Shown piece after piece: positions 1-64,000 of a stretch of DNA of 64,000 bases. The number at the start of each line of letters is the position of its first letter. The first letter of the stretch is position 1. Both the position numbers and the translations under genes were made by a program. The notes under the pieces are model-generated. The model saw nothing but the letters and a program-made list of their open reading frames with translations. It did no database searches and was not told where the DNA came from. Location of the stretch: positions 2,418,001-2,482,000 of the forward strand of contig CATNEN010000030.1 in assembly GCA_950097015.1 (NCBI GenBank). The letters run 5' to 3'. Source of the DNA: Macrostomum hystrix (taxonomy: Eukaryota > Animalia > Platyhelminthes).

Positions 1-143
1 GACAGCCTATATCTCAGGTATGACAACCTATATCTCAGGTATGACAACCTATATCTCAGGTATGACAGCCTATATCTCAGGTATGACAACCTATATCTCA
101 GGTATGTCAGCCTATATCTCAGGCATGACAGCCTATATCTCGG
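1..143. repeat. 21-bp minisatellite GACAGCCTATATCTCAGGTAT
   Basis: Visible tandem units. Confidence 0.95.
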
Positions 144-163
144 ATAAGAGAGTCAAAGCTCAC

Positions 164-533
164 CGGAAGTTCTCGACCCGCACCAGCTGAGAGCCCTGGA
201 AGGACTTAAAGAGTTTGTTAAGCTCAGTTTCAATACTTTTGGCGCAGTTTTGAAACACTTTGCTTCTCGGATTGTGCAGGTTGTGTTTCCACTTGTAGTG
301 TAGACCGATCGTGAATCTGAGCTTCAGTTGGCGACAGCTCGATGCCAGCTGTCCTGGCGGGCTGTGGGTGCCCGGAATCGGCCGGCCCGTCAAGGCGTCG
401 ACGCAGTAGCAGAAGGACCTCGGCGGACTTTCGCACTGCCAACCAGCGTAGAGACTGGAGTTGCTCAAGCTGCAGACTGGCCGGTAGGGCAGGTGGCTCA
501 GCTGCGTTGCCAGGTAGGCTGAGCACGGGACAG
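164..533 (-). CDS. Gene A exon 3: thyroglobulin type-1 domain followed by start of SEA domain (gene continues off left edge)
   Basis: Acceptor ccccag|, donor |GTGAG at 163. Six-Cys pattern C..PVC..Y..QC..CYCVD..G..IPGT..C fits thyroglobulin type-1; LHNPRSKVFQNCAKSIETELNKLF fits the SEA helix motif. Confidence 0.85.
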
Positions 534-559
534 CTGGGGTGCGAAATAGGATCACAAAA

Positions 560-1330
560 TGGGGATCTGGGATCATTGTGACGTAATATTGGGATCTGGG
601 ATCATTGTGACATTACTGAGGGATCTTGGATCATTGTATAAAAATTTAGGGATATGGGATCATTGTAGCATAATATGGGGATCTAGGATCATTGTAGAAA
701 AAATTAGGGATCGGGATCATTGTAACAGAATATTGGGATCTGGGATCATTGTGACATTCAGTGATCTGGGATCATTGTGACATAATATGGGGATCTGGGA
801 TTATTGTAGCATAATATTGGGATCTGAGATCATCGTGACATAATTTAGGGATCTGGGATCATTGTGACATAATTTAGGGATCTGATATCATTGTGACATA
901 ATATGGGGATCTGGGATTATTGTAGCATAATATTGGGATCTGAGATCATCGTGACATAATTTAGGGATCTGGGATCATTGTGACATAATTTAGGGATCTG
1001 ATATCATTGTGACATAATATGGGGATCTGGGATTATTGTAGCATAATATTGGGATTTGGGATCATTGTGACATAATATAGGGATCGGGGATCATTGTGAC
1101 GTCATATGGGGATCTGGGATCTTTGTGACTTAATTTAGGGATCTGGGATCATTGTGACATAATATCGGGATCTGGGATCATTGTGAAATAATTTAGGGAT
1201 CTGGGATCATTGTGACATAATATTGGGATCTGGGATCATTGTGAAATAATTTAGGGATCTGGGATCATTCTAACATAATTTAGGGATCTGGGGTCATTGT
1301 AACAAAACTTATCGATCTGAGATAGTTGTG
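560..1330. repeat. 29-bp minisatellite GGGATCTGGGATCATTGTGACATAATATT
   Basis: Visible tandem units. Confidence 0.95.
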
Positions 1331-2662
1331 AAATAACATGGCGATCTGGAGCGGCATATTTGTTTTAGTTATGCATTTGGGAGAATTTGGCGCCATTAGT
1401 TGAGCTTTGATAATTGCGTCTTGATGGAACATGAAAGAAAAAACTTTTTCTTTAAAATCATGGAAATTTAAAGTCTTTAAGATCTCATCTTTAAATATTT
1501 AAACGTTTGCCTCAAACTAAAGCTATATTTATGGCTCGCAGATTTTAGTTAAAAGTACAAAGTGACCTCAATTAGGCCGAAGCCCTTCAGCCGCAGCAGT
1601 ACAAATTGCACTTTAACCGATTACCTCGAGTTAGATTTGCTGCGTTAGATTTTTCTAAAACAGTAGAAAAAAAGTGTGAAATTCGCTCATGAAAGCAAGT
1701 TTAACAAAACCAATATTTGCCAGCAATTTGTTGACTCTTCAGCAAGCAGTCTCCTATTCAAATACTGGCATGCTGGCTAGATGCTAGATAATGATTTTCC
1801 TCCACAATGAGTTTGAGGAACAATGCCCAACTTGAGTGCTATCGCCTCTATTCCTCACACTCGCTATTATCTATATATCGGAAAACCAGGGAGTTTCTTG
1901 GGACATGAGAGCTTTGACAGCTCTGCTTTTTGACAAAGGCAAAAGGAGGAGAGTTTTACAGTATGCTTTCCTTTTGCTGCTAAGTGCCTTCTGCTAATTC
2001 TTCTCAGTCACGGAAGTGTTAAGTGACTCCGCCTCCCTGCAGACTTCTCATAAAGGTGGCACATGTTCAGTTTTTAATGTGGATATGCTATAAAAAGGGA
2101 AAAGGGCGATATTTAGTAAAATGGTAGAACGTACTCCTAGTTGATCTCAAAATGAGAGCTGTCAATTTGTCAAAGACACGCAAATGGGAATATTCTTAAC
2201 AGCCTAAAGCTAAGTAAAAGTACTTCAATTTCTATTCACAGAGTCTAAACATATTCTAAACACATAGACTTTTATGAGCAAAAAACTGAAAATAGCGACA
2301 TTTTTTGTCTGCGCCACAGCAGCTGATAAAGCATCTAACAAATGGTCAGTAGCTTTCACACAGAATGGTATAGCTGATGTGACAATGATGATGTCGGTAA
2401 TAATTTTCAGCTATCCCCAAGCCTTCACAGTGTCACTCTCTGCATCAAAGTTTTAATGAGCTAAAAAAGCTGAAATGTCATTTTAGTGAGCTGCTAACAG
2501 TTTGGCCTGGCTAGGTGACTTATGTCACAATCCCGTTTGATAATTTTACCTCCACCACACTGTTGATAAGTACGAGTGTATATTGTGCTTTAGGGAAGAA
2601 ATTTTATACACAGAAACGAATGAGAAACGCTATTCAACACGTTGCCATGAAAATCCAGAACA

Positions 2663-2820
2663 TTTTCCGCTCGATCCGATCAGACAATTTCCAGAATCAC
2701 AAAACAGCGGCGTCGTCGAGTTATTCAACGATCCTCGTTGGGGTGTCTGGTGGCAAAAAACCAGCAATATAGGAAAAAATTTTCTACTCACAAAATTTCA
2801 TTATGCACCCATGTCGGCTA
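2663..2820. repeat. Dispersed repeat, second copy at 33098-33243
   Basis: Shared cagaatcacaaaaca..gtcgtcgag.tattcaacg..gggtgtctggt..ttttct.ctcacaaaatttcatt..atgtcggct. Confidence 0.7.
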
Positions 2821-3259
2821 TTGTTGTTGACTATATTGCAATGAGCATACTGTTAATTTATAAACTTCGGAACCAATACGGATTAGTGGATTTTTCAAAC
2901 CCCCTGTGGTCCCCCGGGGGATATCGCGTGGTCTGTCTACTGTTAAAGGTTCTGAAATTCTGCCAATCGATTGCCGGTGGATCTTTTGTGATATCTTCTG
3001 CTTTTTGTGAACAAAGCCTGCCGGAAGTGAAGCCAATCTCTTCGACGATACAAACATCTAGGATAAAATTGACTAACGTTCCACTTCCTGGAGTGCCTTT
3101 GAGCAAGCTTTAGTTATAACGCGCTTTGCATCTTTTCTGTCGTTTAACGCCATTTTAACTATTTAAGAAACGTAAACTTTCTGCTTAAGTCTTTTTGGGT
3201 CTTCCGTTTCCTTGTGACACACGTAGAAATAACCCCTAGCCATGTTAAGCAAAAATGTC

Positions 3260-3358
3260 CAGTCCATGGACTGGGGAGGCTGCACGCCCGCCTAAAATTC
3301 TGCCCCAATTAACGTTTGAACCTATTTCACAGCTGAGATTCGAACTCCTGACCACCCA
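3260..3358 (-). mobile_element. SINE family 1 copy, internally deleted
   Basis: cagtccatggactggggagg ... acagctg agattcgaactcctgacc. Confidence 0.55.
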
Positions 3359-3410
3359 ATAAAAGCTGCCTGCAAGCAAACTCACACGGTAATCCTGACT
3401 GCTGACTCAC

Positions 3411-3630
3411 CGCTCATCTCGTTGGCATTTCCAGCAGCTCCAGACTGTTTGCCAGCTGACAGGGCTGGCAGATCCAGCTGCTTGACATTGCTGGGAGCTG
3501 AGGAGCCCGACTGGCGGCCGTCAGGAGTTTGATGGCCAGAGACTGCGCCGTTCAGGCCGCTGTCTTCTTCATCGTCTAGAGGGCCGGCGCCGGAGCCGCT
3601 GCCTGCCTGGGGAGGCAAGTTGAATGTGCA
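3411..3630 (-). CDS. Gene A exon 2: acidic Ser-Gly rich linker
   Basis: Acceptor tctctag|, donor AGC G|GTGAGT (phase 1) matching the exon at 533; encodes CTFNLPPQAGSGSGAGPLDDEEDSG...NANEMS. Confidence 0.75.
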
Positions 3631-4134
3631 CTAGAGAGATGAGACCCTTTTACGAAATCAGTAAAACAAATTATATTCAATCTAATTTATAACATATGCC
3701 CAATATGGCTAACAATTCTAAAATTATATAATAACTTTATCGATATTACTAAACTATAATTTTGGTTTATTTGGTACTAATTAAGTACCTAAAAAAAGAA
3801 TAATTTAATTTTTTAGAGATAGCACTTTGCTTACCACTTTGAAGCAGTGTAATTTATTATAATATTTAATATTCTAATATACCATTTGCCTTACACAATT
3901 CGTAATTTAAATATTTTTGATATACTTTATATTTCTGACCCTCGAAGTAATTAGTAAAAAATTACTAATTTACTAAACAATAAAGATAGAACGATAATAA
4001 GAATTCATCTAAAAGTCTAAATTACCATTTTACAAACATTGTAACAAAAAGCATACAAAAATTAAGGATAGTTTATAAAAATAATTTCGACTTCGTTTTG
4101 ATCGACACGAAAAAACTTGCCAGAGTTTACTTAC

Positions 4135-4230
4135 TAAAAATGATCTATTATAAAGAGCTGCTTCTGTGTGCTGTTGGAAAATTATGCATAAATAGAGCAG
4201 TAGCGGTAGCAGACAATTCAGCCGGAGCAT
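4135..4230 (-). CDS. Gene A exon 1: signal peptide of a thyroglobulin-1/SEA domain protein
   Basis: ATG at 4230; MLRLNCLLPLLLYLCIIFQQHTEA is a typical signal peptide; ends TTA|GTAAGT (phase 0), matching the acceptor at 3630. Confidence 0.7.
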
Positions 4231-5453
4231 TGCGCGTTGTAAATAAAAGGAGCATGCGTTAAATTACTCAATAATTCGTCTAACAGGCTTGAATAAAATA
4301 ATTAGCGAATTGCTCAGCTGCTATTCACACTGTGAGATTCAAATTGGCGCGTTTTTTACCGCGCACTTGGTACGTTTGAAACGCACAGAACTTAAACAAA
4401 TAAGAATTTAAACAAAACATTACGACTGTATTGGTCATAGCTACTGACCGTTCAGCCAGTTGGCTTTCAAGAATGAGTAAATAAGGCTCAATTGAATATG
4501 AGCATAAGTAAATAAGAGCGCTCGGACAGACTTGAGTCGTCAGAGCCTTCTAAGCATTAGGCTATAGTAAATTACCTGTGTTAAACGCCCAGTGCAATCG
4601 CTTTCTAGCATGTCAACTAATTATTCTGCTCACCAGGTAAGTATTCGAAAAATAACAGAAACATGTAGCTAATCCATATTGACAAGTAGAAGCATATCTC
4701 AATTTTTTAATTAAGTTCTAGTGGTTGATATAAATATTTCTTAGACAACACAAATTAGTCATTTAGGAATGATGAAAGAAGCGATGGTCAGAGTCTGTTC
4801 AATAGACTTTTATAAAATAAACAAAACATTTGAATTTTGAATTGTAAACGGCAAATTTAATCCATCAATTAAAGCTAGACGATGCACACTTGCTGTTTCA
4901 GTACGAACATGCTTACACGCCGAGATACAAGCCAGCGCTGGGCAAGTCAACGGCAAAGGTATTACGAGCTTCGCAATATTACATTACTGTACTTTTTAGT
5001 TATCTATCTAAATTTTTAGTTTTCTTTCATGATTGCGCTTTCGTCGCCTATATTATTAATAGTTTCTTAACAAAAAAGCCATTGGTTGATCTATGTTGAG
5101 CAGGTGCCTGGCGCCAGATCCGGAATTAGCCGGGTCATTGCTGACTCGCGAGGTCACCTCCTGCCAGGTACGCCCAGGTCGACAGCTTCGCCTTGGGGCA
5201 GCTTCCACGGCGCTTGGGAGTCGTCGACGAAAGGAAAGCAGCAAAAGTCGCTTTTGCTGACTCGCCACGCCGACCAGCGGCTTCTGGCTGCGGCTAATGG
5301 AGCCGGTTCTGCCAGGATAATGACGGGCTAGTTATAATTTACCTGAAGAGTTCATCTGACCGATATTCGAACCTTCGACCTTTAATGACTGAAATTGGAT
5401 AATATTATTGGATTTATTAAAGTCATTTTCAAATTTTATGAATTCTTCTTGGG

Positions 5454-5989
5454 CAGTGTCGTAGCCTGGATTTTTGTCAAGGGGGCGCCAGTACCACCGA
5501 AGGACCATTAGTAGTTAGCTTTTACTAAACCACTAGTAGTAAACATAGTAGCGACCACTAGTAGTCGAGCAGTCCTTGACTGCCTCATGGGAGCGCCACT
5601 TATCACATGGGGGCGCCACTCTCACATTGGCACCACTATCATATGGGAGTGCCACTATCACATGGCGGCGCCACTCTCACATGTGGGCGCCACTATCATA
5701 TGGGAGCGCCACTATCATATGGGGGCGCCACTATCACATGGGGGCGCCACTATCACATGGGGGCGCCACTATCATATGGACGCCACTATCATATGGGCGC
5801 CACTATCACATGGGCGCCACTATCATATGGGCGCCACTATCACATGGGCGCCACTATCATATGGGCGCCACTATCATATGGGAGCGCCACTATCAGGGGC
5901 ACCACTTTTCGTACTATGGGAGGCCACATAGTTTCGTCAGCCGATTAGGGGGGTGCCGCGGCTTCCCGTACCCCCTGGCTACGCACCTG
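5454..5989. mobile_element. hAT-type MITE with internal minisatellite
   Basis: 8-bp TSD TTCTTGGG at 5446-53 and 5990-97; imperfect TIRs CAGTGTCGTAGCCTGG / CAGGTGCGTAGCCAGG; no transposase. Confidence 0.8.
5585..5900. repeat. 18-20-bp minisatellite GGCGCCACTATCAYATGG inside the MITE
   Basis: Visible tandem units. Confidence 0.9.
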
Positions 5990-6239
5990 TTCTTGGGTTC
6001 AATAGTGTTTTGTTTATCTTGACTAAGGTCAGGAGTTCGAGTCTCAGAGAAGAATTTCAATTAGGTTTCTGGTCTTTCCTATGTACTGAACAGCCTTTGA
6101 AAGCCCTGCGCAATAGCTGCTGCTTTGCAATGGAGGATCTAAATTTCTGAGCGAACTTGTTAATGAGACGACAACCAATATTCTATCTATGCACGTATAT
6201 TATGTTCGTACACTTGTTTTTTGTAAAAACACATTAATA

Positions 6240-6620
6240 ATAATATTAGTTATAATAATAATAATAATAATTGCAGGAGGGCAGCGGGCAATGGCGCATC
6301 ATTTGGTGACACTAGACCCGCAGCCAGCGAGGAGGCAATTCTGCCCATTTCGCTGAACTCCTGAGCACTCACACACACGGACACCGTACGCAGGCACACG
6401 CTCACACAGGTGTGTACATCTGCCCTGACTTTCTCATCGTCAGGCAGTGTACACTCTCACTGTGCCTTGGAGGTTGGCCCTCAGGTGCGTAGATTGCACG
6501 ACAAGCCCCCAAGCCTTCTCTCTGCGGCTGCGCCCTAAATGAATGTGGCCTCGCCGCGGAATCGAGCTCAGGGACCTTGGTGCAAGAGGCAAACGCGTTG
6601 ACCGCTCTGCCACCGACCAC
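6240..6620 (-). mobile_element. tRNA-derived SINE family 2, full length
   Basis: Head TGGCAGAGCGG ... GAGCTCGATTCC, (ATT)n tail; near-identical copies at 18620 and 26945. Confidence 0.85.
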
Positions 6621-6997
6621 ATGTTAATGAGGAAATCAAAAGAGCAGAAAACCATATTTAATTTACAGTTGGTATAAAAAATAACTAAAAAAGACACAGC
6701 CATGGTTTTTTATGAGTACATTCGGCTGTCTAAGCGGTTACCGACTTGTCGAACTAACAGACTACTTTGCCCAACAGGTATCGAGCTTCTAGCAGGTAGA
6801 TTAGTTTGACTAACAGGTAGAAAGTCTGACAAGCAGGTAAAATTTCAAAGGTAAAATACACGATTTGCTAACTGAAAAAAACATATGTCTTCTGAAAATA
6901 AAAAATATAATTCTTATTGAATTAGCTAAATAAGATGCTGATGCAACAGTACACAGCTGTCATTGATCTATGTGAAGTTTAGGTTAACTGAATCTAC

Positions 6998-7270
6998 GTA
7001 TCCCTGTTGTCACTGATCTACCTATCCCTGGTGTCACTGATCTACCTATCCCTGGTGTCACTGATCTACCTATCCCTGGTGTCACTGATCTACCTATCCC
7101 AGGTGTCACTGATCCACCTATCCCTGGTGTCACTGATCTACCTATCCCTGGTGTCACTGATCTACCTATCCCTGTTGTCACTGATCTACCTATCCCTGGT
7201 GTCACTGATCTACCTATCCCTGGTGTCACTGATCTACCTATCCCAGGTGTCACTGATCCACCTATCCCAT
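6998..7270. repeat. 24-bp minisatellite CCTATCCCTGGTGTCACTGATCTA
   Basis: Visible tandem units. Confidence 0.95.
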
Positions 7271-7861
7271 GAGTCCCTTATAATCAGAAGACAATCAAGA
7301 ATGCCTGACTGAGCCCCATCGCCCCAGGCTGAGTCATTCTCTTCGACAGCTGCCCGCTTTCCCGCGGCCTTCGTGTGTCCTTCCGACTGTCTCGCCGCCC
7401 CGTGGGCATATAGGCCTTGGCTGAGGTTGTTCTCAAACTGCTCAACATCGGAGCTGGAAGCAGCTGAGTTGTCGCTGCGGTCTTGGATAAAATTGATCGA
7501 TGCAATTGGCCTCTCGCAATGTCAGCATGGAGCATCGGCTGAGTTGCTAGTGACCAGCGCTCTGCTGGGACGATAAGCAGTCGGCAAATAGAAACCAGAG
7601 TCATCCAGATCAACAGTGCAAAAACTGGTTTGCGGCAGAGGCAGGCCAAGCAGCGTCTGGGACGCATTCTTTGGGGCTGTTAATCTCAAAAAGAAATGAT
7701 TTTTTTAGAATTTGCTCTTTATACAAGCTACATTGTTTTTAGATTTCGGGTGGAGACTGGGAACGTTTTGATTGGCTGAAGGCCATCAATGCGGACATTG
7801 TGTGGACTCAGTTGATAAGAGGCATACTTGTAATGCATTTTTTTAATCTGCAACAATTAAC

Positions 7862-8455
7862 TTGGGGTGTTGCCTGAAGAACTGGGGTGTAGCCTGAAGA
7901 ACTGGGGTGTAGCCTGAAGAACTGGGGTGTAGCCTGAAGAACTGGGGTGTAGCCTGAAGAACTGGGGTGTAGCCTGAAGAACTGGGGGTGTAGCCTGAAG
8001 AACTGGGGTGTAGCCTGAAGAACTGGGGTGTAGCCTGAAGGACTGGGGGTGTAACCTGAAAAACTGGGGTGTAGCCTGAAGAACTGGGGTGTAGCCTGAA
8101 GAACTGGGGTGTAGCCTGAAGAACTGGGGTGTTGCCTGAAGAACTGGGGTGTAGCCTGAAGAACTGGGGTGTTGCCTGAAGAACTGGGGTGTTGCCTGAA
8201 GAACTGGGGTGTTGCCTGAAGAACTGGGGTGTAGCCTGAAGAACTGGGGTGTAGCCTGAAGGACTGGGGGTATAACCTGAAGAACTGGGGTGTAGCCTGA
8301 AGGACTGGGGGTGTAACCTGAAGAACTGGGGTGTAGCCTGAAGAACTGGGGTGTTGCCTGAAGAACTGGGGTGTTGCCTGAAGAACTGGGGTGTTGCCTG
8401 AAGAACTGGGGGTGTAACCTGAAGAACTGCGGATATAACCTTAAGAACTGGGGAT
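7862..8455. repeat. 20-bp minisatellite GAACTGGGGTGTAGCCTGAA
   Basis: Visible tandem units. Confidence 0.95.
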
Positions 8456-8461
8456 ATAGCT

Positions 8462-9297
8462 AGAGGAATGGTGGGTGTAACCTACTTAGGAATGGTGGGT
8501 GTAACCTACTGAGGAATGGTGGGTGTAACCTACTTAGGAATGGTGGGTGTAACCTACTGAGGAATGGTGGGTGTAACCTACTGAGGAATGGTGGGTGTAA
8601 CCTACTGAGGAATGGTGGATGTAACCTACTGAGGAATGGTGGGTGTAACCTACTGAGGAATGGTGGGTGTAACCTACAGAATGAATGGTGGTTGTAACCT
8701 ACTGAGGAATGGTGGTTGTAACCTACTGAGGAATGGTGGGTGTAACCTACTGAGGAATGGTGGGTGTAACCTACTGAGGAATGGTGGATGTAACCTACTG
8801 AGGAATGGTGGGTGTAACCTACTGAGGAATGGTGGGTGTAACCTACTGAGGAATGGTGGGTGTAACCTACTGAGGAATGGTGGGTGTAACCTACTGAGGA
8901 ATGGTGGATGTAACCTACTGAGGAATGGTGGGTGTAACCTACTGAGGAATGGTGGGTGTAACCTACTGAGGAATGGTGGATGTAACCTACTGAGGAATGG
9001 TGGGTGTAACCTACTGAGGAATGGTGGGTGTAACCTACTGAGGAATGGTGGGTGTAACCTACTGAGGAATGGTGGGTGTAACCTACTGAGGAATGGTGGA
9101 TGTAACCTACTGAGGAATGGTGGGTGTAACCTACTGAGGAATGGTGGGTGTAACCTACTGAGGAATGGTGGTTGTAACCTACTGAGGAATGGTGGGTGTA
9201 ACCTACTGAGGAATGGTGGTTATAACCTACTGAGGAATGGTGGGTGTAACCTACAGAATGAATGGTGGATGTAACCTACTGAGGAATTGTGGGTGTG
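8462..9297. repeat. 24-bp minisatellite GAGGAATGGTGGGTGTAACCTACT
   Basis: Visible tandem units. Confidence 0.95.
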
Positions 9298-10214
9298 GAT
9301 TTCAGTTATTTGAATAAGTGAGATATTTAGTGTACTTCATGTACTTTTACTATGTACATTGCTTGTGTATTGGCTACAGCTGACAACCTGAATAGTGCAC
9401 TTATTGACTTTGAGAATTTCTCTATCACCGCTTGAATAAAGTCGTACTCGTCCAATGCCGCAATAATGATGAATAATTAATTAGAAGTGCGATGAATCAG
9501 CAACACATCTGTGAGAGCGCTTTCATTAAGTCTTCCGTTGAGCATTTTAACACTATTTATAATCTTGTTTGGCGTGGGAGTTGAGTAAGTCTGATGAATT
9601 TTTTAGCTGCTACAACGATCACCTTCCATATATGGAAATGCGTTCCCTACACTGGGACAATCTGCGTGTCTGCAACAATGTCCGCTTGAAAAGTTACATA
9701 ACCCCAGAAATCAACTGTGTCCACTGGGGGGATAGCGAAAACACGCACAGGTGTAAATGTGAATGTAGGTGCGACATTTCCATTAAAGAAATATAATTAA
9801 AAAAACTAAAACCCTTCTAGTAAGTAATAATAGTTAATAAGTAATAATAATCAATCAAAGAAGTAATTATAGTAATAATATATTATGGTTATTATTATTG
9901 AGCTGCGCACGCGATTGGGTGCTGATTTTTTAGTTTAGTTGATGTTTGAGGCTGAACAATTCGATTTTTCAAAAAGAATGCGGTAGAAAAACAGTAGCAT
10001 GCATAAGATTAATTTTAGGTGAATAAATTTAAAAAACTAAAATTTGAAGAAAACAAGGCAATAAAACAAAAAATGAAATAATGAAATTTAAAGAGAAAAT
10101 TAAAACTGTGACTGAAATCACTTCGCTCCCGAAAGGAGAATAGCTATTGTGTTTTTGCATTCTAACTATGGGCCTCAGGGCTACTTATATAAGCCTACAC
10201 CAACCCTAATCTAG

Positions 10215-10890
10215 CCTTTAGCCTTCTTCCCCTCTCTAGCCTACTTCCCCTCTCTAGCCCTCTTCCACTCTCTAGCCTTCTTCTCCTCCCACGCCTTCTT
10301 CTCCTCCCACGCCTTCTTCTCCTCCCACGCCTTCTTCTCCTCCCACGCCTTCTTCTCCTCCCACGCCTTCTTCTTCTCATCCCACGCCTTCTTCTCCTCC
10401 CACGCCTTCTTCTCCTCCCACGCCTTCTTCCCCTCTCTCTTGCCTTCTTCCACTCTCAAGCCTTCTTCCACTCTCAAGCCTTCTTCCTATCTCAAGCCTT
10501 CTTCGCCTCCCACACTTTCTTCTCCTCCCACGCCTTCTTCTCCTCCCACGCCTTCTTCTCCTCCCACGCCTTCTTCTCCTCCCACGCCTTCTTCTCATCC
10601 CACGCCTTCTTCTCCTCCCACGCCTTCTTCTCCTCCCACGCCTTCTTCTCCTCCCACGCCTTCTCCTCCCACGCCTTCTTCTCCTCCCACGCCTTCTTCT
10701 CCTCCCACGCCTTCTTCTCCTCCCACGCCTTCTTCCCCTCCCACGCCTTCTTCCCCTCCCACGCCTTCTTCTCCTGCCACGCCTTCTTCCCCTCGCTCTT
10801 GCCTTTTTTTCTGTCTCTCTCGCCTTCTTCCACTCTCAAGCCTTCTTCCTATCTCAAGCCTTCTTCGCCTCCCACGCTTTCTACCCCTCT
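10215..10890. repeat. 18-bp pyrimidine-rich minisatellite CGCCTTCTTCTCCTCCCA
   Basis: Visible tandem units. Confidence 0.95.
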
Positions 10891-10984
10891 CTCTGGCCTT
10901 CTCCCTTATGAGTAGTCAGTACATGCACAATCAGCAGCCCCAATTCGCTCAGATGTGCAGCGACGCATCAAATTCTGCGAACGG

Positions 10985-11150
10985 CTGTTCATTCGACGGA
11001 CTGGGGGGACGCCACACCCAACCCTCAATCAGTTCAGGGTGAACTGAAGCAATTCAGAGTTAAGTGTCTTGCTAAATTAATCACATTGTTCCAATGTAGT
11101 CGAAAATCGAACCCCCGACCTTTAAGTCGTGACTCATATGGCTAAGCTAA
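10985..11150 (-). mobile_element. SINE family 1 copy, degenerate
   Basis: ggactgggggg ... agagttaagtgtcttgctaaa ... atcgaacccccgacctttaagtcg. Confidence 0.65.
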
Positions 11151-11768
11151 AGAAAAACCTGGGCATGCTTAAGGCCATATAATCATGCTTCTTAGGCGCT
11201 TCAAACGTTTTTGCTTCGCTTCCCGTGTCCCTGCAAAACATTCCGTCAACGGGTTAGGCCATAGACTAACTAATCTGTCATTAATGTGTCCGAAATTCTT
11301 GCCTACTTCAGTAATCGTAAGCGGTGCAATGATCTGTGCTTGGTTAGCCGCATTTAGCCGCTTGACACAGGTGCAGCTCGCGCAGGTACACAGCTCTGTT
11401 TGTGCATGGAATACTGATTAATACAGTACAGGCCTGCTTTGCGAAACTAGTTGAGAATAAAATAGCACAGACGACAGATCGACAGACAGTGGGTTAGAGA
11501 CTGCCTCTCTATACAAACACACATGAGAACTGAGAGACCGCAGTTGGAGAAAGTTGAAAAATCAACACGCGGAGAGCAATGCTCAGTTTGCTGCTTGAGA
11601 AGTCAGCACATGTAGGACAAATGCATACACACGCAAGAGAAATAAAACACAGCCACTAGATTCAGTAGAGAGGGTTGTGTTGAGATTTTTTGCTGTCGGT
11701 GACGGGTGTGACGCTTGGCATCGAAATTGAAATTATTTGCCAGTTTAACAACAGCCATTCTCATTGAG

Positions 11769-11812
11769 ATGGAGTATCAGGTGCCGCAGCTTTATTACGT
11801 CACAGAGCAGGT

Positions 11813-11845
<33 letters not shown>

Positions 11846-12023
11846 AGTCGTCCTTGTGCAGGCAAACGACCCTGACAGAGGTGTGGCAGCCAATTCGTTG
11901 GACCAATATCATTTCTACAATGACCCGGTTATTAGTAAATGGCGGCGTCGAGCCAGTGGAGCATCACCGGCGGCCTCGCCTAGAAGGTCTTCTCAGCAGC
12001 AGCAGCAGCAGCTCGGTGGGCAG
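11769..12023 (+). CDS. Gene B exon 1: Gln-rich orphan protein
   Basis: ATG at 11769 (MEYQVPQLYY...), Q10 and Q6 runs; ends CAG|GCAAGT (GC donor, phase 0). Confidence 0.7.
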
Positions 12024-12084
12024 GCAAGTTTTACGGCTATCTAGGGCCAGTGTCCCGCATGAATTTCTGCCATGAATATCGCAT

Positions 12085-12150
12085 TGTCAGACAGTGTACA
12101 CTCTTACTTTGTCTCACTGAAGCTTGGCCGTCATGGACGTAAATTACAAG
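12085..12150 (-). mobile_element. SINE family 2 fragment in the GC-AG intron
   Basis: cattgtcagacagtgtacactc...cgtaaatt matches the SINE body. Confidence 0.5.
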
Positions 12151-12261
12151 GGTCTGAGCAGCACGAGCAGTAGTGACAAGCCCCAATAATCCAAAAATGG
12201 TAGGGCTTCAAAACAACTCAAAAAACTCGAAGACTGTTTGCGGCTCCCGCTCGCATTATAG

Positions 12262-12830
12262 GGAGGCTTCGTTGTCACGCCCACCGGAGAGCTGGTGCCC
12301 CGACAGCCCGTGTCCATCCTGAAGCAGAATACCGGCGCCAAAACTGTCACCTTCAGCTTGGACGAAGAGCAGCAGGCTGCCGCTGGGTCCAAGAAGCCTG
12401 CCAGTCATCAGCTGACTCCGCGATTCGATCGGCGACAGACCCGTGGGGCCATCAGCGCTGACGAGGTCGCCGCGGCGACGGCGGCCTATCAGCGAGCGCA
12501 GCAGTCGACTTTCGTTGTTGCGAAGCCCGAATCCGCGGTCGACGTTGCTGACGATGCGGCCGCGCCACGGCTCGTCCTGATGACATCGGGATCCAGCGCC
12601 GGGCAGACGGTGGCACCGGTGCAGAGTCGGGCAAAGCAAGCGCCGAAGATTGTCGTTCAAGACGAGAACGATTCGGTGTTCTACAAGGAGTTCGAACCGA
12701 CTGCCCGCTCTGCCGGCGGCAAAGTATTGCGCAATAGTCAGGCATCGAAGAGGCTTCGCGGGAGTCCAGGCGAACGGGGTCGGTTCGAAGCGATGACGGA
12801 AGACTCCGATGAGGAGATGGAGTCTGTCAG
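12262..12830 (+). CDS. Gene B exon 2: contains SILK and KTVTF (RVxF-type) motifs
   Basis: Acceptor cattatag| (phase 0), GC-rich open frame, donor AG|GTGTGT (phase 2). Confidence 0.8.
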
Positions 12831-12918
12831 GTGTGTTTTTTAGCAATTCCATCGCACACTACTACTCTGTAAGTAGCATAGTGGTGCATCAACATTCCTC
12901 TCAATCACACAACGACAG

Positions 12919-12985
12919 ATACGCTGGCAGCTCCCGACGCGAGGATCCGTCAGCGGGTCGTTCAAGAGCTTGCGCGATTCTTTGA
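12919..12985 (+). CDS. Gene B last exon, ending in CaaX box CAIL*
   Basis: Acceptor acgacag| restores frame after an 88-bp intron; reads RYAGSSRREDPSAGRSRACAIL*, TGA at 12983-12985. Confidence 0.7.
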
Positions 12986-13169
12986 CCTTGTGAAACCTTT
13001 GACGTTATATTATCATAATTGACGTTACCTACCACTTGACCTCCGGCAGAACTTCTTCAAGCCTCTGTGTGGATATACTCGTATATTTTAACATTCTTCT
13101 TGTATAGTTTCAATGTTATGTCGTTCAATCTACGAGCCGTATAATACCAGTAGTACGTATGATTTGAAC

Positions 13170-16100
13170 CAGGACCAATCAGCTAAACTTCCTTATTCTT
13201 GACCAATCAGCTGATCTTCCTTATTCTTGACCAATCAGCTGATCTTCCTTATTCTTGACCAATCAGCTGATCTTCCTTATTCTTGACCAATCAGCTGATC
13301 TTCCTTATTTTTGACCAATCAGCTGATCTTCCTTATTCTTGATCAATCAGCTAAACTTCCTTATTCTTGACCAATCAGCTGATCTTCCTTATTTTTGACC
13401 AATCAGCTGATCTTCCTTATTCTTGACCAATCAGCTGATCTTCCTTATTCTTGACCAATCAGCTGATCTTCCTTATTCTTGACCAATCAGCTGATCTTAC
13501 TTATTCTTGACCAATCAGCTGATCTTCCTTATTCTTGACCAATCAGCTGATCTTCCTTATTTTTGACCAATCAGCTGATCTTCCTTATTCTTGACCAATC
13601 AGCTGATCTTCCTTATTCTTGACCAATCAGCTGATCTTCCTTATTCTTGACCAATCAGCTGATCTTCCTTATTTTTGACCAATCAGCTGATCTTCCTTAT
13701 TCTTGACCAATCAGCTGATCTTCCTTATTCTTGACCAATCAGCTGATCTTACTTATTCTTGACCAATCAGCTGATCTTCCTTATTCTTGACCAATCAGCT
13801 GATCTTCCTTATTCTTGATCAATCAGCTAAACTTCCTTATTCTTGACCAACCAGCTGATCTTCCTTATTTTTGACCAATCAGCTGATCTTCCTTATTCTT
13901 GACCAATCAGCTGATCTTCCTTATTCTTGACCAATCAGCTGATCTTCCTTATTCTTGACCAATCAGCTGATCTTCCTTATTCTTGACCAATCAGCTGATC
14001 TTCCTTATTTTTGACCAATCAGCTGATCTTCCTTATTTTTGACCAATCAGCTGATCTTCCTTATTCTTGACCAATCAGCTGATCTTCCTTATTCTTGACC
14101 AATCAGCTGATCTTACTTATTCTTGACCAATCAGCTGATCTTACTTATTCTTGACCAATCAGCTGATATTCCTTATTCTTGACCAATCAGCTGATCTTCC
14201 TTATTCTTGACCAATCAGCTGATCTTCCTTATTCTTGATCAATCAGCTAAACTTCCTTATTCTTGACCAATCAGCTGATCTTCCTTATTCTTGACCAATC
14301 AGCTGATCTTCCTTATTCTTGACCAATCAGCTGATCTTCCTTATTCTTGACCAATCAGCTGATCTTCCTTATTTTTGACCAATCAGCTGATCTTCCTTAT
14401 TCTTGACCAATCAGCTGATCTTCCTTATTCTTGACCAATCAGCTGATCTTACTTATTCTTGACCAATCAGCTGATCTTCCTTATTTTTGACCAATCAGCT
14501 GATCTTCCTTATTTTTGACCAATCAGCTGATCTTCCTTATTCTTGACCAATCAGCTGATCTTCCTTATTCTTGACCAATCAGCTGATCTTACTTATTCTT
14601 GACCAATCAGCTGATCTTCCTTATTCTTGACCAATCAGCTGATCTTCCTTATTCTTCACCAATCAGCTGATCTTACTTATTCTTGACCAATCAGCTGATA
14701 TTCCTTATTCTTGACCAATCAGCTGATCTTACTTATTCTTGACCAATCAGCTGATCTTCCTTATTCTTGACCAATCAGCTGATCTTACTTATTCTTGACC
14801 AATCAGCTAAACTTCCTTATTCTTGACCAATCAGCTAAACTTCCTTATTCTTGACCAACCAGCTGATCTTCCTTATTCTTGACCAATCAGCTGATCTTCC
14901 TTATTCTTGATCAATCAGCTGATCTTCCTTATTCTTGATCAATCAGCTAAACTTCCTTATTCTTGACCAACCAGCTGATCTTCCTTATTTTTGACCAATC
15001 AGCTGATCTTCCTTATTCTTGACCAATCAGCTGATCTTCCTTATTCTTGACCAATCAGCTAAACTTCCTTATTTTTGACCAACCAGCTGATCTTCCTTAT
15101 TCTTGACCAATCAGCTGATCTTCCTTATTCTTGATCAATCAGCTGATCTTCCTTATTCTTGATCAATCAGCTAAACTTCCTTATTCTTGACCAACCAGCT
15201 GATCTTCCTTATTTTTGACCAATCAGCTGATCTTCCTTATTCTTGACCAATCAGCTGATCTTCCTTATTCTTGACCAATCAGCTGATCTTCCTTATTCTT
15301 GACCAATCAGCTGATCTTCCTTATTCTTGACCAATCAGCTGATCTTCCTTATTTTTGACCAATCAGCTGATCTTCCTTATTTTTGACCAATCAGCTGATC
15401 TTCCTTATTCTTGACCAATCAGCTGATCTTCCTTATTCTTGACCAATCAGCTGATCTTACTTATTCTTGACCAATCAGCTGATCTTACTTATTCTTGACC
15501 AATCAGCTGATATTCCTTATTCTTGACCAATCAGCTGATCTTCCTTATTCTTGACCAATCAGCTGATCTTCCTTATTCTTGATCAATCAGCTAAACTTCC
15601 TTATTCTTGACCAATCAGCTGATCTTCCTTATTCTTGACCAATCAGCTGATCTTCCTTATTCTTGACCAATCAGCTGATCTTACTTATTCTTGACCAATC
15701 AGCTGATCTTCCTTATTTTTGACCAATCAGCTGATCTTCCTTATTCTTGACCAATCAGCTGATCTTCCTTATTCTTGACCAATCAGCTGATCTTACTTAT
15801 TCTTGACCAATCAGCTGATCTTCCTTATTTTTGACCAATCAGCTGATCTTCCTTATTTTTGACCAATCAGCTGATCTTCCTTATTCTTGACCAATCAGCT
15901 GATCTTCCTTATTCTTGACCAATCAGCTGATCTTACTTATTCTTGACCAATCAGCTGATCTTCCTTATTCTTGACCAATCAGCTGATCTTCCTTATTCTT
16001 CACCAATCAGCTGATCTTACTTATTCTTGACCAATCAGCTGATATTCCTTATTCTTGACCAATCAGCTGATCTTACTTATTCTTGACCAATCAGCTGATC

Positions 16101-16462
16101 TTCCTTATTCTTGACCAATCAGCTGATCTTACTTATTCTTGACCAATCAGCTGATCTTCCTTATTCTTGACCAATCAGCTGATCTTCCTTATTCTTGACC
16201 AATCAGCTGATCTTCCTTATTCTTGACCAATAAGCTGATCTTCCTTATTCTTGACCAATCAGCTGATCTTCCTTATTCTTGACCAATCAGCTGATCTTCT
16301 TTATTCTTGACCAATCAGCTGATCTTACTTATTCTTGACCAATCAGCTGATCTTACTTATTCTTGACCAATCAGCTGATCTTCCTTATTCTTCACCAATC
16401 AGCTGATCTTACTTATTCTTGACCAATCAGCTGATATTCCTTATTCTTGACCAATCAGCTGA
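13170..16462. repeat. 28-bp satellite GACCAATCAGCTGATCTTCCTTATTCTT, about 117 copies
   Basis: Visible tandem units with recurring variant blocks. Confidence 0.97.
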
Positions 16463-17290
16463 TTCATGTGTCGCTTCCGAATTCGTAGTTAATCGCATGC
16501 AGGCCTTAACAGGTATCCAACTGATTTTTAACAGAAAACTTGAATCCTATTTTTTCAGATATTTGAAATAATTATTTTCGAAAGTGTCGCACATTGGTGT
16601 TGATATCGTATAGCTCAATTCTTGTACAGACAAACATGTGACCTTACTAAGAATAATTTGACTAAGGTTTTAAATAAATAAAAGTTCTGCTACGAATCAG
16701 TAGCTCATACAATAAACATCTTCCTCTGTAACACCAGAACTTTTTGTAATACATCCTACTACATATTCTCTACTAGCTACTAACAAAAATGAGTAGCATG
16801 AAGCGCCTATTTCGGATGCATCAAGCGGTGGTGGAGTTAAAAACTGGTTGTGCAAAAAAGAGATTTGCTAGTTTACACTCCGAGCTGCTCAGTCTTCTCT
16901 CCCTCTATGCTCAGTGCTCAACTTGGAGTCGAGACGCACAGCTTCGCCAAGTAGAACCCTTCTTAAGCACAATTTTAAGCACCGCTAAAGCTATGTTATT
17001 TTGTACATCTCAAACCGGTCTATACGGGTGGAGTACAGTGTTTTGAGCAGTATAGGAGGGTTCTTTCAGAAAATGAATTTCAGTGTACTTGTATTTTTCT
17101 ATCTGAAAACTCCTCTACCGTTAGCGCGCAGTAATTTAGCAGTAGGTTCAAAAAAATAAATTTCAATACTTCATATTAATTCATGATTAGGAACATTGTG
17201 CAGTAACCAAGCTTAAATAACTGCAGCAATACCGTTATTAGCAATAAAAAATTTTTCGTAGCTTTCAACTGGCTGTCTGAAAGAAGTTAA

Positions 17291-17460
17291 ATGGAGTTTT
17301 ACCTGCCCACATTTTCTAATGCCGAACTTGCCGAGAGCTTAAGCCGACACCTGCTGCTCAATGGGGGTAAGGCGAGTCCTAGCAACGGTTGCTATGCGGT
17401 TGCTATCGAAGCAGCTTTGGCTGCGGAGGAGCAAGATCAGGCTGTAGCTGCGACGGATTG
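17291..17460 (+). CDS. Gene C (FAM217-like) putative first coding exon
   Basis: Acceptor tttttcgtag at 17261, ATG 17291 (MEFYLPTFSNAELAESL...), donor TG|GTGAGT (phase 2). Linkage to gene C rests on phase match only. Confidence 0.5.
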
Positions 17461-17471
17461 GTGAGTATGAC

Positions 17472-17772
17472 TATTCTATTCTATTCTATTCTATTCTATT
17501 CTATTCTATTCTATTGTATTATATTATATTCTATTCTATTCTATTCTATTCTATTCTATTCTATTATATTCTATTATATTATATTATATTATATTATATT
17601 CTATTCTATTCTATTCTATTCTATTCTACTCTATTCTATTATATTCTATTCTATTCTATTCTATTCTATTCTGTTCTATTCTATTATATTCTATTCTATT
17701 CTATTCTATTCTATTCTATTCTATTCTATTCCATTCTATTCTATTCTTTTCTATTCTTTTCTATTCTGTTCT
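17472..17772. repeat. (CTATT)n microsatellite
   Basis: Begins right after the donor at 17461. Confidence 0.95.
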
Positions 17773-18617
17773 GCTCTGGCGGCATCTAATTAAAGGAGCT
17801 CATTAAAAATCCCATTTCGCTTGTCATTGAGATTCAAAGCTCTAAATAGACTTGGAATGCTGAGCGGTTTGCCGGGCAAAAAAGCCAAACAAGGAAATCA
17901 ATATAGTCACACCCATTTTGAGTCAACATTAGGCTAGCATCTCTGAAAGCAGCTGGCTCCAACAGAGTGCCAAGCTAAACTGGAGTGTCATACTTTAGCT
18001 TGAGTCAATCGATGCCAACTCAGTGCATCAGCCTGCATTGTCGGGTTACAGAGGCCCAGTGTGGCTTGCTTCAAGGCCCTTGACTTCCGGGGTGGTGACG
18101 CGAGACAACAATGAAAGACCGTATAGTCTGGCGAGGGGAACCGACTGTTCGGGCATAGAGAAATTGGCATTGAGGCATTGACGCAGAGGGAGAAGATTAG
18201 AAGGGGAGAAGTGGCCATGGTTCTCAAGTGCGTCTTGCTGCTGGCCATGCCTTGGCAACGTCTTGACAATAAGGGGTCGTGCGGCAGGGCGTGCGGCAGC
18301 GATACACACTGGGATGCACAGCTGGGAGAGCAATGGACTAAGGCTGTGGATTAGGTAGTCGAGAATCAGCTCAATATTAATCTCGATTTGTACTAAACTC
18401 ACAAAGGATATTGTATAGCATAGTGGTTTAGAGCTTTGAATTTCTAATTGAGAGATGTACTTAGGCAAAAAATACTTCCTAATTTCTTCGGTTCTTAAGT
18501 TCCTCCCGGTTGTAAAACAGGTGTTCTCCTCACAGTCCATGGACTGAACAGCTGTACATCTGGTCCAACTGTGCTAGGTTTATCGTCTCTATCTGCCTTG
18601 TGAAAAAAACGAGAATA

Positions 18618-18964
18618 ATAACAATAATTGCTGGAGGGCTGCGGGCAGTGGCACATCACTTGGTGACAATAGACCCGCAGCCAGCGAGGAGGCAATTCTG
18701 GCCATTTCGCTGACTCCTGAGCACACTCGCACACAGACACCGTACGCAGGCACCCGCTCACACAGGTGTGTACATCTGCCCTGACTTTCTCATCGTCAGG
18801 CAGTGTACACTCTCATTGTGCCTTGGAGGTTGGACCTCTATGGCGTAAATTGCACGACAAGCCCCCAAGTCTTCTCTCCGCGGCTGCGCCCTAAATGAAT
18901 GTGGCCTCGCCGTGGAATCGAGCTTAGGGTCCTTGGTGCGAGAGGTTAACGCTCTGCCACCGAC
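18618..18964 (-). mobile_element. SINE family 2 copy
   Basis: Colinear with 6272-6620. Confidence 0.85.
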
Positions 18965-19354
18965 CCCCCGTGAAAAAAGGAGGACAATTCTTCCAAATAA
19001 AAAAATGTCTTATATATAAATGAGTTGCATAATGGATTGGCACAGAGATCTCTTCGCATACAAATCGGTGGACAGAAATTCAACCCGTGATTATTCACTC
19101 AGTAAGGCTACCAATCACAATTCAATTTTTATTTTTATGGACCTTGTTAACAAATGCGACTCAAGCCAACTTGGAATAGAAGATTTGAGCAAAAAGGTTG
19201 GAATGAAGACTTTGGAAGGCCTTGAGAAACAGATTAATTGGGAGTAATGTCGATTGCAGTGTGAACCTTCATTGTCAAGCAATATCCCAGGGGAATGCTT
19301 TGAGTTGGACTAGTAATTAAAAGGAGAGCTTAAAAAACTCCCGTCTTGCTCAAG

Positions 19355-19579
19355 GCTGAGGGAAGTAGGAAATTTCCCACGGGATGTGGAGCCGCAGCCA
19401 ATGGGACTGGCACCAGCCTTGGGTGTATTTGAGCCAGTGCCGGAGGTTGGGAAGCGCGCGGAGAGACCGGTTTACGATGCTGGGCTCGATCTTCTGCCGA
19501 ATTCCCGTGCCAGCAACAGCGCCAAACACCAGCGAGGCGCCGGCTGCGCGGAATTCAAAGGCGCAGCAACCGCGCAGCA
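19355..19579 (+). CDS. Gene C putative exon 2
   Basis: Acceptor cttgctcaag| (phase 2), natural-looking frame (VFEPVPEVGKRAERPVYDAG), donor CA|GTGAGG; avoids the TGA at 19581. Confidence 0.5.
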
Positions 19580-19661
19580 GTGAGGAAGGGGCACGGCGCA
19601 GTCGCCGAGGTCCGGGAACCCCGGCGACTGCTGCGCGGGTTGAAGAGCTTCTGCTGTTCAG

Positions 19662-19780
19662 GCTGAGCCGCTGCCTTCAATGCAGGTCCTCCGTGCTGCA
19701 GGAGCGCGACCTGCTGGCGGCAGGCGCGGAGGACGACGAAACTGACGACGTCGATGGCGAAGACGACGGAGCGACGAAGG
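19662..19780 (+). CDS. Gene C exon 3 (acidic tract)
   Basis: Acceptor ctgttcag|, donor G|GTGAGC (phase 1). The 5' boundary could instead extend to ATG 19384 or 19477. Confidence 0.6.
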
Positions 19781-19799
19781 GTGAGCGGGAAACTAAACC

Positions 19800-19900
19800 C
19801 ACAGACAGACAGACAGATAGACAGACAGACAGACAGACAGAGAGACAGACAGAGAGACAGACAGAGAGACAGACAGACAGACAGTCAGAAGACAGACAGA
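19800..19900. repeat. (ACAG)n microsatellite in a gene C intron
   Basis: Visible. Confidence 0.95.
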
Positions 19901-19919
19901 CCGGCGTTCGCCCTTGCAG

Positions 19920-20298
19920 GGACGGCCGAAGGGACGCCTCGTCGATTGCAACGGCGGCCTCCGCGTCCACCATCATCGTCGTCCACGTTGGCCTCGGTGC
20001 AACCGGCCACCGTTGTCGGCGGCGCCGGCAGACTCTACGGGTCGGCGCGGGTGCCGGACATCCGGCTGACCCGGGACCCGGTGGCCGCCTACAGGGAGTC
20101 GCTGCGGGTCAGCATGCGCGCCTTCCGTCAGCGCCACTGGCGGCCGCTGGATGTTGAAGCGCTGGAGGCGGCTCGCGATCCGGAGGACATCGACAGGCGC
20201 AGCTGCCGTCTGGGACGGGGCGGTGGCGTTGGCAGCTTTGGCGGTTCGAGCTCGCGACCGATGTCAGCTGCCGGTTCGACTGTGAAGTTCCCTGCACC
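19920..20298 (+). CDS. Gene C exon 4
   Basis: Acceptor cccttgcag| (phase 1), donor CC|GTAAGT (phase 2); GC-rich open frame. Confidence 0.75.
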
Positions 20299-20375
20299 GT
20301 AAGTGCAAGCCAGGTGTACAGCCAGTGCCGCAGCTGCAGCAGTTACGCGGCACATCCAAATCCGCGTGTACTGCA

Positions 20376-20560
20376 GTTCAGTCCATGGACTGGGGAGGCC
20401 GCCAAACTCCTCCCCAATATTCTATCCCCCTATGTTACAGCTGAATGCTATGCATGCAGAGTTTAGTGTCTTGCTCAACGATGCAATTTTTTTCCAACCC
20501 CTGTGCTGAGACTCGAACTCCCGACCTCTCGGTCAGAAGGCCGAAAGCTCTAAGCACTAC
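20376..20560 (-). mobile_element. SINE family 1 copy
   Basis: cagtccatggactgggga ... gagtttagtgtcttgct ... actcgaactcccgacct. Confidence 0.7.
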
Positions 20561-20604
20561 AAGCTTTGCTCATGTACTTAGTCGTAACAGATGTACATTA
20601 TCAG

Positions 20605-20889
20605 GCGACGTCGGCCAAAATCTGTTCCGGCTGAGGCGCTGAACAGCCGAGCTGCGGCAGCGGCGGCTTCGGCCACGGCAGTCCAGAAGGAGCCCAGCTC
20701 AGATCAGCCGACATCACCACCCCCGTTGCGCTTGGAAGACTGCGCTCCGGCATTTACACCACGCTTTTACGACTGGCAGGGCGATATCGAATGCGAAAAT
20801 GATAACGCGGCGGCGTCTGCGACAGCCGAGCGGGGACAAAGATCAGGGAGCAGCGACGTCAACAGCGGCAGTGGACGCGGAGCACAAAG
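20605..20889 (+). CDS. Gene C exon 5
   Basis: Acceptor attatcag| (phase 2), donor AG|GTAATT (phase 2). Confidence 0.7.
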
Positions 20890-20984
20890 GTAATTATCGA
20901 AAAAGTTCAGCATCTCCTTCTCCTATTCACACTGGCTCACTCAGCGTAAATTTCTCTCTCCCACTCAAACAATGGTGGCGACAG

Positions 20985-21291
20985 CAGCGATGACGATCAA
21001 GACGACAGCGACGCCGAGGACGACAACGACGCCGACGCGGACGTGAGACAACAGCAGCGAAAGTCGTCCACGGCGTCGCTAAGCCGCGCCTCGGCTGGCG
21101 CCGCCGCCGCCGCCGATGGTTCGCCGCGTCGCCGATTTCGGCCGCCGGAGCTGAACCTGCCGCCGGAGCGGGAGCCGCAGTTCCTGCTGGCCAGCAGCTG
21201 CTTGGAGAACGACAGGATCGAGTTCTCAGCCAAACTGATCCGAGATCTGCCCCGATTCGAGTTCGAGTCCGCTCTGCCGGAGCCCTTCTCT
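20985..21291 (+). CDS. Gene C exon 6, start of FAM217-like motif (LPEPFS)
   Basis: NAGNAG acceptor acag|cag| (20985 or 20988, same frame), donor TCT|GTGAGT (phase 0). Confidence 0.75.
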
Positions 21292-21351
21292 GTGAGTGGC
21301 ACCGTTTTGCAATTGTGCTCAAAGACATTCACAACCTCGCAAAGAACGTAG

Positions 21352-21835
21352 CTTTTCTCACCTGTCCTCACTATTCTCTCACCTGATCCCAATATTCTCT
21401 GACCTGTCCACAATATTCTCTGACCTGTCCACAATATTCTCTGACCTGTCCACAATATTCTCTGACCTGTCCACAATATTCTCTGACCTGTCCACAATAT
21501 TCTCTGACCTGTCCACAATATTCTCTGACCTGTCCACAATATTCTCTGACCTGTCCACAATATTCTCTGACCTGTCCACAATATTCTCTGACCTGTCCAC
21601 AATATTCTCTGACCTGTCCACAATATTCTCTGACCTGTCCACAATATTCTCTGACCTGTCCACAATATTCTCTGACCTGTCCACAATATTCTCTGACCTG
21701 TCCACAATATTCTCTGACCTGTCCACAATATTCTCTGACCTGTCCACAATATTCTCTGACCTGTCCACAATATTCTCTGACCTGTCCACAATATTCTCTG
21801 ACCTGTCCACAATATTCTCTGACCTATTCACCGTA
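21352..21835. repeat. 21-bp minisatellite AATATTCTCTGACCTGTCCAC
   Basis: Near-perfect units inside a gene C intron. Confidence 0.97.
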
Positions 21836-21864
21836 TTCTTTCACCTGCGTTCAATATTCCCCAG

Positions 21865-22137
21865 AAAGCCTCATTCCGCTCGCTAGCCGACTGCGACAAC
21901 GGCTGGCGCAGCGTGTTCCCCGAAGCCCTGACCGAGTCGCAGCCCGGTCTAGCCGGCCTCATGGACCGCCTGGTTGCCATGGAGAGGCTGCAGCTGCACA
22001 CCGTCCGGATGGAAGCCGCCCGATTCAGCGCAGCAGCGGCTGTCGGGGCCTCATCGGCAGCTAAGCGCGTCACGTCGGCCTCCGGCCCCGCTGGCGGCCG
22101 GCCAAGGAGTCGCAACTGCTGCCGCGGCTGCCTTCAG
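21865..22137 (+). CDS. Gene C exon 7, FAM217-like core
   Basis: Acceptor ttccccag|, donor CAG|[25 protein letters not shown] resembles, from memory, the FAM217 motif IxRLLExERLQxxTIxxE. Confidence 0.75.
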
Positions 22138-22154
22138 GTGAATTCTTGAGCCAA

Positions 22155-24260
22155 TCCCACCTCCGTGTCTTCTAGGGGCAACCCAACCCTCCTCCGTGTC
22201 TCTTAAGGGGAACCCACACTCCTCCGAGTGTTCTATGGCAATCCAACACCTCCTCCGTGCCTTCTTTGGCAACCCAACCCTTTTCCCTGTCTTCTATGAC
22301 AACCCAACCCTCCTCCATGTCTATTGGGACAACCCAACCCCTCCTCCATGTCTATTGGGACAACCCAACCCCTCCTCCATGTCTATTGGGACAACCCAAC
22401 CCCTCCTCCATGTCTATTGGGACAACCCAACCCCTCCTCCATGTCTATTGGGACAACCCAACCCTCCTTTATGTCTATTGGGACAACCCAACCCCTCCTC
22501 CATGTCTATTGGGACAACCCAACCCTCCTCCATGTCTATTGGGACAACCCAACCCCTCCTCCATGTCTATTGGGACAACCCAACCCTCCTTTATGTCTAT
22601 TGGGACAACCCAACCCCTCCTCCATGTCTATTGGGACAACCCAACCCTCCTCCATGTCTATTGGGACAACCCAACCCTCCTCCATGTCTATTGGGACAAC
22701 CCAACCCTCCTCCATGTCTATTGGGACAACCCAACCCCTCCTCCATGTCTATTGGGACAACCCAACCCTCCTCCATGTCTATTGGGACAACCCAACCCTC
22801 CTCCATGTCTATTGGGACAACCCAACCCTCCTCCATGTCTATTGGGACAACCCAACCCTCCTCCATGTCTATTGGGACAACCCAACCCTCCTCCATGTCT
22901 ATTGGGACAACCCAACCCTCTTCCATGTCTATTGGGACAACCCAACCCTCCTCCATGTCTATTGGGACAACCCAACCCTCCTCCATGTCTATTGGGACAA
23001 CCCAACCCTCCTCCATGTCTATTGGGACAACCCAACCCCTCCTCCATGTCTATTGGGACAACCCAACCCTTCTCCATGTCTATTGGGACAACCCAACCCT
23101 TCTCCATGTCTATTGGGACAACCCAACCCTCCTCCATGTCTATTGGGACAACCCAACCCTCCTCCATGTCTATTGGGACAACCCAACCCTCCTCCATGTC
23201 TATTGGGACAACCCAACCCTCCTCCATGTCTATTGGGACAACCCAACCCTCTTCCATGTCTATTGGGACAACCCAACCCTCCTCCATGTCTATTGGGACA
23301 ACCCAACCCTCCTCCATGTCTATTGGGACAACCCAACCCTCCTCCATGTCTATTGGGACAACCCAACCCTCCTCCATGTCTATTGGGACAACCCAACCCT
23401 CCTCCATGTCTATTGGGACAACCCAACCCTCTTCCATGTCTATTGGGACAACCCAACCCTCCTCCATGTCTATTGGGACAACCCAACCCTCCTCCATGTC
23501 TATTGGGACAACCCAACCCTCCTCCATGTCTATTGGGACAACCCAACCCCTCCTCCATGTCTATTGGGACAACCCAACCCCTCCTCCATGTCTATTGGGA
23601 CAACCCAACCCTCCTCCATGTCTATTGGGACAACCCAACCCCTCCTCCATGTCTATTGGGACAACCCAACCCTCCTCCATGTCTATTGGGACAACCCAAC
23701 CCTCCTCCATGTCTATTGGGACAACCTAACACTCCTCCATGTCTATTGGGACAACCCAACCCCTCCTCCATGTCTATTGGGACAACCCAACCCCTCCTCC
23801 ATGTCTATTGGGACAACCCAACCCCTCCTCCATGTCTATTGGGACAACCCAACCCTCTTCCATGTCTATTGGGACAACCCAACCCCTCCTCCATGTCTAT
23901 TGGGACAACCTAACACTCCTCCATGTCTATTGGGACAACCCAACCCTCCTCCATGTCTATTGGGACAACCCAACCCCTCCTCCATGTCTATTGGGACAAA
24001 CCAACCCCTCCTCCATGTCTATTGGGACAACCCAACCCCTCCTCCATGTCTATTGGGACAACCCAACCCCTCCTCCATGTCTATTGGGACAACCCAACCC
24101 CTCCTCCATGTCTATTGGGACAACCCAACCCCTCCTCCATGTCTATTGGGACAACCCAACCCTCCTCCATGTCTATTGGGACAACCCAACCCTCCTCCAT
24201 GTCTATTGGGACAACCCAACCCCTCCTCCATGTCTATTGGGACAACCCAACCCTCCTCCG
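22155..24260. repeat. 30/31-bp minisatellite CCAACCCTCCTCCATGTCTATTGGGACAAC
   Basis: Visible units; source of the spurious 490-690 aa ORFs. Confidence 0.97.
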
Positions 24261-24589
24261 TTTCTTAGCCAAGATGGATAACTTAAAAGACTAAAAATGG
24301 ACATGCCTGGATGTGGGGAGAGGAACAAACAGTTAACTCAACTAACAAAAACTGGGGAAAAACTACCTTTTCGGGAACGGGATTGTCGAGAACAAGAGAG
24401 TTGATTGGCTGTCAGATATGAATGCGATATTGTTTACACTGCTAGCGAGATGAAACTCTAGCAGTCAATGGGACTTGTTTGTTCCGGACAAGCAGAAAGC
24501 TGAGGCGACGGCTTGACGAATGAGAATGTACTTTCTTCTTAGCTACTTAATTAATGACTAAAATATTGAGACAATAGATATTTGGGCAT

Positions 24590-25140
24590 AGTAATCTATT
24601 ATCTACAGACTAATCTCTTATCTACAGACTAATCTCTTATCTACTGACTAATCTCTTATCTACTGACTAATCTCTTATCTACTGACTAATCTCTTATCTA
24701 CTGACTAATCTCTTATCTACAGACTAATCTCTTATCTACAGACTAATCTCTTATCTACTGACTAATCTCTTATCTACTGACTAATCTCTTATCTACAGAC
24801 TAATCTCTTATCTACAGACTAATCTCTTATCTACAGACTAATCTCTTATCTACTGACTAATCTCTTATCTACTGACTAATCTCTTATCTACTGACTAATC
24901 TCTTATCTACTGACTAATCTCTTATCTACTGACTAATCTCTTATCTACAGACTAATCTCTTATCTACAAACTAATAACTTATCTACAGACTAATCTCTTA
25001 TCTACAGACTAATCTCTTATCTACAGACTAATCTCTTATCTACTGACTAATCTCTTATCTACAGACTAATCTCTTATCTACAAACTAATAACTTATCTAC
25101 AGACTAATCTCTTATCTACAGACTAATCTCTTATCCACAG
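24590..25140. repeat. 19-bp minisatellite TAC(T/A)GACTAATCTCTTATC
   Basis: Visible units ending at the gene C last acceptor. Confidence 0.95.
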
Positions 25141-25174
25141 TCTTATCACTTAGTCTTGTCCTGCCGTGCCGCAG

Positions 25175-25717
25175 GTGGCATGCGCTGGCGACTGTCCGTT
25201 GAAGCGAGCCCCCAGTCGAATCTGCCTGCACTGCCGCCAGCCAATGTGCTTGGACAGGGCGTGCCTGCGACGTACCTACGACGACAGGGCTCGCGAAGTA
25301 CCAGACACTCAGCAGCAGCAGCAGCAGCAGAAGATTTCGTCGGCTTTGCTTCCGTCGAAGTTCGGCAAGCCAAGCGATGGCAGCGGGCGGCAGTTACGAC
25401 AGCAGCGTCAGCCAGCCCCGTCAGCCGCCCTTCTGTCCCGGCCGCGCTCACAGCTGCCTACTTGTTCGAGTAGCGCGCAAAGCAAGCGGCTATTAAGATC
25501 GAATGAATTGCGCAGGTGCCGGCCGGCCTCTGTGAACTTCTCGGAGCAGATTCAAGAGCCGGGCGCGGTTGTCTCGGATGTCACTCGGGAGCAGAACCGG
25601 TTCCGGCCCTACGCCGCCAGCCCGGGTGGTAGAAACGCGCTGCTACCAGGCAAGACCCGCGTGTCCATGAGGCGGCACTCACTGACGGCGGGTAGAAGAG
25701 TTTGGTCCGCCGTCTGA
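25175..25717 (+). CDS. Gene C last exon, Cys-rich module plus low-complexity tail
   Basis: Acceptor gtgccgcag| (phase 0) joins CCRGCLQ to VACAGDC..ICLHCRQPMCLDRAC; TGA at 25715. The eight exons total 2301 bp = 767 codons. Confidence 0.75.
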   Translation: MACAGDCPLKRAPSRICLHCRQPMCLDRACLRRTYDDRAREVPDTQQQQQQQKISSALLPSKFGKPSDGSGRQLRQQRQPAPSAALLSRPRSQLPTCSSSAQSKRLLRSNELRRCRPASVNFSEQIQEPGAVVSDVTREQNRFRPYAASPGGRNALLPGKTRVSMRRHSLTAGRRVWSAV

Positions 25718-25844
25718 CCAAAATGACCAGAATTATTCCATTAGCTCATTAGGACTTTAATATTTTCTGCAGTATAACATGCTTTTCCTGCTTTGGGTTG
25801 TAGTAAGACAATGAGTACTGATGAATTTTGTAGTGAAGTGGATG

Positions 25845-26480
25845 TGGAGTGAGATGGGTGTTGAGTGAGTTGGGTGTGGAGTGAGGTGAGTGTTGAAGTA
25901 AGGTGGTTGTAGCGTTAGTTGGGTGTGGAGTGAGGTGAGTGTTGGAGTGAGGTGGGTGTGGAGTGAGGTGAGTGTAGAGGGAGGTGGGTGTTGGAGTAAG
26001 GTGGCTGTGGATTGAGGTGGGTGTTAAGTGAGGTGGGTGTGAAGTGAGGTGGGTGTGGAGTGAGGTGAGTGTTGGAGTGAGGTGGGTGTAGAGGGAGGTG
26101 GGTGTTGGAGTAAGGTGGCTGTGGAGTGAGGTGGGTGGGTGTTAAGTGAGGTGGGTGTGAAGTGAGGTGGGTGTGAAGTGAGTTGGGTGTGGAGTGAGGT
26201 GAGTGTTGGAGTGAGGTGGGTGTGGAGTGAGGTGAGTGTAGAGGGAGGTGGGTGTTGGAGTAATGTGGCTGTGGATTGAGGTGGGTGGGTGTTAAGTGAG
26301 GTGGGTGTGAAGTGAGGTGGGTGTGAAGTGAGGTGGGTGTGGAGTGAGGTGAGTGTTGGAGTGAGGTGGGTGTAGAGGGAGGTGGGTGTTGGAGTAAGGT
26401 GGCTGTGGAGTGAGGTGGGTGGGTGTTAAGTGAGGTAGGTGTGAAGTTAGGTGGGTGTGTGGTGAGGTCTGTGTGAAGTG
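25845..26480. repeat. GT-rich ~16-bp satellite GTGGAGTGAGGTGGGT
   Basis: Visible; same family as 29490-30120. Confidence 0.9.
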
Positions 26481-26939
26481 AGGTTTCTGTTACAAAGCAT
26501 TGTTTCTCAATAACATTTTCCCTGTGAAAAGTTGTGCAGCAGTTTGAATCATTGCTATAAACATTGTCTCTATTCAAAGTAAGGCTGTGGCATGCATTCG
26601 GTCCGTATACTTTTCCAATTTCCTCTGAAGATTTTAAAGAATGTTAATTCAACTGATGGTAAATGCAAGAAGTTTTGCAAATTAATTTTCTATTGTCCCA
26701 TAGTTGGCAGTCTAATAGTCCCATAAAATTGCGGATGCTTTGATTTCTTTGACAAAGGATTGTGCAAATAAAAACTAAAATTATAAAAATAAATGAAATA
26801 ATTGTGCATCAACTGTTGATTGTTGCTGGTAGTAAATGTATTGTGTACGAACTGTGCTAAAATGCTAAAGAATTTATTTACAAACGCTGATTAAGCATTA
26901 ATTTAATATTTTAATAGTTTAATCATTAAATAATTTAAT

Positions 26940-27257
26940 TTAATAATAATAATAATGGTAGTAATAATCTCAAGAGGGCTGCCGGCAATGGCACATCATT
27001 TGGTGACACTAGACCCGCAGCCAGCGAGGAGGCAATTCTGCCCATTTCGCTGACTCCTGAGCACACACGCACACAGACACTGTACGCAGGCACACGCTCA
27101 AATAGGTGTGTTCATCTGCCCTGACTTTCTCATTGTCAGGCAGTGTACACTTTCACCAAGCCCTGGAGCTTGGTCCACAAGGGCGTAAATTGCACGACAA
27201 GTCCCCAATCCTTCTCTCCGCGGCTGCGCCCCAAATTAATGTGGCCTCGTCATGGCC
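26940..27257 (-). mobile_element. SINE family 2 copy, 5' truncated
   Basis: Colinear with 6272-6580; (TAA)n tail at 26935-26965. Confidence 0.8.
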
Positions 27258-27944
27258 ACATCTTATTTTTTGATAATATTTTTCCTGCATTTTATGCCAA
27301 TAAAATGCTAATACAGAGCATTTCAAGCAACAATCAAAACTTTTATTGATTCCGCTGTCGTCACCAAGGATGCCGCTAGAAGCGCGCTTACAAACTTTGC
27401 GGATTTTAATTTATTTTAACAAAATTTAATTATAACAAAAAATTTGGAGTAAGCACTTAGCTTACAAGCTCCTGTTAACTTGCTGATTTAAGTAAATCAA
27501 GTATACAGGACGTACGCCAACTATTTTTATATAGAAATACGAGCTAGTTACTTGTCAAATAAAACCTTAAACACTGATAGATCGATGGAGAGAAATAATA
27601 TTTTAGTTGCAGGGCTGTGTTAAAACGAAAACGTACGAGTACTTACGGGACGCTATTAACTGTGTGCTTTTGTGGACAAAAGGAAACGAAGAACACAAGT
27701 TTGTACTTTAACTGATCAATGCGGCGCTGCGCTTGGGCAGAGGGGTCGGGCGTGGAGAAGCGACAGAAAGTACACAGATAAGATTTATGGATAGGGACTG
27801 ACAGGCAGCTCGCGGTGCTGCTACAACTGCAATGGAAAATACTTCGAAAAAATATTGAATTTACAACGTTTAGAGTTTTAGGGTGAGGCCTTACATTACT
27901 TTTAAAGTCGCATGATTTAAAGCACACATTCAAAGAGATCAGAT

Positions 27945-28885
27945 TTTGAAGGAACTTTCAAAGGAGTGAGATTTTGAGACCCTACTTTCAAAGGGGTGAG
28001 ATTTTGAGACTGCTTTCAAAGGAGTCAGATTCTAAGACTACTTTCAAAGGAGTGAGATTTTGAGACCCTACTTTCAAAGGGGTGAGATTTTGAGACTGCT
28101 TTCAAAGGGGGGAGATTTTGAGACTACTTTCAAAGGGGGGAGATTTTGAGACTACTTTCAAAGGAGTGAGACTTGGAGACTACTTTCAAAGGAGTGAGAC
28201 TTGGAGACTAATTTCAAAGGGGTGAGATTTTGAGACTACTTTCAAAGGGGTGAGATTTGGAGACTACTTTCAAAGGGGTGAGATTTGGAGACTACTTTCA
28301 AAGGAGTGAGATTTTGAGACTACTTTCAAAGGAGTGAGATTTTGAGACTACTTTCAAAGGAGTGAGATTTTGAGACTAATTTCAAAGGAGTGAGATTTTG
28401 AGACTAATTTCAAAGGGGTGAGATTTGGAGACTACTTTCAAAGGAGTGAGACTTGGAGACTACTTTCAAAGGAGTGAGACTTGGAGACTACTTTCAAAGG
28501 AGTGAGATTTTGAGACTAATTTCAAAGGGGTGAGATTTTGAGACTACTTTCAAAATGAGTCAGATTCTAAGACTACTTTCAAAGGAGTGAGATTTTGAGA
28601 CTACTTTCAAAGGGGTGAGATTTTGAGACTACTTTCAAAGGAGTGAGATTCTAAGACTACTTTCAAAGGGGGGAGATTTTGAGACTACTTTCAAAGGAGT
28701 GAGACTTGGAGACTACTTTCAAAGGAGTGAGACTTGGAGACTAATTTCAAAGGGGTGAGATTTTGAGACTACTTTCAAAGGAGTGAGATTCTAAGACTAC
28801 TTTCAAAGGAGTGAGATTTTGAGACTACTTTCAAAGGAGTGAGATCTCATGACTACTTTTAAAGGGGTGAGATTTGAACACTTTT
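27945..28885. repeat. 28-bp minisatellite CTACTTTCAAAGGAGTGAGATTTTGAGA
   Basis: Visible tandem units. Confidence 0.95.
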
Positions 28886-29489
28886 TTTCAATGGGGTGAT
28901 CTTTTTTAGTCCACATTCTTATGGATGAGATTTTGAGACCACCTGCAGAGATTGAGATTCGCAGTCGCAAAGTCGTTAATAAGCAGCAAATTTAAAATGA
29001 ACAACAAAAGCTTACGTGATCGCAACAATGAAATTGTCTTAAGTTTGTCATGGTCAGATAAATCAGAGAGTGGTATGAGAGAGAGAGAGGGAGAGAAAGA
29101 GAGAGTTTGCACGAACGATTAAGCAATAGCCAGGTAAGAATGGCGTTACAAAATAACTCGCACTCTGAAAAGCAATTTCTTTCCATGGGATATTCAATTT
29201 GTACTTCATTATGTTCGCGGGGAAAAAGCGTTTGAAAAATCGCATTTCTGTTTTTAATGTCTTTCTGTTGTACGTGCTAAAATACACGCTTTGAATAATT
29301 AGGAAAATCTTTTGTCAACTTAAATTACGCAAAATGTTCCCTTTGTTTGCTGGGGTGATATTGAAATGTGCATGGCTAATGTCTATGGCTAATTTATCGC
29401 AGATGCAAAGTGGGAAAGCCTGGATTTCAGAAAACCCCTAATTATCTGTAAACACACTTTTAATACTGTAGCCACTTAGAGAACTAGAA

Positions 29490-30120
29490 GTGGAGTGAGG
29501 TGGGTGTGGAGTGAGGTGGGTGTGGAGTGAGGTGGGTGTGGAGTGAGGCGGGTAGAAAAGTTTGGTCCGCCGTCTGACCAAAATGATCAGAATTATTCCA
29601 TTAGCTCATTAGGACTTCTAGATTTTCTGCAGTATAACATGCTTGTCCTGCTTTGGGTTGTAGTAAGACAATGACTGATGAATTTTGTAGTGAAGTGGAT
29701 GTGGAGTGAGGCGGGTGTTGAGTGAGTTGGGTGTGGAGTGAGGTGAGTGTTGGAGTAAGGTGGTTGTAACGTGAGTTGGGTGTGGAGTGGTGTGAGTGTT
29801 GGAGTGAGGTGGGTGTGGAGTGAGGTGGGTGTGGAGTGAGGTGAGTGTTGGAGTAAGGTGGTTGTAGCGTGAGTTGGGTGTGGAGTGATGTGAGTGTTGG
29901 AGTGAGGTGGGTGTGGAGTGAGGTGGGTTTGGAGTGAGGTGGGTGTGGAGTGAGGTGGGTGGGTGTTAAGTGAGGTGGGTGTGAATTGAGGTGGGTGTGG
30001 AGTGAGGTATGTGTGGAGTAAGGTGGTGTGGAGTGAGGTGGGTGTGGAGTGAGGTGGGTGGGTGTTAAGTGAGGTGGGTGTGAAGTGAGGTGGGTGTGGA
30101 GTGAGGTGGGTGTGGAGTGA
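29490..30120. repeat. GT-rich ~16-bp satellite, second block
   Basis: Visible; interrupted by the duplicated gene C end. Confidence 0.9.
29547..29705 (+). repeat. Duplicate of gene C terminal codons and 3' UTR (25687-25850)
   Basis: ggcgggtagaa(a/g)agtttggtccgccgtctgaccaaaatga...gtagtgaagtggatgtggagtgag, offset about 3.86 kb. Confidence 0.9.
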
Positions 30121-30458
30121 CAGCAAACAATCCCTCCTGTAATCTTAATCCTACAATTATTTTAAATGTTTCTTTTTGCACTTACTTTTCCAAATTTCTT
30201 TCACAGATTAACAAGGCAATCACGTTTATAAAAATTTGCTCAAGCACTCCTGTATAGTAGACTGCTAGAATCCAGAATAAGTAATGTAAAACATATTTAT
30301 AAAAAAGCAACATTCCTGCTAAAATAATTCAGGACAACTCAGCAGGCCTTTAGCAAGATGCTTTCCTGCGAAAAAAAGTTCATTAAAAGAGCAGAGAAAA
30401 GAAGAAAGAGAAAAGGGAGAGAAGAAGATGAGACAGCTGAGGAAGAGCAGCAGGAGAC

Positions 30459-30733
30459 CTAACTCGGCTCTCCCTCCTCGCAGGACTTGGACGTGAAGTG
30501 CTTCTTAATAAAGTTGCCAATCATCTTGCGCGGTGACTTCAGCCGCATGGAGGCTCGGAGGCCGCGGCCGTCCTTCTCGCGGCTGATGAGTTTGCTCCTC
30601 TCCTTCTCCATCTTGCGCTGCTGGGTCTTGATCTGGCCCAGGATGCTCACCAGCAGTTCGTCGACGTTGTGATTCAGCGCTGTTGAAATCTCGATGAACT
30701 TTGCGTCGTACACACCGGCGAGGTTCTTGGCAT
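30459..30733 (-). CDS. RGK: RGK GTPase last exon: G5, polybasic helix, C7 motif
   Basis: Acceptor cattcttcag|; KFIEISTALNHNVDELL; ends TSKSCEEGEPS* with Cys seventh from the end, as in RGK proteins. The five exons total 1650 bp = 550 codons. Confidence 0.9.
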
Positions 30734-30837
30734 CTGAAGAATGGGCAGCGTTTTTCTTGCTTTTTGAGACTTCTAGGAGGGTCTGGAGTTCGAAGAGAAA
30801 AATACCTTAGGTAAAGTACCTTTTCCTTTAGTTCTAG

Positions 30838-31095
30838 AAAGCTAGCTACATGGACTGTGCCATAGCTACCAGCGGCCCCCCAGTCCATGGACTCAAAAGC
30901 TAGCTGCATGGACTGTACCATAGCAACCAGCGGCCCCCCAGTCCATGGACGCAAAAGCTTGCTGCATGGACTGTGCCATAGCTAAAAGCGGCCCCCTGTC
31001 CATGGACTCAAAAGCTTGCTGCATGGACTGTGCCATAGCTACAAGCGGCCCCCTGTCCATTGACTCAAAAGCTTGCTGCATGGACTGTGCCTCAG
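30838..31095. repeat. 57/58-bp tandem repeat with internal CATGGAC/GTCCATG inverted repeat
   Basis: CATGG starts at 30849, 30907, 30965, 31022, 31079. Confidence 0.9.
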
Positions 31096-33097
31096 GCTGT
31101 AGATCTTCCAAATGGAAAATAATCAATAGAAGTCGGCTTTCCGACGCACCCCCTTTTCTCCCTTAAGATTAGTCACATGCCAACTTTAGAATTTCTAAAA
31201 ATAGCAACAAAAACTAAATACTCCGCTCGCTGGCCAATCAAATTTTGGAGGCTTTTTTAAGCCGGTAAAGTTTTGTACTACATAAAATATGTATCAAGAG
31301 AAAAGTTTGCTAGGTGAATCGACAAACAGACAGATGGACAGAGTGAGAGAGATCTAGACTGAATGTGCAAGATCTACAGCAGCTCTCTCTAATAGATTAA
31401 TGGGCCTGAATATAAGGCACGGAAGGCCTAATATTAATGGTCTACAAGGGCCATTGGATTTGGGATTTGGGAAGGGGAGATAGAGGGAGAAGGGAGAGCT
31501 TCCTACAGCAGCGTGTTTGATCTCGTCTTCTCTACACCTCAGCATGTAAGTTGTTCCTTGGCGAGACTGAGAGCCGGAGATACAGGGGGAGGGGGACCGA
31601 TTGGCCCCCCAAAGCTTCAAGCTTCATCTATAGGTGGTGTGGGGTGGCGGCCCCAAATGCCATTTCATGACCGTTTGCGATGGCCGGGTCCGACAGCGAG
31701 AAACAAGGGCAGGGACGAGTGCCAGACTGTGAACTTTTCCACTGGCTGGGGCAGCGGCTGCAGCCAAAGCTAAACTAGCCCGTCACCGATGCGTGTTAAG
31801 AGGGCCTGGATAGATTTGGACTGAGTGTCGCAGTCGCAGGCCCTTGTCGCAGGCCCTTGGCTATTTTTCGTTTTTTGTTATTCACGGTGAATGCAGGCAT
31901 CATTGTTCTTATGTACGAGCGAATATTAGTTTTTATCGTTGCTATCAAAATCTAACGTTATGACTGCTGACTTTCGACAATACGAAGATAAAAATGCTTA
32001 AACTTAAACGGCTTAAACGGCTTTAGCGGTAAAAAGTGAGGGTAAGTATTGAAAGGGGGTTAGAAAGGGGATGTAGGATGTAGAAGCAGTATGGGATGAA
32101 ACGATGTAGTTGCTGAGAGTAGAGTAACTGCAATATTAAAAGCGTTTGTACCAACACTGTAGATCGACAGGCAGGCTAGGGCGCGCACTACAAACAGCAG
32201 TGATTTTCTCATTGCCAGTAAGCTACGCCGGGTCACTAGTTGGCAAACAGCTATAGGAAAAAACTCAAGTCCAAATCAAACTAGCCCACACGGGCCCGAT
32301 GCACTGCTAGAAGACACAGCAACTCAAAGCGGAAAACGCAGGAGAGTCAACATTGGATGCCGTGTTTGGAGTGAGTGGCTTGTATTTCAGTTGTATTTCA
32401 AATGCCCACATTTTCTCTTTTCTGTATCTTCCTAAATATTCAACCAATCGCCATGAAAGTCCAGTCTATGCGGGCTACAAGGGGCGAGTGGGTCAGCGGC
32501 TAACGTCGCTGTCTGGCACTCCAAAGGACGCTAGTTCGATTTACCCTTCAAGTCACGATTGATTTCGGGACTTGTTGGGGGTTTGGACAGTAGCGACCGG
32601 CGGAGGTGCACCATATTTCGTGCAATCAAAGCTTGAAATAATAGCTTCGCTCCTACCTTCTGTGTGCCTGTTCTGCGTTGTGTGACTTGTGTGCGTTGGC
32701 GCTGGGGCGTGAGGCCTTGCAGGGGGGTGGCTGGAGGGCGGGTGTACACCGCCGCGCGCTTTCTGGACTTCCGTCAGCGCGATTGGATAAGTGTACTGCA
32801 CTCATCACCCGGCCCCCCCTGAGGACTGATTTCTTATCAGCCTTCCGCCCCGCCCCGGCTTGGTCTGCTATGTGCGTGTGGGGCTGGGGTGGGGGACACT
32901 GCTGCCTATTCTGGGTGCCTCCTGCCCTCCCCGGCTGGTCTGTGCTGCTGTGTGTGGTGCCTGCTCAGGGGAGGCGGCGCGATGGGCGCTAAGCGCCTAG
33001 TTCGCCGGTCTGGGGGCGTGCCGCTCCGTCGCTTGTGCGACAAGTGCCCCGGGCCCCCCTGCAAATAGATAGAGATAGATAGAGATGCGGGCTACAA

Positions 33098-33243
33098 TTT
33101 TTCGCTCTGTCCGTTAAAACAACTTTCAGAATCACAAAACATCGGCATCGTCGAGATATTCAACGGTTTTCGTCCGGGTGTCTGGTAGGCACTAGGCATA
33201 CATTTTCTGCTCACAAAATTTCATTCTGGAACAATGTCGGCTC
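33098..33243. repeat. Dispersed repeat, copy of 2663-2820
   Basis: Colinear diverged match by eye. Confidence 0.7.
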
Positions 33244-33271
33244 CAAAAAATCCAAAGCAGGATTTGAAAAA

Positions 33272-33381
33272 GCGCCTATAGCCTAATGGCTAGAGCGCTA
33301 GGCTAGACTCTACTGATGAGCTCCAAAAAGTGCGAAACGCGTCTGGAGTTGTCTTGGTTCGAATCCTGATTTCAATTTTTT
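33272..33381 (+). ncRNA. tRNA-derived Pol III unit containing type I hammerhead ribozyme (copy 1)
   Basis: A box TAGCCTAATGG 33279-89; CTGATGA 33313-19; stem II GCTC/GTGC (one mismatch); GAAAC-GC-GTC; stem I ACTCTA/TGGAGT; B box GGTTCGAATCC; T6 run. Confidence 0.8.
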
Positions 33382-33995
33382 CTATACATATCGGCATCGA
33401 TTCCAACATTATATTTTTTAAATTCAATGGGCAGTGTCCTCTCTCTCTCCCTCTCTCTCCCTCCCTCTCTCTCTCCCGCTCTCTCTCCCTGCCTCTTTCT
33501 CTCGCTCTCTCTCCCCCTCTCTCTCCCGCTCTCTCTCCCTGCCTCTCTCTCTCCCTCTCTCTCTCCCGCTCTCTCTCCCGCTCTCTGTCGCTCTCTCTCG
33601 CTCTCTCTCCCGCTCTCTCCCGCTCTCTGTCGCTCTCTCTCGCTCTCTCTCGCCTTCTCTCTCTCTGCTTCTCTCCTTCGCTGCTCTCTCTCGCTCTCTC
33701 TCCCGCTCTCTCTCCCGCTCTCTGTCGCTCTCTCTCTCCCTCTCTCCCTCTTTTTCTCTCTCTCTCCCGCTCTCTGTCGCTCTCTCTCCCTCTCTCTACT
33801 GATGAGCTCCAAAAAGAGCGAAACGCGTCTGGAGTTGCCTTGGTTCGAATCCTGAGTTCATTTTTTTCGATACATATCGGAATCGATTCCAACATTAGAT
33901 TTTTGAAATTCAATGGGCAGTGTCCTCTCTCCTCTCTCCCGCTCTCTCTCCCTCTCTCTCTCCCTCTCTGTCGCTCTCTCTCTGTCTCTCTGTTT
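33307..33995 (+). mobile_element. Tandem retrozyme-like repeat: two ~140-bp hammerhead units, each followed by a CT microsatellite
   Basis: Direct repeat 33307-33440 / 33793-33930, period 486 bp. Confidence 0.7.
33794..33836 (+). ncRNA. Type I hammerhead ribozyme (copy 2)
   Basis: CTCTA-CTGATGA-GCTC caaaaa GAGC-GAAAC GC GTC^-TGGAG: perfect stem II, 5-bp stem I, palindromic ACGCGT stem III. Confidence 0.85.
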
Positions 33996-34601
33996 TCAAG
34001 GTTTGCGAGCAGAGAACTTTACGAGCTCTGGGAAGTTATGCTCGTTCGCTTCCCAGAGCACAGGGGAGAGGAGAATTTAAATGGCTTTGCTAGGCTGAGT
34101 CAGGATGTAGGAGTCAGTTTGCTGACGGATTAAAAAGTTTCTCTGTGGCTATGGAAAGATGAGCTTTAGAGCAAACATATGCTTCCCCCCTCCCCCAATG
34201 TACAGCATTTATCAGTGACATTTGGCCCACTAACTTGTAAGGGAATACAGCATGTCAGTAATTTATCAGCAAATGCCCAACTAAAAGTCGAACCCGACCC
34301 GGCTAAATCCCAGAGGACTAGACTGCCGACTCGAATGTCAAGCCAGCTGAAAGCCAAATTCTAATTGGGACTTCGATTTAAAAAGTTAGTTAGAAATCTC
34401 CACCCAATGAAAAGTATATCTCATTCTCCGGCACATGCAACCTTCTAGAACCCTCAGAATAGTTCTCACCTAAAGAGCAATTTATCTATTTGAATCCGAT
34501 AATTAACAAATAAAACTCGTCAAATAAAAAAAATCTTTTTCCTAGAAAATGTTCTGGTTCTAGGAAAGCCGATTTTATCGTAAAATTATTTCCGGATTAG
34601 T

Positions 34602-34893
34602 CCCTGAGCTCGATTCCACATTCTTTTGGGGCGCAGCCGCGGAGAGAAGGCTTGTGTGGCTTGTCATGCAATTTACGCCCTTGAGTTCCAATCTTCAACG
34701 CACAGTGAGAGCGTACACTGCTTGACGATGAAAAAGTAATTACAGGTGAGGTGTACACACCTGCGTGCGTGCCTATTCCTAGTCCTAAAAGTGCGTTTAG
34801 GAGTCAGCGAAATGGGCAGAATTGCCTCTCGCTGGCTGCGGGTCTAGCGTCACCAAATGATGTGCCTGCAGCCCTCCCGCAATTATTATTAAT
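34602..34893 (+). mobile_element. SINE family 2 copy, plus orientation
   Basis: ccctgagctcgattcc...gggcgcagccgcggagagaagg...cagccctcccgcaattattatt is the reverse complement of the 6.3-kb copy. Confidence 0.8.
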
Positions 34894-34987
34894 TATGCAT
34901 GCATCCGACGCAAAACAGTTTTTCCTATTCACAGCGCAAAAAAGCCTTTGTTCAGGAAGCCACATTGCACTAAGTTGGATCACTCAC

Positions 34988-35168
34988 CGTCCCTGGTTAC
35001 TTCCCGGTTCCGCACCAGGTCGGACTTGTTGGCCACAATGATGAGGGCAGCCGATTTCCTGGCCTCGCTAACCAGCTCGTTGAGAATCTGCTTAGCGAAG
35101 TTGAAGGAGCGACGGCTGTCCACTGCGAACACAACCATGTAGGCGTCCACGTCCATCACTATCACGCT
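34988..35168 (-). CDS. RGK: RGK GTPase exon with G4 (NKSD)
   Basis: Acceptor aactgcag|; DAYMVVFAVDSRRSF...IIVANKSDLVRNREV; donor G|GTGAGT (phase 1). Confidence 0.9.
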
Positions 35169-35214
35169 CTGCAGTTTCAGTTGAAGGCATTTTAATCAGC
35201 TCTTTTGAGAATAA

Positions 35215-35420
35215 ACTTCTCGAGTCTAGATGGACTTAAGCACAGGGATCATGATTACGTGAGAGTGAACTCATTCGAGTCTAGATGGACTTGAGCATAG
35301 GGATCATGATTACGTGAGAGTGAACTCATTCGAGTCTAGATGGACTTGAGCATAGGGATCATGATTATGTGAGAGTGAACTCATTCGAGTCTAGATGGAC
35401 TTGGGGATCATGGCCTTGAG
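35215..35420. repeat. 55-bp tandem repeat, about 3.5 copies
   Basis: cgagtctagatggactt at 35221 and 35276 onward. Confidence 0.9.
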
Positions 35421-36594
35421 ACTGAGACTACGAGGAGTACAATAATCCTCAAAAATGGAGGATTGAGAAAATCTTCCCCCGGAACTTTCTTTCCCAAAAA
35501 AATGATGAAGTCCTTCTGATCCCCAAATCCTTTGCTGAATGTCTTCTGTTGGACACGAGAGAAAAAGAAATTGAATCGGCAGTGTTAATCCCTGGCGAGT
35601 AGATCGCCACTGCAGCCTCTGCCCTTGCTGGTTCTCTCTTTCAAAAAGTGCGAATTATTTTTTTCTGCAGAAGAAATGACAGGGATTTACAAATCTGCAA
35701 CTAATTACTTGGGATCTGGAGGTGGGGGTTGGCAGTGTGGGTGACAGCTGTTTTAGGCTACTGCCCGGCAACAGAGAAGGCCGTCTGATAATATTGTGTG
35801 CTCACACTGCATTGTCTGTGCTCACACGAGACGAAAGCAATCGGTGCGCGCTGAATCGGAGAGACAGAAAGTCACAGATAGATAACGGAAGTGACAGAGA
35901 AGCAGTTCTGTGTAGATGCCATATCTGTATGCTGAGGTTCGTACTTGCATCATCTGGCTGTAAACTTCAAGGGCCCAATTGCAATCGCTTCGGGGTGAAG
36001 AGACAGTCAGCTCGAGTCGTTAAAGTAATTTTCGCTATTCGATTTGCAATGTATTAGAGTTGTTCTGTGCTCAAAGACTCAAACTCGAGCTAACCGTGAC
36101 GTCAAAGCACAATGAAATTGGCCAGAAAAAATGATTGCTAGTCTAGCCCGTTGGTTTTCTAAGAAATGAAATTTATTTTTAAAATTCTTTCTGACTGCTC
36201 AGTGACTAGAGTCTATGGGCTAGAATAGCAATCCATTACTGTAATACTCAGACATCATCACTATTTCTGATTAGAAAAATAGTGAAGCAAGGAAAAAAAG
36301 GAAGACAATTATAGAATTACTCAGAGGAAAGTGTTGCAGAAGCAAAACAATGAAGCACTGGCTAAGCTTATAAGCTAGACTATTGATAAAATATTGCATT
36401 GCACTTTGTTAACCTTGTTGTAAAGCTGAAATGGGTGATGCGAAAGTGTGCCAGAACACAACAATGAATATTCAGCAATGCATTACAATTAGCTACTGCT
36501 AAGTATATAGCTACTAATTTCATGCAGCTACGATTGAATAACAACGTTTATTGAGTCAGTCATTAGCTATTTGTATTAACAGCGGATGTTAAAT

Positions 36595-36985
36595 GGGATG
36601 GCGGAGATGGCGGGAATGGCGGGGGTGGCGGGGATGGCGGGGATGGCGGGGATGGCGGGGGTGGCGGGGATGGCGGGTATGGCGGGTATGGCGGGTATGG
36701 CGGGGATGGCGGAGATGGCGGGGATTGCGGGGACAGCGGGCATGGCGGGGATGGCGGAGATGGCAGGGACGGCGGGGACATCGGGCATGGCGGGGATGGC
36801 GGGGATGGCGGGGATGGCGGGGATGGCGGGGATGGCGGGGATGTCGGGGATGGCGGGGATGGCGGGGATGGCGGGGATGTCGGGGATGGCGGGGATGGCG
36901 GGGATGGTGGGGACAGCGGGCATGGCTGGGATGGCGGGGATGGCAGGGATGGCGGGGATGGCGGGGATGGCGGGGATGGCATGCA
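36595..36985. repeat. 9-bp minisatellite GGGATGGCG
   Basis: Visible; in an RGK intron. Confidence 0.95.
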
Positions 36986-37082
36986 AAGATTGCGAGGATG
37001 GCGTCAGCGCACAGGTTTGTGTTATTGTGGAATCCTTAGAGGTCATTGTTCCAAGTCTCATTCGATGTGTTCGACAACCAAC

Positions 37083-37189
37083 CTTGGGATCGTCGGCTCT
37101 CTCGGTGTCCAAGAAGGTCATGTGGTACTCCTCGCTGTCCAGCAGCACGGTCACGAATTTCTCCTGCGACTCGTCCAGCTGATCGTCTT
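37083..37189 (-). CDS. RGK: RGK GTPase exon with divergent G3
   Basis: Acceptor ccgcccag| (phase 1); KFVTVLLDSEEYHMTFLDTER; donor AAG|GTTGGT (phase 0). Confidence 0.85.
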
Positions 37190-37254
37190 CTGGGCGGTGA
37201 AGCGGGGGGATCAGGACTGACCGTTAGAGAGGAAACCATAGAGAGGACAGAGAA

Positions 37255-37315
37255 GAACAACCCAGTGAACAACCCAGTGAACAACCCAGTGAACAACCCA
37301 GTGAACAACCCAGTG
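37255..37315. repeat. 12-bp repeat GAACAACCCAGT x5
   Basis: Visible. Confidence 0.9.
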
Positions 37316-38409
37316 GCCATGGAGAAGTGTGCACTCCAGCTTTCGCTGCCCACTGATTATTTCACAGCCGCACGCGATGCGAGCTCTTTCTTCCTATCTC
37401 ACAGCAGAGCGCAGTTCAGTTTGATTTCCCAAATTAAAGTCGTTTGACGGGAAGGCAGTAAAATGAAAGCTTCTTCCTATTGAGCTGTACTTGGCCACCG
37501 TGACATCCATCAATTAATTACGTCTGACAGGGCTCCCGAGTGCTGGCCCATGTCTCGTGCTCAAAGTCTAACCGAATTTCGAGTCCGTTGGGTGCAACAG
37601 CCGTCAAAGAGACCTTCTGACTGCTGAGTCAGGCCAGCAAGGCGATGAGAAAATGCTCTGGGAACTTACAGAATGCAACCGGTTTGGGAGCTGTACCGAT
37701 CAGGGAAGTCCAATTAGTTTTCTAAATTTGGCCCCAGACGTTTGGCCACAGCGGATTGTGTGGGGCGGCTGCGGATCCCTGATAAGAACTGCTAGCCACC
37801 GGCCGGCATTATAACTAACACCTGCGACACTCCAGCTATTCTCCCCTCCTAGGCCGTTGACCGGGGAAGCTGTGGGAAATATCCCAGTCGGGGGATATTT
37901 GCTAAATAATTAACTCTGCGGGTGGGGAGGCGGGTAGCCCATCAACTTGGTCCAGAAAACAGCGCCAAGTTGCTGCAGTGGCTGGCGGACTTACTGGGGG
38001 GGATTTATTCCCCGCCACTCCATTCAGAATTCAGAGCATCTCTTGCCAGTGTTATCCCCTCGGAGCACTGGGGTTGCCTAGACTCCATGCACTGGCCAGT
38101 GTCAGGATGAGGAAAGAATTTTCTGTTCTCAGAAACAAACCCGAGGACCTCAATCAAAGAACTCGGCGCGCTACCCTTCGAGTCGATTATTCTCTTCCAC
38201 TTCGCTTCAACTGTGTGTGTGCGTTCGTGCGTGTGTGTGTGCCAGCCATTTGTTTCTGCCGCAAATCAGTCCGCGCACCAGCTGCTGCAGCGATCCACTG
38301 AATCTGATACGCCGGATTAGCAAAGGATTGAAATTCTCGAGGTTTTTGCAGTTTCCAGCTTTTGGGGGTTATTAAATCTTTCAAAAATTCGTCTCACATG
38401 ACAGCTCTG

Positions 38410-38990
38410 CTCGACCTTTGACCAAGAGTTTGACTTTAACCTATAGTTCGACCTTGACCTAGAGTTCGACCTTGACCTAGAGTTCGACCTTGACCTAGAG
38501 TTCGACCTTGACCTAGAGTTCGACCTTGACCTATAGTTCGACCTTGACCTAGAGTTCGACCTTGACCTAGAGTTCGACCTTGACCTAGAGTTCGACCTTG
38601 ACCTAGAGTTCGACCTTGACCTAGAGTTCGACCTTGACCTAGAGTTCGACCTTGACCTAGAGTTCGACCTTGAACTTCAATAGTTCGACCTTGACCTAGA
38701 GTTTGATCTTGACCTAGAGTTCGAACTTGAACTTCAATTGTTCGACCTTGACCTAGAGTTCGACTTTGACCTAGAGTTCGACCTTGACCTAGAGTTCGAC
38801 TTTGACCTAGAGTTCGACCTTGACCTAGAGTTCGACCTTGACCTAGAGTTTGACCTTGACCTAGAGTTCGACTTTGACCTAGAGTTCGACCTTGACCTAG
38901 AGTTCGACCTTGACCTAGAGTTCGACTTTGACCTAGAGTTCGACTTTGACCTAGAGTTCGACCTTGACCTAGAGTTTGAGCTTGTGCCTA
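38410..38990. repeat. 18-bp minisatellite GACCTTGACCTAGAGTTC
   Basis: Visible; in an RGK intron. Confidence 0.95.
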
Positions 38991-39043
38991 GACATCCTAA
39001 ATCCTGGAAAGATAGTAAACTACAGACAAATGCGCGATCTCAC

Positions 39044-39795
39044 CCGTGGAATCCAACACCTTGTTCTCGGAGGACATAAACTGTTCGCACATGGTGGTCT
39101 TGCCCACCCTGGGTGCGCCCATCACCTGCACCCTGTACGACTGGCACGGGCTGCAGGAGGGCAGTGTGTACAGGATGGGGACCGCGCACACTGACGGCGC
39201 TGCTGCCGCCGCTGCCGCGCAGCCGCCGCAGTCGGCAATACCGCCCGAAGCTGCTGAACTGCTGCGACGCCTCTCCAGCTGCTGCTGCTGATGCAGGCGA
39301 GAATCCGAGCCGGCAGATCCGATGGCCACTGGTGGCACCTCCATGAAGGCTGGCGTCATAGAAGGCTGCGGCTGCTGAGGCGGCTGCGGCTGTCTCAGCT
39401 CCAGCTCACTGTTTGTAGCCGAGCTGTTGTTGAGGCTGCAGTTGCTGCGCGCCTTCCTCACCTCGTCGCCCTGATTGACGAGGCCGTGCTTAGTCCGCTT
39501 GAAGCTGCGCACCCGCACCAGCTGCTCTCGCGGCTCCGGCAGTTCGAGAGTTTCGCCCTCGCGCCGGCTGCCTGGCCGCTCCTTGACGCTGCCGTGCAGT
39601 CGCCGGCCGGACATGCTGCTCGAGCGAGGCCTGCTGGATCCGGATGCTTCGCCCGCCTCTGATGCGCCCGCCGCCGCTGCCGCCGGTTGTGGAGCTAGAG
39701 CCGCTGCCGCTGCTGCTGTTGACTCCGGCAGAGCTGAACAACGTCGCCTGCTGTGCTTGCAGGAAGCAGACCGGCTGTGCCTGCAGACCTGCTGA

Positions 39796-39845
<50 letters not shown>
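39044..39845 (-). CDS. RGK: RGK GTPase exon: polyQ, N-terminal extension, G1 P-loop
   Basis: Acceptor tttgcttttag|, 16 CAG, RPRSSSM, YRVQVMGAPRVGKTTMCEQF; donor G|GTGAGA (phase 1). Confidence 0.85.
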
Positions 39846-39847
<2 letters not shown>

Positions 39848-40029
39848 AAAAGCAAATTATTGAGAGAAACGGTTGTTCCGAACTCTTATATGTCGGCGAT
39901 TTTTTAAGGCGATCAATAGGTGCTCATTTTGAAGTAAATTGACTGTACCGCCGCTAATGCGAAAAAAATCACTCAATCGACTGGAGTAAGTGCCTTCAGA
40001 GGCGAGACTCGGAGCCTGTGACTGTGGAA

Positions 40030-40990
40030 GAGGAGAGCCCTCTAGATACGTGCTAGAAGAGAGCCCTCTTTATACTGCGCTAGAAGAGAGCCCTCTAGAT
40101 ACTGTGCTAGAAGAAAAGATCTCTAGATACTGTGCTAGAAGAGAGCCCTCTTTATACTGCGCTAGAAGAGAGCCCTCTAGATACTGTGCTAGAAGAAAAG
40201 ATCTCTAGATACTGTGCTAGAAGAAAGCCCTCTAGATACTGTGCTAGAAGAGAGCCCTCTAGATACTGTGCTAGAAGAAAGCCCTCTTGATACTGTGCTA
40301 GAAGAAAGCCCTCTAGATACTGTGCTAGAAGAGAGCCCTCTAGATACTGTGCTAGAAGAAGCCCTCTAGATACTGTGCTAGAAGAAAAGATCTCTAGATA
40401 CTGTGCTAGAAGAAAAGATCTCTAGATACTGTGCTAGAAGAAAGCCCTCTAGATACTGTGCTAGAAGAGAGCCCTCTAGATACTGTGCTAGAAGAAAGCC
40501 CTCTAGATACTGTGCTAGAAGAAAAGATCTCTAGATACTGTGCTAGAAGAAAGCCCTCTAGATACTGTGCTAGAAGAGAGCCCTCTAGATACTGTGCTAG
40601 AAGAAAGCCCTCTTGATACTGTGCTAGAAGAGAGCCCTCTAGATACTGTGCTAGAAGAGAGCCATCTAGATACTGTGCTAGAAGAAGCCCTCTAGATACT
40701 GTGCTAGAAGAGAGCCCTCTAGATACTGTGCTAGAAGAAAATATCTCTAGATACTGTGCTAGAAGAGAGCCCTCTAGATACTGCGCTAGAAGAGAGCCCT
40801 CTAGATACTGTGCTAGAAGAAAAGATCTCTAGATACTGTGCTAGAAGAGAGCCCTCTAGATACTGTGCTAGAAGAAAAGATCTCTAGATACTGTGCTAGA
40901 AGAAAGCCCTCTAGATACTGTGCTAGAAGAGAGCCCTCTAGATACTGTGCTAGAAGAGAGCCCTCTAGATACTGTGCTAGAAGAAAGCCT
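40030..40990. repeat. 27-bp minisatellite CTCTAGATACTGTGCTAGAAGAGAGCC
   Basis: Visible; in RGK intron 1. Confidence 0.95.
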
Positions 40991-41044
40991 AATAGATTTT
41001 CAAATAAGGCCCTCTAGAATCATGACTCTGGCTACAGCACTTAC

Positions 41045-41329
41045 TCTCGCAATAGCCTGCTGATTGAACTGCTGGGCGTCCTCAGCTTCACCAGCCGTTA
41101 GTCCTGACTGCTGCAAGCTGCGAATCCAGTTGTCAACCCTTTCATCTGCCGCCGCTGCAGCGGGTGCCGGCCTAAATGCGGCAGCAGCTGCCGGCCTATT
41201 GGCCAGGCGCCAGTACAAATCAAATTCGTCGGCGGTCTCGCCGTCTCCCCCGCCGGCTGACAACAGCTGGCCCCGACTCTCTGCGTGTACGGTGGCGCGC
41301 CTGGCTCCCCTGCGCCTGGGCGAGGCCAT
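41045..41329 (-). CDS. RGK: RGK GTPase putative first coding exon
   Basis: ATG 41329, donor AGA|GTAAGT (phase 0) matching the acceptor at 39845. The frame is open back to an acceptor at 41404, so the true start may be upstream. Confidence 0.6.
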
Positions 41330-42004
41330 TGCTGGGGAGTTGATGGGGTTGCTGGTCTGGGTTGGGACTGGGGGAGAACACGGGGCCGCACGTGGGACTG
41401 AAGGCTAGGAATTTTGCAGTCGGAGTTTCAGTGGAGGAACAGGGTCAGATCGTTTCAGCAAAGACTTTGGTGTGCGCGTTTCTGCCGCTGTCTGCAATGA
41501 ATGAAAAAAAAGAAAAAGAGAAATGTGTAGGAGGAGTATCCTGACTCCTGGTAGATTGTGTGGGGGTGGGCGCTCTAGATTTTGGGAGCTTCAACTGGAA
41601 GCAACAACCAATTCTTTCCCATTCTTTGCCCCTGTGCATATGAGGTGGGGAGTTGCCGCTGTTGCTGTCGCTGCTGTTTTGGGTTTTTCTTTTTGTGCCT
41701 GCGCAGACCTTCTATCCGTGTCTCCAACACTGTCCTCCCAGCTCTTCTGCAACTGGGTGAGAAGTTGGCACCCCTTAGCACTGACTGCAATAACTTGTCT
41801 GTCATTCAAGGCGGCCCGTCTCGCATTGTTTCTCTGCTTAAACATTCATTTCTCATGCACTTCAGGCAGGTTGAAGTGAAGCACTATTATCTCACGTGCT
41901 TAGTTTTGTTTTCCTCCGGGACATAGGTGTTTTGAGTGTATGCACTGCGAATTGACAAGTTACTCATGCAGTAAATACCTGTTCTTTTGCATTTCCTACA
42001 CTTA

Positions 42005-43800
42005 CCAACAGCTCCCTGCATTTCCAAACCTACATTCACCATCAGCTCCCTGCATTTCCAAACCTACATTCACCATCAGCTCCCTGCATTTCCAAACCTA
42101 CATTCACCATCAGATCCCTGCATTTCCAAACCTACATTCACCATCAGCTCCCTGCATTTCCAAACCTACATTCACCATCAGCTCCCTGCATTTCCAAACC
42201 TACATTCACTATCCTCTCCCTGCATTTTCAAACCTACATTCACCATCAGATCCCTGCATTTCCAAACCTACATTCACCATCCTCCCCTGCATTTCCGAAC
42301 CTACATTCACCATCAGCTCCCTGCATTTCCAAACCTACATTCACTATCCTCCCCTGCATTTCCAAACCTACATTCACCATCAGCTCCCTGCATTTCCAAA
42401 CCTACATTCACTATCCTCTCCCTGCATTTCCAAACCTACATTCACCATCAGATCCCTGCATTTCCAAACCTACATTCACCATCAGCTCCCTGCATTTCCA
42501 AACCTACATTCACCATCAGCTCCCTGCATTTCCAAACCTACATTCACCATCAGATCCCTGCATTTCCAAACCTACATTCACTATCCTCTCCCTGCATTTC
42601 CAAACCTACATTCGCCATCAGATCCCTGCATTTCCAAACCTACATTCACCATCAGCTCCCTGCATTTCCAAACCTACATTCACCATCAGCTCCCTGCATT
42701 TCCAAACCTACATTCACCATCAGCTCCCTGCATTTCCAAACCTACATTCGCTATCAGATCCCTGCATTTCGAAACCTACATTCACCATCAGCTCCCTGCA
42801 TTTCCAAACCTTCATTCACCATCAGCTCCCTGCATTTCCAAACCTACATTCACCATCAGCTCCCTGCATTTCCAAACCTACATTCACCATCAGCTCCCTG
42901 CATTTCCAAACCTACATTCGCCATCAGATCCCTGCATTTCCAAACCTACATTCACCATCAGCTCCCTGCATTTCCAAACCTTCATTCACCATCAGCTCCC
43001 TGCATTTCCAAACCTTCATTCACCATCAGCTCCCTGCATTTCCAAACCTACATTCACTATCCTCCCCTGCATTTCCAAACTACATTCACCATCAGCTACC
43101 TGCATTTCCAAACCTACATTCACTATCCTCCCCTGCATTTCCAAACCTACATTCACCATCAGCTCCCTGCATTTCGAAACCTACATTCACTATCCTCCCC
43201 TGCATTTCCAAACTACATTCACCATCAGCTACCTGCATTTCCAAACCTACATTCACTATCCTCTCCCTGCATTTCCAAACTACATTCACCATCAGCTACC
43301 TGCATTTCCAAACCTACATTCACTATCCTCCCCTGCATTTCCAAACCTACATTCACCATCAGCTCCCTGCATTTCCAAACCTACATTCGCCATCAGATCC
43401 CTGCATTTCCAAACCTACATTCACCATCAGCTCCCTGCATTTCCAAACCTTCATTCACCATCAGCTCCCTGCATTTCCAAACCTTCATTCACCATCAGCT
43501 CCCTGCATTTCCAAACCTACATTCACTATCCTCCCCTGCATTTCCAAACCTACATTCACCATCAGCTCCCTGCATTTCCAAACCTACATTCACTATCCTC
43601 CCCTGCATTTCCAAACTACATTCACCATCAGCTACCTGCATTTCCAAACCTACATTCACTATCCTCTCCCTGCATTTCCAAACTACATTCACCATCAGCT
43701 ACCTGCATTTCCAAACCTACATCTCCCTACAATTCTTCAGCTCCCTACAATTCTAAACCTACATTCAACATCAGCTCCCTGCATTTCTAAGCCTACATTC
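42005..43800. repeat. 34-bp minisatellite CAGCTCCCTGCATTTCCAAACCTACATTCACCAT
   Basis: Visible; source of the spurious 589/616 aa ORFs. Confidence 0.97.
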
Positions 43801-44216
43801 CCTATCATGTCCTGCAATTGTAAACCTACATTTTTGCAATTCTGTAAGATCTGTCTGGATCTCGTGTAAAATCTTATATTTTTGCATCATCGAATTTCAA
43901 CTACGCTCTTACAAAATCCTAGTTTAAGAAAGTCTTAGAGACATCCGTAAAAGACCTGAAAAATCCCGTCATTAAATTGCTCCAAAAATTTTGCCCCAGT
44001 GATTACTCAGGCGTGATCCCTTTTTTAGCTGATCACCAGCTGATTCTCAGCGCATCGATCTCTAGTAAGGGAAGTGTCTGCTCATCTGCTTGCTTTTAGC
44101 GAAGCCCTCTAATTAGTGCAGACTTTTTTTGCCGTCTCGGCTCTCAAGCAGCTGATTCAGCTATCAGGGCTCGGTGCGACAGATGGGATTGAAATCCGAC
44201 TCAGCGAACTGGATCT

Positions 44217-44722
<506 letters not shown>

Positions 44723-45407
44723 CTCTTCTAAGTCTTCACTTCTTATAGTATTCTTATATTTATTATTTTCGCCTATTGACTTTCAATCACTATGAGATGA
44801 TCTGGTTTACGCTTATTAATTAATATCTTTTAATTATAACAAAATGAGTTCAACTGAGCCTAGAAATTGATAGTGAGAACTGAAATTCGCAGGAGAAAAA
44901 ACTAATTAAAACATAGATTTCCTGCATTGTTGATTGACTTGCAGACTTGCACAAGATAAACTGACGATCAAATAGGAGTCTTGGAAAAAGCGAATTCTAA
45001 AATTTAAAGCTTTCATCTTCTTCGGCGCATCAGTCGCTTCAATTTGATGTCTCTTGCTGCTTCTAGAAGGTTCCATTTTGTAGCTGATTTGCATTCCAGA
45101 ATGCATGCAGCTGTCTACCTCTAAGGGTGTCAGATTGGCATCTCAAATTGAGCATAGCTGATGGTTTGAGTGTGACGATCTCGCTTAGACAAATGATCTT
45201 GATAAGCAAGGCTAGCGTTTTTTGTACTTTAATCCTGGGCAAAACCGATCTGGGCAAATAGAACTGTGACAATTGACCGATGCCATCGCCAGCCTTCTCA
45301 GAGAATGCGGCTTATTTGATGCTATTCAGAGTTCGTTCAGATTAGGATTTTGTGAGAAGTTCGATTCTTTCATGACTCGCTTCACGCAAATATGCTATTT
45401 TTACATT

Positions 45408-47408
45408 CTGTGAATATAAGGAGTTCGTGAATATTAGGAGTTCGTGAATATTAGGAGTTCGTGAATATTAGGAGTTCGTGAATATTAGGATTTCGGGAAT
45501 ATTAGGATTTCGCGAATATTAGGATTTTGTGAATATTAGGATTTTGTGAATATTAGGATTTTGTGAATATTATGATTTTGTAAATATTAGGATTTCATGA
45601 ATATTAGGATTTCGTGAATATTAGGATTTCGTGAATATTAGGATTTTGTGAATATTAGGATTTTGTGAATATTATGATTTTGTAAATATTAGGATTTCGT
45701 GAATATAATGATTTTGTAAATATTAGTATTTCGTGAATATAATGATTTCGTAAATATTAGGATTTCGTGAATATAATGATTTTGTAAATATTAGGATTTC
45801 GTGAATATTAGGATTTCGTAAATATTAGGATTTCGTGAATATTAGGATTTCGGGAATATTAGGATTTCGTGAATATTATGATTTTGTGAATATTAGGATT
45901 TCGTGAATATAAGGATTTCGTAAATATTAGGATTTTCATGAATATTAGGATTTTGTGAATATTTGGATTTCGTAAATATTTGGATTTCGTGAATATTATG
46001 ATTTTGTGAATATTAGGATTTCGTAAATATTAGGATTTCGTAAATATTTGGATTTCGTGAATATTAGGATTTCGTGAATATTAGGATTTCGTGAATATTA
46101 GGATTTCGTGAATATTAGGATTTTGTGAATATTATGATTTTGTAAATATTAGGATTTCGTGAATATAATGATTTTGTAAATATTAGTATTTCGTGAATAT
46201 AATGATTTTGTAAATATTAGGATTTCGTGAATATAATGATTTTGTAAATATTAGGATTTCGTGAATATTAGGATTTCGTAAATATTAGGATTTCGTGAAT
46301 ATTAGGATTTCGGGAATATTAGGATTTCGTGAATATTATGATTTTGTGAATATTAGGATTTCGTGAATATTAGGATTTCGTAAATATTAGGATTTTCATG
46401 AATATTAGGATTTTGTGAATATTTGGATTTCGTAAATATTTGGATTTCGTGAATATTATGATTTTGTGAATATTAGGATTTCGTAAATATTAGGATTTCG
46501 TGAATATTAGGATTTCGTAAATATTAGGATTTCATGAATATTAGGATTTTGTGAATATTAGGATTTCGTAAATATTAGGATTTCGTGAATATTAGGATTT
46601 CGTAAATATTAGGATTTCGGGAATATTAGGATTTCGTGAATATTAGGATTTCGTAAATATTAGGATTTCATGAATATTAGGATTTCGTGAATATTAGGAT
46701 TTCGTGAATATTAGGATTTCGTAAATATTAGGATTTCATGAATATTAGGATTTCGTGAATATTAGGATTTCGTGAATATTAGGATTTCGTGAATATTAGG
46801 ATTTCGTGAATATTAGGATTTCGTGAATATTAGGATTTCGGGAATATTAGGATTTCGTGAATATTAGGATTTCGTGAATATTAGGATTTCGTGAATATTA
46901 GGATTTCGTGAATATTAGGATTTCGTGAATATTAGGATTTCGTAAATATTAGGATTTCGGGAATATTAGGATTTCGTGAATATTAGGATTTCGTAAATAT
47001 TAGGATTTCATGAATATTAGGATTTTGTGAATATTAGGATTTCGTAAATATTAGGATTTCGTGAATATTAGGATTTCGTAAATATTAGGATTTCGTGAAT
47101 ATTAGGATTTCGTAAATATTAGGATTTCGTGAATATTAGGATTTCGTAAATATTAGGATTTCGTGAATATTAGGATTTCGTAAATATTAGGATTTCGTGA
47201 ATATTAGGATTTCGTAAATATTAGGATTTCGTGAATATTAGGATTTCGTAAATATTAGGATTTCGTGAATATTAGGATTTCGTAAATATTAGGATTTCGT
47301 GAATATTAGGATTTCGTAAATATTAGGATTTCGTGAATATTAGGATTTCGTAAATATTAGGATTTTCATGAATATTAGGATTTTGTGAATATTAGGATTT
47401 CGTGAATA
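45408..47408. repeat. 17-bp AT-rich satellite GTGAATATTAGGATTTC
   Basis: Visible tandem units. Confidence 0.97.
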
Positions 47409-48184
47409 ATCATATTTGGGACTCAGATTTCAGTTGCTGAGCAGACGAACTGTTAGTAGCGTGTTCTTTCAAAAAGGACTTTCAGTTTACTTATCATTCG
47501 ACTCTAGTCGTTGATTCCCATCTGCTATAGCTAGGTGATATCGGATTTCCGTATTGTACAATGCACTACAACCCTGGCATAGCTGCTTCTCCAAGTGCTG
47601 TAGGACCAGCGAGCGGGCGAAAGATGGATTGGGGTGAAGCGAAATGGTTGCGCATTCGGCAACTGGCCTTAGGACAGCGATGCGAAGCTGTGGAAACGAT
47701 CGAATGCCGCTCGCATAGTTCTGAAGGGCAGGAACACACGGACATTACTAGCCCTAGAAGAATCAGCAGAGCCATGGGGGTGAGTGCCGGCTGCGGCTGC
47801 CTACTGAAAGCTGCACTCGCGCTGCCATTTCTTATTTTAAAACAAAAACGGATTGGACAGTATTGTACTGTAGTCTGCTTACGAAAACTATACACTTTTG
47901 TATCACTTGCTCCGAATGTTTTTAGATGTAAGTCATAAATAAAGAAAGCTTTGATGAAAACAGCCGTACCTTCTCTTTTTTAATGATTGATAGCTCCTTT
48001 TATCGTTTGCTTAAATCATAATTTATAAATCCGTAGGGACCTACTGCGAGTAGTGCCGAATGAAATCTTAGTAGTTAAACTATAAAAAAACATTGATTTT
48101 ATCACAAAAAGGTAATGCAGAAGCCATGGGTCTTACTCTAGAGCTTTCTCAGCTCCGACCTCCTTGGCCCTCCTCAATGCAAAT

Positions 48185-48265
48185 TGCATGACAAGCCCCC
48201 AAGCCTCCAAAATCATCATTGAACATGGCCTCGACGCGGATTCGAACTCAGGGAGCTTGACCCTC
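48185..48265 (-). mobile_element. SINE family 2 fragment
   Basis: gacaagcccccaagcc...tggcctcgacgcggattcgaactcaggga. Confidence 0.6.
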
Positions 48266-48589
48266 CATTGCGGCGCCACTCTATGGATTTGTAAATTCAC
48301 ACTTTTACGTGTGTGCCGCTTATAATAAGAAAAATACAGGACAAAGCACACCCACTTAATTCTGTACACATTTGTACTTTGAAATTAAAAGTACGAATCT
48401 AGCAATACTGCGTTGGTTCCTCGATGAGTAACTTAATTAGGCCAATAAATCATGACGATGTGGCCCCGCGAATATACAATGACTTCAGAAGTTTTCAATC
48501 CAATCTAATTAATGAAGTTTAGAATTTTAATTAACGAACTGCCTCTCTGTCGAAGCCCTTTTTATTATCCAATGTGATTTAATACAAAG

Positions 48590-49690
48590 ATTCTAGCTGC
48601 AGATCCTGCTGCGATTCTAGCTACAGATCCTGCAGCGATTCTAGCTGCAATTCTAGCTACAGCTCCTGCTGCGATTCTAGCTGCAGATCCTGCTGCGATT
48701 CTAGCTGCAGATCCTGCTGCGATTCTAGCTGCAGATCCTGCTGCGATTCTAGCTGCAGATCCTGCAGCGATTCTAGCTGCAGATCCTGCTGCGATTCTAG
48801 CTGCGATTCTAGCTACAGCTCCTGCTGCGATTCTAGCTACAGCTCCTGCTGCGATTCTAGCTGCAGATCCTGCTGCGATTCTAGCTGCAGATCCTGCTGC
48901 GATTCTAGCTGCAGATCCTGCTGCGATTCTAGCTGCAGATCCTGCTGTGATTCTAGCTGCAGCACCTGCTGCAATTCTAGCTGCAGATCCTGCAGCGATT
49001 CTAGCTACGGATCCTGGTATGATTCTAGCTACAGATCCTGGTACGATTCTAGCTACGGATCCTGGTATGATTCTAGCTACAGATCCTGGTACGATTCTAG
49101 CTACGGATCCTGGTATGATTCTAGCTACAGATCCTGGTACGATTCTAGTTACAGATCCTGGTACGATTCTAGCTACAGATCCTGCTGCGATTCTAGCTGC
49201 AGATCCTGCTGCGATTCTAGCTGCAGATCCTGCTGCGATTCTAGCTGCAGATCCTGGTGCGATTCTAGCTGCAGATCCTGCTGCGATTCTAGCTACAGAT
49301 CCTGGTGCGATTCTAGCTGCAGATCCTGCTGCGATTCTAGCTGCAGATCCTGCTGTGATTCTAGCTGCAGATCCTGCTGCGATTCTAGCTGCAGCACCTG
49401 GTACGATTCTAGCTACCGATCCTGGTACGATTCTAGCTACAGATCCTGGTACGATTCTAGCTACAGATCCTGGTACGATTCTAGCTACCGATCCTGGTAC
49501 GATTCTAGCTACGGATCCTGGTACGATTCTAGCTATAGATCCTGGTACGATTCTAGCTACAGATCCTGGTACGATTCTAGCTACAGATCCTGGTACGATT
49601 CTAGCTACAGATCCTGCTGCGATTCTAACTACAGCTCCTGGTACGATTCTAGCTACAGATCCTGGTACGATTCTAGCTATAGATGCTGCT
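48590..49690. repeat. 24-bp minisatellite GCGATTCTAGCTGCAGATCCTGCT
   Basis: Visible; variant gradient from GCTGCG to GGTACG units. Confidence 0.95.
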
Positions 49691-50581
49691 GCGTTTTTTG
49701 CAAATATTCCAACCCTGATTTAAGCAGTTTTAGCTATCCTTATGTGATTGATTTTTGATATTTGATATAGAAACGTGCCAATATTTTGGATTGTACTTTA
49801 ATTGTTAATTGTTAATTTGAAACATTTAGATTGCGTGTCACAGACAATTGAAAGCCATTAGTCTATTCATCGTCAGTCAAGGACTTCCATATCTAGCATC
49901 GTAAGTTAGGGAAGCCCAGTTTTATTTAGCGAACTCGCCGCCTCCCATGAATAGTGAGTGATAGTATGCCTAGCAACTGTGCTTAGTGAATAGTTGCAGT
50001 CTAAAGCCGCAAAGCTTGAAATGAATGACGATCAAATTACTATTTCTTTAGCTCCCATACCAATTTGGGCCCGCAGGGATGTGGAGGTGGGGTGGGATGG
50101 AGGTGACCCAGACCCGCTAAGCAATGAGACGGAAGAAAACTCGCTCAGACGGATAAAAATGAGGTAAGTATAAGGCTTCTTGACTAGAACTGCACAGTAA
50201 TATAAAATTAATATTCAAGGCCTAGTTAGACTTCGATATAAACAGTAGATGGGATTTGATTCCGCTCTGAGTTTGTTCCCAGCCCGCATGTCATCAATAT
50301 TTCAGGCGCTAAACTCAGTTCCCACGAAGGCGAAATGGACACACTGGTGGGCACACAAGTCTATTCCAGACTTAGAAGCTCAAATTTCTGCTAAAGAGGA
50401 GCTAGCCTACCGCATGAGAAGCTGCGACGAGAAAACAGCTGGTGTGTGCCAATCGCAAACGTCGGCTTGGCGAAAGATTTCGCAGATTAGATAGATTAAC
50501 TTAAGGGAATTACTCGTACTTGGATTGTCGAAGCTGATGAATTTTTCATATGATAATGGTTGCAGATATTTTTCTAATCAC

Positions 50582-50985
50582 TGCACCCACAGCCCCGCAC
50601 CCACAGCCCTGCACCCACAGCCCTGCACCCACAGCCCTGCACCCACAGCCCTGCACCCACAGCCCTGCACCCACAGCCCTGCACCCACAGCCCTGCACCC
50701 ACAGCCCCCCACCCACAGCCCTGCACCCACAGCCCTGCACCCACAGACCTGCAACCACAGCCCCGCACCCACAGCCCTGCACCCACAGCCCTGCACCCAC
50801 AGCCCTGCACCCACAGCCCCGCACCCACAGCCCTGCACCCACAGCCCTGCACCCACAGCCCTGCACCCACAGCCCCGCACCCACAGCCCTGCACCCACAG
50901 CCCTGCACCCACAGCCCTGCACCCACAGCCCTGCACCCACAGCCCCGCACCCACAGCCCTGCATCCACAGCCCTGCACCCACAGT
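50582..50985. repeat. 14-bp minisatellite ACCCACAGCCCTGC
   Basis: Visible. Confidence 0.95.
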
Positions 50986-52431
50986 GAGATCCCCATACTA
51001 CACAGATCCTATTGCTGTGAGATACCTTGTAATTACTACACAGATCCCGTTGCAGTGAGATCCCCATACTACACAGATGCCATTGCTGTGAGATACCTTG
51101 TAATTACTACACAGATCCCGTTGCAGTGAGATCCCCATACCGCACATATCCATACTAGGGTCTATCTAAAACGCTTTCCCTATCCTAGTGTGGGAGCAAA
51201 TCCTCATTTTGTACGCAACTAGTGCAGGCACAAAATTTAGATGGCCCTCTGTTGGCGTGCCATGAGATTTCGTGAGCACCCCGTGAGAACAGATAGCATT
51301 GCCTGGGAAACTTTCGCACACCGAGTTAGTACCACGTTGCTGGGTTAAAGTGTGGTTGCTATGTGCGTGGAGGGTAGGAAGGAGAGAAAACAGGGTCGAG
51401 CTAGATAAGACAGACCCTTCAAAGTGCAAAATTCGTCTAGCGAGCCATGCAGCGACCACTTTCGATGGGAGAAAAATCGATCAGCATGTTGGAATCCCGC
51501 CTTTGGGAAATGACGCTGGTATAAGGGATCTGCTTAGTCATTTGGAGTCCCAAAACTTCTCTCCTCATCTTTCTGAGTTCCAACTTAGGGATTTTTAGTG
51601 CAAATTGGGAAGACGAGAGGTCAGGAGGGATATTTGGGTGAGAAATAAACTGGGGAGTCCCGGCTATCAATTGTGCAAAGTGGAAAATGAAGTTACAAAT
51701 GGGGATGGGGCGAGGAAGGACAAGGAGAGGGGAAAATTATCCCATTTGGTGTCTATCGGTCTTTCCTTATCTCCCCTCTCTTGTCCTTCGGCCTTCCTGT
51801 CCAGTTGCCCAATTAGGAGGCTACCGAGTGCCACAATGGGCTAAACTGTATATTTCCATTCGCCCAAAGTGGGGATGGAAATGGCCGGGCCGATAATAAA
51901 AGTACAAACTGAGTTCCAACGCGGCGTGAAGGATTAACAAATGCTAAAGAAGCTTTGCATTGCCAGTAGAATGAAAAAATATAGGCCCAAAGAGAGAAAG
52001 CCTATCTGCAGTTTTTTGCCTTCTTAGGAAAAACATTTCCCCTAGAAGAGGTGGCAGCGAAAATCATTTGCTTGGATTTCTCTTTCCTCCGGCATGATCC
52101 CCAGCAGGTCCTCAAGTACACTCCAGTGCGCCCCGCTACTTTATAATCCCGTACTACTGCTGCTGCTGCTACGCAAAAGACAACACTGACATTTGGGCAC
52201 CGACTATGCGCAGCAATCTTTGGACCAGATTTTTCCCATATTGCCAGTTCAATCCCTTACTGGCCTGGTGCGCTGTTTCACATCCGAAATCATAAATCTG
52301 TGACAGATGGGATATTTTTTCTCCATAGAGTGACTTTTTCTCTTGCTGAGAAGCATGGAGAAGCACCACTAGAACTACTAGACATGATGTGCGCCCAGTA
52401 CAATTTCACTTGTCTATTCAAAGACCATTAA

Positions 52432-53615
52432 GCCAATGTACTCATACTGCACATCTAGATACTCATACTGCACATCTAGCTACTCATACTGCACATCTAG
52501 CTACTCATACTGCACATCTAGCTACTCATACTGCCGTCTAGCTACTCATACTGCACATCTAGCTACTCATACTGCACATCTAGCTACTCATACTGCACAT
52601 CTAGCTACTCATACTGCCGTCTAGCTACTCATACTGCACATCTAGCTACTCATACTGCACATCTAGATACTCATACTGCACATCTAGCTACTCATACTGC
52701 ACATCTAGCTACTCATAAAGCACATCTAGCTACTCATACTGCACATCTAGCTACTCATACTGCACATCTAGCTACTCGTACCGCGCATCTAGCTACTCAT
52801 ACTGCCCTCTAGCTACTCATAAAGCACATCTAGATACTCATACTGCACATCTAGCTACTCATACTGCACATCTAGCTACTCGTACCGCGCATCTAGCTAC
52901 TCATACTGCCGTCTAGCTACTCATAAAGCACATCTAGCTACTCATAATGCACATCTAGCTACTCATAAAGCACATCTAGCTACTCATAAAGCACATCTAG
53001 CTACTCATAATGCACATCTAGATACTCATACTGCACATCTAGCTACTCGTACCGCCCATCTAGCTACTCATACTGCCGTCTAGCTACTCATACTGCACAT
53101 CTAGATACTCATAAAGCACATCTAGCTACTCGTACTGCCGTCTAGCTACTCATGAAGCACATCTAGCTACTCATGAAGCACATCTAGCTACTCGTACCGC
53201 GCATCTAGCTACTCATACTGCCGTCTAGCTACTCATAAATCACATCTAGCTACTCATAAAGCACATCTAGCTACTCATACTGCACATCTAGCTACTCATA
53301 CTGCACATCTAGCTACTCATACTGCACATCTAGCTACTCATACTGCCGTCTAGCTACTCATAAAGCACATCTAGCTACTCATACTGCACATCTAGCTAAT
53401 TATACTGCATATCTAGCTACTTGAACTGCACATCTAGCTAATCATAATGCACAACTAGCTATTCATACTGCACATCTATCTACTCATACTGCACATCTAG
53501 CTAATTATTCTGCATATCTAGCTACTTGAACTGCACATCTAGCTAATCATAATGCACATCTAGCTAATCATGATGCACATCTATCTACTCATACTGCACA
53601 TCTAGCTACTGGTAC
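52432..53615. repeat. 21-bp minisatellite CTACTCATACTGCACATCTAG
   Basis: Visible. Confidence 0.95.
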
Positions 53616-54169
53616 TGCCACCTGCCACTAGTTTGAACTCACCGAGAGATGTCTGCAGTCAGAAGCTCTGGCTCAGTTACAGTGGCTGTCCCTGTTCGGC
53701 TCGGGGCGTGTTGCTACTGCCTCGTTTCTACCGTAGTGCTGCGTCTCATCTTTCAACAGTCCGGCGAAGTTTTTTTCTTACCACCCAATCAGCCCGTATT
53801 AGGCTAAGGGCCTGCTACTCCAACAGCGGCCTGTTTGCATGCGCGGGCACGTCCAATAGAATTCGTTCTAGCTGAGAAGATTCACTAGATTCACGTAGGG
53901 ACATGATGGAGAGTGCACGAAAGCTGGGATAGAAATGTAGGACGCTAGAAATAATAAGAGGGAGGAAATGAAGGAAATAACTCTACAAGTAGGGAGAATG
54001 AAAACTGTTCAAGAAAATATCTGAGGAAATCTGGATTCACAACATGCTAAGTGTTTATTCGAGGCTATATTAAAATTCATTTCCGGGAATTTTTGTGGGA
54101 ACGTGCCCCTCTGTCTCGATATCTCGTCCTCGTCTTCTAAATTCTGCGTTAAGGCGAGGAATTAATAAA

Positions 54170-55020
54170 AATTCTCTCCCACGCCTTCTCTCTCTCGCCT
54201 TCTTCTCCCTCGCCTTCTCTCCCTCGCTTTCTCTACCTCGCTTTCTTCTCCCTCGACTTCTCTCCCTCGCCTTCTCTCCCTCGCCTTCTTCTCCCTCGCC
54301 TTCTCTCCCTCGCTTTCTCTACCTCGCTTTCTCTACCTCGCTTTCTCTACCTCGCTTTCTCTACCTCGCTTTCTTCTCCCTCGACTTCTCTCCCTCGCCT
54401 TCTCTCCCTCGCCTTCTTCTCCCTCGCCTTCTCTCCCTTGCTTTCTTTTCAATTGCCTTCTCTCCCTCGCCTTCTCTCTCTCGCCTTCTTCTCCCTCGCC
54501 TTCTCTCCCTTGCCTTCTTCTCCCTCGACTTCTCTCCCTCGCTTTCTCTACCTCGCTTTCTTCTCCCTCGACTTCTCTCCCTTGCTTTCTTTTCAATTGC
54601 CTTCTCTCCCTCGCCTTCTCTCTCTCGCCTTCTTATCCCTCGCCTTCTCTCCCTTGCCTTCTTCTCCCTCGCCTTCTCTCCCTCGCTTTCTCTACCTCGC
54701 TTTCTTCTCCCTCGACTTCTCTCCCTCGCTTTCTTCTCCCTCGCTTTCTTCTCCCTCGCTTTCTTCTCGCTCGCCTTCTCTCCCTCACTTTCTTCTCCCT
54801 CGCTTTCTTCTCCCTCACTTTCTTCTCCCTCGCTTACTTCTCCCTCGCTTTCTTCTCCCTCACTTTCTTCTCCCTCGCTTTCTTCTCCCTCACTTTCTTC
54901 TCCCTCGCTTTCTTCTCCCTCGCTTTCTTCTCCCTCGACTTCTCTCCCTCGCTTTCTTCTCCCTCGCTTTCTTCTCGCTCGCCTTCTCTCCCTCACTTTC
55001 CTCTTTCTCGCTTTCTCTCT
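54170..55020. repeat. CT-rich ~15-bp minisatellite CTCCCTCGCTTTCTT
   Basis: Visible. Confidence 0.9.
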
Positions 55021-55754
55021 CTTACTCATCAAATTGGCCAAGACGCCTTCTCTATCAGGTCAATGATAATTTTCCATCGCACTTGACCTGACTACCTTGG
55101 AGTGTTGCCTATCCGTCAACGAAGGTGATAGAATTGGCTAAGCTAAATTGGTCACAGCCCTGCATGCAGCTGTTCGTTCCCTCAGTTGGCACCTGCCCCA
55201 GCATCTACTTTGGGCATGCATCTCTCTGAGCCTAATTTTTCTTTCACTCAAAAGGCTGCTCACCTAGGAGCTGGGGCCGGGCGGAGGCGCAGATGTGGCA
55301 GGACCGGCTAATAAACAATTCAGTCCTGGCGCCCATTGCGACAAATCCAATCGATTTTCTATTTTTGCCCAACGCTCTCTCCGCGACAGTTTCTCACTGT
55401 TTTTCTGTAGTTAGAGAGCTTTCACAATCGCCCTGTCGCCTAGGATTAAGTGCAGAGTATAGCTATGGATGCAGAGACCAAATCTGAGGCCCTCAAAATT
55501 ATTGATTGAGCATTTGAAGCATCTGCAGTTATTGTTTACCGCATGCGGTGTTGGCGTCCTGTTAATGAGAGCACAATGCCGTGTCATCTCAAGGGTAAGC
55601 ATCAGCATAGCAATTCGCCGGAAAATCAGAAAGCCCGATGTACTATAAAATATGGAGGAACGTCTAAGTAGCACTTTCTTACATTTTATTGAATACAACT
55701 TTTATTAGTAACGATTTTTTATCCATGAAGAATCTTTTTACTCTACTAATTTCA

Positions 55755-56540
55755 AGGATAATTCAATCGACGAGTAACGATAATTCAATCGATCAGTAAC
55801 GATGTTTCCATCTATGAGTAACGATATTTCAATCGATGAGTAACGAAGTTTCAATCGATGAGTAACGATGTTTCAATCGATGAGTAACGATATTTCAATC
55901 GATGAGTAACGATGTTTCAATCGATGAGTAACGATGTTTCAATCGATGAGTAACGATATATCAATCTATGAGTAACGATATATCAATCTATGAGTAACGA
56001 AGTTTCAATCGATGAGAAACGATGTTTCAATCTATGAGTAACGAAGTTTCAATCGATGAGTAACGATATATCAATCTATGAGTAACGAAGTTTCAATCTA
56101 TGAGTAACGATGTTTCAATCTATGAGTAACGAAGTTTCAATCGATGAGTAACGATATTTCAATCGAAGAGTAACGATATTTCAATCTAATAGTAACGATG
56201 TTTCCATATATGAGTAAAGATATTTCAATCGATCAGTAACGATGTATCCATCTATGAGTAACGATGTTTGTATCTATGAGTAACGAAGTTTCAATCGATG
56301 AGTAACGAAGTTTCAATCTAGGAGTAGCGATATTTCAATCGAAGAGTAACGATATTTCAATATGAGTAACGATGTTTCAATCTAGGAGTAACGATGTTTC
56401 AATCGACGAGTAACGATAATTCAATCGACGAGTAACGATAATTCAATCGATCAGTAACGATATTTCAATATGAGTAACGATGTTTCAATCGATGAGTAAC
56501 GATGTTTCAATCGATCAGTAACGATGTTTTAATCAATGAG
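55755..56540. repeat. 22-bp minisatellite GAGTAACGATGTTTCAATCGAT
   Basis: Visible. Confidence 0.95.
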
Positions 56541-58127
56541 TAACGTCTTTTCAATCTATTAGTTACGATATTTTAATTTTTAAGTAGCGACTTTTAGCAT
56601 GACTTTGAGTAACGATATTTCAAACAACAATATGGATTCGCCATGAGTATGAGTAAGGATATTTACTCACTACGTAAATTTTGATCCAAATGTTGGACTT
56701 TCAAGAAAATCGGTCGCTCGGTTAATTTCATAGCTCCCAAGACCTATGACGCCAACACCGATTAATGAAAAAATTGCTAATTTAAACTAGTAAAATCTTG
56801 CTCATTGTGTTAAAAAATCTTAATTTTACACACCAAAATGTCAATTAGAGATGTGCTTCATTTGCAAACACACATTATATTATATTTAGTTTCTAAGCAG
56901 TGATTTTATAACTCATTTCTTTAATAATACACTTTTTATATAGTGCCACAGTGATTTGTTTAAGAACTTAGTTAAACAATATAATGAGATCGAGCAGCTT
57001 TGTTAAATACAGGTTCCGCTTGCAAATAAAAACTATTGAATGATTAAACCCGCTGCGTGGTCCGGGGTTCGACTCCAGCCAGCTTCAAAGCGAATTGTTA
57101 TAATTTTACCATGCAGATATAAGATTTCAGAGAGCAAAACAGAAAAGACTGGACAGTGTTAACAGCAACACAATGAGAGCAGCTAGAGCTGTATGAAATG
57201 GTATGTTTTACTTGTTACTTAGCTCTTTCAAACTCACACAATATTAAATATATAAAGCCAATAAGCATGATCCGCGTAAAAATAGAAAGTTAACAAACAA
57301 TTATTTTTTATTAATATATTAGGCTAGTGAGCAAAGCAAACACATGATGCCTTTTGGAGCAAATCATTACTACTTAAGTAGAAACATACAACACTCTACC
57401 TCGGTTTAAAATCGGCCTTCTAAACCTGATTGGCCCATTACGGTTTAACATGTGACTATTTTCATATCTCTGTCTTAGTCACACCTAATCACGTGACTGG
57501 CCACAGCCAATTATAAACTTAAAAGGGATGATTTATACTAAATTTGAGTGTTGCATCGCACTGCACTACTTATAGTAAAACACACTGAAATTGGCGCACT
57601 AATAAGTAGAAAAAGAAATTTAATATGCAAAAACATCACAACTGTATTTTATTAGAATGGTGAAAGCTAAAATCTGGCCAAAAAAAATAACTGCACGGAA
57701 AACACTGAGGAATGAATTTCTAAGGCTTTGGAAAAGAAAAATTCACAGTTCTAGTCCAGCTATTTATAAGAAATCGTGTTAAGTAAAAGAGCACACTATA
57801 TGGATTGTTTTCTCTGCTAATAAACAATAACAGACAACATATAGAATAGAAATTATATATTGTAATGTGAACTTTCAACACAGACCAAGTAGGGAATGGT
57901 GAATACTGGAGAATGATCAAATACCTGCCAATGAAAACGCTTTACAAAATAGTAAGTAAGGATGGGCAAACTCAATAATACAGACTCGAGAAGTATGGCA
58001 AGTGTGAGTTAGCTTAATTAGTTTAGACCTGTACATTGGAAATTGTAGTTCTAATTAAAAATAACAAAAATAATTTATTACACCTGCCCTAATCGGGCCC
58101 GATGTGCAGCCGACAGCACAGCCGCAG

Positions 58128-58143
58128 CTATTGCGCGGCGCAA
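58128..58143 (-). CDS. CORO: Possible coronin terminal mini-exon SCAAQ*
   Basis: Phase-2 acceptors at 58164 and 58143 both lead to TGC GCC GCG CAA TAG. Intron read-through (RYDRSSQC*) is an alternative ending. Confidence 0.3.
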
Positions 58144-58164
58144 CTGAAGGCTGCGTACCGCTGG

Positions 58165-58355
58165 CTGTTCAGTCCATGGACTGGGGGACGCACAAACCAC
58201 CCTCAATTACCCCACGTGATTCTGGTGCCCATTTAACAGCTGGGTGAGTTAAAGCAGTGTAGAGTTAAGTGCCTTGCTAAAGGACACACATTGTTCCGGT
58301 GGAGTAAGGATTCGAATCCCCGACCTTCAAGTCGTCAGTCCGACGCTCTAACCGG
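58165..58355 (-). mobile_element. tRNA-derived SINE family 1
   Basis: Head with GGATTCGAATCC, then gtgtcctttagcaaggcacttaactc (CORE-like block); 3' end ccccCAGTCCATGGACTGaac. Confidence 0.8.
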
Positions 58356-58545
58356 AGCGACGTTCTAGGCTACAACCCCTTAGCTCTGTTCTGTTATTCC
58401 TATTCACATTGTAATTTGTAAGCCAACTCATAGGCTAAAAAAGAAATAAAAAAATTCGAAATGGAAGCAGTATTATAAACACGAAACCGAACACGAATTC
58501 TAACAAGCTATAATCAGTGATCAACACTGGCTGGACCTATCATAC

Positions 58546-58691
58546 CTGCGCAGCAGTGTTCTCAAGTAGACTAGCTCACTCTCCTTGGACTGCAGTTCCT
58601 TCTCTAAGCGCATTAGGCGCATATCGCGAAACGCCAGCTCCTTGCGCAAGCTGGACAGCTCCAAGTCTTTGGCTGCTAGGTGGCCAGTCAG
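58546..58691 (-). CDS. CORO: Coronin C-terminal coiled-coil exon
   Basis: Acceptor gactag| (phase 0); heptad pattern LAAKDLELSSLRKELAFRDMRLMRLEKELQSKESELVYLRTLL; possible donor AG|GTATGA. Confidence 0.8.
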
Positions 58692-58919
58692 CTAGTCACA
58701 ATGGGATCAGAGAATAGGAAGCATTAGGTGAGATTATAGTTGCCAAAGATTTATTAACAGTAGAAATACAACAGTCATTCGGTTTGGGAGCTATCGTAAA
58801 GTAGGCGATGGGCACTTAAGATACCCCCGTGGTCATTCCCCAGGTGAAAAAGCATGAAAAAACTGTTCAGGGCAAGGAAAATTTTCTAATTGTCTAGTCC
58901 CGCTGTCCGTGTATCTCAC

Positions 58920-59003
58920 CTCGTGAATTGTGCCAGCTTCAGCTGCCTGAGAAGCCTGCGATGTCCCAGCGCACGCACCGTTATTGTCCTCGGCTGCAGG
59001 AGC
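58920..59003 (-). CDS. CORO: Coronin short exon (28 aa)
   Basis: Acceptor tattttag|, donor GAG|GTGAGA, phase 0/0; APAAEDNNGACAGTSQASQAAEAGTIHE. Confidence 0.75.
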
Positions 59004-59029
59004 CTAAAATAGTTGGCAGTTCTGGGATC

Positions 59030-59455
59030 ACAGAGTGATAGACCATTTCTGGGATCAGAGAGTGATAGACCATTTCTGGGATCAGAGAGTGATAGACCAT
59101 TTCTGGGATCAGAGAGTGATAGGACCATTTCTGGGATCAGAGAGTGATAGGAACATTTCTGGGATCAGAGAGTGATAGGACCATTTCTGGGATCAGAGAG
59201 TGATAGGAACATTTCTGGGATCACAGAGTGATAGGAACATTTCTGGGATCAGAGAGTGATAGACCATTTCTGGGATCAGAGAGTGATAGGACCATTTCTG
59301 GGATCACAGAGTGATAGGACCATTTCTGGGATCAGAGAGTGATAGACCATTTCTGGGATCAGAGAGTGATAGGACCATTTCTGGGATCACAGAGAGTGAT
59401 AGGACCATTTCTGGGATCAGAGAGTGATTGGGTTAGTTCAGGGATCAGAGAGTGC
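59030..59455. repeat. 27/28-bp minisatellite TTCTGGGATCAGAGAGTGATAGGACCAT
   Basis: Visible; in a coronin intron. Confidence 0.95.
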
Positions 59456-59457
59456 CT

Positions 59458-59828
59458 CAGACTCACCCGCACAGCAGTCACTCACCTGCACAGCAGAGTC
59501 ACTCACCCGCACAGCAGTCACTCACCTGCACAGCAGAGTCACTCACCCGCACAGCAGTCACTCACCCGCACAGCAGAGTCACTCTCCCGCACAGCAGTCA
59601 CTCACCTGCACAGCAGAGTCACTCACCCGCACAGCAGAGTCACTCACCTGCACAGCAGAGTCACTCACCTGCACAGCAGAGTCACTCACCCGCACAGCAG
59701 AGTCACTCACCCGCACAGCAGAGTCACTCACCTGCACAGCAGAGTCACTCACCCGCACAGCAGAGTCACTCACCTGCACAGCAGAGTCACTCACCCGCAC
59801 AGCAGAGTCACTCACCCGCACAGCAGAA
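59458..59828 (-). repeat. 21/19-bp minisatellite built from a splice donor (TCTGCTGTGCRG|GTGAGTGAC)
   Basis: Visible; straddles the coronin exon end. Confidence 0.95.
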
Positions 59829-60334
59829 GTGTCAGCGGGCACACGCGCCACGAATCCTGTGGTGACGGTGGAGGCCCGCCGCTTGACTAACGCCGAATCG
59901 TCCTTCGAGACAGTGGGTGTTGAATTATCGTCGGCAGCTGCAACGACGGCTAAGCCAGCTGCTGAGGCAAACGCCAGTCGAGGTGTTGAACGCGGATGTC
60001 GAAAGCTCTGAGCTCGCCGGCCAGAGAAGGAGCCGCCGCCGGCCCCAGTCGGAGACTCGGCCGGCGCGTCCAGGTGCTCGAATTTTTCCAACAGGCGGGA
60101 GAATTTCTCCGGACCGCAGCTACCGGCAGCCTTGGCGTCAGCCTGTTCAGCTTCTGGGGCCGATGCTAATTCCGCCACCGACAACGGCTGAGTTTGAGTT
60201 TGAGGCTGAGGTTGCGGCGGCAACACTGCTAGTTTCGGCGGAGATGCGGCCTGCACCAGGTGCTGAATATTGTGAAGAGTTCCAGGCATCTGCAAGGCTG
60301 GTTGCTGATGATCGCCTCCGTTACCATTAGCAAC
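59816..60334 (-). CDS. CORO: Coronin unique-region exon (3' end ambiguous, 11 in-frame donors)
   Basis: Acceptor gatccag| (phase 0), open GC-rich frame, first donor CGG|GTGAGT at 59815. Confidence 0.75.
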
Positions 60335-60459
60335 CTGGATCGCGGTGCGAGAAAGCTTTCATTGCAGCAAATTTTAAGCTGAGTTTCAAACCTTTGGAAT
60401 TTGAGCAGGCCCGGAATAGGCCTTAATAAATACCTAAATAAACAATAGGAGGTTGGCAC

Positions 60460-60575
60460 TCAAGGGCGTAAGTTGCACAACAGGCTCCCAAGCCTTCTCT
60501 CCGCGGCAGCAGCCCTAAATTAATATGGCCTCGCCGCGGAATCGAACTCAGGGACCTTGGTGCAAGAGGCAGCCA
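60460..60575 (-). mobile_element. SINE family 2 fragment in coronin intron
   Basis: ccaagccttctctccgcggc...ggcctcgccgcggaatcgaactcagggaccttggtgcaagaggc. Confidence 0.75.
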
Positions 60576-60596
60576 CTCAGAACCTTCAAAGCCTAC

Positions 60597-61103
60597 CTTA
60601 GTGATTACCCGCTGCTGGACCAGCGGCTGATCAGCCTTCAAAGCGGAGTCGGCCACAGCCGGAGGATTGATGATCTCCCCAGTGGATAAGGAGACTCGCA
60701 CCGGGTCCCGGTTGGCGCCGGCCAGCCAGCGATCGGCGCTTAGCGCCGCAATCGGCGCCGCAGCTGGCGGATAAATATCCGAGATGTGGTGGCCGCGCCT
60801 CGGCGCAATGATTCGAACGGGTTCAACAACATTAGAGGCCACGTGCAGCCGATACAGGCGGCCAACTTCGCATAGGGAACGATCCAGAGCTCGCTTAGGC
60901 AACTGGGCGATGCACTTCTGCGGACTGGGCGTGCTGAACTGGTTCAGATAGTGCAGCCGATTGCGGGTCACTTCGTAGAAGCGAATGTTGCCATCACCGC
61001 GGCCGGCCAGGTACAGCAGGCTGCAGTCCGGATCGAAGTAGGGCAGCAGCACGCCGGAACTGGAGTCCACTTCGTCGCAATGCAACGCCTTCTTTGGATT
61101 GTT
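60597..61103 (-). CDS. CORO: Coronin exon: end of WD40 propeller and conserved C-terminal extension (upstream exons lie outside the window)
   Basis: DSSSGVLLPYFDPDCSLLYLAGRGDGNIRFYE and IYPP...ALSADRWLAG match coronin signatures; acceptor cactag|, donor AAG|GTAGGC. Confidence 0.92.
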
Positions 61104-61244
61104 CTAGTGTTTGGCGAGGATAAAAAAAATATTTTATTTTCTCACGATACTACTGATTGAGAACCGAGTAATACACGATGAACCAAAAAGAAACTAATTT
61201 ATCACTTTCTATAGTTTCATTAGGCAATTGTTTGGAGTTTGATA

Positions 61245-63560
61245 AGGTGATGTTCTAGGGTTTGATGAGATGATTATCTAGGGTTTGATGAGATGATTAT
61301 CTAGAGTTCGATGAGGTGATGTTCTAGGGTTCGATGAGGTGATGTTCTAGGGTTCGATGAGGTGATGTTCTAGGGTTTGATGAGATGATTATCTAGGGTT
61401 TGATGAGGTGATGTTCTAGGGTTCGATGAGGTGATGTTCTAGGGTTTGATGAGATGATGTTCTAGGGTTCGATGAGGTGATGTTCTAGGGTTTGATGAGG
61501 TGATTATCTAGGGTTTGATGAGGTGATGTTCTAGGGTTCGATGAGGTGATGTTCTAGGGTTTGATGAGGTGATTATCTAGGGTTTGATGAGGTGATGTTC
61601 TAGGGTTTGATGAGATGATGTTCTAGGGTTCGATGAGGTGATGTTCTAGGGTTCGATGAGGTGATGTTCTAGGGTTCGATGAGGTGATGTTCTAGGGTTC
61701 GATGAGGTGATGTTCTAGGGTTTGATGAGATGATTATCTAGGGTTTGATGAGATGATTATCTAAGGTTCGATGAGGTGATGTTCTAGGGTTCGATGAGGT
61801 GATGTTCTAGGGTTTGATGAGATTATTATCTAGGGTTCGATGAGGTGATGCTCTAGGGTTCGATGAGGTGATGTTCTAGGGTTTGATGAGATGATTATCT
61901 AGGGTTTGATGAGATGATTATCTAAGGTTCGATGAGGTGATGTTCTAGGGTTTGATGAGATGATTATCTAGGGTTCGATGAGGTGATGTTCTAGGGTTTG
62001 ATGAGATGATTATCTAGGGTTTGATGAGGTGATGTTCTAGGGTTCGATGAGGTGATGTTCTAGGGTTTGATGAGATGATGTTCTAGGGTTCGATGAGGTG
62101 ATGTTCTAGGGTTTGATGAGGTGATTATCTAGGGTTTGATGAGGTGATGTTCTAGGGTTCGATGAGGTGATGTTCTAGGGTTTGATGAGGTGATTATCTA
62201 GGGTTTGATGAGGTGATGTTCTAGGGTTTGATGAGATGATGTTCTAGGGTTCGATGAGGTGATGTTCTAGGGTTCGATGAGGTGATGTTCTAGGGTTCGA
62301 TGAGGTGATGTTCTAGGGTTCGATGAGGTGATGTTCTAGGGTTTGATGAGATGATTATCTAGGGTTTGATGAGATGATTATCTAAGGTTCGATGAGGTGA
62401 TGTTCTAGGGTTCGATGAGGTGATGTTCTAGGGTTTGATGAGATTATTATCTAGGGTTCGATGAGGTGATGCTCTAGGGTTCGATGAGGTGATGTTCTAG
62501 GGTTTGATGAGATGATTATCTAGGGTTTGATGAGATGATTATCTAAGGTTCGATGAGGTGATGTTCTAGGGTTTGATGAGATGATTATCTAGGGTTCGAT
62601 GAGGTGATGTTCTAGGGTTTGATGAGATGATTATCTAGGGTTCGATGAGGTGATGTTCTAGGGTTCGATGAGGTGATGTTCTAGGGTTCGATGAGGTGAT
62701 GCTCTAGGGTTCGATGAGGTGATGTTCTAGGGTTCGATGAGGTGATGTTCTAGGGTTTGATGAGATGATTATCTAGGGTTTGATGAGATGATTATCTAAG
62801 GTTCGATGAGGTGATGTTCTAGGGTTCGATGAGGTGATGTTCTAGGGTTTGATGAGATTATTATCTAGGGTTCGATGAGGTGATGCTCTAGGGTTCGATG
62901 AGGTGATGTTCTAGGGTTTGATGAGATGATTATCTAGGGTTTGATGAGATGATTATCTAAGGTTCGATGAGGTGATGTTCTAGGGTTTGATGAGATGATG
63001 TTCTAGGGTTTGATGAGATTATTATCTAGGGTTCGATGAGGTGATGCTCTAGGGTTCGATGAGGTGATGTTCTAGGGTTTGATGAGATGATTATCTAGGG
63101 TTTGATGAGATGATTATCTAAGGTTCGATGAGGTGATGTTCTAGGGTTTGATGAGATGATTATCTAGGGTTCGATGAGGTGATGTTCTAGGGTTTGATGA
63201 GATGATTATCTAGGGTTCGATGAGGTGATGTTCTAGGGTTCGATGAGGTGATGTTCTAGGGTTCGATGAGGTGATGCTCTAGGGTTCGATGAGGTGATGT
63301 TCTAGGGTTCGATGAGGTGATGTTCTAGGGTTCGATGAGGTGATGTTCTAGGGTTCGATGAGGTGATGTTCTAGGGTTCGATGAGGTGATGTTCTAGGGT
63401 TCGATGAGGTGATGTTCTAGGGTTCGATGAGGTGATGTTCTAGGGTTCGATGAGGTGATGCTCTAGGGTTCGATGAGGTGATGTTCTAGGGTTTGATGAG
63501 ATGATTATCTAAGGTTCGATGAGGTGATGTTCTAGGGTTTCATGAGATGATTATCTAGGG
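61245..63560. repeat. 23-bp satellite GATGAGGTGATGTTCTAGGGTTC
   Basis: Visible; in a coronin intron, with recurring variant blocks. Confidence 0.97.
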
Positions 63561-64000
63561 TTTGATGAGGCAATTTTCTCGGGTTTGATGGTACGTTTCG
63601 AACAGATTACAGTCTTCTATCAAGAGCATCTGTTGGCCTAAAAATAAAAAAAAATTCAAAACATATACACTACTTTCTACTACACAAATCTTGCGAAAGA
63701 TCCTCAGTCAAAATGGCTACAGTGCAGAAACGGCCGATCAGCTTGGAGTGAGTCAGCAGCGGCTATTTCAGAGTTTGATAAAGATTTTTAATTGCAACCA
63801 ACGGAGTTTAACCTAGAATGTGCCAGCTACGGGACACATAGTGTTTACACAGACAGACACTGGCGTTCAGCCATTCCAGAGCGAAATTGCTTATGAAAAA
63901 AAGTGCATTACACTGTAGCGATTTCTGTTAGCTTTAAATTTAAACTATTTGTTGCCGCAATTACTAAACTACAACTACGCTCGTAGAACTAAGGAGTAGA

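Follow-up and report, generated by a model that had tools for sequence, protein, structure and literature searches.

We consider it likely that the locus described here, which lies within the 64,000 nt of Macrostomum hystrix DNA analysed (the window), contains two worn copies of a mobile repeat that is multi-copy and non-coding and in which a type I hammerhead ribozyme motif is nested in a tRNA-derived A-box/B-box promoter and the cassette is enclosed by inverted-repeat arms. The central cassette is nearly whole in copy 1 (33254-33437, plus strand), and copy 2 (33794-33925, plus strand) is 5'-truncated. The order in copy 1 is A box, hammerhead, B box and a run of six T (T6), spanning 33272-33381 on the plus strand.

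The hammerhead motif and the Pol III boxes of copy 1

The cassette begins with a tRNA 5'-half-like segment (33272-33298), recognized from the sequence and from RNA folding, which combines an acceptor-like part with a D-arm-like part. The acceptor-like GCGCCTA (33272-33278) forms a 7-nt leader and is followed by the Pol III A box TAGCCTAATGG (33279-33289), which fits TRGCNNANNGG and starts at the place of tRNA position 8. The stretch TAGAGCGC then leads from the A box to the AGGC with which the type I hammerhead (33300-33354) opens. In the hammerhead, a distal helix I (AGGC/GTCT, 33300-33303/33351-33354) is flanked by an internal loop, with TAG on the 5' side and T on the 3' side, and continues into helix I proper (ACTCTA/TGGAGT, 33307-33312/33344-33349), which is followed by the core CTGATGA (CUGAUGA in RNA, 33313-33319), helix II (GCTC/GTGC, 33320-33323/33330-33333, with a U.U mismatch at 33322/33331) around the loop CAAAAA, the core GAA (33334-33336), and the helix III palindrome ACGCGT (ACGCGU in RNA, 33337-33342). 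From its position in the hammerhead consensus, the predicted self-cleavage site lies between C17 (33343) and U1.1 (33344). The B box GGTTCGAATCC (33356-33366), an exact match to GGTTCGANNCC, and the T6 run (33376-33381), a potential Pol III terminator, complete the cassette; all of these features are on the plus strand, as is the 3' tail of the repeat (33382-33437), which is common to copy 2 and contains the ACATATCGG.ATCGATTC part.

Both the sequence and the alignment to the Rfam Hammerhead_HH9 model (hereafter HH9) give a complete conserved core in each copy, comprising C3-A9, G12-A14, the A15.1-U16.1 pair and C17; in copy 1, A15.1-U16.1 corresponds to A33337/U33342 and H17 to C33343. Helix I consists of 6 bp, the UAG/U internal loop and then the 4-bp distal helix, an arrangement shared with the HH9 model, and helix II has 4 bp in copy 2, as against the U.U mismatch in copy 1. 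As a monomer, helix III has only an A-U and a C-G pair with a 2-nt loop and is too short to close as a hairpin, while the self-complementary ACGCGU makes a 6-bp intermolecular helix III between two motifs possible. Since helix III is represented by this palindrome alone, two motifs would have to pair for cutting to occur. Metazoan canonical type I hammerheads are described as having 6 bp in helix I, 4 bp in helix II and 1–2 bp in helix III with a small palindromic loop, and as acting as dimers (PMC4209133). Judging from its sequence, the motif is a canonical metazoan type I hammerhead with a loop 2 and a helix I internal loop, and it differs from the loop-less 'minimal' motif of Penelope-like elements (PMC4209133), with which the earlier note had grouped it.

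The HH9 model (RF02275; gathering score 52) matched copy 1 end to end in a local search with 33.2 bits (E=6.8e-7), and the core of copy 2 with 32.0 bits (E=1.4e-6). At gathering thresholds, Rfam returned zero matches in the entire window, as both copies score under 52, and we count this against our reading; the shortfall is mainly due to a helix III that is shorter than that of the model. The Rfam search that had been proposed as a check on the motif thus gave local matches to both copies, but nothing at gathering score, and the emptiness of the default whole-window search is explained by the copies falling under that score. The pattern CTGATGA-N(4-30)-CGAAAC, searched on both strands, was found twice in the window compared with 0.05 expected. 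Exact hammerhead patterns had 0 matches in metagenome, viral and prokaryote genome collections. A looser pattern, the hammerhead 3' core followed by a B box, was found at 151 loci, which were rejected as unrelated, none of the 151 having CTGATGA upstream.

When copy 1 was folded by nearest-neighbour rules, the hammerhead fold (−7.1 kcal/mol) was less stable than a structure with the competing helix GCUCCA:UGGAGU (−12.1 kcal/mol), which counts against our reading. The strands of this helix are the helix II 5' strand plus loop (GCUCCA) and the helix I 3' strand (UGGAGU), and it may represent an inactive alternative conformer or an accident. Cofolding of both hammerheads did not return the double-hammerhead structure, and for this reason we regard thermodynamic prediction as uninformative for these motifs.

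The A and B boxes, in order and on one strand, constitute a predicted type 2 internal Pol III promoter, with a separation of 66 nt between A box and B box in copy 1. An A box followed by a B box 25–90 nt further on occurs once in the window and in 0 of 200 first-order Markov simulations, and GGTTCGANNCC occurs three times compared with 0.32 expected. The T6/T7 run is located ~55 nt ahead of the 3' end common to both copies and is therefore internal to the repeat, so that a Pol III transcript would omit part of the unit, which we again count against our reading. One contig, from a putative RNA library, stops exactly at 33381, the last T of T6, and is weakly suggestive of termination.

Likeness to a tRNA is confined to parts of the cassette. 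ARAGORN identified no tRNA in the whole window (a further point against our reading), and no credible tRNA in the region with intron options and relaxed scores or after 195 trial excisions of the hammerhead, the whole series giving two implausible calls, at a 70% threshold; likewise, the Rfam tRNA model was absent among local matches with E up to 10. The anticodon-stem place is occupied roughly by distal helix I, and in this sense the hammerhead does stand 'in place of the anticodon loop', as the earlier note had put it. However, the statement holds for position only: a cloverleaf is missing, no 3' acceptor strand is present, the weak T stem is down to two G-C pairs, and for the 5' half a self-contained fold is predicted, in which GCGC pairs with GCGC to close the hairpin TAGCC/GGCTA. 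Descent from a tRNA gene that has lost its cloverleaf is indicated by the two boxes and their order, by the 7-nt leader and by TAGAGCGC.

Other statements of the earlier note on the cassette stood up well. The letters that it quoted for 33272-33381 are all in place and correct to the base; the type I hammerhead that it described, with full core and extended helix I, is present (HH9 match of 33.2 bits), and so is the GCCT that it gave for the distal helix in copy 2. Its placing of the hammerhead between Pol III-type A and B boxes, with a T-run after them, is borne out by the absence of such box pairs from the simulations, and its choice of C33343 as the predicted cut position agrees with the hammerhead consensus.

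The repeat family, its arms and the second copy

Logan contigs of four public runs from organisms A-C, two of DNA type and two of RNA type, were compared with the locus over 33097-33440. Contigs match 33254-33435 with 9 differences in 182 nt and 33254-33381 with 5 differences in 128 nt, and diverge upstream, where copy 1 is 5'-truncated. Word depth summed across the cassette reaches thousands to tens of thousands in X10, one of the DNA runs, although this measure does not equal copy number. As far as these sequence comparisons go, the hammerhead cassette is part of a multi-copy repeat. The homology of the family extends from before 33254 to ~33437, beyond the T-run. The repeat family supposed in the earlier note is upheld by multi-copy sequence in the contigs of four runs, but the ~110-nt unit from A box to T6 is not the repeat unit.

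All contigs are identical to copy 1 at every core position. At 33331, by contrast, copy 1 has T where all contigs and copy 2 have A, the letter that restores the U-A pair of helix II, and the helix II mismatch of copy 1 is thus private and probably harmful. At 33352, copy 1 has T vs. C in the consensus, with pairing kept as G.U, which we count in favor of our reading. The other differences between contigs and copy 1 fall at 33327 (loop 2) and at 33383 and 33395 (tail).

Upstream of 33254, the letters of the contigs are unlike those of the locus and equal the reverse complement of the ACATATCGG.ATCGATTC part of the element's own tail. Because the contig ends mirror the tail in this way, the family has outer inverted-repeat arms, of which copy 1 lacks the left one. 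An inner pair of arms was found by self-BLAST at the locus itself, with the left arm at 33245-33268 (plus strand) pairing with 33358-33381, over the B box and the T-run, along 24 nt at 83%. When 33245-33381 was compared with 200 shuffles, none of them reached the stability of its predicted fold (z=−3.8).

The sequence just upstream, 33097-33242, is a separate repeat whose depth in these runs is ~10 times greater; another copy of it, without a hammerhead, is found at 2662-2819. No target-site duplication was found at the junctions near 33243-33253 and 33990, which counts against our reading. The sequence ATCGGCATCG, present at 33144 and 33390, was considered as a target duplication and rejected, since the 33144 copy belongs to the separate repeat (the same stretch is found at 2662-2819), and since at 33390 the family consensus differs.

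The two copies are separated by a CT-rich degenerate minisatellite with periods of 8–12 bp (33438-33793, plus strand), and a second, shorter array of the same kind (33926-33990, plus strand) is found 3' of copy 2. Copy 2 is cut off within the helix I 5' strand, and it has neither an A box nor the 5' strand of distal helix I, the CT-rich minisatellite taking the place of the A-box half. What it retains, on the plus strand, is a hammerhead (33794-33834) with a predicted cut after C33829, a B box (33842-33852) and a T7 run (33861-33867). Five bp of helix I are kept, the distal 3' strand reads GCCT, and helix II is intact (GCUC/GAGC), with GAGC where copy 1 has GTGC, which is the only difference between the two hammerheads in 31 nt. 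The predicted cuts of these two same-strand hammerheads are 486 nt apart, and ~350 nt of this spacing is CT minisatellite.

From helix I to the tail, the two copies differ at 8 of 133 nt (94% identity). The differences are divided between the hammerhead (1 of 42) and the remainder (7 of 91) with p=0.43, so that constraint, judged from two copies only, is not significant, and this too counts against our reading. Each copy has ~4 private changes, and no non-consensus letter is common to both; the pair may have arisen by local duplication or by two insertions. On the present sequence evidence, the locus is an ordinary damaged pair of copies, for which an interpretation at the level of the family is sensible.

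Comparison with known hammerhead-bearing elements

Among the closest known kinds are Sm-alpha and Sj-alpha of schistosomes, flatworm repeats that, like the repeat at the locus, are high-copy and non-coding and have a tRNA-derived Pol III promoter together with a canonical type I hammerhead. They are ~330-bp repeats in which loop 2 is of the CAAA type and helix III is short (PMC2770079, PMC6765202), and both features are alike in the repeat described here. Sm-alpha, a tRNA-derived SINE-like element with a hammerhead, is said to be transcribed by Pol III and to depend on tandem arrangement (PMC2770079, PMC6765202). However, in Sm-alpha the promoter precedes the ribozyme (PMC6765202, PMC2770079), whereas in the repeat at the locus the ribozyme is located between the A and B boxes, and as a result cleavage would split the promoter. 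Further, the heads of Sm-alpha are called tRNA-Gln by tRNAscan-SE, and their tRNA part is contiguous (PMC2770079, PMC6765202), whereas ARAGORN calls no tRNA in the repeat at the locus.

Similarities are also found with the metazoan non-LTR retrozymes (Cervera and de la Pena 2020), which share the type I hammerhead whose helix III is weak and palindromic, the non-coding unit, a few hundred nt long, and strong predicted self-pairing (PMC7229834, PMC7761336). The circRNAs of retrozymes show a high degree of self-pairing and are ligated through RtcB (PMC7229834), and the self-pairing of the unit RNA has its counterpart in the fold of 33245-33381 and in the outer arms of the contigs. Metazoan retrozymes co-occur with Penelope-like elements (PMC7229834, PMC7761336). 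By contrast, described retrozymes have no apparent transcriptional promoters (PMC7761336), whereas the repeat at the locus has the A and B boxes and the T-run. In addition, retrozymes occur in tandem (PMC7229834, PMC7761336), as compact head-to-tail units of ~170–400 nt that each have a type I hammerhead, whereas the two same-strand hammerheads at the locus are 486 nt apart and have CT minisatellite between them, a difference that counts against our reading.

The HH9 family of intronic amniote hammerheads has a consensus, CUGAUGA-GCUC-CAAAAA-GAGC-GAAAC, that equals copy 2 letter for letter, and it resembles the motif at the locus in its 6-bp helix I with an internal loop and a distal helix, as well as in its intronic location. 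However, helix III has 3 bp with a 5-nt loop in the HH9 model, compared with 2 bp and a 2-nt loop here, and HH9 is a single conserved locus, whereas the present motif is repeat-borne and antisense to its host gene. The pseudo-LTR hammerheads of Penelope-like elements are similar in being dimer-dependent type I motifs on retroelements that form partial tandems, undergo 5' truncation and insert in association with microsatellites (PMC4209133, PMC8557442), but their 'min-HHR' is without loop 3, has a longer helix II and is highly variable, whereas the motif at the locus has the canonical form.

For a ribozyme nested between A and B boxes, for natural hammerheads at the tRNA anticodon position and for hammerheads in Macrostomum, a full-text literature search of incomplete coverage returned nothing relevant. 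Taken together, the repeat appears to be of a broadly known kind; what would be new is the nesting of the ribozyme between the boxes, and it is the described layout that sets it apart from Sm-alpha.

A similar design is known from the laboratory. In engineered constructs, the anticodon region of a tRNA gene receives a hammerhead, which is then expressed by Pol III, or the ends made by ribozymes are held by a stem for ligation by RtcB. Such tRNA-embedded ribozymes and ribozyme-plus-RtcB circular RNA systems were reportedly described by Cotten and Birnstiel in 1989 and by Litke and Jaffrey in 2019 ('Tornado'). Engineered tRNA-ribozyme constructs are artificial, whereas the repeat at the locus is natural and would follow the same design logic with a predicted ribozyme.

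Proposed mechanism, alternative readings and implications

Minus-strand exon-like frames around the element encode an RGK/Ras-like GTPase in pieces, as read from the ORFs, including a P-loop GAPRVGKT near 39119, an FLDTE near 37100, an NKSD in 35195-34983 (near 35030), and a C-terminal exon EISTA ... KSCEE (30806-30462). A protein atlas confirmed the RGK/Ras-like exon. The hammerhead element is located between the NKSD piece and the C-terminal exon and is therefore intronic and antisense to the RGK-like gene, as the earlier note had proposed, with the P-loop, NKSD and C-terminal exon frames all on the opposite strand. Because the element is antisense, the host pre-mRNA would have the complement strand, without the hammerhead. 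No reverse transcriptase ORF was found in the window, as judged from nine long ORFs, on which Pfam gave no match. It is unlikely that the locus matters for the RGK-like host gene.

By analogy with the elements discussed above, we infer that the family may be transcribed, cleaved, ligated and mobilized as follows. TFIIIC would bind the boxes, and a ~110-nt RNA with one hammerhead would be made by Pol III, with initiation a short distance upstream of 33272 and termination in the T-run; alternatively, tandem copies would be transcribed by read-through. The palindrome ACGCGU would then pair, either between two of these RNAs or between two units on one longer transcript, and form helix III, and each hammerhead would cut on the 3' side of its GUC, so that the products have 2',3'-cyclic phosphate and 5'-OH ends. 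The cut would separate the A-box half, ending in the 2',3'-cyclic phosphate, from the B-box half, starting with the 5'-OH. Unit-length RNAs from tandems might be joined by RtcB and copied by a retrotransposon reverse transcriptase, as has been proposed for Sm-alpha and the metazoan retrozymes; the Sm-alpha propagation model needs multimeric transcripts from tandems (PMC6765202), and in the retrozyme model the RNA is additionally circularised by RtcB and copied by a Penelope-type reverse transcriptase (PMC7229834, PMC7761336). Two observations are at odds with a simple Pol III SINE, namely that the T-run precedes the common 3' end by ~55 nt and that the left arm is upstream of the predicted start. 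The mobile unit is therefore probably made by read-through, with the boxes as a relic or an auxiliary promoter. At the locus itself, both boxes are present in copy 1 alone, in which helix II is weakened, and the pre-mRNA does not contain the ribozyme, and hence the locus is most likely inert or weakly active.

The tRNA scaffold could also do more than serve as a promoter. Ends of the 2',3'-cyclic-phosphate and 5'-OH type, in such a geometry, are the usual substrates of the tRNA splicing ligase RtcB, and a hammerhead at the place of the anticodon loop or tRNA intron might produce RtcB-type ends that are held by the flanking stems, making the element a natural counterpart of the ribozyme-plus-RtcB circular RNA systems. 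We regard this extension of our reading as improbable; if it were true, the A/B promoter would be broken by cleavage and restored by ligation or through tandem cDNA.

Several alternatives to the reading of two worn copies have to be weighed. The pair might be an active retrozyme locus, in which a plus-strand transcript is cut after 33343 and after 33829 by the dimer, and a 486-nt RNA is freed and circularised. The two hammerheads on the same strand, with their identical palindromic helix III and the intact helix II of copy 2, would suit such a role, and non-LTR retrozymes are defined by a tandem layout of hammerheads (PMC7229834). However, T6 (33376-33381) would halt Pol III before copy 2, which has no A box of its own, and the only known transcription at the locus is that of the RGK-like gene on the opposite strand. 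Moreover, ~350 of the 486 nt would be CU-rich minisatellite that is unable to self-pair, unlike described retrozyme circles, copy 1 has the U.U mismatch in helix II, and copy 2 is reduced to 5 bp in helix I. Given the T6 stop and the CU-rich spacing, a 486-nt circle from the pair is unlikely, and we consider an active locus of this kind quite improbable. The enclosure of the cassette by inner and outer inverted repeats instead recalls a DNA-level foldback or MITE-type transposon, whose terminal inverted repeats would be the arms and whose passengers would be the tRNA-like and hammerhead parts. Yet rod-like self-pairing characterizes retrozyme and viroid-like RNAs just as well (PMC7229834, PMC7761336), the two copies are 5'-truncated with the same 3' end, which is the pattern of reverse transcription rather than of cut-and-paste, and the true termini of the family are not among the sequence at the locus; a transposon of this type is thus an unlikely explanation.

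It is more doubtful still that copy 1 is an independent Pol III gene for a small RNA that serves the cell, i.e., that a tRNA-like RNA cuts itself into halves and no mobile element is involved. The compact unit of A box, ribozyme, B box and T-run (~110 nt) would suit such a gene, as would the putative RNA library contig that ends exactly at the last T of the run. We consider it very unlikely, however, as the homology among copies and contigs continues ~55 nt beyond the T-run and upstream into the inverted-repeat arms, the sequence is multi-copy across the runs of several organisms, copy 1 departs from the consensus at the helix II pair, and a tRNA fold is absent. A resemblance to a hammerhead and to Pol III boxes by chance alone, with which the failure to reach any Rfam gathering score would agree, is effectively refuted by E values of ~1e-6 in both copies, by two motifs vs. 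0.05 expected, by the absence of A/B pairs from 200 simulations and by a core that is identical across independent contigs.

Our preferred reading, a mobile repeat with a ribozyme nested in its promoter, bears on how ribozyme-bearing repeats are grouped. Two groups have been described, elements with a promoter ahead of the ribozyme, such as Sm-alpha, and promoter-less retrozymes, and the nested layout would link both if it is functional. In that case, self-cleavage would part the promoter halves, and a transcribable unit would be restored only by ligation or tandem copying. A functional family of this kind would also provide a natural, compact, Pol III-driven self-cleaving cassette in the genome of a laboratory flatworm genus.

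Alternative fold of the predicted hammerhead

In copy 1, the 5'-truncated hammerhead-bearing repeat at 33254-33437 (+), the 3' strand of helix I of the predicted type I ribozyme (UGGAGU, within 33344-33350) is also able to pair with GCUCCA, which spans helix II and loop 2 (within 33319-33325). This pairing is predicted to yield a non-ribozyme fold that is more stable, both in copy 1 and in copy 2, the second copy of the repeat, which is without the A-box half (33794-33925, +). It may represent an inactive conformer or a coincidence.

Other repeats and the host gene

The third exact B-box match of the window, GGTTCGACTCC, lies within 57040-57090 in T-arm-like surroundings (GGTCCGGGGTTCGACTCCAGCC); neither a tRNA call nor an A box was noted there, and the site may be a piece of another tRNA-derived repeat.

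The RGK/Ras-like GTPase gene, in one of whose introns the hammerhead element lies antisense, comprises at least four exon-like pieces on the minus strand (39845-30462), with a long N-terminal frame rich in glutamine and alanine. A word-based protein search with its first exon returned no relatives at E ≤ 1e-5. Close to its NKSD exon, on the downstream side (plus strand), a 55-bp unit is tandemly repeated about 3.4 times (35220-35408; 94-97% identity). Long minisatellite arrays are unusually abundant in the window (about 29600-30160, 36580-37000, 38440-39000, 40070-41000, 52400-53400, 54100-55100, and 59000-59900) and are open in several reading frames; most long ORFs on the window's ORF list come from them.

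Sequences flanking the hammerhead element

Copy 1 and copy 2 are each directly followed by a CT-rich degenerate minisatellite of the same kind (33438-33793 and 33926-33990, respectively; 8-12 bp periods, motifs including CTCTCTCTCCCG and CTCTCTGTCG), which begins in both right after ...GGGCAGTGTCC. It could be the tail of the hammerhead element, a favoured target, or the sequence on which a local duplication acted.

Directly 5' of copy 1 lies a distinct repeat (33097-33242), which recurs in the window at 2662-2819 (158 nt, 76% identity). Summed over contigs, its depth in the four public runs exceeds that of the hammerhead element about tenfold. The contigs diverge past approximately 33165, 33186, and 33242, and this branching suggests a module common to several families.

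Follow-up and report, generated by a model that had tools for sequence, protein, structure and literature searches.

Two hammerhead ribozyme motifs that lie 486 nt apart on the same strand of a Macrostomum hystrix contig raise the question of whether they constitute a processing unit from which a small RNA is released, or whether they stand next to each other for another reason. The motifs were found within a window of 64,000 nucleotides (the whole stretch of DNA analysed here, on contig C30), which belongs to a genome of 220 Mb in 42 contigs. A preliminary description of this DNA considered the pair as a double hammerhead that would process a transcript into a 486-nt linear or circular RNA.

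A pattern search of the 64-kb window for CTGATGAG-N12-CGAAACGCGTC returned exactly two matches, both on the + strand (33313-33343 and 33799-33829), while about 0.01 matches would be expected by chance, and the B-box-like sequence GGTTCGAATCC is located downstream of each of them. These two exact matches, together with a direct repeat of 138 nt that has the same 486-nt spacing (33308-33445 versus 33794-33931, 94% identity), confirm the two hammerheads with the palindrome ACGCGT as stem III that had been described before. The Rfam model Hammerhead_HH9 matched both copies with E values of ~1e-6 and scores of 33.2 and 32.0 bits, below its gathering score of 52, and no Rfam model reached its gathering score anywhere in the window. 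The match of copy 2 to this model is local only (model positions 14-59); typical copies of the family described below span positions 1-77 at 38-42 bits. The two motifs are organized as follows:

33307 to 33349, + strand: hammerhead 1, with a 6-bp stem I (33307-33312 with 33344-33349), core and stem II at 33313-33336 (4-bp helix II with a U.U mismatch), ACGCGT stem III at 33337-33342 and C17 at 33343; cleavage is predicted between 33343 and 33344.
33794 to 33835, + strand: hammerhead 2, with a 5-bp stem I (sixth pair U.U), a perfect 4-bp stem II, ACGCGT stem III at 33823-33828 and C17 at 33829; cleavage is predicted between 33829 and 33830.

The catalytic core is complete in both motifs, including CUGANGA, GAAA and a cleavable C17 after helix III, and the predicted cleavage sites are separated by 486 nt. 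In both copies stem III reads A15.1-C-G-C-G-U16.1, which in cis offers only 2 bp around a 2-nt loop, so that helix III could form only as a 6-bp palindrome between molecules or between copies. The assignment of the motifs to the dimer type was correct, since in animals a type-I hammerhead whose palindromic helix III is short needs a second copy and acts as a dimer (PMC4209133). The perfect stem II of copy 2 was also found as described, and the caveats raised at that time hold as well, namely the mismatch in stem II of copy 1, the lack of an A box in copy 2 and the presence of T6 runs, which are located at 33385-33390 and 33415-33420. The U.U mismatch of copy 1 corresponds to a private A-to-T change at position u183 of the repeat unit defined below, where A is present in 60 of 60 other copies.

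The sequence around hammerhead 1 belongs to a dispersed repeat family. A segment of 168 nt around this motif gave at least 40 full-length matches with 94-96% identity on many contigs, and the genome contains 92 hammerheads of the family subtype when up to two mismatches are allowed and 132 copies of the 3'-end motif of the family. All HH9-like matches in the genome belong to this family. The repeat unit was taken to be the stretch of 336 nt that naturally separates two cleavage sites at one locus (L028), and 93 copies from loci chosen by motif were mapped by BLAST onto a reference copy (L008:1380-1715), whose positions are given here with the prefix u.

The 336-nt unit is non-coding, with no ORF. 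It contains decayed A and B boxes of the tRNA type that enclose a canonical animal type-I hammerhead, as well as a segment complementary in sequence to the 3' body and a CT-rich tail. The unit body ends in ...GGGCAGTGT and is followed by a conserved CT tail of ~42 nt, and this 3' end is constant among the 93 mapped copies. Truncation at the 5' end was observed in 61 of the 93 copies, and the other 32 are apparently full-length; the conserved tail end precedes all 32, which indicates that these copies are really more than one unit long and that the unit is circularly permuted. The family is young, with 95-99% identity among its copies.

Partial tandems are a recurrent feature of the family, as a 5'-truncated partial unit lies directly upstream of a full unit in 11 of the first 50 family loci. 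Close pairs of hammerheads are limited to eight in the genome, with spacings of 336 nt (three loci), 323, 316, 300, 486 (the pair in the window) and 503 nt, and the genome search for this hammerhead subtype found no array in which three or more follow each other at unit length. Canonical dimers with the 336-nt spacing occur, for example, at C25:3259677/3260013 and C39:11766696/11767032. Within the partial tandems L016 and L034, the units differ at only 1-3 positions and have rare variants in common, a pattern of sequence that fits a single copying event. The constant 3' end, the variable 5' truncation and the partial tandems are the footprint left when a multimeric or circular RNA is copied by target-primed reverse transcription, which is the model proposed for animal non-LTR retrozymes (PMC7229834).

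Other loci show further arrangements. The canonical 336-nt dimer L034 (contig C33:42000-44800) carries a C-to-T change in helix III (GAAATGCGTC) in both of its hammerheads, which leaves a wobble-paired 6-bp dimer helix possible and marks a single-event tandem. At L036 (contig C38:21522600-21529700), five copies, all cut at u112, are part of a higher-order tandem repeat in which spacings of ~1589 and 680-690 bp alternate, corresponding to a segmental amplification with two copies per period.

When the window was mapped onto the family unit, the region containing both hammerheads resolved into four consecutive features:

33254 to 33437, + strand: copy 1 of the 336-nt hammerhead retroelement, truncated at its 5' end (u106-289); it includes TAGCCTAATGG as an A-box-like sequence (33282-33292), hammerhead 1, GGTTCGAATCC as a B-box-like sequence (33356-33366) and the T6 runs.
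33438 to 33797, + strand: CT-rich minisatellite of 360 nt with a period of 10-12 nt (Tandem Repeats Finder), made of the units CCCGCTCTCT, GTCGCTCTCT and similar ones.
33794 to 33923, + strand: copy 2, which belongs to the same family, is truncated further from the 5' end (u160-289) and starts inside the 5' strand of stem I.
33924 to 33991, + strand: the canonical CT tail that copy 2 itself carries (~42 nt) and, after it, what is left of the interrupted array.

By BLAST, copy 1 aligned with u106-295 of the reference at 95% identity and copy 2 with u160-295 at 98% identity. Copy 1 is flanked on its 5' side by unique sequence that is not CT-rich, and it carries eight variants that are rare or missing in 60 other family copies. 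Copy 2 has only two variants off the family majority, and it lacks both the A box and the distal part of stem I. Its starting point, u160 (CTCTA), is a recurrent truncation point with four independent cases and shows microhomology to CT targets, and its tail agrees with the conserved tail of the family as seen in the first 30 loci. In the 136 nt that they share, the two copies differ at eight positions and have no rare variant in common, resembling in this respect other irregular pairs (L033 and L035) and differing from the tandems left by a single event. Over the same 136 nt, copy 1 departs from the family majority at six positions and copy 2 at two, an age gap that is not significant. Both copies have the A at u179, which marks a minor subfamily and was seen in 10 of 60 other copies. 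The interval between the hammerheads is the CT array and is devoid of u1-159, which holds the rod partner and the half of the unit with the A box. Regarding coding potential, no Pfam domain was detected in ORFs within ~5 kb of the locus, and long ORFs running across 33290-34133 were rejected as artefacts of the stop-poor CT tract.

The CT array at 33438-33797 starts as the tail of copy 1 and was probably the target of the second insertion. A locus-specific 19-mer, CTCTCTGTCGCTCTCTCTC, occurs four times in the array upstream of copy 2 and once just past the tail of copy 2, where the occurrence at 33964-33982 repeats that at 33770-33788. The 11-nt core of this 19-mer is absent elsewhere in the window and from 75 other family loci examined. 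The two occurrences could be a target-site duplication, but CTCTCTGTCGCTCTCTCTC is itself a repeat unit of the array, and its presence on both sides of copy 2 is no proof of such a duplication.

The association with CT-rich DNA extends to the family as a whole, which sits preferentially inside CT-rich minisatellites. Nearly all of its 5' junctions adjoin CT-rich satellites, and in 48 of 69 loci the insert is flanked on either side by an identical locus-specific CT-rich repeat; the two flanks of the same locus have a median of 12 10-mers in common, versus 0 between different loci. One copy (L010, contig C38:31507889-31511056) is inserted in non-CT DNA and is bordered by an unusually long target-site duplication, ~75 bp of unique sequence with two mismatches. 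The 64-kb window itself is extremely rich in minisatellites, with 56 Tandem Repeats Finder rows (some of them overlapping) and periods mostly of 14-92 bp, including several arrays larger than 2 kb (e.g., 13173-16463, 22151-24259 and 61237-63590). A coronin-type WD40 exon was noted near 60.4-61.1 kb of the window.

Considering these observations, we estimate at roughly 0.72 the probability that the locus represents two dead-on-arrival copies of one retroelement family and not a designed ribozyme dimer. The anatomy of the locus, the mapping of the copies, the sharing of variants, the repeats in the flanks and the predicted energetics come directly from the analysis. To judge from the sequence, the most likely history is that one CT-rich array received two independent insertions, both of them 5'-truncated, with the second close to its downstream end. 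The preliminary description was right in recognizing a retrozyme-type element, as the retroelement to which both motifs belong carries a ribozyme and is of the retrozyme or Sm-alpha kind (PMC7229834, PMC2770079). Its proposal of a 486-nt monomer is not supported, given that the family unit has 336 nt, the downstream copy is truncated and the two copies lack common rare variants. The CT tract as part of a 486-nt unit was likewise discarded, since a comparable spacing (503 nt) exists in only one other pair, where the interval differs in composition.

We infer the RNA intermediates, the enzyme and the order of the insertions as follows. A 336-nt monomer RNA would be freed by the double hammerhead and joined by tRNA ligase, as in animal non-LTR retrozymes, and copied by a Penelope-like or other reverse transcriptase. 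Locus-specific CT-rich minisatellites act as targets, because most copies lie inside them. The older copy, cut at u106, would have been placed at the edge of a CT-rich array, and the younger copy, cut at u160, where CTCT offers microhomology with the target, would have landed later in the array, 486 nt downstream. Two independent insertions make the 486-nt spacing accidental, and the 5' truncation of the downstream copy and an interval without u1-159 could not result from a single run of reverse transcription on a multimer or circle. Against the two insertions, the A at u179 common to both copies would also fit an early local duplication, and no autonomous partner was found in the sampled loci that is alike beyond the ribozyme core.

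The search for such a partner covered several kinds of sequences. Comparison of the unit by BLAST with four GIY-YIG loci and 10 other hammerhead-bearing ends showed likeness only in CT tracts or in the ribozyme core. Twenty loci with the 3'-end motif outside the hammerhead list were all short family copies, 19 of 20 with a truncated 5' end, and at none of them did the motif terminate a longer element. Additionally, a scan of the genome with RVT_1 gave ~2,000 reverse-transcriptase candidates, none of which adjoins family copies in a way that could link them. The Penelope-type hammerhead families of this genome all use GAAACGCGUC as helix III, the same palindrome as the 336-nt family. The literature and the footprint of the insertions lead us to infer that a Penelope-like element mobilises the family, and a link of non-LTR retrozymes to Penelope-like elements, or mobilisation by them, has been proposed in a preprint (Li, Clavereau and Pollet, 2026; bioRxiv 10.64898/2026.07.22.740005).

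Regarding the Penelope-type elements themselves, at least eight hammerhead families were distinguished (examples L077-L086), with CUGAAGA cores, differing helix II and the same GAAACGCGUC end, and the hammerhead ends of L082, L083, L085 and L086 run into CCCTAA telomere repeats. Penelope-like fragments with the end of a GIY-YIG ORF were also seen in L052-L054 (starting at contigs C33:1846087, C3:9326975 and C7:2133151), where a short (CT)n tract comes just after the ORF and a minimal hammerhead ~250 nt downstream; in L052 a long satellite with a 22-nt period follows.

The 5' ends of truncated copies are not evenly distributed along the unit. They pile up at u180-196, in the 3' half of the hammerhead as far as the cleavage site (33328-33344 in the equivalent part of copy 1); 15 of 54 independent truncated copies start there, compared with ~3 expected, and only 2-4 of them start exactly at the cleavage site. 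Either stalling of the reverse transcriptase at the folded ribozyme or templates that had already been cleaved may account for this pile-up. A bolder and rather doubtful possibility is that the family, though not this locus, is an active circular-RNA retrozyme that homes to CT minisatellites by priming on its CU tract, and whose cleaved ends may mimic tRNA halves for tRNA ligase through the location of the hammerhead between tRNA promoter boxes. If this were true, the window would record two successive insertions in one array, and the pile-up would be a genomic footprint of folded or cleaved ribozymes during reverse transcription.

A second way to obtain two copies in one array is local duplication, with unequal crossing-over or replication slippage in the CT array as the process that would have produced copy 2 out of copy 1. 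The marker A at u179 in both copies is compatible with such an event, the genome is very prone to minisatellite expansion, and true local duplicates exist elsewhere in the family, recognizable by common rare variants or by the same truncation and flank (L032, L058, L072 and L036). However, the private variants of copy 1 in the shared region are all missing from copy 2, and true duplicates keep their truncation point, whereas the window copies start at u106 and u160, respectively. Moreover, copy 2 has its own canonical tail, and u160 recurs as an independent truncation point. For these reasons we regard a local duplication as unlikely, and two independent insertions remain the preferred explanation.

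It could also be argued that copy 1 alone is functional, as a small Pol III gene for a tRNA-like RNA of ~118 nt (roughly 33272-33390) with a hammerhead that acts in trans or is processed in trans, and that copy 2 is debris. The A and B boxes present in copy 1 match the tRNA-type consensus, a T6 run lies 42 nt past the cleavage site, and the Sm-alpha elements of schistosomes are tRNA-derived (PMC2770079). Nonetheless, neither ARAGORN nor the Rfam tRNA model detected a tRNA fold at copy 1, which is itself 5'-truncated and has the mismatch in stem II. Besides, the boxes belong to the mobile 336-nt unit, whose constant CT-tail 3' end lies beyond the T6 run (u228-233), and a Pol III transcript that stops at this run could not have templated the family copies. 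An independent Pol III gene at copy 1 is consequently improbable, and we return to the reading of both copies as insertions.

Whether the pair could nevertheless work as a ribozyme dimer was approached through predictions of RNA folding, which ignore tertiary contacts, proteins and co-transcriptional folding. Two natural 336-nt monomers had predicted energies of -112.7 kcal/mol (z -3.3) and -120.3 kcal/mol (z -4.4) and adopt a predicted rod, formed by pairing of the 5' segment with the 3' body, with the ends joined by helix I. The 486-nt RNA of the window reached only -45 kcal/mol (z -1.0), with no significant predicted structure. In the 336-nt dimers L016, L028 and L034, forcing the nested double hammerhead (with helix I formed in trans, the two helix II hairpins and ACGCGU as a 6-bp duplex) cost 1.8-5.2 kcal/mol over the free ensemble, and in L028 it was the minimum-energy structure. 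This low predicted cost fits the published rule for animal type-I hammerheads, according to which those whose palindromic helix III is short work as dimers (PMC4209133). The same structure in the window pair cost 22.2 kcal/mol, owing to pairing of the long CT tract with purine stretches in the ribozymes.

These predictions bear on the earlier proposal of self-processing into a 486-nt linear or circular RNA, which is not supported. The intact core nucleotides of both motifs and their dimer-type helix III speak in its favour, as do the canonical dimers of the family, predicted to form the same double hammerhead, and the cofold of two copy-2 domains, in which a 6-bp intermolecular helix III and stem I in trans are formed. 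On the other hand, the ribozymes are impaired in comparison with those of the family: copy 1 has a mismatch in its 4-bp helix II, and copy 2 has no distal helix I and a U.U at the sixth helix I pair. The energetic cost and the predicted lack of structure in the product also make self-processing of this pair unlikely according to the models, and the T6 runs, the first of them 42 nt past site 1, would stop Pol III well before copy 2. As for read-through, no recognizable gene able to give such a transcript was found within ~5 kb of the locus. A transcript over both sites would therefore be cut inefficiently at best, and a pyrimidine-rich circle of 486 nt would not be expected. Low-level cleavage, or dimers formed in trans between the window hammerheads and other family transcripts, is possible. 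With a spacing and a content that differ from those of the family unit, a read-through transcript that folds into a double hammerhead via ACGCGU, is cut after 33343 and 33829 and yields a 486-nt RNA, maybe circular, is a highly improbable outcome at this locus.

The locus itself is of little importance, as the pair would be an accident of insertion, and it illustrates that closely placed ribozyme motifs need not be a processing unit and that their spacing must be checked against the unit of the family to which they belong. The 336-nt family, in turn, is a compact and tractable hammerhead retroelement in which canonical 336-nt dimers can be contrasted with accidental pairs. The ribozyme between A and B boxes, the strong association with CT minisatellites, the predicted double-hammerhead dimers and the pile-up of 5' ends near the cleavage site are all worthy of study, and the family could help to test the interplay of ribozyme dimers, circular RNAs and microsatellite targeting in animal retrozymes.

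No mention of hammerhead ribozymes in Macrostomum was found among the papers searched. The family was compared with systems described in other animals. The Rfam family Hammerhead_HH9 (RF02275) is intronic in amniotes, and the core, helix II and loop II of its consensus are identical to those of copy 2 (CUGAUGAGCUCCAAAAAGAGCGAAAC). However, the Macrostomum family scores 32-42 bits against this model, below the threshold of 52, has a helix III that is 5 nt shorter, and is a mobile repeat and not a conserved intron.

The hammerheads in the terminal repeats of Penelope-like elements (PMC4209133) resemble the family in the short palindromic helix III, with GAAACGCGUC, in the partial tandems and in the 5' truncation. 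In contrast, the family has the canonical core CUGAUGA, a helix II of 4 bp and a loop of 6 nt, instead of the minimal CUGAAGA-U form, and its unit carries no reverse transcriptase or GIY-YIG ORF; the sampled Penelope-like ends are like it only in the ribozyme core.

Sm-alpha and Sj-alpha are SINE-like, tRNA-derived schistosome elements with a hammerhead (Ferbeyre et al., 1998; Laha et al., 2000; PMC2770079, PMC6155905), and Sm-alpha is ~335 bp long, dispersed, and present in more than 10,000 copies with a canonical type-I hammerhead (PMC2770079). The 336-nt family resembles these elements, by description, in its flatworm host, size, tRNA-type boxes, dispersal and type-I hammerhead, but its copy number is ~130 in comparison with the more than 10,000 of Sm-alpha.

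Animal non-LTR retrozymes are small non-coding repeats of 170-400 bp arranged head to tail, each with a type-I hammerhead; their monomers are highly base-paired, and platyhelminths are among the phyla that carry them (PMC7229834). The 336-nt family is like them in the small non-coding unit, the type-I hammerhead, the head-to-tail arrangement and the predicted strong base pairing of the monomer. It differs in that it occurs mostly as one and a fraction units, with at most two hammerheads per locus and no long arrays, as well as in its residence in CT-rich minisatellites and in having the hammerhead between tRNA-type A and B boxes. As to the head-to-tail repetition of retrozymes, the family shows it in part, with five pairs at spacings of 316-336 nt and a partial extra unit at 11 loci, whereas the window pair departs from it, with 486 nt instead of the 336-nt unit and a CT array without u1-159 as its interval, and its 486-nt RNA is predicted to lack the strong self-pairing of retrozyme monomers (z -1.0). 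Overall, animal non-LTR retrozymes, together with the elements Sm-alpha and Sj-alpha, are the closest known kinds to the hammerhead retroelement found in this genome.
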